64,000 nucleotides of DNA, from contig JAYZQJ010000137.1 of NCBI GenBank assembly GCA_036149055.1, positions 1 through 64,000 of the forward strand. Reading direction: 5' to 3'. A program made the translations under genes and the position numbers. The notes beneath the pieces were generated by a model. It ran no database searches. It saw only the letters and a program-made list of their open reading frames with translations, and was not told the origin of the DNA. Position 1 is the first letter of the stretch, and each line of letters opens with the position of its first letter. This document shows positions 1-64,000 of the stretch, one piece after another. Source of the stretch: Myxococcota bacterium. Lineage in GTDB: Bacteria > Myxococcota_A > Polyangia > Polyangiales > Sandaracinaceae.

Positions 1-135
1 TGGCCGCCCGCTGCCGCGGGATCGGACGGGCGGGGTGGTGCGTGCGGCGACGTCGCTGCGCTCGTCGCCTGCCGTCGCGTCGCGCGTCCCGACTCGGGGC
101 GCTTCGACCGGGTGCGCCCCGCTTGTGACGGCGGG

Positions 136-337
136 GGGCGTGACGGGGACGATCCTATTCGAATCGACAAACTCTCGTACGGACCTCTGCCTCGGCAGTG
201 TCTGCGCTCCTCCTCCCCTCCTTCCTCCCCTCTCCCCTGTTGCGCCTGGGCGGCGGGCGTGACGGGGACGATCCTATTCGATCGACAAACTCTCGTACGG
301 ACCTCTGCCTCGGCAGAGTCTGCGCTCCTCCTCCCCT
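136..337. repeat. Two direct copies (about 83 bp, period 119 bp) of an intergenic element with an internal hairpin
   Basis: GGGCGTGACGGGGACGATCCTATTCG(A)ATCGACAAACTCTCGTACGGACCTCTGCCTCGGCAG(T/A)GTCTGCGCTCCTCCTCCCCT occurs at 136-219 and 255-337; the second copy contains the inverted pair CTCTGCC-tc-GGCAGAG. Confidence 0.9.
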
Positions 338-386
338 GTTGCGCGTGCACCCGCGTGCACCCGCGCCCTTCCTCCCTGCCTCCCGA

Positions 387-1466
387 TCAGGCGCGGGCCA
401 GGGCGCGGAGCTCCTCCGGGGTTCTGGGGGCAGGGACGGAGCGCAGGCCGGGGGTCTCGGGCGCGCCGAGGGCGAGCAGCTCGCCGCGCGCGTCGACGAC
501 GACGAGGTGGTGGGCGGCGAGGGCCTCGAGGCCGGCGGGGGCGAGGGCGCGGACGGCGAAGCGTCGGGGGTCGTCGTGGGGGAGGGCGAGGGTGGCCCCC
601 CAGCGCTTCTTGAAGCGCAGCGAGCCGTCGGCCGCGAAGGGGTAGCCGAGGCCGAGGCCGAGGTGGGTCGCGCCTCGGCGGCGCGCCTCCTCCATCGCGA
701 AGACGAACATCGCCTCGTGGGCCCGGACCCGGCGCGCGGGATCGGTGACGCCCCACACCTTGACCTCGAGCGGCGCGTCGCGGCCGTGGAGGCGGGCGAC
801 GAGCGCGGAGCCGAGCCGCTCGCCGCCCTCGTCGACGTGCAGGAGGAAGCCCCATCGCGCGAGGCGGCGGAGGTGACGGCGCCGGGCCACGTAGCCTCCG
901 GGGCCGAAGCGCGCGCGCGTGGTCGGCGCGTAGAGCGTGTCGTAGAAGCGGTCGAAGCCCTCGCCGCCTTCGTCGACCCGCGCCTCGAGGTCGCGCAGGA
1001 TCGCGGCCGCGCGTCGGCGGCGCTCGCGGTCCCAGCGCTCGCTCGCGGAGATGCGCAGGTCGACGGTGGCCCGCACGAAGTGAGGCGCGATCAGCCATCC
1101 CTCGCGCCGCCGCCGCGCGGCGTCCGAGGCGAGGAGCTCGACGACCTCCAGGTCTGCGTCGGCGGCGGCCTCGGAGGAGAAGGGCCCGAGGCCGAGGCGC
1201 TTCGCGAGGTCGTGACGCGCGTAGACGTCGCGGCCGGTGTAGCGCAGCGTCATCGTCTCCGAGCGCGCGAGGCCCACCGCGGTGCGCCGCGCCGCGAGCC
1301 GCTCGATCGACGCCCGCCCCCGCTCGAGCCAGCCCGGCGGGAGCAGGCCGCCCCAGCTGTGCGCCCAGGCGCTGCACTCGTCCCAGAGCGGAGAGAGCAC
1401 GCTGGAGGAGGAGGGGGGGCGCACCGAAACCTCGCGGCATGGTCTCAGAATTCGGGCACACTGCAA
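387..1466 (-). CDS. GNAT/FemAB-like fold protein (start uncertain, possibly the GTG near 1424)
   Basis: C-terminal 'EEARRRGATHLGLGLG...GSLRFKKRWGA' resembles the end of FemAB/GNAT-type domains; 'FDRFYDTLY' also fits. Confidence 0.55.
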   Translation of the reverse strand: MQCARILRPCREVSVRPPSSSSVLSPLWDECSAWAHSWGGLLPPGWLERGRASIERLAARRTAVGLARSETMTLRYTGRDVYARHDLAKRLGLGPFSSEAAADADLEVVELLASDAARRRREGWLIAPHFVRATVDLRISASERWDRERRRRAAAILRDLEARVDEGGEGFDRFYDTLYAPTTRARFGPGGYVARRRHLRRLARWGFLLHVDEGGERLGSALVARLHGRDAPLEVKVWGVTDPARRVRAHEAMFVFAMEEARRRGATHLGLGLGYPFAADGSLRFKKRWGATLALPHDDPRRFAVRALAPAGLEALAAHHLVVVDARGELLALGAPETPGLRSVPAPRTPEELRALARA

Positions 1467-1471
1467 GGTCG

Positions 1472-2281
1472 ATGGGCGAGTCGACCGCGTGGTGGGAGTC
1501 GTTCTTCGATGCGACTTACGCCGACGTCTGTCTGGCCCGCATCGACCCGGCGACGACCGCGGCGACGGCGACCTTCCTGACCCGTCACCTCGCGCTCGGG
1601 CCCGGCGCCCGCGCGCTCGATCAGTGCTGCGGGACCGGTCGGCTTGCCCTCGCGCTCGCCCGGGAGGGCGTCGAGGTGGTGGGGGTGGACCGAAACCCGG
1701 AGTACGTCGACGCGGCCCGCGACGCGGCGCGCGACCTGCCGGCCTCGTTCGTCGCCGCCGACGCCACCCGCTTCGTGCCGGACCGCCCGGTCGACGCCGC
1801 GTTCAACTGGTTCACGAGCCTCGGCTACGCGGACGAGGCCTTCGACGCGGCGCTGATCGGCCGCGCCGTCGAGGCGCTCCGTCCGGGCGGCCGCCTCGCG
1901 CTCGAGACCTTCAACCTGGTGCGTGTGCTGCGCGACGGTGGCCGTATCGGGCTGCGCGAGCGGATCCGTCGGCGCCTGCGACGGCGCCATCCTCATTCGC
2001 ACGAGCGCTATCCTCACGCGCCCTATCCCCACGAACGCAGCGGCGAGGCCATCTCGATCGAGGCGACGCACGTGGACTTCTTGCGCGGCACGCTCGTGGG
2101 CACCTGGCGCGTCGGCGGCGAGCGCCGCACCACCCGGCTCCGCATGACGTTGCCGCACCAGCTCGTCGGCCTGCTCGAGGCGGCGGGGCTCGAGCGGCCG
2201 CGCCTCTACGGCTCCCTCGACGCCGAGCCCTTCACCGCCGACAGTCCGCGGTGCATCCTCGTCGCGCGCAAGCCGGGATGA
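1472..2281 (+). CDS. Class I SAM-dependent methyltransferase
   Basis: 'ALDQCCGTGRLA', 'VVGVDRN', 'FNWFTSLGY', 'LRPGGRL'; N-terminal 'WWESFF'. Confidence 0.9.
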   Translation: MGESTAWWESFFDATYADVCLARIDPATTAATATFLTRHLALGPGARALDQCCGTGRLALALAREGVEVVGVDRNPEYVDAARDAARDLPASFVAADATRFVPDRPVDAAFNWFTSLGYADEAFDAALIGRAVEALRPGGRLALETFNLVRVLRDGGRIGLRERIRRRLRRRHPHSHERYPHAPYPHERSGEAISIEATHVDFLRGTLVGTWRVGGERRTTRLRMTLPHQLVGLLEAAGLERPRLYGSLDAEPFTADSPRCILVARKPG

Positions 2282-3672
2282 CGCCGCCCGCCGCCATTCA
2301 CGCCGCGGTCGCGCCGGTGCAGCGTCTGGGGCCGGCCGGCCTCCGCGCCCTCGAGGAGCGACTGGCGCCGGTCCGCGCCGGGACCACCCCGATCGGTCGC
2401 CGCGTCGCGCTCTCGCCCATCCTGCTGCCGCCCTCCGTGACCGAGGCGCTCGACGGCCTGGGTCGAGCGACGCACGTGGTGTTGCGAGAGGCCCTCGACG
2501 CCGCGCGCGCCGATCCGCGCTTCGCCGCTCGCCTGTGGCCGGGCCCGCGTGCGCTCGCGCGGGTGGGGCGTCGCTTCGGGATCCGTCAGGCGCAGTGGGC
2601 GGCGTTCGGCGTGCCGTCGTTCTTCGCGCACCACCGCGTGGCTCAGCCGGACCCGGTGCCCCGCTGTCGGCTCGACGCCTTCTGGATCGACGGATCGCCG
2701 CGGGTCTTCGAGCTCAACGTCGGCGCGATGCTCTGCTCGGTGATGGACGGGCTGGCCCAGGCGAGCGCCGAGCCCCTCGCCGCGCTCGTCTCCGGGTGCG
2801 CGGCGCCGCGGGCGGCCGACGCGCTGGCCGAGGCGCTGCTGCGTCGTCACCGCGCCCGCTTCGGGGCGAGGCCGGCGCGCGCGGCGCAGCTCGATCACCC
2901 CGGCGCGCGCTGCGGGGACGCCGACGCGCTGGTCGAGGCGCTGCGCGCGAAAGGCGTGACCGCGCGCCGCGTGCCCTGCGGCGCGGTCTCCTTCCGTCGC
3001 GGGCGGCTCGAGGTCGACGGCGAGGCGATCACGCTGCTGAGCGAAGAGAGCACCGCCGAGCCGCCGCCCCTCGCCCTCGCCTCGGCCGCCGAGCGCGCTC
3101 GCTACAAGCTCGCCCGCTGGCGCGCGCTGACCCGGGGGGCGGCCATCGTGCACCCCGCGCCCTACGAGGCGCTCTTCCACAAGGGCTTCCTCGCGCTCGT
3201 CTCGGAGGGCGCCCTGCGCGGCGTGGTCGACGCGGAGGCGCTCGACGCGCTCGAGCGGCACGTCGCCTGGACGCGCCGGACCACGCCGGAGGCGGTCGCG
3301 TCGTTCGAGGGGGATCGGGCGCCGCTCCGGGAGCTCGCGATCCGGCATCGGGCGCGGCTGGTGCTGAAGCCGATGATCGGGCACGGGGGGCGCGGGGTGG
3401 TGCTCGGTGACCGAACGCCGGCGGAGCGCTGGACGCGGGAGGTCGACGCCGCGATCCGCGCGCGCGACGCGGTGCTGCAGGAGCGCCTGACGCCGCCCTC
3501 CCTCGAGCTGCTGCTCCCCGGCGGGCGGGTCGTGGGCGCCCACGCCGACCTCAGCCCGGTGTTCGTCGACGGACGGCTCGCGGCGGTCTTCAGCCGCTAC
3601 GACGAGCGCGGCGGGCTGCTCCGCTACCTCGGCGGGGGCGGCGGGCTCGTGCCGGTCTGGATGGCGCGATGA
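2278..3672 (+). CDS. Circularly permuted ATP-grasp ligase (glutathionylspermidine synthase-like)
   Basis: 'CRLDAF...PRVFELN' lies upstream of 'LVLKPMIGHGGRGVVLG' and 'VLQE', the permuted ATP-grasp motif order; ATGA overlap with the upstream methyltransferase. Confidence 0.7.
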   Translation: MTPPAAIHAAVAPVQRLGPAGLRALEERLAPVRAGTTPIGRRVALSPILLPPSVTEALDGLGRATHVVLREALDAARADPRFAARLWPGPRALARVGRRFGIRQAQWAAFGVPSFFAHHRVAQPDPVPRCRLDAFWIDGSPRVFELNVGAMLCSVMDGLAQASAEPLAALVSGCAAPRAADALAEALLRRHRARFGARPARAAQLDHPGARCGDADALVEALRAKGVTARRVPCGAVSFRRGRLEVDGEAITLLSEESTAEPPPLALASAAERARYKLARWRALTRGAAIVHPAPYEALFHKGFLALVSEGALRGVVDAEALDALERHVAWTRRTTPEAVASFEGDRAPLRELAIRHRARLVLKPMIGHGGRGVVLGDRTPAERWTREVDAAIRARDAVLQERLTPPSLELLLPGGRVVGAHADLSPVFVDGRLAAVFSRYDERGGLLRYLGGGGGLVPVWMAR

Positions 3673-4421
3673 GCGGGCGCCTGGCCGCGCTCCTCCGCGG
3701 GGCGCCCGACGCGCTGCGACACGCGCCGGCCGAGCTGCCCGCGCTCGCCCGCTTCCTCGCCGGGGGCCCGGGCCGCGCCGCCCTCGCCGCGCGCTTCTAT
3801 CGGATCACCGCCCTCGTGGACTGCCCTCACCGGCAGTCCGAGGTGTTCGAGGTGGCCGACGCGATCCTGCGCCTCGACGTGCCCGGCCACGTCGTGGAGG
3901 CGGGGGCCTACCGCGGCGGCAGCGCCGCGAAGCTGTCCCTCGCCTGCGCCCGCGCCGGGCGGCGGCTGCGCGTGTTCGACGGCTTCGAGGGCATCCCGCC
4001 GAACGACGAGGTGATGGACGAGGCCGACGTGCTCGGCAGCCGGTCCGCGGGGCCGGCGCGCTTCGAGGCCGGGGCCTACGCGGCGAGCGAGCGCGAGCTG
4101 CGCGCCACGCTCGCGCGATTCGGCGCTCCGGCGGTGTGCGAGGTGATCGCGGGCCGCTTTGCAGACACGCTCCCCCGCGAGCGCGGCCCGGTGGCGGTGG
4201 CCTTCGTCGACGTCGACCTCGCCGCCTCCACCCGCGACTGCCTGCGCGGCATCTGGCCGCGGCTGTCCCCGGGCGGCGCGCTCTTCTCCCACGACGGGCA
4301 CCTGCCGCTCGTGCGCGCGGTGCTTGCGGACCCCGACACCTGGCGCCCCCTCGGCGGCCCGCCCGCGCGCGTGGTGGGGCTCGGCCGGCGTCGCCTCGTG
4401 CGCCTGGAGAAGGGCGAGTGA
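3669..4421 (+). CDS. TylF/MycF/NovP-family O-methyltransferase
   Basis: 'VPGHVVEAGAYRGGS', 'FDGFEGIP', 'GRFADTLP', 'FVDVDL', 'WPRLSPGG'. Confidence 0.85.
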   Translation: MSGRLAALLRGAPDALRHAPAELPALARFLAGGPGRAALAARFYRITALVDCPHRQSEVFEVADAILRLDVPGHVVEAGAYRGGSAAKLSLACARAGRRLRVFDGFEGIPPNDEVMDEADVLGSRSAGPARFEAGAYAASERELRATLARFGAPAVCEVIAGRFADTLPRERGPVAVAFVDVDLAASTRDCLRGIWPRLSPGGALFSHDGHLPLVRAVLADPDTWRPLGGPPARVVGLGRRRLVRLEKGE

Positions 4422-7207
4422 GCGGCCGCCGCGGCTGGCGCTGGGGCCTCGGGCTGGCGGTCGGCTGGTTCGTGCTCGCGGCGGTCGGGGTGGCGGTGCT
4501 GCAGGCGGAGGTGTGGGATCTGCGCGCGCACGCCGAGGATCCGATCGACGCGAGCTGGCGCCTGGAGCTGGCGTGGAAGGCGACGCGCGGCGACTGGAGC
4601 GGGCTCGACTTCCACTACCCGCGCGGGCCGCTCTGGCAGGCCTTCGGCTGGGTCGCGGCCACCCTCGCCGAGGGCAACCCGCCCTGGACGCTCGCGCTCC
4701 TCTACCTCGTCTTCCACCTCGCGACGCTGGGGCTGCTGCTCGCGCTGACGCTGAAGCTCGTCCCGGCCGGCTGGGCGCGGGTCGCGGTGTTCGTCGGCTG
4801 CGCCACGCTCAGCAACGCGTCGGGCGTGGCCACCTTCCGCGGGTTCCTGCCGCTCGTGGTCCTCTTCCTCTACGCCCCTCGCGCGCTCGAGGAGGGAGAG
4901 GACCCGCGGCCCTGGCGGAGCGCGTTCGCGGCCGCCGCCGTCACCGCCGCGGCGAGCCTCGTCTCGTTCGACCGGCTCTACGCCATCGGGTTCTGCGTCG
5001 CCGCGGCGGCCGGGTTCGAGCTCGCGGTGCGGTGGCGTCGCGGCGATCCGGTGCGGCCGGCGCTCGCGAGGGTGGCGCGCTTCGGGGGCGCCTGCCTGGT
5101 CTGCTTCGCCGGGGTCGCGGCGCTGGCCCTCGCGCTCGGCGCCGACCCGGTGGAGGCGCTGCTCGCCCAGCGGGCGCTCGCCGGCGCCTACAGCTCGCAC
5201 ATGGCCACCGAGTGGCGGGTCGCGGTGCCGCCCGCGAACGTCGCCGGGGTCTTCCTCGCCTCGCTCGCGCTGGCCGCGCTCCCCCGCCTGCAGCCGGGCG
5301 GCGGACGGGCGCGGCTGGACGCCATCTGGCTGGGCGGCGCGCTCCCCGCCGTGTCCTTCGGGCTCATTCGAGCCGATGAAGGGCACATGATCTTGTCGAT
5401 GATCCCGGCCCTGGTCGTGCTCTTCTTCCTCGCCGGCGGGGCGAGCCCGGCGCTGCCCGGGGCGCGCCGGCTGCTCTCGGGCGTGCTGGCGTCGGTCGCG
5501 GTGGTCGGCTGGTTCGGCACCTACCCGAGCAACCTCGCCGGCCACCCGCGGGTGGGGCTCGAGCTCGCCGCGCTCGCCCGGGGAGAGAAACGCCCGGACC
5601 TCGGCTACCGGACCGAGCACGGCGCCGCCATCGCCTGGGCCCGAGAGCGCGCGGCCGAGGATCCCGACGCATGCATCGGCGCGAGCGCGGACATGAGCCT
5701 GGTGCACCCGTTCGCCGATCTGCGCGGCCCGAGCGAGCTGGCGATGCGCTGGAGCCACCGCATGAAGACCGAGCTCGCCGACGCGATCGAGCGCGCCGAC
5801 TGCCCGCACTACGTCTACTCCCTCAAGACCTACGACTACCCCGGCGACTCGTGGGCGCTCGGGCCCGACTTCGTCCGGGTGGCCCAGCGCTACGCGGTCG
5901 AGCGCCGGCTCGGGGCCGGCCTCCTCGGGATGCGGCGCCGCGCGCGGCCCCTCGCGGTCGAGCGGCGGGCGGTGGCGCGAGACGCGGCGGGCGGCGAGCT
6001 CGCGCTGCCGGCCGAGGTGCGGGTCCGGCTCGACGAGCGCGTGCGCGGCACCGATCTGGTGGAGGTGGCGCTGCGGATCGACGTGCCGCGGTGGAGGGTG
6101 CTCGCGGGCGGCGCGCCGCACGTGGAGTGGCGCTTCGAGGCGGACGGCGAGCCGGTCGGCGAGTGGGATCACCTCTACCAGGTGATGATCGGCGAGACCT
6201 CGCGGGTGCAGGTGAGCCCCGATCCCGAGGCGGCCGAGCACTGGTGGATGACGGGGCGGCGCCCGCCTCGGCCGCGGGAGGCGGACACGCTGGCGCTCCG
6301 GGTGAGCGCGCGGGGTGTCGCCTCGCCGGACGTCGCCCGCCTGGAGATCGCCCGCGTCGATCGCCTCCGCCTCGAGCGCGAGCCGGCGCCGCCGCCGTCC
6401 ACCTGCGACGGCCGGGTCGACCTGCTCGACGCGCTGCGGGGCGGCGAGGCGTTCGCCCGCTACGTCTCGCCGAGCCCCGGGCCCGAGCACTTCGACCTCG
6501 AGCCCTCGCCCCCGAACCGGAAGCTCGCCGAGGTCACCTTCCCGATCACGCCGTGCCCCGACACCTGCTTCTTCTTCGGCGCCTCCGTCGCCGCGCCGCC
6601 CGAGCGATCCGACGGGGTGGAGGTCGAGGCCCACGTGCTCGACCTGCCCGACCGGGTGCTGCTGCGCCGCGCGCCGATCCCGCCGGGCGGCGAGGAGCGC
6701 CGCTTCGAGCTGCCCCTCGACGGCTGGGAAGGACGGTCGGTGCTCCTGCGCGTGGGCACGCGCCCCGGCGAGGCCTACGGCGACGACTACGCCAAGATCG
6801 TGCGGCCGCGCCTGGACCGCTGCACCGCGCGGCGCACCCTCGCCGAGGCCGACGAGACCGGCGCGCTGATCCTCCGGGGCGCGGGCCGACGCCGCGGCGA
6901 GGACCTCCTGGTGGGCCCGGCCGGCGCGGAGGCGGAGCTGCCGATCACCGTGGTGCGCGGGACCTGCTTCCACGCCGCGGTGCGGACGCGCGGGGAGGCG
7001 CCGGTGCGGGTCACGGTGCGGACCCGCGAGGGCGCGCTCGAGCACGTCGCGTGGGACGGGGAGATCGCGCCGGGGAGCGACGAGGCGCTGCGGAGCGTCG
7101 ACCTGTTCGACTTCACCACCCGGCCGGTCAGCGTGATCGTCGAGGTGCGGCCCCTCGGCGCCTCGCGGGCCGAGCTCATCCGGCCTCGCCTCGGTCCCTG
7201 CCCTTGA
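4418..7207 (+). CDS. Large polytopic membrane protein (GT-C glycosyltransferase-like N-terminus, soluble C-terminal domains)
   Basis: About 10 hydrophobic segments; 'DASWRL...GLDFHYPRGPL' in the first loop; GTGA overlap with the previous gene. Confidence 0.55.
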   Translation: MSGRRGWRWGLGLAVGWFVLAAVGVAVLQAEVWDLRAHAEDPIDASWRLELAWKATRGDWSGLDFHYPRGPLWQAFGWVAATLAEGNPPWTLALLYLVFHLATLGLLLALTLKLVPAGWARVAVFVGCATLSNASGVATFRGFLPLVVLFLYAPRALEEGEDPRPWRSAFAAAAVTAAASLVSFDRLYAIGFCVAAAAGFELAVRWRRGDPVRPALARVARFGGACLVCFAGVAALALALGADPVEALLAQRALAGAYSSHMATEWRVAVPPANVAGVFLASLALAALPRLQPGGGRARLDAIWLGGALPAVSFGLIRADEGHMILSMIPALVVLFFLAGGASPALPGARRLLSGVLASVAVVGWFGTYPSNLAGHPRVGLELAALARGEKRPDLGYRTEHGAAIAWARERAAEDPDACIGASADMSLVHPFADLRGPSELAMRWSHRMKTELADAIERADCPHYVYSLKTYDYPGDSWALGPDFVRVAQRYAVERRLGAGLLGMRRRARPLAVERRAVARDAAGGELALPAEVRVRLDERVRGTDLVEVALRIDVPRWRVLAGGAPHVEWRFEADGEPVGEWDHLYQVMIGETSRVQVSPDPEAAEHWWMTGRRPPRPREADTLALRVSARGVASPDVARLEIARVDRLRLEREPAPPPSTCDGRVDLLDALRGGEAFARYVSPSPGPEHFDLEPSPPNRKLAEVTFPITPCPDTCFFFGASVAAPPERSDGVEVEAHVLDLPDRVLLRRAPIPPGGEERRFELPLDGWEGRSVLLRVGTRPGEAYGDDYAKIVRPRLDRCTARRTLAEADETGALILRGAGRRRGEDLLVGPAGAEAELPITVVRGTCFHAAVRTRGEAPVRVTVRTREGALEHVAWDGEIAPGSDEALRSVDLFDFTTRPVSVIVEVRPLGASRAELIRPRLGPCP

Positions 7208-8504
7208 GCGCGCAGGCCCGCAGGACCAGCGCGAGGATGACGAGGTTGGCGGCGCCGGTCGCGGCGCAGAAGGCGTCGACGGTGGCGGTCGGGTCGAGCC
7301 GCGCGCCCAGCGTCACCGCGGCGCCGGTCCCGACGACGGTCACGAGCTGCCACCCGAAGATCAGCCGGTTCAATCGGAGCACCGGGTAGGCGGCGGCCAC
7401 CGGCGCGTTCACCAGGGCGGTCAGCTGCCAGAGCACGATCGGCTGCGCCAGCCTCCCGGCCGGCCGCCAGGTCTCGCCGAGCGCCCACTCGAAGGCCGAG
7501 GGCGCGGCGAGCGCCGCGACCGCGGCCATGGGGATCCCCACCGCCGCGAGGCCGAGCGTGACCCGCCGGGCGAGCGGCCAGAGCGACTCGCCGGCCCGCC
7601 GGAGCTCGCCGAAGCGCTGCAAGAGGACCTGCCGGACGGCGCCGCTCACCAGCAGGGTCGGCACGCTGAGCAGCATCGCCGCGAGCGCCCACTGCCCGAC
7701 CGCCGCCTCGCCGAAGACCGCGCCGAGCGCGTAGGTCGGGAGGTGCTGGGTGAGGTGGTTGAGGAGCGCGGCCGGGACCTGCCAGCGCGGGAAGTCCTCG
7801 TAGCCGCTGGCGGCGCGGCGGAGCGCGCTGGGGGTGATCCGTCCCGGGCGCGGGCGGGGCGAGGAGACGACGAGGGCCGCCCAGCCGAGCAGCCGGCCGA
7901 AGAGCTGGCCGAGCACGAGCCCGGCCGCGCCGGTGCGCAGCAGCCCGGCGCCGATCTGCGCCGCCACGGTGGCCACGCTCCCGCTCGCCGACGCGCCGGC
8001 GAGCCCCCCGAAGCGCGCGCAGCGGGTGGCCCAGAAGCTCCAGGCGGAGTGCGCCCCGCCGACCGCGACGAAGGCCGGGCAGACCCAGAGCCAGTCGGCG
8101 AGCGATGGGCTGCCGAGCCACTCGGCGAGCGGGCGGCGGAGGAGGGCGACGGCGCCGAGGGTCAGAAGGCCGGTGGCGAGGCTGGAGAGGAGGGCCAGCG
8201 CGGTGACCCGGGCCGCGTCCTCCTCGCGCTCCGGCAGGAGGATGGCCACGTCGTAGCGGAGGGCGGCGACCGCGACGAGGGGGAGGGCGAGCGCCTGCAC
8301 CAGGCCGAGCACGCCGAAGTCCGCCGGGTCGAAGAGGCGGCCGAGCGCGGGCATCGCGAGCGCGGCGAGCCCCTGGGCCACGAACGAGCCGAGCATCAGC
8401 ACGCCCGCGCCCCGGACGGAGACGTGCGAGAACAGGGCTCGAGCGCGGGCGCGAAGGATGTCGGGGCTCCGGGCAGGGACCCGCTGCGCGGGCCCGGTCG
8501 TCAC
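7176..8504 (-). CDS. Polysaccharide/O-antigen flippase (Wzx/MOP superfamily); start uncertain
   Basis: 'AQGLAALAMPALGRLFDPADFGVLG', 'LRYDVAILLP', 'FGEAAVGQWALA'; about 12 TM segments. Confidence 0.85.
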   Translation of the reverse strand: MTTGPAQRVPARSPDILRARARALFSHVSVRGAGVLMLGSFVAQGLAALAMPALGRLFDPADFGVLGLVQALALPLVAVAALRYDVAILLPEREEDAARVTALALLSSLATGLLTLGAVALLRRPLAEWLGSPSLADWLWVCPAFVAVGGAHSAWSFWATRCARFGGLAGASASGSVATVAAQIGAGLLRTGAAGLVLGQLFGRLLGWAALVVSSPRPRPGRITPSALRRAASGYEDFPRWQVPAALLNHLTQHLPTYALGAVFGEAAVGQWALAAMLLSVPTLLVSGAVRQVLLQRFGELRRAGESLWPLARRVTLGLAAVGIPMAAVAALAAPSAFEWALGETWRPAGRLAQPIVLWQLTALVNAPVAAAYPVLRLNRLIFGWQLVTVVGTGAAVTLGARLDPTATVDAFCAATGAANLVILALVLRACALKGRDRGEAG

Positions 8505-8526
8505 TGTAGAGTGAGCGTCGGCCTCG

Positions 8527-10044
8527 ATGGTAGCCGCCTCTCCACGCCCCCGGATGGCGATCGTCACCCCGCCGCTCCCCGACGGCGCGATCTCGCCCAT
8601 GGCGAACCTCGGCCCGGCGGTGCTCCGCGGCGACCTCGAGGCCCGCGGCTACGCGCTGGACACCCTCGATCTCTGCGGCGCGGTGCGCTTCGAGAACCGC
8701 CGGCGGGTCGGGCGGCGCTTCCCCCTCGATCCCTTCTACGCGAACCCGGATCGGCTCCGCGCCCACCTCGACGGCGACCACGACGCCGCGATCGCGGCCG
8801 CGACCGAGGCGCTGCTCCGGGAGGGGCGCCTCGATCGCTACGACGTCGTCGGCTTCTCGCTCTGCCTCGACACCGCGCTCGGCCCCGCGCTCTGCCTCGC
8901 CCGCCGCCTCAAGGAGAGCGCGCGGCCGCCGCTGATCGTGCTCGGCGGCCCCATCTTCGAGCGCTCCGACTTCGGCTACCTGCTCGAGCTCGACGCGGTC
9001 GACGCCATCGTGAAGGGCGACGGAGAGCCGGCGATGCGCGCGCTGGCCGAGGGGCGCCCCCTCGAGGGGATCGAGGGCGTCGAGACCCGCGGTCGGCTCG
9101 CGCGGCCGGCGTCGGTGCCGCTCGACGAGAAGGCCTGCCCGGTGTTCGAGGGCGTCGACGTGGAGCGCTACCGGCGCCTCGGGCTCAAGGGCCGGCGCTG
9201 GCTGCCCTACCTGCTCACCCGAGGGTGTCGCTACCGCTGCTCGTTCTGCCGCGACTACACCAACGTGCGCTTCACCTACACGCCGACCGAGAAGGTCCTC
9301 GACGATCTCTCCCGGCTGCGTCGCGACCACGCGGTCGACTCGATCTACTTCGGCGAGTCGAACATCAACAACGACCCCGACGCGATCGCGGCGCTCTCCG
9401 AGGGCCTCGTCCGGCGAGAGCTCGGCGTGGCCTGGGGCGGTCTCGGCACCATCAGCGGCCTCGATCCCGAGCTCATCCCGCTGATGGCCCGCGCGGGGTG
9501 CCGCTTCCTCTCCATCGGCGTCGAGACGGCGAGCGAGCGCCTGCGGGAGAAGTGGAACATCGGCAAGTGCCGGGACCTCGGCGAGATCCGGCGCCGCCTC
9601 GAGCTGCTCCACGCCCACGGGATCCGCGTCAACGCGCTGTTCATCGTGTCCTTTCCGCACGAGACCCGGGAGGACCACGTGGACACCATGCGCTTCCTCG
9701 GCGAGGTCGCGGGCTACCTGACCACCGTCGGCGCGTCGGAGTTCGACCTGGTCGAGGGCTCGCCCGCCCACATGCGCCAGGGCGTCTTCGGCCTCTCCGC
9801 CCGGCCTCGGCCGGCGACCGGGCGCTACGCGTTCCTCGACCGCTACGCCGCCTTCGACGAGATCGGCGGGCTGGGCTGGGAGGCGAAGCAGCGGCAGGCG
9901 AGGGTCCGGCTCACCCGCTTCGAGCAGGCGGCGCGCCTCCGCGTCGGGCTCCCGCTCGCGCTGCGTCTCTGGCGCGAGGATCCGCTCTACCCGCTGCGGC
10001 GCCTCGTGCGGCGGCCGTACTTCGACTACGACGTCTATCTCTGA
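8527..10044 (+). CDS. B12-binding-domain radical SAM protein
   Basis: 'TRGCRYRCSFC' (CxxxCxxC); N-terminal 'DVVGFS...IVLGGP...DAIVKGDGE'; 'GVETAS'. Confidence 0.9.
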   Translation: MVAASPRPRMAIVTPPLPDGAISPMANLGPAVLRGDLEARGYALDTLDLCGAVRFENRRRVGRRFPLDPFYANPDRLRAHLDGDHDAAIAAATEALLREGRLDRYDVVGFSLCLDTALGPALCLARRLKESARPPLIVLGGPIFERSDFGYLLELDAVDAIVKGDGEPAMRALAEGRPLEGIEGVETRGRLARPASVPLDEKACPVFEGVDVERYRRLGLKGRRWLPYLLTRGCRYRCSFCRDYTNVRFTYTPTEKVLDDLSRLRRDHAVDSIYFGESNINNDPDAIAALSEGLVRRELGVAWGGLGTISGLDPELIPLMARAGCRFLSIGVETASERLREKWNIGKCRDLGEIRRRLELLHAHGIRVNALFIVSFPHETREDHVDTMRFLGEVAGYLTTVGASEFDLVEGSPAHMRQGVFGLSARPRPATGRYAFLDRYAAFDEIGGLGWEAKQRQARVRLTRFEQAARLRVGLPLALRLWREDPLYPLRRLVRRPYFDYDVYL

Positions 10045-11171
10045 ACGCGGGGCACGCGCGGCGAGATCTGGGTGAGGATCTCCCAGCTGATCGAGCCCGC
10101 GCGCTCGCCGAGCTCCTCGGCGGTGATCGCGTCGCCCCCCTGCGCGCCGAGCACCACCGCCTCGTCGCCCCGCTCGCAGCCGGAGAGGTCGGTGACGTCG
10201 ACCCCGGTCAGGTCCATCGAGACCCGGCCCACCACCGGGCAGCGCTGGCCCCGGATGAGCACCTCGGCCCGGTTCGAGAGGCTGCGCGGGTAGCCGTCGC
10301 CGTAGCCGATGGCGAGGGTCGCGATCCGGCTCTCGCGCGGCGCGGTCCAGCTGCGGCCGTAGCCCACCGCGGTGCCGGCGGGGAAGGTCTTCACCCGGGC
10401 CACCGAGGTGACCACGCGCATCACCGGGCGGAGCTCGGGGTCCGGCGTCGGCCCGGGCATCACCCCGTAGAGCACCACCCCGGCGCGCACCATGTCGAAG
10501 CGGGTCTCGTCGCGGAAGAGCGTCGCGGCGCTGTTGGCGGCGTGCACGAGCCGGGGGCGGTGGCCGCGCGCGATCACCCGCGCCTTGGCGGCCTCGAAGC
10601 GCACGAGCTGGGCGCGGGTGGCCTCGGCGTCGTCCTCGGCGGAGCTGAGGTGGGTCATCAGCCCGCTGACCCGCACGTTCGGGTACCCCTCGAGCCCGTC
10701 GAGGAAGGGATCGAGCTCGTGGTCGGGCACCCCGAGGCGGGTCATGCCGGTGTCGATCTTGAGGTGGATGTCCGCGGTGCCGATGCCGGCCGCGCGCGAG
10801 AAGCGCTCGACGTCCTCGAGGTCGTAGACCACCGGGGTCAGGCCGGCGCGGAGCGTCTCGGCGTGGGCGCCGTCGTAGATGCCGTTGAGCACCAGGATCG
10901 GCACGGTCACCCCGCGCTCCCGGAGCAGCAGCCCCTCCTCGACGAGGGCGACGCCCAGCCCGTCGATCCCCTCCTCGGCGAGCCGGCGCCCGACCGCCTC
11001 GAGGCCGTGTCCGTAGGCGTCGGCCTTCACCACCGCGAGCACCTTCGCCGCCGCGGCCCGGTCGCGGACCACGCGCAGGTTGTGCGCGAGGGCGTCGAGG
11101 TCGATCTCCGCCCGGGTGGGACGGACTTGCACGGGGGGCGCCACGACCGGACGGCTACTTCTCGCGAGCAT
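10035..11171 (-). CDS. alr: Alanine racemase
   Basis: PLP-lysine motif 'AVVKADAYGHG', 'HLKIDTGMTRLG', 'GYGDGY', 'GRVSMD'; start uncertain. Confidence 0.97.
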   Translation of the reverse strand: MLARSSRPVVAPPVQVRPTRAEIDLDALAHNLRVVRDRAAAAKVLAVVKADAYGHGLEAVGRRLAEEGIDGLGVALVEEGLLLRERGVTVPILVLNGIYDGAHAETLRAGLTPVVYDLEDVERFSRAAGIGTADIHLKIDTGMTRLGVPDHELDPFLDGLEGYPNVRVSGLMTHLSSAEDDAEATRAQLVRFEAAKARVIARGHRPRLVHAANSAATLFRDETRFDMVRAGVVLYGVMPGPTPDPELRPVMRVVTSVARVKTFPAGTAVGYGRSWTAPRESRIATLAIGYGDGYPRSLSNRAEVLIRGQRCPVVGRVSMDLTGVDVTDLSGCERGDEAVVLGAQGGDAITAEELGERAGSISWEILTQISPRVPRVQR

Positions 11172-11229
11172 CGCGGTCAAGACGGCCCGCCTCGCGGCGT
11201 TCATTCCGCCCCCGTGGTATCACCCGGGG

Positions 11230-12083
11230 ATGGCGGAGGCGGCGGAGCAGACGCCCGAAGAACAGCAGCCGGAGCAGCCGGGCTGGGGCAAGGCCGCGCT
11301 GGAGGCGCTGGCCTGGCTCTTCGCGTGGCCGATCGCCTTCGTGGCCGAGGTCGGGTTCATGGCTCGGCTGGTCTACGAGACCTTCATGTGGGGGATCCGT
11401 CCCCCCTACCGCTTCCGCCTGGTCATCGAGCACATCGAGTTCCTCGGCGTGCAGTCGATCTTCATCGTCGGGCTCAGCGGCATCTTCGTCGGCGGCGTCT
11501 TCAGCCTCCAGCTGGTCGACGGCTTCCGCCAGTTCGGGGCCGAGAACCAGGTGGGCGCGGTCATCGGCCTCGCCCTCAGCCGGGAGCTCGCCCCGGTGTT
11601 CAGCGCGCTCATGATCACCAGCCGGGCCGGCAGCGCGATGGCCACCGAGATCGCGTCGATGCGGGTCACCAACCAGATCGACGCGCTGACCACCATGAGC
11701 GTGAACCCGATCCAGTTCCTGATCGTGCCCCGCGTCATCGCGGCCACCATCGCGACCCCGATCATGGCGCTCCTCGCGTTCATGGTCGGCCTGGTCGGCG
11801 CCTACGTGGTCGGCGTGTTCCTGATGGGCATCGACGGCGGCATCTTCGTCGAGCGCGTGAAGTGGTTCGTCGACACCTCCGACGTCGGCCAGGGCCTGGT
11901 GAAGTCGGCCGTGTTCGGCGCCGCCCTCACCATGGTGGCCTGCCGCCAGGGCTTCTACGCCTCGGGCGGCGCGGCCGGCGTCGGCCAGGCCACCAACCGC
12001 GCCGTCGTCCAGGCCTCGGTCGCCGTGCTCGTCCTCGACTACGTGCTGACCGCCGTCATCCTCGGCCAGGGCGTGGGCGTCTG

Positions 12084-12084
<1 letters not shown>
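11230..12084 (+). CDS. mlaE: MlaE-family ABC permease
   Basis: 'RELAPVFSALMITSRAGSAMATEIASMRVTNQIDAL', 'GGAAGVGQATNRAVV'. Confidence 0.95.
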
Positions 12085-12904
<820 letters not shown>

Positions 12905-12911
<7 letters not shown>

Positions 12912-13774
12912 TTGCGGACGACGACCTCGGTGACCGAGCCGCGCTTGCTCGCGTCGCAGTTGATCGCGCGGGGCGCGGCGATCGTGTCGATGCGGTGCTT
13001 GCGGTAGAGGTCGCGGATGAAGGGCACGTCGCTGTTCGACAGCATGCACTTGCAGCCGCGGCGGGTCAGCGCGTCGAAGACGTCGCGGAGGCGGGTCTGG
13101 TCGTCCTGGCTGAAGCCGTCGCGCGCGTAGCTGGTGAAGCTCGCGGTGCGGCTCACCGGCTCGTAGGGCGGGTCGAGGTAGACGAAGTCACCGGGGCGCG
13201 CGTGCTCGAGGAGCGCCTCGAAGGGCACGTTGCGCAGCTCGGCGTTCCGGAGCTCGGCGCTCGCCGCGTAGAGGCCCTCGGCGTCGATGATGCGCGGGTT
13301 CTTGTAGCGGCCGGCCGGCACGTTGAACTCGCCCTTCTTGTTCACCCGGTGCAGGCCGTTGAAGCAGGTCTTGTTCAGGTAGATGAACATCGCCGCGCGG
13401 CCCGGGCCGTGCTCGCCGTGGCGGGTCGCGTTGTAGCGCTCGCGCACCCGGTAGTAGGCCTCCTTGCCGTGCGCCGCGGCGAGCGGCTCGAGGGCGCCGA
13501 TCACCGCGTCGACGTCGTCGCGGACCATGCGGTAGGTCTCGACGAGGGCCTCGTTCACGTCGCAGAGCATCGCCCGCTCGGGGCGGCGGGCGAAGAACAT
13601 CGCCGCGCCGCCCGCGAAGGGCTCCACGTGGCGCATGCGCTCGACGCCCCGCGGCAGCAGGGGGAGGAGCTGCGTGAGCAGCCGGCCTTTGCCGCCCACC
13701 CACTTGATGAACGGCGAGGGGGCGCGAAGGGGAGCGGTCTGGAGGTCGACGCGGGCGAGGGCGGGTGTGGCCAT
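12905..13774 (-). CDS. dam: Dam-family (D12 class) DNA N6-adenine methyltransferase
   Basis: 'FIKWVGGK', 'EPFAGGAA', 'YLNKTCFNGLHRVNKKGEFNVP', 'YLDPPY', 'LSNSD'. Confidence 0.93.
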
Positions 13775-13858
13775 GCGTGCGACGCTATCCTACATGCGCA
13801 CACCCCCGAAAAAAGCGGCAGAACCCCGCGGGCCCGGGGCTGATAGACTGGGATCACA

Positions 13859-15157
13859 GTGGCTTCACTGGCAGGACTGGAGCCCGTCGCGCAGATCGGG
13901 CGGTACGACGTGATCGGGCGCCTCGCCTCCGGCGGCATGGCCGAGATCTTCCTCGCGCGGGAGCAGGGGCCCCACACGGTCGGGCGTCACCTCGTGCTCA
14001 AGCGCATCCTCCCGCACGTCGCCAACGACGAGCGCATGGTGGAGATGTTCGTGCACGAGGCGAAGCTCTGCATGCACCTCCGCCACCCGAACATCTGCCC
14101 GATCTACGAGTTCGGCGAGGAGGGGGGCAGCTTCTACCTGGCGATGGAGTGGGTGCGCGGGATCAGCCTGCGCGACCTGGTCGACCGGGTCGGCGGGGCC
14201 CTCCCGGTGCCGATGGTCACCAAGATCTTCGCCGACATCGCCGGGGCCCTCCATCACGCGCACACCTGCACCGACCAGGAGGGCAGGGCGCTGTCGATCG
14301 TGCACCGGGACGTGAACCCCGAGAACATCATGATCGGCTTCGACGGGGTCGCGAAGCTCCTCGACTTCGGGGTCGCGGCCGCCGCGACCGAGCGCAAGCA
14401 CAAGACCGAGGCCGGCAACCTCAAGGGCAAGTTCGCCTACATCTCGCCCGAGCAGTACCAGGGCCAGCCGCTCGACGGGCGGAGCGACGTCTTCTCGCTC
14501 GGGGTGAGCCTCTACGAGGCGCTCACCGGGCAGAGCCTCTACGACCGCGCGAGCGAGTACGAGACGGTGGCCGCCATCGTGCTCGACCCGGACGTGCCGT
14601 CCATCCGCACCGTCAACGGCAGCGTGCCGCCGGAGCTCGACGTGATCGCGCAGATGGCGCTCGCGAAGAACCGGGACGAGCGCTACCAGAGCGCCGACGA
14701 GATGCAGGCCGCCTTGCTGACCTTCGCCGCGCGCGAGGGGCACCACGTGCGCCACACCGACATCGCCCGGCGGCTGCGCGAGATCGTGCCCGACCTCGCC
14801 GACGCCGAGCCCAAGCTCGACCGCCGCGAGCCCGCGACCACCGGCGGCTGGCCCAAGGCCGGCACCCCGCCGCGCCAGCGCACGCCGAGCGAGGAGATGC
14901 ACGCGCTGCTCGCGGCCGCGGCCGACGACGACCTCGACGACCTGGAGATCGGGAAGAAGCGATCCGGTCGGACGGTCGCGGTGATCAGCGTGCTGGTGAT
15001 CCTGGTCAGCCTCGGCGTGATCGGCTGGGTCGTGTCCCAGCGCGCGGCCGGCGCGGAGACCGGCGCGGCGGCGGCCGACGACGGTGCGGGCAACGACGGT
15101 GCGGGCAACGACAGCGCGGCCCCGGCCTCCGGCGCCGCAGTCGACGACACGCCCTGA
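13859..15157 (+). CDS. Hanks-type Ser/Thr protein kinase with C-terminal TM segment
   Basis: 'GGMAEIF', 'VLKRI', 'HRDVNPEN', 'DFG', 'GKFAYISPEQ', 'DVFSLG'; TM 'VAVISVLVILVSLGVIGWVV'. Confidence 0.95.
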   Translation: MASLAGLEPVAQIGRYDVIGRLASGGMAEIFLAREQGPHTVGRHLVLKRILPHVANDERMVEMFVHEAKLCMHLRHPNICPIYEFGEEGGSFYLAMEWVRGISLRDLVDRVGGALPVPMVTKIFADIAGALHHAHTCTDQEGRALSIVHRDVNPENIMIGFDGVAKLLDFGVAAAATERKHKTEAGNLKGKFAYISPEQYQGQPLDGRSDVFSLGVSLYEALTGQSLYDRASEYETVAAIVLDPDVPSIRTVNGSVPPELDVIAQMALAKNRDERYQSADEMQAALLTFAAREGHHVRHTDIARRLREIVPDLADAEPKLDRREPATTGGWPKAGTPPRQRTPSEEMHALLAAAADDDLDDLEIGKKRSGRTVAVISVLVILVSLGVIGWVVSQRAAGAETGAAAADDGAGNDGAGNDSAAPASGAAVDDTP

Positions 15158-15201
15158 TCGCGGAGCGCTGCCGAGACCGCCGTCGCGAGGCCCCCGGTTT
15201 G

Positions 15202-16452
15202 CTACCGCCGGCGGTCGACGAGGCTCCCGAGGCGCTCGAGCGCGGTCTCGAGGGTGGGCTTCGAGGGGCCGAAGCTGAACCGGACGTGGGAGCGGAAGCG
15301 GCTGGGGCGGCCGCCGCGGCGCTGTCCGGGGTCGACGTCGAAGAAGTTGCCGGGCACGACGATGACCTTCTCGTCGAGCGCGGCGCGGAAGAGCTCCTCG
15401 CCGGTGCGCAGGCCCTCGGGCAGGCCGCTCACGTCGCCCCACGCGTAGAAGGTGCCCTCGGGCTCGAGGTCGAAGCGGACCCCGAGCTCGCGCAGGCCGC
15501 GGACGAGCAGGTCGCGCTTCTCGCGGAAGACGTGCCGGATCGCCGCCGCCTCCTGGCCGGCGAGCGCAGGGTCGAGCAGCGGGATCGCGGCGCGCTGCAT
15601 CGGCCGCGAGGGGCCGCCGTCGAGGAACGAGCCCGCGCTCGAGACCGCGCGGATGACCTTCTTCGGGCCGAGCGTCCAGCACACGCGCCACCCGGGGTAG
15701 CGCCAGTTCTTGGTGAGGCCGTCGAAGAGGATCACGGGGTCGGCGTCGACGTCCTCGACGTGCGCGGCCGCGCTGACGCTGCCGTCGCCCTTCCAGATGA
15801 AGTGCGAGTAGAACTCGTCGAAGAGCATCGCGCAGTCGAGCTCGCGGGCGAGGGAGACCCAGCCGGCGAGCTCTCCGTCGCGGACGACCTTGCCCGTCGG
15901 GTTGCACGGGTTGCTCATCAGCAGCCCGCCGAGGCCGCGGCCCATGATCTCGCGCCGCAGCTCGCGGAGCGAGAAGTCGTAGCCGCGCTCGGGGTCGAGC
16001 AGGATCGGGATCGGCGTGAACCGCCTAAAGACGTCGAGCAGCTCCTCGTAGGCCGTGTAGTCCGGGAGGAAGTGGCCCATGTGGACCGAGCCGATGGCCG
16101 CGCAGGCGCGCATCACGCTCACCCGACCGCCGCCGCCGATGGCGACGTTCTCCGCGGTGTACTGGCTCTTCATGCCGCGGCGGTACCGCTGGTTGTAGAA
16201 CGACGCGACCGCCTCGCGGAGCTCCCAGAGGCCGGCGACCGGCGAGTACTCCTGATCCTCGGGGCGGATCTCGAGGCTCGTCACCCGCTCGGGGGCGCCC
16301 TCGATCGCGCCGGTCTCGGGCTGGCCCTGACCGAGGTTGCACCACTCGGGGTCGCTCGCGTCGAAGCCGCGCGCCTGCGCCTCCGCGGTCACGAAGATGA
16401 CGCCCGTGCGGGGGACGGGGCGGAAGGCGGAGATCCGGCTCTTCTGGCTCAT
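15202..16452 (-). CDS. PLP-dependent aminotransferase class I/II
   Basis: 'NLGQGQP', 'SNPCNPTG', 'DEFYSH', 'GLTKNWRYPGWR'. Confidence 0.92.
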   Translation of the reverse strand: MSQKSRISAFRPVPRTGVIFVTAEAQARGFDASDPEWCNLGQGQPETGAIEGAPERVTSLEIRPEDQEYSPVAGLWELREAVASFYNQRYRRGMKSQYTAENVAIGGGGRVSVMRACAAIGSVHMGHFLPDYTAYEELLDVFRRFTPIPILLDPERGYDFSLRELRREIMGRGLGGLLMSNPCNPTGKVVRDGELAGWVSLARELDCAMLFDEFYSHFIWKGDGSVSAAAHVEDVDADPVILFDGLTKNWRYPGWRVCWTLGPKKVIRAVSSAGSFLDGGPSRPMQRAAIPLLDPALAGQEAAAIRHVFREKRDLLVRGLRELGVRFDLEPEGTFYAWGDVSGLPEGLRTGEELFRAALDEKVIVVPGNFFDVDPGQRRGGRPSRFRSHVRFSFGPSKPTLETALERLGSLVDRRR

Positions 16453-16567
16453 CGCGGCGCGGACCATAGCTCCGTCTGGCGAGCCTCGCCGCCGCGGAGG
16501 CGCGCTGATACAGTGTCCGACACTCAGGAGCGAGTCACTCTCTACCCCCTCGCCCGCGGAGAGCCCC

Positions 16568-17494
16568 ATGCGCCTCTCGATCCTCTCGATCCTCCTCCTG
16601 GCCGTCGGCTGCGCGGCGAACGGCGCCGGCGGCGACGCCGGCCACGACGCCGGCTCGGACGAAGACGCGTTCGTGCCCCTGGTCGACTCGGGCGTCCGGC
16701 GCGACTCCGGCGTGGTGACCGACGACGGCGGCGTCGCGAGGGACGCGGGCGGCGACCCCGACTCGGGCGTCGACGGCGACGCGGGCCCGGGTGACGCGGG
16801 CACCGATTCGGGGACCGGCGACGCGGGCGTGGTCGACGGCGGGACCGGCGGCGGCTGCCCCGGCGTGCACCCCGGCGACACCGTCGCGCTCGACGGCATG
16901 GGCGACCTGGCCGGCTACCCGAGCGAGCAGATCCTGAGCCCGATGGCGCCCTTCGGGCCCGGCGATCAGCTCGGCCTCACCTGGGACCGCGAGTACCTCT
17001 ATCTCACCCTCGTCTCGAGCGGCTTCTCCGACCCGTTCAAGCCCTTCCACGTCTACCTCGAGGCGAGCGCCGGACCGCTGGGCGCGGCGAGCCCCGGCAC
17101 CGGCAAGGAGTACTCGAGCCTGGTGCCCGCGCTGCCCTTCACCGCGACCCACCTCGTCGCCGTGCGCCGCCAGGACGAGGCCGGCGGCATCGCCTACGAC
17201 GGCGTCTACACGCCGGCGATGAGCTGGACCGACCGGGCCACGCCGCTGGTGCCGGGCACCGACGTCTTCCCGTCGACCAGCGCGATCAGCGTGCGCGTGC
17301 CGCTCGCCGCCCTCGGCTGCCCGACCCGCCTGCGTCTCAGCGCGCACGTGGTGAACGCGGTGGTGGCCGAGGAGTGGAAGATCCTGGTGCCCGCGGGCGC
17401 CCAGCCCTGGAACCCGATGGGCGACCCCGGCGCGCACTACGAGATCGACCTGACGGCGGACCCGGCCATCGCCGGCTGGACGACGGTGCCCTGA
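16568..17494 (+). CDS. Lipoprotein with D-A-G low-complexity linker and a beta-rich (DOMON/carbohydrate-binding-like) domain
   Basis: Lipobox 'LLLAVGC'; DAG/DSG repeats; 'LGLTWDREYLYL'. Confidence 0.7.
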   Translation: MRLSILSILLLAVGCAANGAGGDAGHDAGSDEDAFVPLVDSGVRRDSGVVTDDGGVARDAGGDPDSGVDGDAGPGDAGTDSGTGDAGVVDGGTGGGCPGVHPGDTVALDGMGDLAGYPSEQILSPMAPFGPGDQLGLTWDREYLYLTLVSSGFSDPFKPFHVYLEASAGPLGAASPGTGKEYSSLVPALPFTATHLVAVRRQDEAGGIAYDGVYTPAMSWTDRATPLVPGTDVFPSTSAISVRVPLAALGCPTRLRLSAHVVNAVVAEEWKILVPAGAQPWNPMGDPGAHYEIDLTADPAIAGWTTVP

Positions 17495-17512
17495 CGGCCC
17501 CAAGTTGTCGGC

Positions 17513-18271
17513 ATGAGCAAGGCGCGAGACGTCATCCGCATCGAGGGCCTGCGGGTCGACTGCGTGGTCGGGGTGTACCCGCACGAGCGCCACCGCGTAC
17601 AGCCGCTCGAGGTCGACGTCTCGATGACGCTCGACACCCGGCGCGCGGGCGAGAAGGAGAAGCTCGCCCACACCGTCGACTACGCAGCCACCGCGAACCA
17701 GATCGCGTTCCTGCTGCGCAGCTGCCAGTTCCACATGCTCGAGACGGCCGCGCGCGCCCTGACCCGGCTCCTGCTCGCGCCGCCCGCGCCGGGGGAGCGA
17801 CGCGCGCGCATCCAGGAGGTGAAGCTGCGGCTCACCAAGCCCTTCGCGCTCGCCGGCCACGGCGTGCCCTCCCTCGAGGTGACCCGCGACGCCGCCGACG
17901 TGAGCCTGACTCACGAGACCAAGCCCTTCGGCACCGTCGACATCCTCGACGAGACGAAGCACGTCGGCATCTACCGGCTCAACGTCGCGCCCGGTCGCGG
18001 CATCCCGCTGCACGTGCACCGCACGATGCAGGAGTCGGAGCTGGTGCTCGGCGACGGCCTGCTCTGCCAGGGCAAGGAGGTGCCCGCGGGCACCGTGTTC
18101 CGCTGGCCCAAGGAGGCGGCGCACCGCTACGACAACCCGACCTCCAGCTGGCAGTCGATCCTCTGCGTGGACTCGCCCCCGTTCATCCCGGAGGACGAGG
18201 TCGAGGTCGAGGGTGATCCCGCCGACGTGCGGCCGCTCCCCCCGTTCATCCCCACCGCGGCGCCGCGCTGA
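17513..18271 (+). CDS. folB: Dihydroneopterin aldolase fused to a C-terminal cupin domain
   Basis: 'DVIRIEGLRVDCVVGVYPHER...QPLEVD...TVDY...LETAA...LTKP'; then cupin 'IPLHVHRTMQESE...AHRYDN'. Confidence 0.85.
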   Translation: MSKARDVIRIEGLRVDCVVGVYPHERHRVQPLEVDVSMTLDTRRAGEKEKLAHTVDYAATANQIAFLLRSCQFHMLETAARALTRLLLAPPAPGERRARIQEVKLRLTKPFALAGHGVPSLEVTRDAADVSLTHETKPFGTVDILDETKHVGIYRLNVAPGRGIPLHVHRTMQESELVLGDGLLCQGKEVPAGTVFRWPKEAAHRYDNPTSSWQSILCVDSPPFIPEDEVEVEGDPADVRPLPPFIPTAAPR

Positions 18272-19026
18272 TGACGCCCGAGCGCATCGTCGTGACCGGG
18301 GCGAGCCGGGGCATCGGCCGCGCCATCGCGCGTCGCCTCCTCGAGGCCGGCCGCTACGTCGCCCTGGTGGCCCGGGACGAGGCGCGCCTCGCGCAGCTCG
18401 CCGCGGTGGCCCCCTCGCGCGCCGCGGTGATCGCCCGCGACCTCGTCGATCCGACCGGCGTGATCGAGGCGGCGGCCGCGGCCCTCGGCCCGCTCGACGG
18501 CCTGGTGCACGCGGCGGGCGTGGCGAAGCACGCGCCTCTCGACGCCATCGAGGAGGAGCAGCTCGCGCTGGCCCACGCGCTCCACGTGCGCGCCCCCTGG
18601 GTGCTCACCCGCGACCTCGCGCGCCACCTCGGAGACCGACCGGGCTCGATCGTGCACGTGGCCTCGACCCTCGGCCTCAAGGGCGCCCTCGAGACCGCGG
18701 TCTACGCGGGCAGCAAGGCGGCGCTGATCCGCATGAGCCAGGTCTTCGCGCTCGAGCTGGCTCCGCGCGGCGTGCGCGTGAACGTCGTCGCGCCCGGCGT
18801 CGTCGACACCGACATGGTCCGCGCCCTGCGCCTCCCTCCCGGCGCCCGTCCCCCCGAGGACGTCGACGCCGCGGTCGCCGCCCAGCTCGAGGCCCTCCGA
18901 ACGCTGCACCCCATCGGCCGCCTCGGCACCCCCGAGGACGTCGCCGCCGCCACCCAGTTCCTCCTCGACGCCGAGTGGATCACCGGCACCGTCCTCACCG
19001 TCGACGGCGGCCTCAGCGCCGCTTGA
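18271..19026 (+). CDS. Short-chain dehydrogenase/reductase
   Basis: 'VTGASRGIG', 'YAGSK', 'RVNVVAPG', 'ITGTVLTVDGG'. Confidence 0.95.
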   Translation: MTPERIVVTGASRGIGRAIARRLLEAGRYVALVARDEARLAQLAAVAPSRAAVIARDLVDPTGVIEAAAAALGPLDGLVHAAGVAKHAPLDAIEEEQLALAHALHVRAPWVLTRDLARHLGDRPGSIVHVASTLGLKGALETAVYAGSKAALIRMSQVFALELAPRGVRVNVVAPGVVDTDMVRALRLPPGARPPEDVDAAVAAQLEALRTLHPIGRLGTPEDVAAATQFLLDAEWITGTVLTVDGGLSAA

Positions 19027-19030
19027 TCGA

Positions 19031-20354
19031 TTGGGGCAGGTGGGCTCTCGCAAAGGCGCCAAGCCGCACAAGGGGGCGGGGGGCCGCGGAGTGGTGCCTG
19101 GCCGGCGGGTTCCGGTCGGGGCGGGGATCGGCGGCTGGGTATTTTCTCGCAGAGGCGCAGAGTCGCAGAGGGGCAGCGGGGTGGCGGCTGGCCGGCGGGT
19201 TCCGGGCTGCGCCTGATCTGCGGGATTCGCTCGAGGGGCAGTTAGGCTCTCGCAAAGACGCAAAGCCGCCACGGGGCGGGTGGCCGCGGGGTGGTGGCTG
19301 GCCGGCGGGTTCCGGTCGGGGCGGGGATCGGCGGCTGGGTCAATTTCTCGCAGAGGCGCAGAGTCGCAGAGGGGCAGCGGGGTGGCGGCTGGCCGGCGGG
19401 TTCCGGGCTGCGCCTGATCTGCGGGATTCGCTCGAGGGGCAATTAGGCTCTCGCAAAGACGCAAAGCCGCCAAGGGGCGGGTGGCCGCGGGGTGGCGGCT
19501 GGCCGACGGGTTCCGGTCGGGGGGCGAATCGGGGGCTGGGTGAATTTCTCGCAGAGGCGCAGAGCCGCAGAGGGGCAGCGGGGTGGTGACTGGCCAGCGG
19601 GTTCCGGGCTGCGCGCGATCTGCGGGTTCGCTTGGGGAGCAATTGGGCTCGCGCAAAGGCGCAAAGGCGCCAAGGGGCGGGTGGCCGCGGGGTGGCGGCT
19701 GGCCGGCGGGTTCCGGTCGGCCCGCAGCCCCGGCCCTGTCTGCGTCTCTGCGTCTCTGCGTCTCTGCGAGAGAAGACAGGCAGCCGCCGAGCCGGCCAGC
19801 GATCCAGTCGGGGCGGCGTGGCTCCATCCCGTCGCCCCCGATCCCCTTTGCGGCTCTGCGCCTTGGCGAGAGCCCAAAAGGCAGCTGCCGAGCCGGCCCG
19901 CGATCCAGTCGGGGCGGCGTGGCTCCACCCCGCGGCCCCGATCCCCTTTGCGGCTCTGCGCCTTGGCGAGAGCCCAAAGAAGCAGCTGCCGAGCTGGCCA
20001 GCGATCCAGACGGGGCGGCGTGGCTCCACCCCGCGGCCCCCGCCCGTCTCTGAGTCTCTGCGTCTGCGAGAGAGAACAGGCAGCTGCCGAGCCGGGCGGC
20101 GACCGAGTCGGGCGGCGTGGCTCCATCCCGTCGCCCCCGATCTACTTTGCGGCTCTGCGCCTTGGCGAGAGCCCAAAAGGCAGCCGCCGAGCCGGCCCGC
20201 GATCCAGTCGCGACGGCGTGGCTCCACCCCGCGGCCCTCGCCCCTCTCTGCGTCTCTGCGTCTCTGCGAGAGAAAAAAGCAGCTGCCGAGCCGGCCCGCG
20301 ATCCAGTCGCGACGGCGTGGCTCCGTCCCGCGGCCGTGGCCCCTCTCTGCGAGA
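19031..20354. repeat. Head-to-head array of ~100-bp modules (7 forward + 7 reverse) built on octamer triplets
   Basis: Forward cores TC(T/G)CGCA(A/G)AG start at 19046, 19145, 19248, 19346, 19449, 19547 and 19649; reverse cores ending GCGAGA end at 19771, 19871, 19971, 20071, 20170, 20271 and 20354. Confidence 0.95.
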
Positions 20355-20449
20355 GACGAGAGGGGCCAGGGGGGCGGTGGAGGGCTTTCGGGAGGGGGCG
20401 TTCGAGGGAGTGGTGGGGGGAGGGCGAGGGCGCTAGGGTGCGCGCCGCA

Positions 20450-22069
<1,620 letters not shown>

Positions 22070-22186
22070 GGTCGGCGGGCTCGGGCCAGTTGGCCCCGGC
22101 GCCTCGGATGTTCCGCGCGGAATGGCCTCGACGCGCGGATTCGTCGCCTGTGAGGGCGGTGCACGCTCCTTGCACTGCCCGGCGGC

Positions 22187-23422
22187 ATGCGTCTCCGCCT
22201 GCTCGTCGTCCTCCCGGCCGCGCTCGCCTGCGCGGCGCCCACCGACTCCAGCGCCGTGCGCTCCCGCGGCGCCGCGCTCGACATGACGTTCGAGGAGTTC
22301 CTGGCGTCGGCCTACCGCGAGCCCTTCGAGGGCGGCGTCTGGATCGTGGACGGCGACACGCCGGTCGCGACCCGGGAGGGGATGCGCGACATCTACGAGC
22401 GCATCGGCACGCGGCAGCGGAGCTACGGCTCGGGGGCGGCGCCCGCGGCGGACGCGCTCTCCCTCAACACGGTGGGCGGCGCGGACGATCGCTGGTCGGA
22501 CACCCAGAAGCGAGAGCTGACCTACTGCGTCGGGCGGGCGAGCTTCGGCAGCCGCTACGACGAGGTGGTCCGGGTGATGGCGGCCGCGGCCGCGGCCTGG
22601 GAGGCGGTGGCGGACGTCGACTTCCATCACCTCGCGGCCGAGGACGACGCCTGTGACGCGTCGAACCCACGGGTGCTGTTCGACGTGAACGCGGTCGACA
22701 GCGGCGGCGAGTACGCGGCGCGGGCCTTCTTCCCCAGCACCGAGCGGGCGGCGCGCAACGTCCTGGTCGACGGCAGCGCCTTCGGGGGCGGCGGCCCGAT
22801 CGATCTCGAGGGCATCATGCGCCACGAGCTCGGGCACGCGCTCGGCTTCCGGCACGAGCACACGCGGCCGGAGTCCGGGACCTGCTTCGAGGACAGCGCG
22901 CATCGCCCATTGACGCCCTACGATCGGGAGTCCGTGATGCACTACCCCCAGTGCAACGGAGACCGCACGTCGCGCTTCGACCTCACGCCGCTCGACGCGC
23001 AGGGGGCGGCCAGCGTGTACGGCGAGCCCGGGGGAGCCCCCGCCGAGCGGCCGGACATCCCCGCGCCGGTCCGGGAGCCCCGGCCCGCCGATCCCTGGGG
23101 CACGCCGGCCGGCGAGCCGCCGCCCGCCGCGGAGCCGCCGTCGCCCTCGCGCGAGTGCCGCGGCGCGAGCGGCGGGCTCTGGGCGGGCGAGGTGCATCGC
23201 TACCCGACGCTCGAGGTGCCGGCCGGGCGCGCGATCACCGTCACCCTCGAGGGCGTCGGCGACCCGGACCTCTACGCGTGGATGCGGGGCTCGGCGGCCG
23301 AGTGCGCCTCCGAGGGGCCCGACGCGCGGGAGCGCTGCGAGCTGGTCTCGGACGGCACCGGCCTGCGGGTCGACGTCTACGGGTTCGGTGACGCCGAGTA
23401 CGACCTGCGCGTGTGCTGGTGA
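22187..23422 (+). CDS. Secreted/lipoprotein zinc metalloprotease (matrixin/M57-like) with PPC-like C-terminal domain
   Basis: 'HELGHALGFRHEH', Met-turn 'SVMHY', C-terminal 'GVGDPDLY...EGPDARERC'; signal 'AALAC'. Confidence 0.88.
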   Translation: MRLRLLVVLPAALACAAPTDSSAVRSRGAALDMTFEEFLASAYREPFEGGVWIVDGDTPVATREGMRDIYERIGTRQRSYGSGAAPAADALSLNTVGGADDRWSDTQKRELTYCVGRASFGSRYDEVVRVMAAAAAAWEAVADVDFHHLAAEDDACDASNPRVLFDVNAVDSGGEYAARAFFPSTERAARNVLVDGSAFGGGGPIDLEGIMRHELGHALGFRHEHTRPESGTCFEDSAHRPLTPYDRESVMHYPQCNGDRTSRFDLTPLDAQGAASVYGEPGGAPAERPDIPAPVREPRPADPWGTPAGEPPPAAEPPSPSRECRGASGGLWAGEVHRYPTLEVPAGRAITVTLEGVGDPDLYAWMRGSAAECASEGPDARERCELVSDGTGLRVDVYGFGDAEYDLRVCW

Positions 23423-24586
23423 TCAGGCGACGGCGCGGGTCGAGACCCGGAGCAGCCCCACCGCCTCGGTGAGCGACCGCGCCGTCCGGTCGCGGCTGCC
23501 GGTCACCACGAGCACCCGGCCGGTGTGCTGCCCGGTGCCCTCGCGGCGGCTGATCGTCTGGCCGACCTCGAGGTCGCACTCCACCGCGAGCACGCCCTCG
23601 ACCGCGCGCGCCTCCTCGACGCCGCTCACGTCGAGGACCTGGCCCTCGCCGGGGTGGATGAACCACACGCCGGCCGAGCGCGTCGCCGTCTCGCGGAGGC
23701 GGGGCTCGCGCCCGAGCGCGATCTCGATCAGCGCCTGCCAGGGATCGAAGTCGTAGGCGCGCGCGATGAGCTCCATGAGGTAGCCGCCCGGCGGTCGCTG
23801 CGCGAGCTCGCCGAAGACGACCTCGACGCCGCTCTCCGTCACCTGCACGAACGCCTCGAGGTGGGTGATGCCGTCCTCGACCCCGAGCGCCGCGATCGCC
23901 TCTTCGTTGAGCGCCCGCACCGCGTCCTCGATCTCCGGCCCGAAGGCGGCGGGCACGATGTTGGCCCAGCCCGGCCGGAGGTACTCGGTCACGTTCACCC
24001 AGCGCGGCTGCCCCTCGGAGACGAAGGACTCGACGCTGAGCTCCATGCCCTCGACGAAGCTCTCGGCCATCCAGCCGTCCTCGAGCGCGGCGGCCACCGA
24101 CGCGAGATCGCGCGCCACCACCGTGCCGCGGCTGCCCGACGAGGCGCGCGGCTTCAGCACCATCGGGAGGCCGAGGGCGCTGACGAGCGCCGCCGGATCG
24201 GTCCCCGCCTCGACCGGGAGCGATCGCGCGCAGGGGATGCCCGCGTCCTCGATCGCGTGCTTCATCGCGAGCTTGTCGCGCCAGGGGAGGGCGTCCTCGA
24301 GGGTGGGCCCGACGATGCCCAGCGTCTCGCGGATCGCGGCCGCGGGGAGCACCGCGCGCTCCACCACCGCGATGACGGCGTCGACCGGGCGATCCACGGT
24401 CAGCTTCACCGCCGCGGCCACGCACGACTCCAGGTCGCTCAGGTCGACCTTGGCGCCGGCGTGGGCTCCGGCGGCGCGCTCGGGACGACCGGCGTCATCG
24501 AGCAAGAGCACCTCGAGGTCGAGGCGAGCGGCAGCGAGCAGCGCGCCACGGCGGCGGCCGACGAACAACACGCGAGGTCGGGACAC
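23423..24586 (-). CDS. ATP-grasp domain protein (L-amino-acid ligase-like)
   Basis: 'RDKLAMK', 'VLKPRASSGSRG', 'ESFVEGMELSVE', 'THLEAF', 'ELAQRPPG'; GGAGG upstream of GTG 24586. Confidence 0.88.
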   Translation of the reverse strand: MSRPRVLFVGRRRGALLAAARLDLEVLLLDDAGRPERAAGAHAGAKVDLSDLESCVAAAVKLTVDRPVDAVIAVVERAVLPAAAIRETLGIVGPTLEDALPWRDKLAMKHAIEDAGIPCARSLPVEAGTDPAALVSALGLPMVLKPRASSGSRGTVVARDLASVAAALEDGWMAESFVEGMELSVESFVSEGQPRWVNVTEYLRPGWANIVPAAFGPEIEDAVRALNEEAIAALGVEDGITHLEAFVQVTESGVEVVFGELAQRPPGGYLMELIARAYDFDPWQALIEIALGREPRLRETATRSAGVWFIHPGEGQVLDVSGVEEARAVEGVLAVECDLEVGQTISRREGTGQHTGRVLVVTGSRDRTARSLTEAVGLLRVSTRAVA

Positions 24587-24651
24587 GGCGTCCTCCCAGG
24601 TGGGGGGGAATGGAGACGTCCTCGGCAAGCTGGATTCGGAACCGCTCCTGG

Positions 24652-24667
24652 TGCAGCCAGCGTGCCA
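24652..24667 (-). promoter_or_regulatory. Candidate sigma-54 (-24/-12) promoter for the ATP-grasp gene
   Basis: Minus strand reads TGGCACGCTGGCTGCA, with the GG-N10-GC spacing of the TGGCACG-N4-TTGC consensus, about 65 nt upstream of the start. Confidence 0.5.
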
Positions 24668-24837
24668 CCGCGGGCATCCGTGAAATGGAACACCCACCGA
24701 TCCACGTAGCCCCCGCGGCGCGATGTGCGCGCATCGATTGCGCATTCCGGGTGCGCGAATTTCTCGCAGCACCCGGCGCGGGCGCGGCGGCGACGCTCGT
24801 GTATCCTCGGGCCCCCGACAGACCCTGGAGGAGCCCC

Positions 24838-25407
24838 TTGTCAGACCACGCGCACGACCCGCTGCGCGGACGCACCCTCATCGGCGTGGCCGAGCGCATC
24901 GAGCTCCCCGACTGGGGGGTCGAGCAGCTGAGGGTGAAGATCGACACCGGCGCGCGCACCAGCGCCCTGCACGTGGACGACGTGGAGCGGCTGCCCGGCA
25001 ACCGGGTCCGCTTCACCGTCGTCCTCGATCGCAAGCGCGCTCACCGCCGCGTCCCGGTCGAGGCGAAGATCGCGCGCATCGCGCGGGTGCGCTCCAGCAG
25101 CGGCCGCGCCCAGGAGCGGATCTTCGTCGCCACCACCATGAAGCTCGGCGGGGTGGAGAAGGAGATCGAGATCAGCCTCGCGAGCCGCGAGCCGATGATC
25201 TTCCGGATGCTGCTCGGCCGGAGCGCGCTCCACCACGACTTCCTGGTGGATCCCTCCCACCGCTACCTCCAGAGCGCGCCCCCGAAGCGGAAGAAGAAGA
25301 AGACCGCCAAGAAGGCGAAGAAGAAGACCGCCGGGCCCGACAAGGCCGCGAAGAAGAAGAAGACCACCAAGAAAAAGGCCAAGAAGAAGAAGGTGAGCTC
25401 CCGATGA
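24838..25407 (+). CDS. RimK-associated retropepsin-like protease (RimB-like) with Lys-rich tail
   Basis: 'KIDTGARTSALH', 'VRSSSG', 'MIFRMLLGR'; GGAGGAG upstream of TTG; tail 'KRKKKKTAKKAKKK...'. Confidence 0.85.
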   Translation: MSDHAHDPLRGRTLIGVAERIELPDWGVEQLRVKIDTGARTSALHVDDVERLPGNRVRFTVVLDRKRAHRRVPVEAKIARIARVRSSSGRAQERIFVATTMKLGGVEKEIEISLASREPMIFRMLLGRSALHHDFLVDPSHRYLQSAPPKRKKKKTAKKAKKKTAGPDKAAKKKKTTKKKAKKKKVSSR

Positions 25408-26612
25408 AGCTCGTCATCCTCTCCCGCGCGCGGCACTCCTACAGCACCCGCCGGCTCCGCGAGGCCGCCCTGAGCCGCGGCCACCAGGTGCGGGTGCTCG
25501 ACACGCTCCGCTTCTCGATGGCGGTCGAGGAGGGCCACCCGCAGCTCTTCTACCGGGACCGCCCGCTGAGCCGCTACGACGCGGTGATCCCCCGCGTCGG
25601 CGCGTCGGTCACCTTCTACGGCACCGCGGTGGTCCGGCAGTTCGAGCAGATGGGCGTCTTCACCCTGTCGAGCTCGCACGCGATCAGCGTCTCCCGGGAC
25701 AAGCTCCGCAGCCTCCAGGTCCTGAGCCGCCACAACATCGGCATCCCGCCCACCGTGTTCGTGCGGGACCGCCAGTCGGTGATCCCCGCCATCGAGCGGC
25801 TCGGCGGCGCCCCGGTCATCGTGAAGGTGCTCGAGGGCACCCAGGGCGTCGGCGTCATCCTCGCCGACACCATGAAGGTGGCGCAGGCGATCATCGAGAC
25901 CCTGCACGGCGCCAAGCAGAACGTGCTCATCCAGAAGTTCGTCAAGGAGAGCCGCGGCCGGGACATCCGCGCGTTCGTGGTCGGCGGTCACGTCATCGCC
26001 GCGATGCGCCGGGTGGCCCAGGGCGACGAGTTCCGGAGCAACGTGCACCGCGGCGGTCGGACCGAGGCGGTGCAGCTGGATCCCGAGTACGAGCGCACCG
26101 CGATCCACGCCGCCCAGATCATGGGCCTCCGGGTGGCGGGCGTGGACATGCTCGAGTCGGACGAGGGCCCCCAGGTGATGGAGGTGAACTCCTCGCCCGG
26201 GCTCGAGGGCATCGAGAAGGCGACCCAGGTCGACGTGGCCGGGCGCATCGTCGCCCACATCGAAGACCAGTTCCTGCTGCCCGAGATCGACATCAAGCAG
26301 CGCCTCACCCTCGACAAGGGCTACGGCGTGGCGGAGTTCGATCTGCACGCGTCGAGCGAGCTGGCCGGCAAGAGCCTGCGCGAGCTGGCCCTCGGCGACC
26401 GGGACGTCACGGTGCTCAGCGTCCAGCGGGGCAGCGTGGTGATCCCCAACCCGCGCGGCGACCAGAAGCTGCTCCGCGGCGACCACGTGGTCTGCTACGG
26501 CAAGCTCCTCGCGCTCAAGCAGCTCATCCCCCGCGACGCGAAGGGGCGCCGCGCGGGCAAGAAGAAGGGCCGCAAGACGAGGCCGCCCGAGGAGCCCACC
26601 GGCCCGATCTAG
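25404..26612 (+). CDS. rimK: RimK-family alpha-L-glutamate ligase with C-terminal RCK_C (TrkA-C)-like domain
   Basis: 'YSTRRLREAA', 'DAVIPRVGAS', 'SRDKLRSLQ', 'EGTQGVGV', 'FRSNVHRGG', 'EVNSSPGLEGIE'; then 'GKSLREL...VLSVQRG...IPNPRGDQKLLRGD'. Confidence 0.92.
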   Translation: MKLVILSRARHSYSTRRLREAALSRGHQVRVLDTLRFSMAVEEGHPQLFYRDRPLSRYDAVIPRVGASVTFYGTAVVRQFEQMGVFTLSSSHAISVSRDKLRSLQVLSRHNIGIPPTVFVRDRQSVIPAIERLGGAPVIVKVLEGTQGVGVILADTMKVAQAIIETLHGAKQNVLIQKFVKESRGRDIRAFVVGGHVIAAMRRVAQGDEFRSNVHRGGRTEAVQLDPEYERTAIHAAQIMGLRVAGVDMLESDEGPQVMEVNSSPGLEGIEKATQVDVAGRIVAHIEDQFLLPEIDIKQRLTLDKGYGVAEFDLHASSELAGKSLRELALGDRDVTVLSVQRGSVVIPNPRGDQKLLRGDHVVCYGKLLALKQLIPRDAKGRRAGKKKGRKTRPPEEPTGPI

Positions 26613-26615
26613 CCT

Positions 26616-26680
26616 CGCCCCGTCATGGACGCCCCGTCATGGACGCCCCGTCAGCCTCGCACCGTCAGCCTCGCACCGTG
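26616..26680. repeat. 14-bp tandem repeat (about 4.5 copies) between convergent genes
   Basis: CGCCCCGTCATGGA x2, CGCCCCGTCAGCCT, CGCACCGTCAGCCT, CGCACCGTG. Confidence 0.8.
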
Positions 26681-27573
26681 GCCCAGGGGTCGTCGGCCAG
26701 GGCCTCGGCGAGCAGGTCGTAGACCACGCGGACGCGGCGGCTGGTGCGGACCTCGCGGTGGCTCGTCAGCCACATGGGCACCTGGAACACCAGATCGTCC
26801 AGGGCGCGGCGCACGCGCGGGTCGGCGTCCCCGACCGGCGCGAGCATCACCCCGACGCACGCGCCCCGGGTGACCAGCGCCCACTGCACGTGCTGGTTCG
26901 CGCACACGTAGGGGAACGAGGCGGGCGTCAGCGACATGCCCATCGCGTTCAGGCCCTTCAGGAACACGTCGGTCTCGTCGAACGCGACGAAGTCGGCGCG
27001 CGACAGCGCGGCCCGGGTGATCGGGTCACCGAGGGAGGCGAGGTACTCCGGGGTGGCGTAGAGGTAGCCCTCGTCCTCGCGGACCTTCTTCGCGACCAGC
27101 TCGGGGTCGGTCGGCCGGTAGCTCCGCACCGCGATGTCCGCCTCGCGTCGCCCCAGATCGCTCGTCTGGTTGGTGGCCACGATCTCGAGGGTGATCCCCG
27201 GGTGGACCTCGCGGATGCGCTGCGCGATCGGGGGCAGCGCCCAGGCGGCGGCGATCTCCCCGGCCGAGATCACGACCGGGCCGTCGAGCGACAGCGCCTG
27301 GCCCGCGGCGACGCGCGAGAGCCGCGCCGCGTGACCGGCCATCGCCCGCGCGTGCTCGAGCAGCTCGAGGCCGGTCGGCGTGAGCTCGAGACCCCGGCCC
27401 ACCCGCTCGAAGAGGACCACGTCCAGCTCCTGCTCGAGCGCCGCGACCTGGCGCCCGACGGTGGGCTGGGTCGTCGCGAGCCGGCGCGCGGCGGCGGAGA
27501 AGGAGCCCTCCTCGGCCGTCACCAGGAAGGCGCGCGCCCGGTTCCAGTCGAAGGTGACTCGGGTCCAATCCAT
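26665..27573 (-). CDS. LysR-family transcriptional regulator
   Basis: 'AEEGSFSAAARRLATTQPTVGRQVAALEQEL...LFER...LTPTG'; divergent from a dehydrogenase. Confidence 0.95.
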   Translation of the reverse strand: MDWTRVTFDWNRARAFLVTAEEGSFSAAARRLATTQPTVGRQVAALEQELDVVLFERVGRGLELTPTGLELLEHARAMAGHAARLSRVAAGQALSLDGPVVISAGEIAAAWALPPIAQRIREVHPGITLEIVATNQTSDLGRREADIAVRSYRPTDPELVAKKVREDEGYLYATPEYLASLGDPITRAALSRADFVAFDETDVFLKGLNAMGMSLTPASFPYVCANQHVQWALVTRGACVGVMLAPVGDADPRVRRALDDLVFQVPMWLTSHREVRTSRRVRVVYDLLAEALADDPWATVRG

Positions 27574-27677
27574 GCGTTTACGTATATCACGGATGCGGAT
27601 CTCGCCGATTTCGGAAACGGAAACGCATGACATGTTGGGGGGCGTCGGGGAAGGGCCTCGGCCGAGAGGAGCGAGAC

Positions 27678-28682
27678 ATGAGAGCTGTGATGCACACCCG
27701 GTACGGCACCCCCGACGTCCTGCGCGCCACCGAGATCGACCGACCGAGCCCCGGGCCGCGCGAGGTCCTCGTCGAGGTGCACGCCAGCGCGGTCACCCAG
27801 GGCGACCGACGGCTCCGCGCCGCCGACTTCCCTGGCGTGTCGGCCGTCTTCGGTCGGCTGCTGATGGGCGTGTTCGGGCCGCGGCACCCGGTCGGCGGGA
27901 CGATGCTCGCGGGGCGGGTGGCGGCGGTCGGCGCCGAGGTCACCCGCTTCGCGGTGGGTGACGACGTGTTCGGCAGCGTCGACCACGGCGCGTACGCCGA
28001 GTACGTGGTCTGCAAGGAGGACGGCCCGATCGCCCGCCTGCCCGAGGGCCTGACCTACGCGGAGGGCGCGACGTTGCCCTACGGGGCCGGCACCGCGCTG
28101 ACCTTCCTGCGCGACATGGCGAAGGTCCAGCCGGGGGAGCGGGTCCTGATCGTCGGCGCGACCGGCGGCGTGGGGCGCATGGCGGTCCAGATCGCGGCGC
28201 ACCTCGGGGCGCACGTGACCGCGGTCGGGAGCCGCGACGAGGCGCTCTCGCGCGCGCTCGGGGCGGACGCGTTCATCGACCACACCGCCGAGGACTTCAC
28301 CCGCCGGGGCGAGCGCTGGGACGTGATCTTCGACACGACCGAGGGCGACCACTTTCGCGCGTTCCGGCGCGTGCTCACCTACGCGGGGCGCTACCTGTCG
28401 CTCTACCTGACGCCGCGGCTGCTGCTCGAGATGGCGATCACCTCGCTGCGCCGCGGCCCGCGCGCGCTCGGCGGCGTGGCGCTCGGCAGCGCCGAGGGGA
28501 CCGAGGAGATCCGCGCGCTCGTCGAGGCCGGAGCGCTCCGGGCGGTGGTGGCCGAGCGCTACCCCTTCGAGCGCATCGCCGACGCGCACCGCGCGCTCGA
28601 GGCCGGCGGTCTCCCCGGGGACGTCGTGGTGGAGGTGGCGTCCATGTCGGCGCGCGGGGCGCGGACGCTCCGCGCGGCCTGA
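27678..28682 (+). CDS. NAD(P)-dependent MDR (alcohol dehydrogenase/quinone reductase-like) oxidoreductase
   Basis: 'YGTPDVL', 'GAYAEY', 'VLIVGATGGVG'; AGGAG RBS. Confidence 0.9.
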   Translation: MRAVMHTRYGTPDVLRATEIDRPSPGPREVLVEVHASAVTQGDRRLRAADFPGVSAVFGRLLMGVFGPRHPVGGTMLAGRVAAVGAEVTRFAVGDDVFGSVDHGAYAEYVVCKEDGPIARLPEGLTYAEGATLPYGAGTALTFLRDMAKVQPGERVLIVGATGGVGRMAVQIAAHLGAHVTAVGSRDEALSRALGADAFIDHTAEDFTRRGERWDVIFDTTEGDHFRAFRRVLTYAGRYLSLYLTPRLLLEMAITSLRRGPRALGGVALGSAEGTEEIRALVEAGALRAVVAERYPFERIADAHRALEAGGLPGDVVVEVASMSARGARTLRAA

Positions 28683-28690
28683 GGCTCGGC

Positions 28691-28744
28691 TTGACACCGT
28701 GAGAATGAATGTCACTTTCGCGGCGAAAGTGAGATTCGTTTTCA
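28691..28744 (+). promoter_or_regulatory. Promoter region with TTGACA -35 and two Fur-like boxes forming a 45-bp imperfect palindrome
   Basis: TTGACA at 28691-28696; TGAGA-ATGAA-TGTCA at 28700-28714; TGAGA-TTCGT-TTTCA at 28730-28744; central perfect inverted repeat TCACTTTCGC-G-GCGAAAGTGA. Confidence 0.7.
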
Positions 28745-28756
28745 GGTGAGGTCGAA

Positions 28757-29911
28757 GTGAAGAGACTGACTTGGCTGGGCGCGGTGCTCGCGCTCGCGGG
28801 GTGCGACGGTGGTGGAGATCTGAGCGCGGAGGCGGCGCCGGTCCTCGAGACCTACGCGAACATCGTGCACGCGTCCTACGAGGACTCGCTCTCGACCGCG
28901 CAGGCGCTGGATGGACAGCTCGACGCCCTCGTGGCGGACCCGACCGAGGGCAGCCTGGGCGACGCCCGCACGGCGTGGCTCGCGGCGCGCTCCCCCTACG
29001 GGCAGACCGAGGTCTACCGATTCTACGGCGGGCCCATCGAGCAGGGCGACCCGGAGCGTGAGGGCGCGCTGAACGCCTGGCCGATGGACGAGTCGGTCAT
29101 CGACTACGTCTTCGACCCGGTCATGGGCACGGTCGTCAGCGGCGGCATCGTCAACGACCCCTCGGTGACCCTCGATCAGGCCTCGCTCGAGGCGGCCAAC
29201 GGCGTCGGCGGCGAGGAGAACGTCACCACCGGCTACCACGCCATCGAGTTCCTCCTCTGGGGCCAGGACAACCCGGCCACCTCGGGTCCCGGCGAGCGTC
29301 CGGCGACGGACTTCAGCGAGGCGGAGAACGCCGACCGCCGCGGCCAGTACCTCCAGGTCACCAGCGACATCTTGCTCGAGGACCTCGGCGAGCTCGTCGC
29401 GGACTGGGCGCCCGGCAGCGAGGACAACTACCGCGCCGGCTTCGTCTCCGGCGACGCGCGCGACGGGCTCCGCGCGATGCTGATCGGCATGGGCAGCCTC
29501 AGCGGCGCCGAGCTCGCGGGCGAGCGCATGAACGTCGCCTTCATGACGATGGACCAGGAGGACGAGCACTCCTGCTTCAGCGACAACACCCACAACGACA
29601 TCCTCGAGAACGCGCGCGGCATCCGGAACGTCTACCTCGGCCGCTACGCGCGTGTGGACGGCTCGGTGGTCGAGGGCGCCAGCCTCAGCGACCTCGTCGC
29701 CGCCCGTGACCCCGACCTCGACGCCACGATGCGCGCGCAGCTCGACGCCTCGCTCGCCGCGGCCGAGGCCATCCCGGCGCCCTTCGACGAGGCGATCACC
29801 GGCGCGGGCCGCGACCAGGTCCAGGCCGCGATCGACGCGCTCCGCGCGCAGACGACCACCATCGTCGAGATCGGCGCGCTCTTCGAGCTCGAGCTCAACC
29901 TCGAGGAGTGA
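28757..29911 (+). CDS. Imelysin-family (IrpA/IcmP-like) iron-regulated lipoprotein
   Basis: Lipobox 'LALAGC'; 'YGQTEVYRFYGGPI', 'LNAWP', 'TGYHAIEFLLWGQD', 'ELAGERM', 'EDEHSCFSDNT'. Confidence 0.93.
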   Translation: MKRLTWLGAVLALAGCDGGGDLSAEAAPVLETYANIVHASYEDSLSTAQALDGQLDALVADPTEGSLGDARTAWLAARSPYGQTEVYRFYGGPIEQGDPEREGALNAWPMDESVIDYVFDPVMGTVVSGGIVNDPSVTLDQASLEAANGVGGEENVTTGYHAIEFLLWGQDNPATSGPGERPATDFSEAENADRRGQYLQVTSDILLEDLGELVADWAPGSEDNYRAGFVSGDARDGLRAMLIGMGSLSGAELAGERMNVAFMTMDQEDEHSCFSDNTHNDILENARGIRNVYLGRYARVDGSVVEGASLSDLVAARDPDLDATMRAQLDASLAAAEAIPAPFDEAITGAGRDQVQAAIDALRAQTTTIVEIGALFELELNLEE

Positions 29912-29915
29912 CGCC

Positions 29916-31280
29916 GTGCGGCCCTGCTCCGTCTTCGCGCTCTCGCTCCTGCTCGGCGCGTGCGCGCCCGCGGCCGAAGAAGGCGAGGCCCGGAGCGGGG
30001 GCGACACCACGGTGTTCGACATCACGCGCAACGCCTACGGGCTCTCCGCGCGCAACCTGACGTTCGACGAGCGCAGCACCTTCCTCGTCGGCAACTCGTT
30101 CTTCAACGACAACTGGGTGACCGCGCCCGCGTCGACCACGAGCCGCGACGGCCTCGGCCCGGTGTTCAACGCCCGGAGCTGCAGCGGCTGTCACGACCGC
30201 GACGGCCGCGGCCGCCCGCCCGAGGGCGACGAAGAGATGCTGAGCATGCTGCTCCGCGTCTCGATCCCCGGGGAGGGGCCCCACGGCGGCCCCGCCCCGG
30301 TCCCCGGCTACGGGCTGCAGCTGCAGCCGCGCGCCATCCGCGACGTCAGCCCCGAGGTGCGCACCCGCGTCGCCTGGGAGACGGTCGAGGGCGCCTACGC
30401 GGACGGCGAGCCCTACGCGCTCCGGCGGCCGATCATCCACATCGAGGAGGCCGCGTTCGGGCCGCTCCCCGACGCGCTGCTCGTCTCTCCACGGGTCGCC
30501 CCGCCGGTGTACGGGCTCGGCCTGCTCGAGGCGATCCCCGAGGAGACGCTGCTCGCGCTCGCCGACCCCGACGACGCCGACGGCGACGGCGTCAGCGGGC
30601 GGGTCAACCGCGTCTGGGACGCGGCTCGCGGCGAGGCGGTCCTCGGCCGCTTCGGCTGGAAGGCGAACGAGCCCAACCTCTCGCAGCAGAACCAGGGCGC
30701 GTTCCTCGGCGACATCGGCGTGACCAGCCCGCTCTTCCCCGACCCCGAGTGCGCGGACGGCCAGGCCGCCTGCGCCGCGGCCCCGTCGGGCGGAGAGCCG
30801 GAGCTGACGCCGGACATCGTCGCCTTCGTCGACTTCTACGTGTCCACCCTCGCGGTGCCCGCCCGCCGCGACGTGGAGGATCCGTCGGTCCTCCGCGGCA
30901 AGGCGCTGTTCCTCGCGGCCGGCTGCGGCGGCTGCCACGTGCCGAGGCTCGAGACGGGGGAACACCCCATCGAGGCGCTCGCGCACCAGACCATCCGGCC
31001 CTTCACCGACCTCCTCCTGCACGACATGGGCGAGGGGCTCGCGGACGGACGGCCCGACTTCGAGGCCAGCGGCACCGAGTGGCGGACGCCGCCGCTGTGG
31101 GGCATCGGGCTGCTGCCGGTGGTGAACGGGCACACCCTCTTGCTCCACGACGGCCGGGCGCGCGGCTTCGCCGAGGCGGTGCTCTGGCACGGCGGTGAGG
31201 CCGAGGCGGCCCGCGAGTCCTTCCGCGCGATGAGCGCCGACGAGCGCGCCGACCTGGTGCGCTTCCTGGAGAGCCTGTGA
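29916..31280 (+). CDS. Di-heme oxidoreductase (DHOR)-family c-type cytochrome
   Basis: Two heme motifs CSGCH and CGGCH; 'DGLGPVFNA', 'GRFGWKA', 'TDLLLHDMG', 'EWRTPPLWG', 'LLHDGRAR'. Confidence 0.93.
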   Translation: MRPCSVFALSLLLGACAPAAEEGEARSGGDTTVFDITRNAYGLSARNLTFDERSTFLVGNSFFNDNWVTAPASTTSRDGLGPVFNARSCSGCHDRDGRGRPPEGDEEMLSMLLRVSIPGEGPHGGPAPVPGYGLQLQPRAIRDVSPEVRTRVAWETVEGAYADGEPYALRRPIIHIEEAAFGPLPDALLVSPRVAPPVYGLGLLEAIPEETLLALADPDDADGDGVSGRVNRVWDAARGEAVLGRFGWKANEPNLSQQNQGAFLGDIGVTSPLFPDPECADGQAACAAAPSGGEPELTPDIVAFVDFYVSTLAVPARRDVEDPSVLRGKALFLAAGCGGCHVPRLETGEHPIEALAHQTIRPFTDLLLHDMGEGLADGRPDFEASGTEWRTPPLWGIGLLPVVNGHTLLLHDGRARGFAEAVLWHGGEAEAARESFRAMSADERADLVRFLESL

Positions 31281-32323
31281 AGAAGGTTGCCGTCCTCGCC
31301 CTGCTGCTCGCCTCCTGTGACGCCGAGCCCGCCTACGACCGGGCGGCGATGCTCGAGAGCCTCTCGGACGTCGTCGCCGTCCCGGCGTACCGCGCCTTCG
31401 AGGCGGAGGCCGAGACCCTCGCCGGCGCCACCGGCGCGCTCTGCGAGGCGCCGAGCGAGGAGACCCTCGGGGCGGCGCGCGACGCGTGGCGCGGCGCCCG
31501 GACGGCGTTCAAGCGGACCGAGGCGTTCGGCTTCGGGCCCGCGATGGAGAGGCGCATCGACGGCGCGGTCGACTTTTGGCCCACCCGGGTGACCAACATC
31601 GAGCTGGCGATCCGGGACGCCGGCCCGTTCGAGCCCGCGTGGTTCGAGTCGGCGGGCACGTCGGTGAAGGGGCTGCCGGCGCTCGAGTACCTCCTCTTCG
31701 ATCCGGCGCGCACCGACGCGGAGCTCCTCGCGCGGCTCGGCGAGGAGCCCAGGCGCTGCGCCTACGTCGCCGGCCTCGGAGGCCACGTGGCGGCGCAGGC
31801 CTCGCTCCTGGTGGAGGCGTGGCAGCCCGGCTATCGCGACATGCTGGTCACGGACGACCCCCACGCGTCGGTGAGCCTGATGATCAATCACCTGATCGCG
31901 GTGCTCGAGGACGTGAAGCTCAACCGCCTCTCGAAGCCGCTCGGCCTCGACGGCGCCGCCCCGGATCCCGAGGCGGTCGAGTCGCCCTACGCGGGGCACG
32001 ACGTCGCGGGCATGCTCGCCACCCTCCGCGGCGTCCGCGACGCGTGGACCGGCGACCGGGGCGGCGTCGAGGGCATCGGGCTCGACGACTACGTGGCCTC
32101 GCGCGATCCCGAGCTCGCCGCCGACGTCACCCGCCGGCTCGACGACGTGGTCGGGCTGACCGAGGCCATCGATCCCCCGCTCCGCGACCGCATCACCGAG
32201 GGGCGCACGAACGAAGCGGAGCAGCTCCATCAGGCGCTCCGCGAGACGCAGCGCCTCTTCGCCGCCGACGTCGCGATGACGCTCGCGGTGACGGTGACCT
32301 TCACCGACAACGATGGAGACTGA
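31277..32323 (+). CDS. Second imelysin-like lipoprotein
   Basis: Lipobox 'LLASC'; 'FWPTR', 'KGLPALEYLLF'; C-terminal 'FTDNDGD'. Confidence 0.85.
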   Translation: MKKVAVLALLLASCDAEPAYDRAAMLESLSDVVAVPAYRAFEAEAETLAGATGALCEAPSEETLGAARDAWRGARTAFKRTEAFGFGPAMERRIDGAVDFWPTRVTNIELAIRDAGPFEPAWFESAGTSVKGLPALEYLLFDPARTDAELLARLGEEPRRCAYVAGLGGHVAAQASLLVEAWQPGYRDMLVTDDPHASVSLMINHLIAVLEDVKLNRLSKPLGLDGAAPDPEAVESPYAGHDVAGMLATLRGVRDAWTGDRGGVEGIGLDDYVASRDPELAADVTRRLDDVVGLTEAIDPPLRDRITEGRTNEAEQLHQALRETQRLFAADVAMTLAVTVTFTDNDGD

Positions 32324-33602
32324 CCGCGAGGTCGACGCCGCGTCGCTCGCCGCCTTCCGCGCGCTCTTCGGCCTGCTGATGGCGGGCGCGGCCGTGCGCT
32401 TCTGGGCCAAGGGCTGGATCGGCGCGCTCTACGTCGAGCCCGCCTTCCACTTCACCTACTGGGGGTTCGACTGGATCCGGCCGCTCCCGGGGTGGGGCAT
32501 GTACGCGGTGTTCGCGGGCCTGATCGTCACCGCGCTCGCGGTCGCGCTCGGCCTCCTGTACCGCTGGGCCATCGCGCTCTTCTTCGTGCTCTTCACGTAC
32601 GTGGAGCTGCTCGATCAGGCGACCTACCTCAACCACTACTATCTCGTCAGCCTGCTCGCGCTCCTGATGTGTTTCATGCCGCTCGGGCGCAGCTTCTCGG
32701 TCGACGCGCGCGGGCAGGGCGCGCTCCGGGCGCCGCGGTGGTGCCTCTGGACGCTGCGCGCGCAGCTCGGCCTGGTCTACGTGTTCGCAGGGGTCGCCAA
32801 GCTGAACGCGGACTGGCTCATCGAGGCCGAGCCGCTCTCGACCTGGCTGGCGGCGCGCAGCGACCTGCCGGGGCTCGGGGCCCTCGCCTCGATCGACGGC
32901 TTCGCGCACCTGATGAGCTGGGGCGGGGCGGTCTTCGACCTCGCCGTGCCGTTGGCGCTGCTGCATCGGCGCACGCGCCCCTTCGCCTACGCGGGCGTCG
33001 TCGGCTTCCACCTCGTCACCGGGGCCATGTTCCAGCTCGGGATGTTCCCCTGGATCATGGCGCTGCTCACGCCGATCTTCTTCTCGCCGAGCTGGCCGCG
33101 CCGCCTCTGGACTTCGCTCCCGCGGGGCGCGCCGCGCCCGAGCCGGACGCTCCCTCGCTGGGGCGCCTGGGCGCTCGCCGGCTGGTTCGCGATCCAGCTC
33201 GCGCTCCCGCTGCGCCACCACGCCTACCCGGGGCAGCTCCTCTGGACCGAGGAGGGCCTGCGGTGGTCCTGGCACGTGATGATCGTCGAGAAGAGCGGGC
33301 ACCTCGAGCTGACGGCCCGCGACCGCGCGACCGGTGAGCGCTGGCCGATCGATCCGTCCGAGGACCTCACCTTCGCGCAGCGGCGCATGATGGCGACCAG
33401 CCCGGACATGCTGCTCCGCTACGCGGCGCACGTGCGGGAGCGCTGGGCCGCGCGAGGGCGGGACGTCGCCGTGCACGCCGACGCCTGGGTGGCGATGAAC
33501 GGGCGCCGCTCGGCGCCCCTCGTCGACCCGGAGATCGACCTCGCCGCCCAGCCCGACGACCTCGCGCCCCGCGCCTGGGTGACGCGCCGCCCGGCGCCCT
33601 GA
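32313..33602 (+). CDS. HTTM-domain membrane protein (vitamin K-dependent gamma-carboxylase-like)
   Basis: 'LAAFRALFGLLM', 'FHFTYWGFDWIRP', 'YLNHYYL', 'AGVAKLNADW', 'WTEEGLRWSWHVM', 'MNGR...LVDP'. Confidence 0.92.
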   Translation: METDREVDAASLAAFRALFGLLMAGAAVRFWAKGWIGALYVEPAFHFTYWGFDWIRPLPGWGMYAVFAGLIVTALAVALGLLYRWAIALFFVLFTYVELLDQATYLNHYYLVSLLALLMCFMPLGRSFSVDARGQGALRAPRWCLWTLRAQLGLVYVFAGVAKLNADWLIEAEPLSTWLAARSDLPGLGALASIDGFAHLMSWGGAVFDLAVPLALLHRRTRPFAYAGVVGFHLVTGAMFQLGMFPWIMALLTPIFFSPSWPRRLWTSLPRGAPRPSRTLPRWGAWALAGWFAIQLALPLRHHAYPGQLLWTEEGLRWSWHVMIVEKSGHLELTARDRATGERWPIDPSEDLTFAQRRMMATSPDMLLRYAAHVRERWAARGRDVAVHADAWVAMNGRRSAPLVDPEIDLAAQPDDLAPRAWVTRRPAP

Positions 33603-33824
33603 TCACGCGTGCCCGATCGGCCGCACCGTCTCCAGGCTCGACTCGTGGAGCTGATGCAGCGCCTCCCCGAGGGTGGCCCACGCCGACTCGGCGGCGTCGG
33701 CCTGCACGCGAAGGGTCAGGCCGCCCAGGTGGAGCGACAGCGCGCCGCAGTCGGCGCACTGCTCGACCTGGAGCACCGGCCCGCGGGCGAGGGTTCGGTT
33801 CTGGCAGCGTCGTCTCTCGTTCAT
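33603..33824 (-). CDS. Small (73 aa) hypothetical protein with CxxC...H motif
   Basis: ATG at 33824 preceded by GGGAGA; 'MNERRRC...VEQCADCGALSLHLGGLTLRV'; stop abuts the HTTM stop. Confidence 0.65.
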   Translation of the reverse strand: MNERRRCQNRTLARGPVLQVEQCADCGALSLHLGGLTLRVQADAAESAWATLGEALHQLHESSLETVRPIGHA

Positions 33825-33862
33825 CGGGTTCTCTCCCATCCAGTGCGTCATCCCTACGCTGG

Positions 33863-33877
33863 TGAGAGTGGTTCTCA
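33863..33877. promoter_or_regulatory. Fur-like palindromic operator upstream of the small CxxC gene
   Basis: TGAGA-GTGGT-TCTCA has perfect inverted arms and the same format as the boxes at 28700 and 28730. Confidence 0.6.
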
Positions 33878-33929
33878 AAGTCGGCTGGTGAGGTGACGCA
33901 CTTCTCCGGCCTCGCAGACGCGGCGGCTG

Positions 33930-35378
33930 CTAGCGCCCGAGCCCGAGCCGCCGACCGAGCGCGGTCTCGATGACGTCGCCGGGATCGTGCACCCGTCGGA
34001 GCTCGCGCAGCTGCTCGAGCGCCGGGCGGTACATCTCACGCAGGTCCGCGTCGTCGCAACGCGCCTGCTTCGACAGCAGGACCGTTCCGCCATGCGTCTC
34101 CCGACACACCCGCGTCAGCTTCCGGAAGATGCGCTCGATCGCTCGCGCGTCCGCCGCGCGGCGGACGACGAAGGCGAGCGAGACGAGGAACGCGTCGCGG
34201 TCTGGGTTGGGCGAAAGCACGAAGCGCTCCGAGCGCGGTAGAAATCCGACGTCGAACATCCCCGCCGTCTGCCCGGCTTCGGACAGCCGGTCCATGGCTT
34301 CGCGCGCGAACCCTTCGACCCGGTGCACCTCCGCGGACGAGCGCCCCTCGATCGGCAGGACGAAGCTCTGCTGCAACACCTCGCCGCGCTCGCCAAACCG
34401 CCGCCTCAAGCCACGCGCCTTGAGATTGCCGTCCATGAAGAACGTCGCGGGGGCGAGATCGTCGACGAGCGAGACGACCCGACCGGGGACCCAGTTCACC
34501 TGCCACGCCAGCGCGGCGAGCGCCGGCATCCGATGTACGAGGAGCTCCAGCCCGACGCGCCGCACGCCGCTCTGGTGAGCGATCGTGGGGCGGCGCTCGA
34601 GGGTCGACTCCATCCGGTGCCGCGTGATCAACGTTCGCCGTCGCAGTCCCCGCTGCATCACGACGCAGCCAGCGCCCGGCCACGGGCCGGGCGGCAGCCC
34701 GGGCGGGCGACTCTCCGGAAAGAGGAACTCCAACCCGTCCAGCCCCTCGAAGGCGTGAGCCGAGCTGCGGAGCGCCGCGTGGCTCCCCACCGATTCGAGA
34801 GCGTGCTCGACCTCCGTGATGACTCCGGCGAGCCCGAAGCCTCCGATCGCGGCGCGGAAGAGCGCTGCGTTGCGCTCACGCGTGCACTCGTGCACCTCGC
34901 CGCGCGCCGTCACGACGCGAACGCGCCGGATGTGTCGGCTCTCTCGTCCGAGGCCGGGCGTCATCCGGCTGTACGCGTCGCTCGACGCCGATCCGCCCAT
35001 CGTGACGCGACTGGTGCTGGGCATCACGGGCAAGGCCAACCCCCGCTCGAGCGCCGCGTCGAGGGCGGCGCCGGTCGAGACGCCCGCTCCCGCGAGCAGC
35101 CGGCGTCCGTCGGGGACGACCCGGAGCGTACGCAGACGCGCGGTCGACACCGCGTAGCGCTCGGGGAGCCCCTGACCGTCGAAGGAGAGCGCGGCGCCCA
35201 GCGGGGCGAGCCTGAGGCCGCGTTCGCTCGCGGTCGCCAGTAGCTCCGCCAGCTGCGCTTCGCTCTCGGGCTCGAAGACGACGACACCTCGGCGGGCTCG
35301 CCGCCCACCGAAGCTCTCCAGGTCTCTCACCGAATGCCCTACGCCGCCCATCGACGGCACGTCGACTCCGAGATCCAT
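33930..35378 (-). CDS. FAD-binding oxidoreductase (VAO/DprE1-like); start uncertain
   Basis: 'PLGAALSFDGQ', 'AGAGVS', 'LPVMPSTSRVTMGG', 'LFRAAIGGFGLAGVI', terminal 'HDPGDVIETALGRRLGL'. Confidence 0.8.
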   Translation of the reverse strand: MDLGVDVPSMGGVGHSVRDLESFGGRRARRGVVVFEPESEAQLAELLATASERGLRLAPLGAALSFDGQGLPERYAVSTARLRTLRVVPDGRRLLAGAGVSTGAALDAALERGLALPVMPSTSRVTMGGSASSDAYSRMTPGLGRESRHIRRVRVVTARGEVHECTRERNAALFRAAIGGFGLAGVITEVEHALESVGSHAALRSSAHAFEGLDGLEFLFPESRPPGLPPGPWPGAGCVVMQRGLRRRTLITRHRMESTLERRPTIAHQSGVRRVGLELLVHRMPALAALAWQVNWVPGRVVSLVDDLAPATFFMDGNLKARGLRRRFGERGEVLQQSFVLPIEGRSSAEVHRVEGFAREAMDRLSEAGQTAGMFDVGFLPRSERFVLSPNPDRDAFLVSLAFVVRRAADARAIERIFRKLTRVCRETHGGTVLLSKQARCDDADLREMYRPALEQLRELRRVHDPGDVIETALGRRLGLGR

Positions 35379-35448
35379 CGCGGCCCACTCTACGCACCGC
35401 TGGTGGATGCCGGCACGGAGTGAGCGCTTTTCGAGCGGCTCCCGGGCG

Positions 35449-37389
35449 CTACCGGCCTTTCGCGACCCAGATCTCGGCGAGGCGCTCGATCGCGGTCGAG
35501 AGGTGTCGTCGGTACGTGGACTCGCCCATGCCCAGGTCGCGAGCGATCGCGATCTGCTTGCGAGGCTCCGAGAAGAAGCTCGCCTCGATCACACGGCGAG
35601 AGCGCGCGTCCTGACCGCTCACGCCCAGCTCTCGGACGGCCACCGCCAGCGACGCGCGGAGCGCGTCCACGGGATCGGGCGCCTCTCCGCTGGCGACTCG
35701 CGCGCGCACCCGCGGCGACCGCGCCAGTGGAGACCGCGCGAGGCGCCGCGCGTCGTGGTAGGCGCGCAGCGCGCGCCGGAGCTCGGGATAGGCCTCCTCT
35801 GCGGTGGCGAACACGCCGTCCTCGGCGCCGCCCGCCGCACCGCTCAGCAGCGACGGATCGTTCCGTCCGAGCTGATTCCAGATCCGGACGAGGTCGGCGG
35901 GGGTGTACTTCCGCAAGTCTTCAGAGCGGAGCGACCAGGCCTCGCCGTCCAGCGTGAAGCGCGCGACCGCCGGGTGCGCGCCCAGCTCTCGATAGCGCTC
36001 GACCATCCACTCTGGCTGCGCGGAGCACGCGAGATCCAGCCCGGCGCCGAACAGCAGTCGCGCCGTGGTCTCGTGCATGACGAAGGGCAGCCCCCCGTCG
36101 TTGTCGCCGAGGGGCAGATAGAACCGCGCCAGTCGCGCTCGGGACGCGCCGGTGAGCTGAGCGTGGCGCAGGAAGGCGGCCGCCGCAGGATCGTCTCCCT
36201 CCTCGGTCGCCCGCGCGTCGTCCAGATCGAGGAAGTGGACGTACGCCGCCACCGCCCCCTCGTGCCAGGCGACATGCGCCCCGCGAGGTGACCGGTCGAG
36301 CCAACGGCGCGCGATGTGCGCGCTCTGCCGACCCAGGCGCGCCTCGATGCGCTCGGCGATCTCGTCGACGTCCTCTGTCCGCGCGAGGCCGCTGGTGAGC
36401 CCCGGGAGGGCAGTCGGCCCGTGGCTGCGCATGGCCCGACCGATCAGCTCGGCGGAGTGGCCCGCCCAGAAGACGCGTCGCTCGCGTGGCCCCACGCGGC
36501 TCTTCGACTCGGCGTGCGCGAGTGACGCCCGCAGCAACGAGTCACGGAGATCCGGGGTCGAGCACGCGAGCTCTTGGGCGAGGGGCTCTCGGAGGACGGG
36601 CTCGACCGCCAGCCCGCCCGGCGCCCGCGTGGCCAGCGGTAGCTCGGCGACGGAGTGGAAGGCGTCGGAGAGCGAGGTGTCGAGGTCGGCGAGCAGCTCG
36701 GGGGTGACCACGGGATTGAGCGCCGCGACGTCGAGGACGCGGCGCTCGGCCGGCGGGACGCCGTCGAGCATGTGATCGAGGAACGCGCGGCGCGTCGCGT
36801 GGTTGCGGGACCAATCGAAGCCGTCCCATCGCTCCGCGATGAGCTGGAGCGCGAGCGGGTGCCCCGCGGCGAGCTCCACGAGGTCGGCGCGAACCGGGGC
36901 GGGGACGCCGGCGCGCGCCAGCAGGAGCTGGGCCTCGTCCCTCGAGAGCGGACCGAGCACCATGGTCTCGACGAGAGGGGACCAGCCAGGGTCGTGGAGC
37001 AGCCGCGACGGCAGCGGCCGCGACCCGGCGACGACGAGCTGCTGATGAGAGCGGAGGGTGGGGAGGACGGTGTCGACCAGGTAAGGCAGGATCTCCGCGA
37101 GTCGGTGGACGTCGTCGAGCGCGATCAAGCGCGCCGTCGGGTCGAACGCGTCGCGCCACGCCTCCCGGGTCGGAGGACGACTCGCCGCGCGGAGCGTCTG
37201 GACCGGCCCGTCCGCCATCGCCTCGAAGCGCCGCAGGAGCGTGCTCTTGCCGCTGCCGGGCATCCCGTGAATCGCGAAGAGCCGGAGGCTCGCGTCGTCG
37301 AGGAACTCGGCGAACCGCGCCTCCTCGACCCTCCGCGGCACGATCCGGTCCCGCCGTGCGGCCTCGATCCGCTCCCCCCACGTCGACAC
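35449..37389 (-). CDS. P-loop (AAA/STAND-like) ATPase with C-terminal helix-turn-helix; probable transcriptional regulator
   Basis: Walker A 'GMPGSGKSTLL', Walker B 'LIALDD', 'AAGHPLALQL', HTH 'KQIAIARDLGMGESTYRRHL'. Confidence 0.8.
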   Translation of the reverse strand: MSTWGERIEAARRDRIVPRRVEEARFAEFLDDASLRLFAIHGMPGSGKSTLLRRFEAMADGPVQTLRAASRPPTREAWRDAFDPTARLIALDDVHRLAEILPYLVDTVLPTLRSHQQLVVAGSRPLPSRLLHDPGWSPLVETMVLGPLSRDEAQLLLARAGVPAPVRADLVELAAGHPLALQLIAERWDGFDWSRNHATRRAFLDHMLDGVPPAERRVLDVAALNPVVTPELLADLDTSLSDAFHSVAELPLATRAPGGLAVEPVLREPLAQELACSTPDLRDSLLRASLAHAESKSRVGPRERRVFWAGHSAELIGRAMRSHGPTALPGLTSGLARTEDVDEIAERIEARLGRQSAHIARRWLDRSPRGAHVAWHEGAVAAYVHFLDLDDARATEEGDDPAAAAFLRHAQLTGASRARLARFYLPLGDNDGGLPFVMHETTARLLFGAGLDLACSAQPEWMVERYRELGAHPAVARFTLDGEAWSLRSEDLRKYTPADLVRIWNQLGRNDPSLLSGAAGGAEDGVFATAEEAYPELRRALRAYHDARRLARSPLARSPRVRARVASGEAPDPVDALRASLAVAVRELGVSGQDARSRRVIEASFFSEPRKQIAIARDLGMGESTYRRHLSTAIERLAEIWVAKGR

Positions 37390-37506
37390 GACGCGAAAGT
37401 AGCCGAGCACCGAGCGGATTTCGAGCGGACCCCGAGCGTGCTCCGGCGCCAGCGGGGGGTCCCGTCGGCCAGCCTCCACCCTGCGGCCCTCCAACCCTCG
37501 ACAGCG

Positions 37507-38295
37507 TCAGCCGAACAGGGCGATGACCTGGCGGGCGGAGGCGAGGGGGGCGCCGCTCGGGTCGCGGAGGATGGCGCGCTCGTCCGCGTAGCCGTCGGCG
37601 ACGACGCGGCTCTCGGCCTCGAACGCGTAGAACGCGTCTCCCGCGACCGAGGGATCCGGGAGCGCGCGGTGGAAGGAGACGCCGAGCTCGATCGAGGCGG
37701 CCGCCGTCCACGTCGAGGCGAGGGCGAGCGCGGCGGGCGCCCAGGCGTCGAGGAGCGCGACGACGAGGCGGGCGTCACATGGGTGGGGGACGCGCGGGCG
37801 ACACCAGCCGCCGATGTGCGGGCGATCGCCGCCGGAGAAGGGGGCGGGGCCGAGGGCCTGGCGGAGCTCGAAGTGCGCGCAGAAGTCCGGGACGTAGAGC
37901 GCCTCCGGGCCGTCGGCGACCGTGTCGGGGGGCGGCATCGGCGCGGGGTCGCGCTCCACGTAGGCCAGCCCGCTGGGGCGGGGTAGGGCGAAGGTGGCCC
38001 GGCCGGTCGCGATGAGGAGATCGCCGCGGCGCATGCGCGCGCCGATCTGGGCGACGTTGCGGCCGGCGCGGAGGATCTCGACATCCACCGTCGCCGGCCC
38101 AGCGGTGGCGGGCGCGCAGAAGGCGACGTCGAGCCCGCGGATCGTTCGGCCGTCCGCCTCGCGGGTCATCGCGTCGACCAGGATGGCTGCGACGAGCCCG
38201 CCGTAGACGCCGCGGCCCTGGGCCCAGCGCGCGTCGAGGGTCCCGGCGAAGCGGCGCTCCCCGTCCCGGGCGAATCGGCTGGCCTCGTCGAACAC
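37507..38295 (-). CDS. Double-hotdog acyl-CoA thioesterase family protein
   Basis: 'WAQGRGVYGGLVAA', 'LRAGRN', 'LLDAWAPA', 'SARQ'. Confidence 0.88.
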   Translation of the reverse strand: MFDEASRFARDGERRFAGTLDARWAQGRGVYGGLVAAILVDAMTREADGRTIRGLDVAFCAPATAGPATVDVEILRAGRNVAQIGARMRRGDLLIATGRATFALPRPSGLAYVERDPAPMPPPDTVADGPEALYVPDFCAHFELRQALGPAPFSGGDRPHIGGWCRPRVPHPCDARLVVALLDAWAPAALALASTWTAAASIELGVSFHRALPDPSVAGDAFYAFEAESRVVADGYADERAILRDPSGAPLASARQVIALFG

Positions 38296-38305
38296 GCTGG
38301 CTCGA

Positions 38306-39394
38306 TTACTCGACCCGGATCGCGTCCGCCACCCGGCGGACCTGCGCGCGGGTCTCGGCGTCCCATCGCACGTGAGGATCGGTCGCCCGGTGGGCCCACA
38401 GGAGCGCGCCGTCGTAGCCGCGCGCGCGCACGTGCTCGACGCGCCGCGCGACCCAGTCCGCCCCCTCGTCGACGTCGGGCCAGGGGCCGTGCCGGGACGT
38501 GGCGAGCTCTCCGAGCCAGATCGGCCGGATGGGGCTGGCGTCGGCCGGCGGGAGCGCGCTGACCCCGGTCACGCTCGGGTAGTGGTGCCGCTGGTGCACG
38601 TAGCGGCCGGCGTCGGCGAGGCGGGAGAGGGTGGCGCGGGCGGAGGGGGCGAGCCACGGCGGGTCGGGGTCGAGGAAGCCGACCGTCGCGGTGAGCCCGC
38701 GCCGCGCGATCCGCCGCGCGCCCTCCTCGAGGAACGCCGAGAGCGCGTAGGGATCCACCCACGGGGGATGCGCGCCGTAGCGGTCCCGCTCCCAGCCCGG
38801 CACCAGCGGCCAGCCCGGCTCGTTGGCCACCTCGAACGCCGCGACCGCCTCGGGTCGCCCCGCGGCCACGTCGAGCATCGGCTCGAGCGTCGTGTCGAAG
38901 AATGGATGCATCGCGTCGCCGAGCACGAACGAGTCCCGGCCCCGGCTCGTGACCTCGCCCTGGGCCCCCAGGGGAAGCATCAGCTCGAAGCTCACCAGCG
39001 AGGGCACGAGCCGCACGCCGGCGGCGGCGCAGGCGGAGAGCAGGGCGTCGAGGTCCTCCAGGAAGGCGTCGGGGACGCGAGGAAGGGGGCGCTCGAGGAC
39101 CCACCGCTCGGGCACCCGGGGCGGACGCACGAGCCGCCGCTTCCACGCGGGCCACGGCTCGAGGAAGGGCGCCCGCCGGGCGACGGTCTCGGGTTGTACG
39201 CCGACCGGGAGGTTGACGCCGCCCGCCAGGATCCACCAGCGCGCGATCCGCAGACCGTCCGCCGCCAGCTCGCGCAGCTCGCGCTCGACCTGCGCCCAGT
39301 CGGTCCTCGGCGCGCCTGCCCAGGGCGGGGGCCGCGGGCCGAAGTCGTGACCGCAGGTGACCCAGGGGAAATTGATGCCGAGGGCGAAGCTCAT
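38306..39394 (-). CDS. Putative clan GH-A (GH5-like) glycoside hydrolase
   Basis: 'GINFPWVTCGHDFG', 'RIARWWI', acid/base-like 'FEVANEP', 'HHY', nucleophile-like 'WLGEL', 'GYDGALLW'. Confidence 0.6.
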   Translation of the reverse strand: MSFALGINFPWVTCGHDFGPRPPPWAGAPRTDWAQVERELRELAADGLRIARWWILAGGVNLPVGVQPETVARRAPFLEPWPAWKRRLVRPPRVPERWVLERPLPRVPDAFLEDLDALLSACAAAGVRLVPSLVSFELMLPLGAQGEVTSRGRDSFVLGDAMHPFFDTTLEPMLDVAAGRPEAVAAFEVANEPGWPLVPGWERDRYGAHPPWVDPYALSAFLEEGARRIARRGLTATVGFLDPDPPWLAPSARATLSRLADAGRYVHQRHHYPSVTGVSALPPADASPIRPIWLGELATSRHGPWPDVDEGADWVARRVEHVRARGYDGALLWAHRATDPHVRWDAETRAQVRRVADAIRVE

Positions 39395-40485
39395 CCGAAG
39401 GGGAGGGTGACGTGAAAGGCGCTGCCGCGCCCCTCTTCGCTCTCGACCCAGATGCGCCCGCCGTGGGCCTCGACGATGTTGCGCACGATGGCCAGGCCGA
39501 GGCCGGTGCTCCGCTCTCCGCCGGTGGGGCGGGCGCCGGTCCGCTCGAACGGGCGGAAGACCTTCGGCAGGTCCCGCGCCGGCATGCCGACGCCCTGGTC
39601 CGACACCGTCAGGCGCGCGTGCTCGCCGTCGCGTGACAGTGAGACGTGCACGGTGGACTCCGGGTGGCTGAACTTGACGGCGTTGCTGAGGAGGTTGTCG
39701 AGCACCTGCCGGACCTTGTGCCGGTCGAGGGAGATCGACGGCAGCTCGGCCTCGACCTCGGTCTCGAAGCCGATCTGCTTCTCGCGCGCGACCACCGCGT
39801 TGAGCCGCACGCCCTCGCGCACGAGCGCGCCCAGATCCGTCTCCGCGCGCTCCAGCTCCATGGCGCCCGCCTGGATGCGGCCGAGGTCGAGGAGATCCTC
39901 GACCAGACCGACCATGTAGCTGGCGGTCTTGCGCATCGTCTGCACGATCTCTTCCTGCTCGCCCTCGAGCTCGCCGGTCACGCCGCTGAGCAGGAAGTCG
40001 GCGTAGCCGCGCATGACGCCGAGCGGGTTGCGGAGGTCGTGCGCCACCACCGCCATCAGGTGGTCCTTCTGCCGGTTGAGCCGGTCCAGCTCGTTCCGCG
40101 TGCGGTGCCGCTCGATCGCGTAGTGGATCGCGCGCCGCAGGGTGGACGAGGTCATCTCGTGCTTCGGCAGGTAGTCCTCGGCCCCGCGCGCCAGCGCCCG
40201 GAGGGCGAGCTCTTCGCCGTGCTCGCTGGTGAGGACCACCACCGGGATCGCACGGTGCGCGGCGACGATCTGCTCGAGCCCGGAGAGGGCGCTCGCGTCG
40301 GGGAGCTCGAGATCGAGCAGGACCGCGTCGGGGGCGGCCTCCTCGAGGAGCGCGAGCGCCGCGCGGAGGGTGGGGCGGTGATGGACGACGAAGCCCGCCT
40401 CCTCGAGCTGGATCGTGACGGCCGCGGCCTGCGTCGCGCTGTCCTCGACGAGGAGGATCTCCCCCAGCTCCTGTCCCTCCGTCAT
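39391..40485 (-). CDS. Receiver-domain + histidine kinase hybrid
   Basis: REC 'ILLVEDS...LLDLELPD...DYLPK'; 'AHDLRNPL', 'NLLSNAVKF', 'DQGVG', 'GLGLAI'. Confidence 0.95.
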   Translation of the reverse strand: MTEGQELGEILLVEDSATQAAAVTIQLEEAGFVVHHRPTLRAALALLEEAAPDAVLLDLELPDASALSGLEQIVAAHRAIPVVVLTSEHGEELALRALARGAEDYLPKHEMTSSTLRRAIHYAIERHRTRNELDRLNRQKDHLMAVVAHDLRNPLGVMRGYADFLLSGVTGELEGEQEEIVQTMRKTASYMVGLVEDLLDLGRIQAGAMELERAETDLGALVREGVRLNAVVAREKQIGFETEVEAELPSISLDRHKVRQVLDNLLSNAVKFSHPESTVHVSLSRDGEHARLTVSDQGVGMPARDLPKVFRPFERTGARPTGGERSTGLGLAIVRNIVEAHGGRIWVESEEGRGSAFHVTLPFG

Positions 40486-41486
40486 TCCACGCAGCTACGA
40501 ACATACGCGCTGATGTCCGGTAAAGGGAGTACCTCGTGCACGATCCCCGCCCGCAGCGCCGCGCCGGGCATCGAGTCGACCACGCTGGTGCGCGAGTCCT
40601 GGGCGACCACGTGTCCGCCGCGCCGATGCAGCTCCGCCAGGCCCTCGACGCCGTCGCGCCCCATCCCGGTCAGGATGACGCCCAGGCCCCGCTCCCCGTA
40701 GGCGCGCGCGACGCTCGCGTAGGTGGCGGACGCGGAGGGCCGGAAGCCGTGGATGGGCGGCTCGGGGCAGAGGCGCACGACCCCGCGGTGCACGGTCAGG
40801 TGGCGGCTCGGCGGGGCGAGGTGCACGTGGCCGGGGGTCAGGGCGTCCCCGTCCCGCGCGAGGCGGACCCGCAGCGGCACGCTCGCGTCGAGCCAGGTCG
40901 CGAAGCCCTCGGCGAAGTCCCGGCCGATGTGCTGGACCAGCAGGATGGGGACCGGGAAGTCGGGCCCGAGGGCGGCGAGGATGGTGCGCACCGCGCGGGG
41001 GCCGCCGGTGGACGCGGCCATCGCGACGATCGAGGCCGAGCGGTCGGGGGCGCGCCGCTGGCGGCCGACCGGCCGGCCGTTGGGGCGCCGGACCACCCGG
41101 ACCTCGGCCATCGCCTTCACCGTCCGGCCGAAGCGCCGCCACGCCCGCGCGTCGTCCGGGCCCCGCGGTTTCGTCAGCGCGGTCAGCGCGCCGGCCTCGA
41201 GGGCGGCCACGCTCATCTGCACCGCGCGCTCGTCCCGGCCGCTGACGATGACCACCGGCGTCGGCGACTCCGCCATGATGCGACGGGTCGCCTCGTAGCC
41301 GTCGACGTCGGGCATCTCGACGTCCATCACCACGACGTCGGGCTCGATCTCCGCGGTCAGGCGCGCCGCCTCCGCGCCGTCGCCGGCCTCCGCCACCACC
41401 GCCAGGGCTCCGTCCTCTTCCAGCCGCGCCCGGAGCAGCGCGCGGAAGGTGGGCGAGTCGTCGACCACGAGGACGCGTAGCGGCAT
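40482..41486 (-). CDS. cheB: Chemotaxis response regulator methylesterase
   Basis: REC domain plus 'ASTGGP', 'VQHI', 'LTGMGRDG'. Confidence 0.95.
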   Translation of the reverse strand: MPLRVLVVDDSPTFRALLRARLEEDGALAVVAEAGDGAEAARLTAEIEPDVVVMDVEMPDVDGYEATRRIMAESPTPVVIVSGRDERAVQMSVAALEAGALTALTKPRGPDDARAWRRFGRTVKAMAEVRVVRRPNGRPVGRQRRAPDRSASIVAMAASTGGPRAVRTILAALGPDFPVPILLVQHIGRDFAEGFATWLDASVPLRVRLARDGDALTPGHVHLAPPSRHLTVHRGVVRLCPEPPIHGFRPSASATYASVARAYGERGLGVILTGMGRDGVEGLAELHRRGGHVVAQDSRTSVVDSMPGAALRAGIVHEVLPLPDISAYVRSCVE

Positions 41487-41489
41487 GTT

Positions 41490-43550
41490 TCAGTCGAGTG
41501 GATCGGAGAGCAGGGACGCGACCACCTCGAGGAGCTCCGTCTGATCGAAGGCGTTCTTCACCAGATAGGCGTCCGCGCCCGCGTCGAGTCCCTTCCGGCG
41601 ATCTTCTTCCCGCGACAGCGCTGTCAAGAGCACCACGGGCAGCGCGCGGGTGCGCGGGCGGGCGCGGAGCGCGCGGGTCAGCTCGAGGCCGCTCATGCGC
41701 GGCATCTCGACGTCGCTCACCACCAGATCCACCCGCGCGTCGTCGAGCAGCCGGAGGCCGCGCTCGGCGTCCGACGCCGCGAGGACCCGGTAGCCCGCCG
41801 CCTCGAGGATCGTCTTCTCCAGGGCCAGCGTGGTCAGGGAGTCGTCCACCACGAGCAAGGTCGGCGGCTCGGCCGAGAGATCGGTCGCCTCGGGCATCGG
41901 CGCCACCTCGCCGCCTTCGCTCTGCCGCAGGGCCGCCGACACCAGGTCGCCGCCGTGCAGGATGAGCGCGATCTCTCCGTCGGCGAGGATGGTCGCCCCG
42001 GCGAAGCCGCGCACCCGGGGCAGGCGCTCGCCGAGGCTCTCCACCACCACGTCGTCCACCGAGCGCAGCTCGTCGACCGAGAGCGCCACCCGGTCCCGCC
42101 CGGCCTGGACGATGGCGGTGGGGATCAGCTGGTCCTCGGAGAGGCTCGTCGGCATCCCGAGGGTGCGGGCCAGCGGCGTGAACGGCAGCGGCTCGCCCTC
42201 GTGCAGCACCACCGGGCGTCCGTCCACGCGGTGCACGGTGCGCGGGTCGACGCGACGCAGCGTCAGGACGTTCGGGGTCGGCAGCGCGTAGAGCTGGTCG
42301 GCGGCCCGGACGAGCAGGACGCGGACCAGCGTCCGGGTGAGCGGCGACGAGATCAGGAAGGTCGTGCCGACGCCGCGCTCGGTGGTCACGTCGATGGTCC
42401 CGTGCAGGGCCTCGACCTCGGTCTTCACCACGTCGAGCCCGACGCCGCGGCCGGCCAGCGCGTCGACGCGATCGCTGGTGCTGAGGCCCGGGACGAAGAC
42501 GAGGCGCGCGAGCCCCGCCGGGGTGTCGGGCGGCTCGATGCCGTGCTCCCGCGCCCGGGCCGCGAGCGCCTCGAGGTCGAGCCCCCGGCCGTCGTCCGAG
42601 ACGGCGACCTCCACCTCCGAGCCGCGCAGGTGAGCGCTGATCCGGACCCTGCCCGCGCGCGGCTTGCCCGCGTCCTCGCGCACCTTCGGGGGCTCGACGC
42701 CGTGGGCGACCGCGTTCCGCGCGAGGTGCAGGAGCGGGGCGCGGAGCGCGGTGAGGACCGAGCGATCGATCTCGACGTCCGCGCCCTCGAGGATCACCTC
42801 GACCTCGCGCTCGGAGGCGAGCGCCGCGTCTCGCAAGATCCGCTCGACGCCGACGCACGCGTCGCCGAAGGGGGTCAGCCGGAGCTGCCGGACGTCGGCG
42901 TCGGTGTCCCGGGCCACCCGGGTCAGCTCGGTGGCGTCGTCGAGCAGCGCGCCGTGCAGCGCGTCGATCTCGGCGAGGGCCACGTCGTAGGCGCCTCGCT
43001 CCGGCGCCGGGCGGGCGGCTCGCATCCGGCGGAGGCGGGCGGCGAGGGCGGCGACCTCGCGCTCGCGATCGTCGATGCGCAGCGCCGCGCGCGACAGCTC
43101 TCCCGCGCGCACCAGCAGCGCGTCGAGCCGGGCGGCGGGGACCCGGAGGCCGCCGGTGTGCTCGCGCGAGACCGGCTCGCTGTGGCGGCGCCGCGCCTCG
43201 AAGAGCGTCTCCTCGACCGGCTCGTCGGCGCGGAGCCGCCGCGCCACCTCGGCCCAGATGTCGGCGGCCGCGAAGAGCCGCGCGAGCAGCGCGTCGTCCG
43301 GCTCGCCCTCGAGGGCGTCGAGCTCCTCCTCGAGCTCGTGGCAGTAGCGCTCGAGCGCCGGGAGGCTCACCGCGCGCGCGGCGCCCTTCAGGCTGTGCGC
43401 GACCCGGAAGAGGGTGCGCTGCGCGTCCGCCGGCGCGTCTCCGTGCTCGATGCGCAGGAGCAGGTCGTTCCAGGTGGAGACGTGATCCTCGAGCTCCTCG
43501 ACGAAGACCGCCCGGAGGCGTCGGATCAGCCCCTCCTTGTCCACGGTCAC
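41490..43550 (-). CDS. cheA: Hybrid CheA (Hpt, kinase, CheW, REC)
   Basis: '[12 protein letters not shown]', '[12 protein letters not shown]', 'DDGRG', 'GRGVGLDVV', C-terminal 'LVVDDS...[10 protein letters not shown]'. Confidence 0.93.
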
Positions 43551-45028
43551 GCCTTCTCCAGCTCCACGTCCTCGAGCAGCTGCGAGAGCCGGCCGCTGAG
43601 GCTCTCGAGCCGCCCCGCCGCCTCCTCGACGTGTTTGATGGAGGAGAGGTTGTCGCGGAGCGCCGAGTCGATGTCCTTCATCGCCTGGCTGATCTGCGCC
43701 ATCCCGGTGGCCTGCTGGTGCGCCGAGGCCGCGATCTGCGAGGCGGCCTCGGCGGCGCGCGCGATGGTCTCGGTGAGGCCGTCGATGGTGCGGCCCGCCT
43801 CGCTCGCCTCGCGCACCGCGGCCCGCATCGTCTTGTCGCCCTGCTCGCCCGCGAGGACGGCGTTGTTGGTGGCCCGCTGGATCTCGCCGAGGATCTCGCG
43901 GACCTGGACGGTGGCCTCCTTGCTGCGCCGGGCGAGCGCCTTCACCTCGGCCGCGACCACGCCGAAGCCGCGGCCGTGCTCGCCGGCGCGCGACGCCTCG
44001 ATCGCGGCGTTGAGCGCGAGGAGGTTGGTCTGCTCGGCGATCTCGTCGACGGTGCCGATGATCTGCCCGATGGTCTGGGCGCGCTCCGCCAGCTCCAGCA
44101 CGTTCTCGGCCACCGACTCGCCGCGCTGCTGCGCGTCCTCGATCGCCTCGACCGCGTCGTGCACCGCGTCCCGCCCCGCCTGGCCGACCTCGTCGACCTC
44201 CCGGGAGCTGTCGGCCACGTCCCGCGCGCGCCCGGCCGCCTGCCGCGCGGTCTGGTCGACCTCCTCCACCGTCACCACGGTCTCGGTCACCGAGGCGGAC
44301 TGCTGCTGCGCGGCCGAGGCCTGCTGGCTGGTGGCCGCGAGCAGCTCGTTCGCGGCCCCCACCGTCTCGGCGACGACGTCCCGCATCGTCTGGAGGAGCC
44401 GCTCGCGCTGCACCGCGCTGGTCCGATCCTGGATGATGCCGATGAAGAAGCGCTCGCCCTCCACGTGCATCTCGGAGACCCGCAGGCTCACCGGGAAGGT
44501 GCCGCCGTCCTTGTGCTTGGCCTCGACCCGGCGCTCCTTGCCGATGATCCGCTTCTCGCCGGTCTCGAGGTAGCGCTTCAGGTAGTCGTCGTGTTTGTCG
44601 CCGTGCTCGCCTCCCGCGATCACCGCGACGTTGCGGCCCATCAGCTCCTCGGCGGTCCAGCCGAAGAGGGTCTCCGCGGTCTCGTTGGCCTCGAGCACCG
44701 TGCCGGACTCGTCGATGGTGAGGATGGCGTCGGAGGTGGTGTCGAGGATCGCGCGGAGCCGCTGGGCGTGGCCGGCGCGGCGCTCCTGGCCGACGAGCGC
44801 GCGCACCCAGTAGAGCGAGAGCCCGCCGAGGGTCACCGCGCCGCTCGCGAAGAGCCACTGCAGCCGCTGCAGCTCCGCCACCCGCGCGGGCGCGAGCCCC
44901 GCCAGCTCGCTCAGCGCGTCGAGGTTGTAGACGAAGAGGCCGAGCGCGGTGGCGACGAGCAGCAGCACCAGCGCGGCGGCGCGGCCGGCGTTCGTCTCGT
45001 ACCAGGGGCGCGGCTCGTCAGGGCTCAT
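43547..45028 (-). CDS. Methyl-accepting chemotaxis protein with two TM helices and a cytoplasmic PAS domain
   Basis: '[34 protein letters not shown]'; PAS '[18 protein letters not shown]...KDGGTFPV'. Confidence 0.95.
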
Positions 45029-45590
45029 GTCGATGGTCCACGCGGAGGCGGGGGTCGGCGGCGAGCACGTCCACCCGCAGGCAGAGCTCACCGTCGGGGC
45101 CGAGCCCCTCGAGCCACGCGGGCGCGCCGGGGGGCGGGGGAGCGGGCGCCGCGCCGTCGAGCGGGTCGAGGTCGAGGACGCGCTCCACCACCACGACGAG
45201 CTCCCCGGAGGAGCTGTCGAGGATGACGGCGCGGGCCTCCCGGTCGGTGGTCGAGGTCGTGTGGCCGTCGAGGAGCGGGCCCACGTCCCACAGGGCCGCG
45301 AGCCGCCCGCGCAGGCGGGTGAGGCCGAGGAGATGCATGGGCGTGCCGGGGACGCGCACCGCCGCCCCGAGCGGGTGCACCCCGCCCACGGCCGCCGCGG
45401 GGAGGATCACGGTGGCCCCGCCGACCCGGGCGCTGATGCGCGCCTCCTCCACCGACGCGACCCGGGCGTCGAGGGCGCGCGCGATGGTGCGGGTCCGCGC
45501 GCTCAGGATCTCGTCGTCGGGCGGTCGCCGGGGGACCGTCCAGTCCTCGGCCAGCCGGGCGCGGGCGCGCTCCCAGGGAGAGTCGCTCAC
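45018..45590 (-). CDS. cheW: CheW-like coupling protein
   Basis: '[11 protein letters not shown]', '[16 protein letters not shown]'; located between cheR and the MCP. Confidence 0.75.
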
Positions 45591-46873
45591 GCGGACTCCC
45601 AGCCGGCGAGGGTGTCGACGTGGCGGGCCGCCGCGTCCGCGAGCCGCCCGGCCGTCTCTCCGTCCGAGCACGCGAGCTCCGCGTCGGGCGGCAGCTGCGC
45701 CGCCTCGGCGTGCGCGCGCAGGAAGCCGGCCTTGGCCGCCTCGAGGTCGCCGGCCCGGAACCGCAGCGAGGCGCGGAGGAAGTGCGCGACCGCGAGCCCG
45801 GGCGAGCGCGCCAGCAGCCGGTCGAGCACGTCCTCGGCCTCCCTCGCCCGGTCGAGCGAGACCAGCAGGTTGGCGCGGAGCACGAAGTGCTCGTCGTCCT
45901 GGAGGCCCTGCATCTCGAGCTCGGCCAGCGTGTCGAGCGCGCCGCGCGGATCGAGGTCGGCCAGTCGGCGCACGCCGGTGATCTCGGCCTCGGGCTCGGC
46001 GGGCAAGGCCTTGCGCGGCCCGCGGCGACGGCGGCGCGGCTTCGGGGGCGGCGCGGGGGGCTCGGTGCGGCGCTGATAGACGACGCCCTGCTGGGCCACG
46101 ATGGCCTCCAGGCCGAGCTCGTGGAGCGGGGGATCCGAGGGGCCGGTGAGCAGCCACCCGCCCTCGACCAGGGCGCTCGAGAGCCGGCGCGCCACCGGGC
46201 CGACCGCGTCCAGCGAGAAGTAGATCAGGACGTTCCGGCAGAGCACCACGTCCAGCTCGGAGAGCCCGGGCGGCAGCGCGTGCGGGTCGACGAGGTTGAG
46301 GCGGGCGAAGCGGACCGCGCCCCGGATGCGCGGATCGAGCTCGAGCAGTCCCTCCCGCTCCCGCATCAGCCGCCGCGCGCGCCCCCCCTCGTCGGCGCGG
46401 AGCGACCACTCCCGATAGGTCCCGCGGGCGGCCCTCGCGAGCGCGGCGCCGGACAGGTCGGTGGCCCAGAGCGTGGCGTCCTCGAGCATGCCTCGCTCGT
46501 GCAGCAGGATCGCCAGCGAGTAGATCTCCTCCCCGCTCGCGCACCCCGCGCTCCAGGCGCGCAGCCCCGGGCCGCCGGCCGCCCGCCGGGCCTCGACCGT
46601 CGGCAGGATCTGGTCGGCGATGAGCGCGTAGTGCCAGGCGTCGCGGAAGAAGTACGTCTCGCCCACCGTCAGGCGCTCGGCGAGGTCGTCGAAGAGGACC
46701 GGCTCGTGCTCGAGGCGGAGGGCGAAGGCGGTCACGTCCTCGGCGCCGGCGTCGCGGGAGGCCGCCTCGATCGCCTCGCGCACGCGGCCGGGGCCCATCC
46801 GCGCCAGGTCCAGTCCCGTGCGCGCGGCGAACCATCGCTCGACCTCCCCCGTCGGCCCGTCCACGAACGGCAC
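45587..46873 (-). CDS. cheR: CheR methyltransferase with C-terminal TPR (WspC/FrzF-like)
   Basis: 'LTVGETYFFRD', 'AWSAGCASGEEIYS', 'VLCRNVLIYF'; TPR-like tail. Confidence 0.93.
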   Translation of the reverse strand: MPFVDGPTGEVERWFAARTGLDLARMGPGRVREAIEAASRDAGAEDVTAFALRLEHEPVLFDDLAERLTVGETYFFRDAWHYALIADQILPTVEARRAAGGPGLRAWSAGCASGEEIYSLAILLHERGMLEDATLWATDLSGAALARAARGTYREWSLRADEGGRARRLMREREGLLELDPRIRGAVRFARLNLVDPHALPPGLSELDVVLCRNVLIYFSLDAVGPVARRLSSALVEGGWLLTGPSDPPLHELGLEAIVAQQGVVYQRRTEPPAPPPKPRRRRRGPRKALPAEPEAEITGVRRLADLDPRGALDTLAELEMQGLQDDEHFVLRANLLVSLDRAREAEDVLDRLLARSPGLAVAHFLRASLRFRAGDLEAAKAGFLRAHAEAAQLPPDAELACSDGETAGRLADAAARHVDTLAGWESA

Positions 46874-46917
46874 GATACCGCAGCTACGCCCCGAGCGTGG
46901 AGGCGCTATCCTGGGGT

Positions 46918-47358
46918 ATGCGCGAGGCGCTGATCGACGTCCTGCTCCTCGAAGTGGAGGGCCGCCGGATCGGGCTGCCCGCGTCGCTCGTGCTCGAGGT
47001 GCTGCCCAGCGCCGCGGTGGAGACCCTCGACGGCGCGCCGGACCTCGTGGAGGGCGTCTTGAACGTGCGGGGGCAGCTCCTGCCCGTCGTCTCGATGCGC
47101 CGCCGGCTCGGGGCGCCCGATCGACCGCCCCGGGTCGACGACCACCTCGTGCGGGTCGAGACGGGCGGGCGCGAGCTGCTGCTGCGGGTGGACCGAGCGC
47201 TCGACCTCATCGGCGTCGACCCGTGGCGCCTGCAGGAGCTCGACGCCGGCCAGGGCGCGGTCGCGACGCCGGAGGGCACGCTGGTCGTCCAGGACGCGGA
47301 GCGCTTCCTCAGCACGGACGGCCTCGACCAGCTCCGCGAAGCCCTCGAGGCACGCTGA
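46918..47358 (+). CDS. cheW: CheW-like protein, divergent from the che operon
   Basis: 'GLPASLVLEVLP', 'GAPDLVEGVLNVRGQLLPVVSMRRRLG', 'LLRVD'. Confidence 0.88.
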   Translation: MREALIDVLLLEVEGRRIGLPASLVLEVLPSAAVETLDGAPDLVEGVLNVRGQLLPVVSMRRRLGAPDRPPRVDDHLVRVETGGRELLLRVDRALDLIGVDPWRLQELDAGQGAVATPEGTLVVQDAERFLSTDGLDQLREALEAR

Positions 47359-47391
47359 CGTCATTCGCAAGTCGTGCTACGGTGTCCGGCC

Positions 47392-50300
47392 ATGTCCAGG
47401 CTGGCTGCGAGGCGCCGAGCCCCGAGCGCGGGCGTCGGCGCGGAGGTCTCGCTCGACGAGGTGCGCGCGCTCTACCACGCGGGTCGGTACGCGGAGGCGC
47501 TCGAGGCCGTGGGCGGCCCGGGGGCGCTCCGCGCGCTCGACGACCCGGCCGGGCGGGTGCTGGCGGGGCGGCTCGCGGCCCGGCTCGGGGCGCCCCGGCT
47601 GGCCCAGGCGCTGTTCTTCCGAGCCCACCGCGACGAGCCCACCGATCCGGAGGCGGCGCATCTCTGGGGGCTGACGCTCCTGGCTCGCCGGGGTCCTTGG
47701 CACACCCTCCGGTGGCTGCGACGGCTCGACGCCACGTCGCCGCTCCTGCGCGGCCTCGAGGGGCGCTGTCTCGCCGCGCTGCGCGACTTCGAGCGCGCCG
47801 CCCCCCTCCTCGAGGGCGCCGTCCGCGAGCGGCCCGACGAGCCCTGGCTCGAGGTCGAGCGGATCATGGCCCTGCTCGAGGGGCGCGACCGTCCGGAGGA
47901 GGCGCGGATCGCGCTCGAGGGCTTGCTGACCCGCGCGCCCGGGTACCGGCCGGCGCTCCACGCGCTCGCGCAGGTGATGTCGGGTCTCGGGGAGCCGGAG
48001 CGCGCCCTCGCGGTGCTCGACGGCGGGGACTCGCTCGGGTTCGAGCTGCTCTCGCATCGGGCCGAGCTCGCCTTCAACGTCGGTCGCTTCGAGAAGACGG
48101 AGGCGGACCTCGTCGCGGCGATCGACGCGGCCTCGCTGCTGGAGCCGCAGGTGCGGAGCAGCCTCGCGCTGCGGGCCGCGGAGGCCGCCTACCTCCAGCG
48201 CGCCTACCGCCGGGCGGCGGGCTGGGCGCGGCAGGGGGACTCGTCGCGGAAGGGCGGCGCGGCGCCCTTCGCGCGGCGCTTCGCGGCCGCGCTCGACGGG
48301 CTGGAGGACGGCGCCGCGCTCCCGCGCCGGTGCCTGGACGCCGTGCCTCACGTCCGGCAGCACCACGAGACCTGCGTGCCGGCGAGCCTCGCCGCCGTCT
48401 CCGCCTTCCACGGCGCGCCGGTCGACCAGCGCGCGATCGCCGACGAGATCACCTTCGCCGGCACCACCCACGCGGCGCAGCGCGCCTGGGCGGAGCGTGG
48501 CGGGTGGGCCGTCCGCGAGCTCGACGTCACGCTCGACGCCGCGCGCGCGCTGATCGACGCCGGGCTGCCCATCGTCCTGTCCACCCGCGCCGCGCTGTCC
48601 GGGCACGCCCAGGTGGTGATCGGCTACGACCTCGCGCGCGAGGCGCTGCTCGTCCGCGACCCCGCCTGCCCGGCGCTCCAGGAGATCTCGCGCGAGCTCC
48701 TCGAGTCCCAGCGATGGTGGGGCCCGCGCGGCATGGTGCTCGCGCCCGCGGACCGGGCCGCCGAGCTCGCCGCGCTCGAGCTCCCCGGGGCCGACGCGTG
48801 GGAGCTGCGTCACCGGCTCGAGCGGGCGCTCGACGCCCACGACCGCGAGGACGCGGTGGCCGCGCTGGCGGCGCTCGAGGGCGGCGACCCGCGCCATGTG
48901 GCGTCGGCCCGGCTCGAGCTGGCCCGCTACGACGACGACACCGACGCCGCGCTCGAGGCGCTGCAGGCGCTCCTCGCGCTCCACCCGGACTGCCAGAGCT
49001 TGATCCTGGAGTACGGGGAGCGCGCGCGGCCGCGGCGACCCCGGGACGAGAGCCTGCGCTACTGGCGTGAGCACCTGGAGGGCGCCGACCCGGTCCTCCT
49101 GGAGTCCCTCGCCGAGGAGCTGCGCTTCGACCCCGGCGCGCGCGCGGAGGCGGCGCGGCTCCTTCACCGGGTGCTCCGGCTGCGGCCGAGCAGCGGCATG
49201 GCGCACCACGTGCTCGCCGACCTCGAGGTCGCCCAGGCCGGAGACCTCGAGACCGCGGTGGAGCAGTTTCGCTTCGCCGTCTGCAACAGCACCGCGGACG
49301 AGCACTTCGCCGAGGCCTACTTCCACCACGCGAGGCTGCTCGGCGTCGACGCGGAGGCGCTGGCGCTCCTGGAGCGGCGGGTCGAAGAGGCCGGGCACCG
49401 GAGCATCGGCCCGGCGCGCACCTTGGTGGCGGCCTACACCGACCAGGGCCGCCCCGAGCGCGGCGTGGCGCTGCTCGAGTCCCTCGCGGAGCTCCGCCCC
49501 GACGACGGGCACCTGGCCATCGCGGTCGCGGAGGCGGCGCTCGACGCGGGGGACGAGGAGGCCGCGGAGCGCTGGCTGGCGCGGGCGGCGGAGCGTCGCC
49601 ACCCGCCCGGCGCGCTGGACCGGGCCCGGACCCGCCTGCGACGGGCGCGCGGCGCGGTCGAGGAGGCGCTCGAGGCGTCGGCGCGCGCCCTCGCCGCGCG
49701 CCCCGCCGACGTGAGCGCGATGGCCGCCCACGCCGCGATCCTGGCGGAGGCCCGGGGCGACGGCGCGGCGCTCGAGTTCCTCGCGGCGCGACACGAGGCG
49801 GAGCCGGACCTGCGCGGGCTGGTGCCCGAGCTCTGCATCTGGCTCCGCGACCGGGACGACGAGCGCGCGCTGCGGCTGCTCGACGCGCAGCTCGAGGAGA
49901 ACCCGCACGACGTGTGGTCGCATCGGGAGCGCTCGCTCTCGCTGTCGCGCCTGGGGCGCTCGGAGGAGGCGCTCGCGCGGGCGACGGAGACCACGGAGCG
50001 CTTCCCCGAGGACGCGAGCGCGTGGTCGATCCTGGGCGGGCTGCTCGAGCGGGCGGGCGACCACGCGCGGGCGCGCACGGCGCTGCGGCGCGCGATCGAG
50101 CTCGACGTCGACGAGGCGCAGGCGATCGCCTCCCTCGCGCGCCTCGGCAGCGACCCGGCCACCCAGCGCGAGGACGCGCGCTTCGTGCTCGCGCGCCTCC
50201 GCGAGCGGGTCAGCCGGGGCGCGGGGCTGGTGGAGGGCGCGTTCGTGGCCCGGGTCCTGGAGCCGCTCGAGCGCCGCGAGCGCCTGGCCGAGCTGCTCGA

Positions 50301-52380
50301 GCGCTGCGGGCATCGCCCGGACGCCTGGGAGGCGGTCGCGCAGGCCGAGCTCGAGGCCGGCGATCACGTCGACGCGCTGGGCCGACTCGACGCGGCGCTC
50401 GAGCGCTTCCCCCGCTGGAGCCGGCTGCACGCCCTCCGCGCGCGGGCGCTCCGGATGCTGGTCCGGGCGGAGGAGGAGGCCGCCTGGCGGGCCGCCGTCG
50501 AGACCGCGCCGAGCTCGACCGAGGCGAGGCTGGGCCTCGCGAGCTGCCTCGAGCGGCAGGGCCGGCGCGAGGAGGCGGTGGCCACCCTGGAGGAGGCGAC
50601 GCGGCGGCGGCCGCGCGACGTCGACGCGCAGGTCGAGCTCGCGCGCCTCGAGGCCGCCGCGGGGCGCGCCGACGCGGCGCTGGAGCGTCTGCTCGGGCTG
50701 GGTCGGCCCGCGGCCTACGATCTGCGCGCCTTCCAGCGCGTGGCGGCGCTCGCGCGGGAGCTCGATCGCGTCGACGAGGTCGAGCGCTGGATCGAGGAGC
50801 TCGCGGCCGCCGCGCCGCGCTCCGCCGTGCTGCCGCTCCGGCTCGCCGAGCTCGCCCAGGAGATCGACGCGCGGGTCGACGCGCTCCGCCGCGCGCTCGC
50901 CGTCGACGCCCGCTGCTTCGAGGCGGCGGACTTCCTGGCCGAGAGCCTGAGCCTGGCCGGGCGGCACGACGAGGCGCTCGCCGCCTGTCCCCCCGCGGAG
51001 TGGGTGGGGCCGGTGCCGCTCCCGCTGCGCGGTCGCCGCGCCTGGGTGCTCGCCGCGCGGGGCGACGTCGACGACGCGATCGTGGCCATGGAGAGGCTCC
51101 TCGAGCTCGACCCCGGATACGCCTGGGGGCGTCGCCAGGTGTGTGACTGGCTCGACCGGCAGGGGCGCGCGTCCGCCTTCCGCCAGCACGCCGAGGCGCT
51201 GGTCTCGCGCGATCCGAACGTCGCCTTGCACCACGCCTACCTCGGCGACGCCTGCCTCGCGGTGGACGATCGCGCCGCCGCCGTCGCCGCCTTCGGGCGC
51301 GCGGTGGAGCTGGAGCCGGCCGATCCGTACGCGCTGCAGGCGTCGGTGGATCTCGCGCTCGAGCGCGGCGCGCTCACCGAGGCGCGGGAGACCCTCGAGC
51401 GGGCGGCTCACGCCGCGCGGCGCGACCTGGTCGACGCGCTGACCGTGCAGCTCGAGGTCGCCTCACGGCGCCCGGAGGAGGCCCTGAGCGCCTTCGACCG
51501 GCTCCTCGCGCAGGGCGCGGAGCAGGCGCTCTTCGAGCGCGCGATGAGCGCGCTCGAGGGATCGTCGGTCGCGCGCGCGGCGCGGCGTCGCGCCCAGGCT
51601 GCCCTCGAGGGCGAGGCGACGCAGTGGAGCGAGGCGCTCGGCCACGCGTGGGCGGTCGTCGGCCTGCGCCACGGCGCCCGCCGCGCCCTGCGGCTGCTCG
51701 CACGCCCCCGGCGCCTGGGCGCGGCCGGCGTCGCCGCCGCCACGCTGCTGATCGAGCACCTCGCGCTCCAGCGGGGGCGACTCTGGCTGCTCTGGCTCTG
51801 GCTGGGGCACCGCGAGTGGGTCCGTCGTCACGACGGCACGTGGGCCATGTTCGGCTTCGCGCTCCGGTGCTTGGGCTCGTGGAGAGCCTGCGCCCGCTGG
51901 CTCGCCGACGGACCGAGGCGGGCGGGCGTGAAGCGCTGGATGCTCACCCACCTCGTGGCCGCGTACTGGGCGACCGGCCGGGCGGCGCTCGCCTCCGACG
52001 TGGTCGACGCCGCGCTGGCGTTGCCTCCGGACTTCAGCCACGACGCGCACGCCGCGTGGCGGGCCTTCGAGGAGGCCCTGGACGGACGGGCCCGCGAGGT
52101 GGAGCGCGAGCTCCCGGAGGTGCGGCTGGCGCCCGCCCAGGAGGAGAACGCGCTGGTGGCGCTCGTGCGCGCGATGGCCGGCGCGGAGCGCGCGCGCGGC
52201 GAGCCCACGATGGACGCCCTCGCGGCGGAGGTGGTCGAGCCGCTCACGGAGGCCGCCGGCTGGGTCCGCGACAGGCCCGAGCTGCGGGCGCCCTGGGCGG
52301 CCGCGATGCGCCAGATCCTCGCCGGGCGATCGTGGTTCCAGCGCGCCTGGCTCCGTCGGATGGTGCTGCCGCGCCCCTGA
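47392..52380 (+). CDS. Giant TPR-repeat protein with embedded C39-like cysteine peptidase domain (about 1660 aa)
   Basis: 'VPHVRQHHETCVPAS...GHAQVVIGYD...VRDP' (Q, C, H, D); many TPR-like helical repeats on both sides. Confidence 0.8.
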   Translation: MSRLAARRRAPSAGVGAEVSLDEVRALYHAGRYAEALEAVGGPGALRALDDPAGRVLAGRLAARLGAPRLAQALFFRAHRDEPTDPEAAHLWGLTLLARRGPWHTLRWLRRLDATSPLLRGLEGRCLAALRDFERAAPLLEGAVRERPDEPWLEVERIMALLEGRDRPEEARIALEGLLTRAPGYRPALHALAQVMSGLGEPERALAVLDGGDSLGFELLSHRAELAFNVGRFEKTEADLVAAIDAASLLEPQVRSSLALRAAEAAYLQRAYRRAAGWARQGDSSRKGGAAPFARRFAAALDGLEDGAALPRRCLDAVPHVRQHHETCVPASLAAVSAFHGAPVDQRAIADEITFAGTTHAAQRAWAERGGWAVRELDVTLDAARALIDAGLPIVLSTRAALSGHAQVVIGYDLAREALLVRDPACPALQEISRELLESQRWWGPRGMVLAPADRAAELAALELPGADAWELRHRLERALDAHDREDAVAALAALEGGDPRHVASARLELARYDDDTDAALEALQALLALHPDCQSLILEYGERARPRRPRDESLRYWREHLEGADPVLLESLAEELRFDPGARAEAARLLHRVLRLRPSSGMAHHVLADLEVAQAGDLETAVEQFRFAVCNSTADEHFAEAYFHHARLLGVDAEALALLERRVEEAGHRSIGPARTLVAAYTDQGRPERGVALLESLAELRPDDGHLAIAVAEAALDAGDEEAAERWLARAAERRHPPGALDRARTRLRRARGAVEEALEASARALAARPADVSAMAAHAAILAEARGDGAALEFLAARHEAEPDLRGLVPELCIWLRDRDDERALRLLDAQLEENPHDVWSHRERSLSLSRLGRSEEALARATETTERFPEDASAWSILGGLLERAGDHARARTALRRAIELDVDEAQAIASLARLGSDPATQREDARFVLARLRERVSRGAGLVEGAFVARVLEPLERRERLAELLERCGHRPDAWEAVAQAELEAGDHVDALGRLDAALERFPRWSRLHALRARALRMLVRAEEEAAWRAAVETAPSSTEARLGLASCLERQGRREEAVATLEEATRRRPRDVDAQVELARLEAAAGRADAALERLLGLGRPAAYDLRAFQRVAALARELDRVDEVERWIEELAAAAPRSAVLPLRLAELAQEIDARVDALRRALAVDARCFEAADFLAESLSLAGRHDEALAACPPAEWVGPVPLPLRGRRAWVLAARGDVDDAIVAMERLLELDPGYAWGRRQVCDWLDRQGRASAFRQHAEALVSRDPNVALHHAYLGDACLAVDDRAAAVAAFGRAVELEPADPYALQASVDLALERGALTEARETLERAAHAARRDLVDALTVQLEVASRRPEEALSAFDRLLAQGAEQALFERAMSALEGSSVARAARRRAQAALEGEATQWSEALGHAWAVVGLRHGARRALRLLARPRRLGAAGVAAATLLIEHLALQRGRLWLLWLWLGHREWVRRHDGTWAMFGFALRCLGSWRACARWLADGPRRAGVKRWMLTHLVAAYWATGRAALASDVVDAALALPPDFSHDAHAAWRAFEEALDGRAREVERELPEVRLAPAQEENALVALVRAMAGAERARGEPTMDALAAEVVEPLTEAAGWVRDRPELRAPWAAAMRQILAGRSWFQRAWLRRMVLPRP

Positions 52381-52511
52381 CGCGGCAGACGAAATCTTCA
52401 TGATTTCGAAGGCCTGGATCCGCCCGAGGGGCGCGGCGCGACCCGGGGGCCGCCGGACGACGTCGACCTCCGCTTGCGCGGGGCTACGGCACATCCGTAC
52501 AGTGCGTCCTC

Positions 52512-54947
52512 ATGGGAGAGCTGCCGTTTTCGGGGGAGGGTTTCGCCGGGCGTCCTCCGGCTCCCTGGGCCGCGTCGCGCGGCCTCGGCACCGTGCTGAC
52601 GAGCTGGCGCGCGGACGCCGGGTTGAAGCGCAGCATCGTGCTCGACGAGGAGGTGCCGGCCCGCGACCCGGTCTACGCGCCGGTGCCGGGCGACCTCGCG
52701 CCGCAGGTGGCGGAGGCGCTGCTCAACCGCGGGGTCGGCGAGCTCTACGCGCACCAGGCGAAGGCGTTCGAGCTGGCTCGGGCCGGCAAGCACGTCGTCG
52801 TCGCGACGCCGACCGCGTCGGGCAAGAGCCTCTGCTACAACCTGCCGGTCCTCGATCGGCTCGCCGGCGAGCCCGAGGCGCGCGCGCTCTACCTCTTCCC
52901 GACCAAGGCGCTCAGCCGCGACCAGGAGGAGGCGCTGCGCGCGCTGATGAAGCAGGCGGGCCTCGACCACGGCGCCGTCACCTACGACGGCGACACGCCC
53001 GGGGACGCGCGGCGGGCGGCCCGGGAGCGGAGCGGCATCCTGCTCAGCAACCCCGACATGCTGCACGCGGGCATCCTCCCGCATCACGCCGCGTGGGCGC
53101 GGTTCTTCGCCAACCTCCGCTACGTGGTGCTCGACGAGCTGCACACCTACCGCGGTGTGTTCGGCAGTCACCTCGCCAACGTGCTGCGGCGGCTGCAGCG
53201 CATCGCGCGCTTCCACGGCAGCGAGCCCACCTTCCTCTTCGCCTCGGCGACGATCGGAAACCCGGGCGAGCACGCCAGCCGCATGCTCGGGGAGCCGGTC
53301 GAGGTGATCGACGAGAGCGGGGCGCCGACCGGCCCGCGCCACGTGATGCTCTACAACCCGCCGGTGGTGAACCCGGAGCTCGGCATCCGGGCGAGCTACA
53401 TCAAGCAGGCGGTGCGCCTCGCGGCCGATCTGGTGCGGGCCGAGGTGCCGACCCTGGTGTTCGGCCAGTCGCGCAACAGCGTCGAGACGATGCTCAAGTA
53501 CCTGCGCGACCGCCTCGCGGCCGACAAGATCGATCCCGATCTCATCGTCGCCTACCGCGGCGGCTACCTCGCCGACACCCGGCGGCGCATCGAGAAGGGG
53601 CTGAGGAGCGGCAGCATCCGCTGCGTGGTGGCCACCAACGCGCTCGAGCTCGGCATCGACATCGGGAGCCTCGACGCGGTCGTCTGCGCCGGTTACCCGG
53701 GCAACGTCGCGGGGCTCTGGCAGCGCTTCGGCCGGAGCGGGCGGCGGCAGGGCGCGGCGCTCTCGCTGCTCGTCACCTCCAGCCACCCCATCGACCAGTA
53801 CGTGGCCTCGGATCCGCGCTTCCTCATCGGCGCGCCCATCGAGCACGCCCGGATCGATCCCGACAACGTGGAGATCCTGGTCCAGCACCTCAAGTGCGCG
53901 GCCTTCGAGCTGCCCTTCGAGGAGGGCGAGCCCTTCGGCGACGTGCCCGAGGACGCGGTGCGCGACGCGCTCGGGTTCCTCGAGACCCACCGGGTGGTGC
54001 ACGCGGCGCCGAACGGGGAGGGCAAGACGGTCTGGCACTGGGCGACCGACGCCTACCCGGCGAACCACGTGTCCCTGCGCAGCCTGAGCTGGGACAACTT
54101 CGTCATCATCGACCTCGACACGAACAAGAACTTCGCCGAGATGGACTGGCGCTCGACGCACACCATGTTGCACGAGCAGGCCATCTATCAGCACGACGGC
54201 GAGCAGTACCAGGTCGAGCGCCTCGACTTCGAGAACCACAAGGCCTACGTGCGGCACGTCGAGCCCGACTACTACACGGACGCGATGACCTACACGAAGG
54301 TCACCGTGACCAGCGAGGACGACGGCGCGGTGATGAGGCTCGGGGCGGCGCCGCTCGCGGCCGGCGTCGGCGAGGTCAGCGTCGTCGAGAAGGTCGTCGG
54401 CTACAAGAAGATCAAGTTCCACACCCACGAGAACGTGGGCTACGGCGACGTGCGGCTGCCCGAGATGCAGATGCACACCACGAGCTTCTGGCTGACCGTG
54501 CCCGAGGACCTGGTGCGCGCGCAGCCGGTGAGCCGCGCGCTCGTGCTCGACGCGCTCCGCGGCCTCGGCAACGCGATGCACCTCGTCGCCAGCGTCGGGC
54601 TGATGTGTGACCCGCGCGACATCGGGCACACGCTGGGCGACCGGGGCGACGAGGAGGGGCCGCCCGGATCGAGCGAGGGCGCGCCCGGCTTCGATCCGAC
54701 GCTCTTCCTCTACGACCAGATGCCCGGCGGGGTCGGTCTGGCGCCGCGCCTCTTCTCGGAGCGGGAGACGCTGCTCCGGCGGACGCGCGCGATGGTGGAG
54801 GGCTGCGGCTGCCCCGACGGGTGCCCGGCCTGCATCGGGCCCGACATCGGGGCGGCCGACGGCAAGCCGCTCCCGAGGGGGCGCACGAGCCGCAAGGGCC
54901 TCGCGCTGGATCTCCTGCGGGCGTTCGGGGTCGCGCCGGTGCACTGA
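52512..54947 (+). CDS. DEAD/DEAH-box helicase with DUF1998 C-terminal domain (MrfA/SftH/Hrq1 family)
   Basis: 'TPTASGKS', 'FPTKAL', 'DELH', 'SATIGNP', 'TNALELGIDIG', 'QRFGRSGRR', 'CDPRDI...CGCPDGCPAC'. Confidence 0.95.
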   Translation: MGELPFSGEGFAGRPPAPWAASRGLGTVLTSWRADAGLKRSIVLDEEVPARDPVYAPVPGDLAPQVAEALLNRGVGELYAHQAKAFELARAGKHVVVATPTASGKSLCYNLPVLDRLAGEPEARALYLFPTKALSRDQEEALRALMKQAGLDHGAVTYDGDTPGDARRAARERSGILLSNPDMLHAGILPHHAAWARFFANLRYVVLDELHTYRGVFGSHLANVLRRLQRIARFHGSEPTFLFASATIGNPGEHASRMLGEPVEVIDESGAPTGPRHVMLYNPPVVNPELGIRASYIKQAVRLAADLVRAEVPTLVFGQSRNSVETMLKYLRDRLAADKIDPDLIVAYRGGYLADTRRRIEKGLRSGSIRCVVATNALELGIDIGSLDAVVCAGYPGNVAGLWQRFGRSGRRQGAALSLLVTSSHPIDQYVASDPRFLIGAPIEHARIDPDNVEILVQHLKCAAFELPFEEGEPFGDVPEDAVRDALGFLETHRVVHAAPNGEGKTVWHWATDAYPANHVSLRSLSWDNFVIIDLDTNKNFAEMDWRSTHTMLHEQAIYQHDGEQYQVERLDFENHKAYVRHVEPDYYTDAMTYTKVTVTSEDDGAVMRLGAAPLAAGVGEVSVVEKVVGYKKIKFHTHENVGYGDVRLPEMQMHTTSFWLTVPEDLVRAQPVSRALVLDALRGLGNAMHLVASVGLMCDPRDIGHTLGDRGDEEGPPGSSEGAPGFDPTLFLYDQMPGGVGLAPRLFSERETLLRRTRAMVEGCGCPDGCPACIGPDIGAADGKPLPRGRTSRKGLALDLLRAFGVAPVH

Positions 54948-56380
54948 TGTCGCTGAAGGCCAAGCTCGCTCGCCTGAAGAGCGCCGGACCCGGGAGCCGC
55001 GCCCCGCAGGCGCCGCCGCGCCCGGAGCTCATGGCCCCGAGCGGCGCGCTCGAAGAGCAGGCTCTCGAAGGCCTCGCTCCCGAAGACCTCGCTCCCGAAG
55101 GCCTCGCTCCCGAAGACCGGGAGCGCAAGGCGCGCATCGCCAAGCTCCGCGGGATGCTCGGCCAGATGATCGCCGACGAGAAGCGGCGCCTGCGCGACCG
55201 GCCGGTCGTGGAGCCGCGCGAGTCGGTGCCGCTGCCCGGCGAGACCCTCCAGACGCCCCACGGCGAGGTGCACCGGGTGGCGAGCTGGCTCGAGCCCGAC
55301 CACCAGCACGGCCGGGTGCCGATCGCCGGCGCCCTCCGGATCGCGCCGCAGACGGTGGCCAAGCTCGCGCTCGACGAGGGGCTCGGCGGCATCGACCCGA
55401 AGCGGCTCGTCTTCCTCGACACCGAGACCACCGGGCTCGCCGGCGGCACCGGCACCTTGCCCTTCCTCATCGGCGTGGCGTGGTTCGAGGACGAGTCGCT
55501 TCGCATCGAGCAGCTCCTCTTGCGCGCGCCGGGCGAGGAGACGCCGATGCTCCGCCGCCTCGCCGAGCACCTCGAGGGGGCGAGCGCGATCGTCAGCTAC
55601 AACGGCAAGAGCTACGACTGGCCGCTGCTGCGCACCCGCTTCGTGCTCAACCGGGTGCCGGTCGCGCAGCCGGCCGCGCACCTCGATCTGCTCCACTGCG
55701 CGCGGCGGGTGTTCAAGCGCCGCCTCGGGCAGGTGCGGCTGGTGCACATGGAGGAGCACGTGCTCGGCATGCGCCGCGAAGGCGACATCGACGGCGCCGA
55801 GATCCCGGAGCGCTTCTGGAGCTTCGTGCGGGACGCCGACGGCTCGCGGCTCGCGCCGGTGATCGAGCACAACGCGAACGACATCGTGGCCCTCTGCGCG
55901 ATCCTCGTGAACCTCGTCGAGCGCTACGAGGAGGTGCGGCCCGAGCACGACCCGGAGGACCGCCTCGGGGTCGCGCAGGTCGCGGTGCGGGCGGCCGATC
56001 CGGATCGCGCGATGCGGTGGGCGGAGAGCGCGGCCGAGGCCGGTGGCCCGGACGACGTCACCGCCGACGCGCTGTGGCTGGCGGCCGAGCTGTGTCGCAA
56101 GCGCGGCGACGACGAGGGCCGCCGGGCGCTCCTCCACCGCGCGCTCGCCTCCGCGGGGGGCGACGCGCGTCGCACGGCTCGTTACCACCTCGCGCTGGCG
56201 AAGCTCTACGAGCACCGGCTCCGCGACTTCGAGCGGGCCCTCGTGCATGCGCGCGCCACCGAGGCGGAGGAGGGCGAGGAGGCGCGCGGACGGCGGGTGG
56301 CGCGGGTGCTCCGCAAGCTGGAGAAGGCGCGGCGGCAGCTGCAGATGGCGGCGGACGCGGCGCCGCCGCCGGGCGAATGA
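54947..56380 (+). CDS. RNase H-like (YprB/MrfB) exonuclease with C-terminal TPR
   Basis: 'FLDTETTGLAGGTG', 'SYNGKSYDWP', 'HLDLLH', 'HNANDI', 'LAKLYEHRLRD'; TGATG coupling to the helicase. Confidence 0.92.
   Translation: MSLKAKLARLKSAGPGSRAPQAPPRPELMAPSGALEEQALEGLAPEDLAPEGLAPEDRERKARIAKLRGMLGQMIADEKRRLRDRPVVEPRESVPLPGETLQTPHGEVHRVASWLEPDHQHGRVPIAGALRIAPQTVAKLALDEGLGGIDPKRLVFLDTETTGLAGGTGTLPFLIGVAWFEDESLRIEQLLLRAPGEETPMLRRLAEHLEGASAIVSYNGKSYDWPLLRTRFVLNRVPVAQPAAHLDLLHCARRVFKRRLGQVRLVHMEEHVLGMRREGDIDGAEIPERFWSFVRDADGSRLAPVIEHNANDIVALCAILVNLVERYEEVRPEHDPEDRLGVAQVAVRAADPDRAMRWAESAAEAGGPDDVTADALWLAAELCRKRGDDEGRRALLHRALASAGGDARRTARYHLALAKLYEHRLRDFERALVHARATEAEEGEEARGRRVARVLRKLEKARRQLQMAADAAPPPGE
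55066..55118. repeat. In-frame 15-bp tandem repeat (about 3.5 copies; EGLAP/EDLAP)
   Basis: CGAAG(G/A)CCTCGCTCC x3 followed by CGAAGACC. Confidence 0.85.
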
Positions 56381-57459
56381 GGCCGGCGACCGTCGCGCTC
56401 GCGCTCCTGCTCGGCGCGTGCGGGGCCCGCACCGGCGTCGACGTCGAGGCCCGCGACGCCCCCGACAGCGGCTTCTTCCGGACCTTCCCCTGCCGCTGGT
56501 CTCTCGGCGTGCCGATCGAGGTCGCGCGCGCGCCCGGCTTCTCGGAGCTCGGCGGCGCCGTCCACGCCACCTCCGACCTCGTGGTGGTGAGCGCGCGCGC
56601 CACCGGCGCCGGTCCCGTCGCGGCCCTCGTGACGCTGCGGGCGTCACCCGAGCTCCGCGTCACCCTCGAGGGCGCCGACGCGGCGGGGCCCTGGCTCACC
56701 GGGCGGGCGGGCTTCCTCCAGCAGCTCGGCGGGCAGTGCGTCGTGCGACTCCACGACGTTGCCCTCGCGCCGGGCGAGCTCTTCGACTGGACCGGGGAGA
56801 TGGCGAGCTGCGCGCTCACCCAGTCCGAGCTCGGGCGGGTCGAGAGCGTGTCCGTGCGGGACTTCGCGAGCGGCGGCGTGGCCACGGTCGCGCCCGAGGA
56901 GGGCGAGGTCCGGCGCCTCGGCCTCGTCGGCCCCGAGCCGGAGCGCGCGGAGGCCTACCTCGATCCCGAAGGCGACGGCGCGCTCGTGATCGTGCGGCGC
57001 TCCGCCTCCACGGAGATCGTGGCCGTCCGGCCGGGGGAGGGCGCGACCGAGGTGGAGGCGGGCGTCGACGCGACGTTCTCGAGCGCGCCCGAGCGGCTCC
57101 GCGGCGGCGTCCTGGTGCTCTCGCGCGCGGGCGACGCGCCGCCCCGGCTGCGCCGCTTCTCGTTCTCGGGCGAGCCGCCGGCGCCGGTGGTCGCGCTCTC
57201 GGGCCTCCGCGCCCCGCCGGTCGGCGCGCTCCGCAGCAACGAGACCGAGGCGCTCCTGCCGCTCGCCGACGGATCGATGGCCTACGTGCCGCTCGCGTCG
57301 AGCGAGCTGCGGTACGTCGGGCCGGTGGCGGAGGGGCCGGTCGAGGCGATGGAGATCGTGCTCCGGCCGGGCGGCAGCGCCGGAGGGCTGCTCTACGTGC
57401 ACTCCCTCTCGCCCACCGAGCGCGCGCTCACGTTCCGCCCGCTGGTGTGCAACCGCTGA
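56377..57459 (+). CDS. Hypothetical lipoprotein
   Basis: 'MRPATVALALLLGACGARTG' lipobox; ATGA overlap with the upstream gene. Confidence 0.75.
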   Translation: MRPATVALALLLGACGARTGVDVEARDAPDSGFFRTFPCRWSLGVPIEVARAPGFSELGGAVHATSDLVVVSARATGAGPVAALVTLRASPELRVTLEGADAAGPWLTGRAGFLQQLGGQCVVRLHDVALAPGELFDWTGEMASCALTQSELGRVESVSVRDFASGGVATVAPEEGEVRRLGLVGPEPERAEAYLDPEGDGALVIVRRSASTEIVAVRPGEGATEVEAGVDATFSSAPERLRGGVLVLSRAGDAPPRLRRFSFSGEPPAPVVALSGLRAPPVGALRSNETEALLPLADGSMAYVPLASSELRYVGPVAEGPVEAMEIVLRPGGSAGGLLYVHSLSPTERALTFRPLVCNR

Positions 57460-57955
57460 TCGCCCGGAGCAGCCGCAGCTGGGCGCCGGTCTCGGGCGAG
57501 GGGTGCGCGCCGTGGAGGAGGCCCGCGCGACGGCGCCGGAGCTCGGCCAGCGCCGCGTCGACGCCGCGCACCACGCCGTGACGCATCCACCACGCCGCGA
57601 CCACGGTGCCGGTCCGGCCGCGGCCCCCCTGGCAGTGCACGTAGACGATCCGGCCGCGCGCGCGGGCCGCGTCGACGGCGTCGAGGATCGCCTCGAGCGC
57701 GGCGCGAGAGGGCGCGGCCCCGTCGAGGATCGGCACGCCGATCCACACCGCCTCGTCCGAGAGCTTGTCCAGCATCGACCGGATGGAGGGAGGCTCGGCC
57801 GGGGTGCGGAGATCGATCACCGTGCGCACGCCTGCGTCGAGCAGGGCCCGCACCGCCGCGCGCAGGGCGGGTCTATCGGCGCCCGCGGGGAGCGGGCCGG
57901 CGAGCAGGTCGTCCGCCGCCCAGTAGCTGTCCGGGATCGGCCCGGCGAAGCTCAC
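57428..57955 (-). CDS. Dual-specificity/protein-tyrosine phosphatase family protein
   Basis: Cx5R loop 'YVHCQGGRGRTG'; 'PILDG'; 'SPETGAQ'. Confidence 0.9.
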   Translation of the reverse strand: MSFAGPIPDSYWAADDLLAGPLPAGADRPALRAAVRALLDAGVRTVIDLRTPAEPPSIRSMLDKLSDEAVWIGVPILDGAAPSRAALEAILDAVDAARARGRIVYVHCQGGRGRTGTVVAAWWMRHGVVRGVDAALAELRRRRAGLLHGAHPSPETGAQLRLLRAISGCTPAGGT

Positions 57956-58587
57956 GCGGTCGCCCCCCGGATGAGGTTCGCGCACGCCTCGTCGAGCAGT
58001 CCGTCCAGCTCGTAGCGGAGCCCCCCGCCCATCGCCTCCATGCCGGCGTAGACGTTGACGATGCCGTGCACGGTCATCAGGGCCACGTTGGCGAGCCGCC
58101 GGGGCTCGACGTCCGGGCGCAGCCGCCCCGCCTCCAGGTCGACCCGGAGCCGCGCCTCGAGCTCACCCATCAGCGCCCAGCTGAGCGGGTAGACCTCGCG
58201 CGCCATGAGATCCGGCGGCGCGTCGCCCGAGAGCGCCCAGATCTGGAGCGCGCGGAAGCCCGCGTAGTCGCTCCGGTGATGGCGCACGTAGGCGCGCATG
58301 AGCGCCTCGAGCGCGGCCAGCCCTCCGTCCGCCGCCCGCACCGCCTCCAGCATCGCCTCGGTCTCGGCGACGAAGTGGTCCACCAGGAGGCCCGCCAGCA
58401 GGGACTCGCGGGAGTCGAAGTAGTAGTAGACCGCGGGCTTGCTGAGGTCGGCCCGCTCCGCCACCGCCGCCACGGTCAGCCCGGGCAGACCGCGCTCGAC
58501 CAGCACCTCCTCCGCGGCGCGCAGGATCAGCGCCCGCTTCTTGGCCTGTCGCCGATCCCGGCGCGCGATGCGCTCCTCTTCGCCCAT
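57952..58587 (-). CDS. TetR/AcrR-family regulator
   Basis: 'ILRAAEEVLVERG...TVAAVAERADLSKPAVYYYFDSRE'. Confidence 0.93.
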   Translation of the reverse strand: MGEEERIARRDRRQAKKRALILRAAEEVLVERGLPGLTVAAVAERADLSKPAVYYYFDSRESLLAGLLVDHFVAETEAMLEAVRAADGGLAALEALMRAYVRHHRSDYAGFRALQIWALSGDAPPDLMAREVYPLSWALMGELEARLRVDLEAGRLRPDVEPRRLANVALMTVHGIVNVYAGMEAMGGGLRYELDGLLDEACANLIRGATA

Positions 58588-58600
58588 CGGCGGCGCGCGC

Positions 58601-59269
58601 TCACAGCCACGCGGTCGCGTGCGCGATCGCGTCCTTGGCGTCCGACTCGATGAGGTCGCCGTGACAGACGGTGGCCCGCTCGAAGTCCCACTCCAGCATG
58701 CGGTCGCGGCTCGCCTTCACCGCCGCGCGGTCCTTCGACACGAAGCGGAGCAGCCGCGACTGCTTGGGGCCGCCCATCGCCCCGGCCATCGAGAGCACCG
58801 CGCGGGTCCACCAGCCGCCGCGCTCGTTGAAGTTGAAGAGGAAGTCGGTGAGCACGAGGGTGCGGCTGGGCGCGTGGTAGAGGACCGTCTCGTTGACGGA
58901 GGGCTGGCCGCCCACCGTGTGCGTCTCGAGCACGCCGGACCACGCGGCCGGCGTCGCGTCGGGCATCGCGCCCGTCACCTCGAGCTTCTTCTGCTTCTTC
59001 TCCACCCCGGGGGCCACGAGCACGTCGGCGTCCGGCCAGCGCGCCTTGGCGCGGCCCGCGAAGAGGTGATGGAAGGTGTTCGGGGCGACGATCCAGCGCA
59101 CGCGGCCGAGCCCGTCGAGCTCCTCCGCCAGCGCGTCGTCGATGCGAACCGGCGAGTGCAACACCAGCTCGTCTCCCACCCGGATCACCGTCATGCGCGT
59201 CCCGAACTCCGCCCTGCCGAGGGTCAGGGGCTGCGCTTCGGTCCAGATCTCTTCGCCGATCGACTCCAT
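58601..59269 (-). CDS. DUF4336-like (metallo-beta-lactamase-fold) protein
   Basis: 'TRMTVIR', 'LHSPV', 'WIVAPNTFHHLF', 'HAPSRTLVLTD', 'WDFER...CHG'; GAGGAGG RBS. Confidence 0.85.
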   Translation of the reverse strand: MESIGEEIWTEAQPLTLGRAEFGTRMTVIRVGDELVLHSPVRIDDALAEELDGLGRVRWIVAPNTFHHLFAGRAKARWPDADVLVAPGVEKKQKKLEVTGAMPDATPAAWSGVLETHTVGGQPSVNETVLYHAPSRTLVLTDFLFNFNERGGWWTRAVLSMAGAMGGPKQSRLLRFVSKDRAAVKASRDRMLEWDFERATVCHGDLIESDAKDAIAHATAWL

Positions 59270-59288
59270 GTTCGCCTCCTCGCCCTGG

Positions 59289-59317
59289 TTTCTGACTCCG
59301 AGTCGAAAAACCGTCAA
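59289..59317 (-). promoter_or_regulatory. Candidate -35 (TTGACG) and palindromic operator upstream of the DUF4336-TetR-phosphatase operon
   Basis: GACTC-C-GAGTC palindrome at 59294-59304; minus-strand TTGACG at 59312-59317. Confidence 0.35.
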
Positions 59318-59360
59318 GGGGTCGAGGTGACGAATTCGGGCCCCGACCTACATTGGCGCC

Positions 59361-59750
59361 GTGAGCTGGGACCCCGCGTGGAAGTCGCTGGTGCGGCAGC
59401 TGGTCGACGAGGGCCACCAGAGCCCCTACCTGGAGCGGCTGCGCGAGCGCTACGACGTGCAGCTGCCCGGCGAGACGATCGAGCGCGAGCTGCTGCGCGA
59501 GATGTCGTCGGCGCTCGGGCGCGCCGAGGACAAGGTGAACCTGCGGCTGCTGGAGCTCGAGCTGCTGGGTCGCCGCTGCGACGAGCGCGGCGACCGCGAG
59601 AGCGCGCTCGCCTTCAACGCCAAGCGGGACGAGGCCCGGCGGGCCAAGCGCGATCTCCTCATCCACCGGGACGCGCTGCGTTTCCGGCGCGATCCGTCCT
59701 TCGACGGGCGCTACCCCATCCCGCCCGCGCGCGACGTGCCCGAGAGCTAG
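59361..59750 (+). CDS. Hypothetical protein (129 aa, helical)
   Basis: Host-like codon usage and non-shadow composition ('EMSSALGRAEDKV', 'LLIHRDAL'). Confidence 0.7.
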   Translation: MSWDPAWKSLVRQLVDEGHQSPYLERLRERYDVQLPGETIERELLREMSSALGRAEDKVNLRLLELELLGRRCDERGDRESALAFNAKRDEARRAKRDLLIHRDALRFRRDPSFDGRYPIPPARDVPES

Positions 59751-59772
59751 GCTCGTCGGCTATGATCGCGGG

Positions 59773-61065
59773 GTGGCGCGTGTCCTCGTCTTCGCCTTGT
59801 GCTTCGCCGCCGGCTGCAACTGCACGCCGGGGCGCACCGGGCGGCTGCTCCCCGATGGCGCGCTCGAGCGCCCGCCGGACAGCGGCGTCCGCCCCCGCGA
59901 CGGGGCGGTCGACATGGACGCGGACGTCGGCGCGGACGGCGCGGTGGATCCCGACGGCTCGGTCCCGCGCGACGGGGACACGCCGCTGCCCGACGCCGGG
60001 CCGCCGCGCTTCGAGCTCGACTGCGACGACGGCGTCGACCAGGACCGGGACGGCCGCACCGACTGCGAGGACGAGGACTGCGAGGGCGCGCCCTGCGACG
60101 CGAGCGGGACGCTCTTCTGCGAGGAGCGGATGTGCGGTGGCTGCACCGAGACGAGCGAGACCTCCTGCGGTGACGGCATCGACGAGGACTGCGACGGGAT
60201 GCGCGACTGCGCCGACCCCGAATGCGACGGCGTGGTCTGCGGGCTGGGCGACGTGGTCTGCGGCGGCGGCACCTGCCCGTGCCCGAGCGGGTTCGAGGAG
60301 CGCATGTGCGGAGATGGGACCGACGACGACTGCGACGGGCTCGTGGACTGCGACGACCCGGACTGCATGGGCCGGGCGTGCGGCGCGATGGGCGTGATCT
60401 GCCTGCCGGACGGGTCGTGCGGGTGCGGCGGCTCGGTCGAGCTCTGCCAGGGCATCGACGACGACTGCAGCGGCGAGGTCGACGAGGGCTGCCCGGTCGG
60501 GGTGGGCCAGTGCTGCTCGGCCCGCGCGGGGAGCTTCGGCGGCCCCCTCGGCACCTCCTGGCTCGACGCGTGCCCGACCGGCGCCGCGCTCATCGGCGTC
60601 GCCGGCCGCGAAGGGCCGCAGCTGGAGCAGCTCCAGCCCATCTGCGCGGCGCTGGTGTTCGAGCAGGACGTCACGACCTCGCCCGAGCACACGTTCCGCG
60701 TCCGCCGCGGCGCCCCGATCCTCGGCGCGCAGCACGGCGCCTCGGGCCCGACGACCTTCGACGACCGCTGCCCGGGCGACGAGGTCGCCATCGGCCTCGG
60801 CGGCGCCGCCGACGAGGACTTCGTGGACGCGATCTCGCTGCAGTGCGCGCGCGTCACCATCGGGCGCAACCGCGGCTTCGACTGGCGGATCAGCGTCACC
60901 CCCACCGGTAACACGCCGACCCGGGGCGCGGGCGGCGGCGGGAGCTCGAGCGTGTCCGCCAGCTGCGCCGCCGGCTCGGTCATCGTGGCCTTCGATGGCC
61001 GCGAGTCCACCCGGGTGAACTTCCTCGGCGCCACCTGTCAGCGACTGCAGCTCTCTTTGCGGTGA
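59773..61065 (+). CDS. Lipoprotein with Cys/Asp-rich repeats and a C-terminal beta-prism (jacalin/VMO-I-like) domain
   Basis: 'FAAGC' lipobox; repeated 'C-x-DG-x-D-x-D-(C/R)-DG-xx-DC' units; threefold 'GG..G...C..G..' C-terminal pattern. Confidence 0.75.
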   Translation: MARVLVFALCFAAGCNCTPGRTGRLLPDGALERPPDSGVRPRDGAVDMDADVGADGAVDPDGSVPRDGDTPLPDAGPPRFELDCDDGVDQDRDGRTDCEDEDCEGAPCDASGTLFCEERMCGGCTETSETSCGDGIDEDCDGMRDCADPECDGVVCGLGDVVCGGGTCPCPSGFEERMCGDGTDDDCDGLVDCDDPDCMGRACGAMGVICLPDGSCGCGGSVELCQGIDDDCSGEVDEGCPVGVGQCCSARAGSFGGPLGTSWLDACPTGAALIGVAGREGPQLEQLQPICAALVFEQDVTTSPEHTFRVRRGAPILGAQHGASGPTTFDDRCPGDEVAIGLGGAADEDFVDAISLQCARVTIGRNRGFDWRISVTPTGNTPTRGAGGGGSSSVSASCAAGSVIVAFDGRESTRVNFLGATCQRLQLSLR

Positions 61066-61127
61066 CTTCGGGGCTTCCGACTTGGTCGCGCGAAGGCTCG
61101 AAGCCGCCGGGCGGCTGATGCGGCCTG

Positions 61128-61549
61128 CTTTGGGGGGAATTTACTCTCGCAAAGGCGCAAAGCCGCAAAGAAGGTGGGGGGCCGCGGGGTGGAGGGACGC
61201 CGGGTCGTGGCGGTCGCTGGGCTCGTTGGCTGCGGCTCGTGTTGGGGGAAATTTAATCTCGCAAAGACGCAAAGGGGGGTGGGGCCGCGGGGTGGAGGGG
61301 CGCCGGGTCGTGGCGGTCGTTGGCCGGCGGTCGGAGAGTGGCGCGTCGCTCTCGGGGCTCACGCAGAGGTGCCAGAGGGGGCGTCGGGGGACGCTGTCGC
61401 GGGGCGCGGCGCGCGGGCGGCGTCTCCGCGCGGCGGTGGGGGATCCGGCCGCGAGCCTCCATCCCGTCGCCGTGCTCCTCTTGGCGGCCTGGCGGCTTTC
61501 GAGAGCCAGCTCCCTGCCTCCGTGCGCAGTTGTTTGTGTGAATCGGCGG
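61128..61549. repeat. Left composite octamer-repeat element (3 forward cores + 1 reverse core)
   Basis: TCTCGCAAAG cores at 61145 and 61257, CTCACGCAGAG at ~61358, reverse core CTCTTGGCGGCCTGGCGGCTTTCGAGA at ~61478-61504. Confidence 0.9.
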
Positions 61550-61593
61550 AGGTTGCGTGTCGCGTCACTGGGACTCGGCGGCGAGCAGCTGCG

Positions 61594-62334
61594 CTACTTG
61601 TGCCAGACACATCGCGCTACGAGGCGCCGTGGGAGCTGGCTTCTCGAGTCACCCTCGTCCGCGACGAACAGGTGGAACAGATGGTCTCCGAAAGGCCAGG
61701 TTCCACGAATCAGCACATCCGGCTGACCCGCGGGCATCGCCAGCTGAGCCAAGTGCAGCATTCCCTCCGCCTCCATGAGGTCGGCTATCTGCAACACGAG
61801 ACGGTCGTCTGCGTGAAACTCCAGGTATGGAACGCCACCGATCTTGTGGCGAGAACATGGCTCGGCGGGATGGTCGGCATCACGATCAGGAACCCAGCCG
61901 GCAGAGAAACCGAGCGAGTACTCCGGGATGACCTGAAGCCCCGTTGCCGCGTGTCTCGCCGCATCGCCGCCTAGACCACGAGAGGGCTCGTGGAGCCAGA
62001 CCTCGAGCGCCTCGCCGCCGTAGATCTTGCCGAAGTCTTCCCCGTAGATGAACTCGGGCGTCGTGTTCAGATAGACCGAAACCTCGAGAGCGTCGCCCTT
62101 CGACGAGAGTGGTACCGAGCACAGATGTGGGAGGCCCACCCGCTGTCCGCCGAGCGGAGGCCCGGCTCCGCCGAGACGGCCCTCACAGTCGGCCGTGAGG
62201 TGTCGGACGACGAAAGGGAGACACTGAAACGGATTCGGAACGAGCTCAGCAGTCGCATCGTCGAGCACAGAGTCTCGAAGCTTCGATGCGACGGCGGATC
62301 GTTGAGCCTCCAAGGCTCCATGGTCGGGCCTCAA
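61594..62334 (-). CDS. Lower-GC hypothetical protein, weak YwqG/DUF1963-like resemblance; start uncertain
   Basis: Longest ORF between the repeats; 'GRLGGAGP', 'HKIGGVPY', 'WPFGDHLFHLF'; sampled lines run about 55-65% GC. Confidence 0.6.
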   Translation of the reverse strand: MRPDHGALEAQRSAVASKLRDSVLDDATAELVPNPFQCLPFVVRHLTADCEGRLGGAGPPLGGQRVGLPHLCSVPLSSKGDALEVSVYLNTTPEFIYGEDFGKIYGGEALEVWLHEPSRGLGGDAARHAATGLQVIPEYSLGFSAGWVPDRDADHPAEPCSRHKIGGVPYLEFHADDRLVLQIADLMEAEGMLHLAQLAMPAGQPDVLIRGTWPFGDHLFHLFVADEGDSRSQLPRRLVARCVWHK

Positions 62335-62470
62335 TCTGACCTCATGATGCGTCTTCTACCAGGCTGCCGACGCGAGGCCAATCGAAGGAAGGCTCTGCCC
62401 ACGACGCAGAAGCAGGCTGTAGGGACGGGCCTGTGCGGGTCGCCGGCTGCGGCTTCTCTGGAGGGGTTGC

Positions 62471-62855
62471 TCTCGTAGAGGCGCAAAAGGAGTTGGGGCC
62501 GCGGGGTGGAGGGACGCCGGGTCGTGGCGGCCGTTGGCCGGCGGTCGGAGAGTTGGCGCGTCGCTCTCGGGGCTCACGCAGAGGCGCCAGAGGGGGCGAC
62601 GGGGGACGCTTTCGCGGGGCGCGGCGCGTGGGCGGCGTCTCCGCGCGGCGGTGGGGGACCTGGCCGCGAGCCTCCATCCCGTCGCCGTGCTCCTCTTGGC
62701 GGCTTGGCGGCTTTGCGAGAGCCAATCCCCTGTCTCCGTGCGCAATTGCTTTTGTGAACGGCGGCGAGCCTCCATCCCGTCGCCGTGCTCCTCTTTGCGG
62801 CCTGGCGGCTTCGGGAGAGCCAGCTCCCTGCCTCCGGCGCAATTGTTCCTGTGAA
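62471..62855. repeat. Right composite octamer-repeat element (2 forward + 2 reverse cores)
   Basis: 62471-62764 aligns in direct orientation with 61257-61549 (about 90% by eye); the terminal ~98-bp unit is duplicated (62666 and 62764). Confidence 0.9.
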
Positions 62856-62859
62856 GCTT

Positions 62860-63999
62860 CTATCGGAGGAGGCGGAAGATGACGCGGCGGTTCTGCGCGC
62901 GGCACTCCTCGTCGACGCTGTCGCCGTCGCCGGAGCAGTGGGGCTGGGTGTCGCCGTAGGAGCGGCTCTCGATGCGCGGGGGGGCGACGCCGCAGAGGAC
63001 GAGCTGCTCGGCGACCGCGCCGGCGCGCATGGCGCCGAGCCGGTGGTTGGCGGCCGCCGTGCCCTCTTCGTCTGCGTGGCCGATCACGCGGATGCGGGCG
63101 TCGGGGTGGGCGGCGGCGAGCTCGCACACGGCGCGCACGTCCTCGCGGAAGCGGGGCGAGACCCGGTCCGAGCCGGAGCGGAAGAGGATGGCCTGCGAGA
63201 GCAGCTCCCCCTCGTCGCGCTCGCGCACCACGGGGGCTGGCGGGGGCGGCGGGGCCTCGTCGGGGCAGCCGTCCTCGTCTTCGAAGCCGTTGCGGGTCTC
63301 CGCCTGGCGCGGGCATCGGTCGGAGGCGTCGGGGAAGCCGTCGGAGTCGTCGTCCGCGTCGATGCAGCCGTCGTCGTCCTGGAAGCCGTCGACGTCTTCG
63401 GGCTCGCCGGGGCAGCGATCGCGGTCGTCGTCGACCCCGTCGCCGTCCTCGTCGAGCGGGGCGGGCGCCGCCTCGGGCGCGCTCGCGCCGAGGTCGATGC
63501 GGGCGGTGAGGTTCACGCCGAACGTGAGCAGGTGCGCGTCGTCGCCGTTGGCGGCGTCGTCCGGCTGCACGATCTGGCCGTACCGCACGACCGGCCCCAC
63601 GCCGAACGCGGGGTGGGGGAAGAAGTCCCAGCCGACGCCGAGGTCGAAGCCGAAGCGCGAGAGGTCTCCGGTGAGCGCGAGGCCGAGGTTGGCGTCGACG
63701 AAGGGGCCGCCGACCGGGCCGTCGTCGAGCGCGAAGAAGCCGCGCGCGCCCACCGTGAAGGCGTAGAGGTTGCCGGGCTCCTGGCCGTCGACCGGGAACC
63801 ACGCGGTGGCGAAGCCGACGTTCACCGCCAGCGGCCCCAGGAGCTCGAGCCCGGCCCGGATCGCGCCGCCCCCGCCCCAGTCGAAGCGGTCGCGGTAGCT
63901 CTCGGTCAGCATCACCGACGCCGTGCCCTCGGCGTGGAAGGTGGGCGTCACCTGCGCCGCGGCCGGCGCGGAGACGAGGAGGCAGAGGGCGAAGGCGAG
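62860..63999 (-). CDS. OmpA-family outer-membrane protein with TSP3-like Ca-binding repeats (5' end beyond the window)
   Basis: 'DEDGDGVDDDRDRCP', 'EDVDGFQDDDGC', 'GHADEEG...NHRLGAMRA', 'SYGDTQP', 'NRRV'; the frame stays open to the window end. Confidence 0.92.
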   Translation of the reverse strand, partial: LAFALCLLVSAPAAAQVTPTFHAEGTASVMLTESYRDRFDWGGGGAIRAGLELLGPLAVNVGFATAWFPVDGQEPGNLYAFTVGARGFFALDDGPVGGPFVDANLGLALTGDLSRFGFDLGVGWDFFPHPAFGVGPVVRYGQIVQPDDAANGDDAHLLTFGVNLTARIDLGASAPEAAPAPLDEDGDGVDDDRDRCPGEPEDVDGFQDDDGCIDADDDSDGFPDASDRCPRQAETRNGFEDEDGCPDEAPPPPPAPVVRERDEGELLSQAILFRSGSDRVSPRFREDVRAVCELAAAHPDARIRVIGHADEEGTAAANHRLGAMRAGAVAEQLVLCGVAPPRIESRSYGDTQPHCSGDGDSVDEECRAQNRRVIFRLLR

Positions 64000-64000
64000 G

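Follow-up and report, generated by a model that had tools for sequence, protein, structure and literature searches.

What brought a single gene of foreign composition to lie between two direct copies of a structured repeat array? The window analyzed here is the whole stretch of 64,000 nucleotides, which lies on contig C137 of the source genome (G000; 9.9 Mb, 96% complete), and such a unit sits near its right-hand end. The original prediction was that the unit reflects integration of a circle of one repeat plus one gene into a resident repeat, by an integron-like or REP-mediated gene-capture system. We compared the locus with further contigs of the same genome (other C numbers), with a sister species (G001), with further genomes (other G numbers, among which G023 enters the tallies only, as a nonmatch), with extracted loci (L numbers) and, in the form of assembled contigs, with eight read runs (X1, X2, X3, X10, X11, X12, X14, and X15).

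The bracketed gene and its empty allele

The unit is enclosed by two resident genes, on the left a plus-strand gene (59773 to 61065) for a Cys/Asp-rich repeat protein that is lipoprotein-like by eye and on the right a minus-strand gene (62860 to 64000) for an OmpA-family beta-barrel protein, which runs off the window. The array begins ~70 bp past the stop codon of the left-hand gene with a first forward module, F1 (61129 to 61219, plus strand), made up of an octamer-triplet head at 61144 to 61170 and a locus-specific tail. The left copy of the direct repeat follows (61220 to 61549, plus strand) and consists of a second forward module, F2, a unique GC-rich center, and a reverse module. Next come the open reading frame (ORF) of the cargo gene (61594 to 62334, minus strand, 246 amino acids) and the right copy (62437 to 62764, plus strand), with a degenerate F2, the center, and a reverse module. 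The right copy opens with a decayed remnant of F1 (62406 to 62436, plus strand), recognized by alignment to the empty allele and from joints in the run contigs, that is intact in other strains. An extra tandem reverse module (62759 to 62855, minus strand), absent from the empty allele, ends 4 bp from the ompA stop codon.

The repeats had been described by eye as ~290 bp long, about 90% identical, and internally convergent, and this description held. Alignment of 61220 to 61549 with 62437 to 62764 gave 88.3% identity over 333 columns, with one 161-nt stretch being 96% identical, and both copies consist of one or more forward modules, the GC-rich center, and a reverse module. The only match to the 130-nt center in the 9.9-Mb genome was its partner copy (94.7%; the next best match was 46 nt), and this shared unique center counters the idea that two repeats inserted independently on either side of the gene. 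The claim of one extra module per side was correct for the window, where the forward module at 61136 to 61173 and the extra reverse module are both present, but the left-right asymmetry is strain specific and differs in X2, X3, X12, and the empty allele. The enclosed 887 bp are 63.6% GC, within the lowest 0.5% of 890-nt windows, and contain one main ORF whose GC3, 0.70, ranks in roughly the lowest 1.5% for 4617 long ORFs, in agreement with the lower GC noted originally. The strand of the ORF was corrected to minus, and its start probably lies near 62268, which would give a protein of 224 rather than 246 amino acids.

The cargo junctions lie ~15 to 20 and 35 to 45 bp from module heads, and homology upstream of the outermost head declines gradually from position −1 to about −45, which argues against a fixed cut site. 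A scheme of symmetric staggered cuts leaving a "giant target duplication" also finds no support, as the two junction distances are unequal and the boundary is gradual. We detected no stable structure in the empty array as DNA (z, −0.59) or in the right copy as RNA (z, −1.99), a search of the array against Rfam returned no family, and no promoter- or terminator-like site was found at the array. Profile scans of the window contig for IntI and the Y1 transposase gave no match, in line, for these two families, with the original observation that no integrase or transposase is nearby.

A site with a single array and no cargo had been predicted to exist in relatives, and we found one in L032, a conspecific metagenome contig and the sole one matching the left-flank pattern. 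Both flanking genes are present in L032, and its flanks are identical to those of the window at 3994/4030 and 3484/3500 positions (>99%), but the spacer is 492 bp, compared with 1794 bp in the window, and holds two forward modules, the center, and one reverse module. This array is a mosaic in which 29 columns resemble the left copy and 10 resemble the right copy, interspersed, and the empty allele is not a clean single-crossover product of the window's two copies. The array alleles (window positions 61066 to 61549 versus L032) differ by ~10% between these conspecifics and the flanking genes by <1%; the array repeats change far faster than their surroundings. In G001, the ortholog of the left-hand gene has no array after it and the two flanking genes are not neighbors, so that the sister species provides no outgroup for the window site.

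Contigs carrying the cargo were present in five of the eight runs (X1, X2, X3, X11, and X12), from five studies, with X1 possibly being the source. In X2, X3, and X12, the right end of the cargo runs straight into a first forward module that is intact (62405 to 61129), and the duplication in these strains is thus ~420 bp, whereas the right copy of the window carries the decayed F1. Assembly artifact was rejected as the source of the filled allele because there is 12% divergence between the two copies and the cargo turns up in contigs from five studies. Joints from 61170 to 62690/62695 in run contigs were also discarded, as short matches from other arrays. In X10, X14, and X15, both flanks and one center were covered but not the cargo, and in X3 the cargo contig had a depth of 24, compared with 90 to 120 for the flanks; as there was no bridging contig among those listed, this coverage is a hint only, and the empty site is represented by L032. 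Divergence of the cargo among its carriers (14 of ~920 nt in X3) is about that of the flanks, so that the capture looks old and single, and present-day polymorphism may be mainly loss of the cargo. Taken together, these results identify the unit as a real presence/absence allele, in which a gene of foreign composition lies between two array copies and of which the empty form keeps one.

The strain differences listed in the cargo ORF were silent in 6 of 11 cases, compared with 25% expected (p = 0.036), lending weak support to selection on the frame. A word-index search with the cargo protein recovered its own cluster alone (7 members), and an exhaustive search yielded 98 family proteins including itself, ~200 amino acids long and mostly 27 to 40% identical over the matched parts. 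Single-sequence fold prediction gave a pLDDT of 36; a model made from 76 family members reached 86, and its sole significant fold match was Bacillus subtilis YwqG (PDB 1PV5; E, 3.7e-4; TM, 0.44). An HKxGGxP motif, a conserved C-terminal GGxP, and an invariant glutamine, Q190, resemble the GGxP motif and conserved Q described for the TYPP domain (YwqG/DUF1963) in PMC4275035. However, the first motif reads GGxxP, identity is 12%, Pfam DUF1963 matched none of the 76 family members, and a profile search gave an E value of 0.28. On the strength of the model, the cargo is predicted to have the YwqG/TYPP fold.

The cargo is present in one copy in the source genome. Its family was detected in 2 of 60 relatives searched and in 1 of 250 additional genomes; G001 gave no match. 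One of three loci carrying cargo homologs (L095) follows an Rhs gene and the other two (L097 and L178) do not. From such sequence comparisons the cargo is a candidate orphan immunity protein, a role for which the chances seem about evenly balanced; PMC4275035 proposes protein-protein interaction for the TYPP domain, not immunity. L095 also contains (502 to 1624) a perfect 58-bp inverted duplication of part of the 3′ end of the cargo homolog, ~1 kb away.

Octamer arrays and other bracketed loci in the genome

The head of each module is a triplet of the octamer CGC-A/C-A/G-AG-n, and the modules are ~100 bp long with locus-specific tails. A matrix scan found 469 modules at 142 loci in the genome and none in a shuffled genome, and a profile scan of the same genome found 472 modules at 140 loci. 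Arrays make up ~0.7% of the genome; 73 of 92 internal arrays lie at most 200 bp from a called stop codon. Intact arrays usually consist of a forward run followed by a reverse run, as in the cargo-free array at 19037 to 20280 of the window (seven forward and then six reverse modules, with different tails), which had correctly been recognized as a relative. Tails were more alike within arrays (0.74) than between arrays (0.63; n = 72), implying that arrays grow in place. Segments of at least 150 bp at ≥85% identity were common to 17 pairs of array loci, including pairs whose members sit on separate contigs and not at contig ends, so that arrays can also be copied between sites. A strict module pattern matched 145 times in the source genome, 10 times in G001, and never in 39 other relatives; a slightly shorter pattern was present in 18 of 301 genomes of a phylum sample. 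We found no short target duplication or mobilizing transposase near arrays. The Y1 transposase profile PF01797 had nine matches in the genome, four of them on array contigs, with the nearest module 11 kb away, and five on module-free contigs. By eye, one whole contig (C15:1-3122) consists of an IS21-like transposase/ATPase pair, and an identical 127 nt of octamer module stands at each end; here an insertion sequence has probably entered an array.

The expectation that other arrays would enclose cargo was borne out at one further locus. The cassette at C258:4736-6522 (L065) has the same design, with 324-bp direct repeats that are 93% identical and have a unique center, around an orphan gene for a protein of 273 to 289 amino acids. 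Its flanking genes are adjacent in G001, with no array or cargo, as are those of a weaker locus on C182. Among 37 direct repeats in the genome (≥100 bp, ≥84% identity, 0.4 to 6 kb apart), 14 are noncoding, and the two longest of these are those on C137 and C258. As a general rule, however, the expectation failed: clear cassettes number only 2 among the 142 array loci, and low-GC DNA was no more frequent beside arrays than after other genes (17/227 versus 451/6064, p = 0.9, with crude gene calls and GC as the only measure). Neither C258 cargo nor window cargo had a match among viral contigs.

C100 was rejected as a cassette, because the gene that its arrays flank is a resident one, which G001 also has; the two sides are only 71% alike, and the locus indicates that two-sided insertion does happen. 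Inspection by eye of 32 regions in G001, G134, G221, and G303 revealed mostly resident genes between generic repeats and no clear further cassette, the sole possible one (L058) being situated at contig ends. Several other arrangements were seen. An orphan gene lies between reverse modules at C182:54248-55430, and orphan genes occupy the loop between forward and reverse runs at C29:27569-28782, C22:44110-45689, and C205:1539-5467. At C259:5495-7555 and C28:722-1874, long direct repeats other than octamer arrays enclose low-GC DNA. Two octamer arrays enclose type I restriction-modification M and S genes, identified by eye, at L059 (G221:C297:1-4300).

GxxExxY nuclease genes within repeat arms

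The original prediction called for a search for a co-occurring recombinase or nuclease family, and one was found. At C79:64431-64909 (L071), a 128-amino-acid gene lies exactly between forward and reverse heads, with the arms pointing inward, and its product is a GxxExxY protein (TIGR04256/PF13366, PDDEXK_3) of the PD-(D/E)XK type. A GxxExxY gene likewise lies inside inverted octamer arms in G134 (L046). We took the best 80 GxxExxY relatives from the genome collection, 77 of which had enough flank, and found the octamer motif pointing inward on both sides at 38 of these 77 loci and in 0 of 123 distant control windows. Against this link, G001 has octamer repeats (35 pattern matches) but no GxxExxY match. 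The source genome has a second GxxExxY gene (C30:19315-19674), with different, purine-rich arms.

GxxExxY genes in several other phyla are bracketed by direct repeats of nonperiodic sequence, at 11 of 73 loci compared with 0 of 400 cross-locus controls; the 11 include one tandem dimer and two loci with scaffold gaps. In all four loci tested, the repeat was mostly confined to its own locus (2/3, 2/2, 8/8, and 4/5 copies local). L161:1264-6750 has eight locus-specific repeat copies in 5.5 kb between MNT/HepT, GxxExxY, addiction-module/ParE, and PIN genes; it sits inside a sugar-nucleotide gene cluster, and one repeat copy also precedes the resident gmd gene. Similar interspersed, octamer-containing repeats occur with PIN and PemK genes at L146:85-4000. 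Near-identical GxxExxY cassettes occupy several sites of one genome (L110, L111, and L137), where an IS630-like element apparently carries them in its end. L137 was rejected as a bracketed cassette, being a tandem dimer, as was L149 as a bracketed octamer cassette, since its repeat is not an octamer unit.

The arrangement of the arms suggests that the nuclease cuts these repeats. The activity of PDDEXK_3 is entered as "Unknown" in a table of PMC3424549, and our search of openly available articles found no description of GxxExxY-linked repeats and no published activity.

Origin of the duplicated array and likeness to known systems

The reading that we prefer, to which we give an even chance, is a single capture through a break at the array, after which homologous recombination interconverts the alleles. 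A break at an array module would be made, probably by the GxxExxY nuclease, the gene for which lies within arms of this motif. Repair of the break would leave a copy of the ~330- to 420-bp array on either side of the foreign DNA that entered. Through ordinary homologous recombination, the empty allele would arise by loop-out between the direct repeats and the filled allele by re-entry or by exchange through the flanks. We infer the cut as the cause of capture, the order of events, and any circular intermediate. The predicted integration of a repeat-plus-gene circle keeps a part in this scheme: because the center exists nowhere else in the genome, a circle could return only to the window locus, and so circle integration could account for how the cassette spreads, though not for how it first arose. 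Arrays are likely to be occasional entry points for new genes that act without an integrase.

A bolder reading, which we hold only tentatively, is that GxxExxY genes and octamer arrays form an integrase-free gene-capture system in many phyla, in which successive events build cassette arrays and filled and empty alleles coexist. Cuts at module heads would admit foreign genes while the local array duplicates, and toxin-antitoxin, immunity, and nuclease genes would accumulate, separated by locus-specific repeats. It is the toxin-antitoxin genes separated in this way elsewhere that keep the reading alive.

Capture by nuclease also has a rival in which the duplicated array is a passive scar and the nuclease plays no part: a donor allele made up of flank gene, array, and foreign gene would have undergone homologous recombination on one side and illegitimate recombination on the other, so that two array alleles came to be stacked around the gene, the repeats serving only as homology that evolves fast. 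This is possible, though it convinces us less than a break at the array. It would account for the lack of sharp boundaries and of hot-spot enrichment beside arrays, and for a divergence between the two copies that is about that of conspecific array alleles; the mosaic empty allele (29 versus 10 columns) and the low-GC DNA bracketed by repeats without octamers on C259 and C28 are consistent with it as well. It does not lead one to expect that the two longest noncoding direct repeats of the genome would both be complete arrays whose junctions lie no more than ~45 bp from a module head, or that the same layout would surround GxxExxY genes in several phyla.

The integron-like reading, in which site-specific recombination takes place at the structured repeats and cassette arrays are built by excision and integration of gene-plus-repeat circles, was not supported, and we now consider it improbable. 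Filled and empty alleles fit the arithmetic of circles, and L161 and L146 are multigene arrays separated by locus-specific repeats, but one repeat copy of L161 also precedes the resident gmd gene. In the 96% complete genome, the IntI profile TIGR02249 had four matches, none over the cutoff and none on the window contig. The core boxes of attC sites are RYYYAAC and GTTRRRY, and neither copy of the repeat contained a match on either strand. There is no fixed crossover point or sharp boundary, the locus-specific centers leave a circle without a target elsewhere, and the cargo occurs at one site only in the genome and was not found in viral contigs. Moreover, PD-(D/E)XK nucleases are hydrolases, not recombinases.

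Equally hard to sustain is a composite MITE-like origin, in which a mobile array was copied to the other side of a preexisting gene, as in IMU- or NFM2-flanked integrons, and a subsequent deletion gave the empty allele: the array-flanked resident gene of C100 and the long array segments common to distant loci speak for it, but the C100 sides are 71% alike, compared with 88 to 96% at the window locus, the cargo family had no match in G001 and occurs in 2 of 60 relatives searched, and neither a short target duplication nor a mobilizing transposase was found, the nearest Y1 gene on an array contig being 11 kb off.

With a filled/empty pair, a second locus, and a candidate enzyme in one genome, the part that the repeat plays in gene gain is directly testable. 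The GxxExxY nucleases (PF13366) are widespread and have no known role, and no paper on their repeats was found in the literature searched. If the nuclease drives capture, there would be an integrase-independent route to cassette arrays, and small nucleases with sequence specificity would have gained a new family. If the nuclease is not the driver, the fast-evolving repeat would still act as a switch for gene gain and loss, as in Neisseria.

Among known systems, integrons resemble the locus in having single orphan genes between similar structured repeats, with multigene toxin-antitoxin arrays such as L161 and L146 elsewhere, and differ from it in having IntI, attC core boxes, and a precise crossover; the repeats here are 330 to 420 bp and locus specific. 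The MITE-flanked integrons IMU (288 bp) and NFM2-MITE (439 bp) are closer in form, with direct copies of an inverted-repeat element of a few hundred base pairs around the cargo, and for NFM2 excision by homologous recombination was suggested (PMC3184786). Those copies, unlike the ones at the window locus, are identical and have ends of the transposon type, and NFM2 also has outer 5-bp duplications (PMC3184786); unlike the site of a composite transposon or MITE unit, the empty site here keeps one array copy. Minimal mobile elements share whole-gene presence or absence between conserved flanking genes and homologous exchange, although their definition in PMC3898611 does not require a direct repeat around the gene. 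REP, REPIN, and BIME elements with their RAYT proteins also combine a short motif, inverted doublets and tandem arrays between genes, and a partner enzyme gene within inverted copies (PMC3184786). The 469 modules at 142 loci are likewise numerous and extragenic and form inverted as well as tandem arrays, but no Y1 transposase lies near any array, the partner gene is GxxExxY, and the ~100-bp modules have locus-specific tails.

In function, by analogy, the locus is most like the NIME/dRS3 (NTS) arrays and SsnA of Neisseria. Those genomes have hundreds of intergenic mosaic repeat arrays (PMC3898611), and SsnA is a small single-domain nuclease, encoded by a gene flanked by its own repeat, that cuts single strands beside that repeat (PMC11893778). 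Furthermore, pilC1 lies between arrays in one Neisseria strain, and a shared repeat region in another is the proposed site of its integration or deletion (PMC3898611). The locus is nevertheless not a member of that system, since the repeat is an octamer triplet here and ATTCCC-N8-GGGAAT there, and the flanked nuclease has a PD-(D/E)XK fold (TIGR04256/PF13366) here and a GIY-YIG fold there. In addition, a whole array with a unique center is duplicated at the window locus, and cutting of the repeat by the linked nuclease is a prediction.
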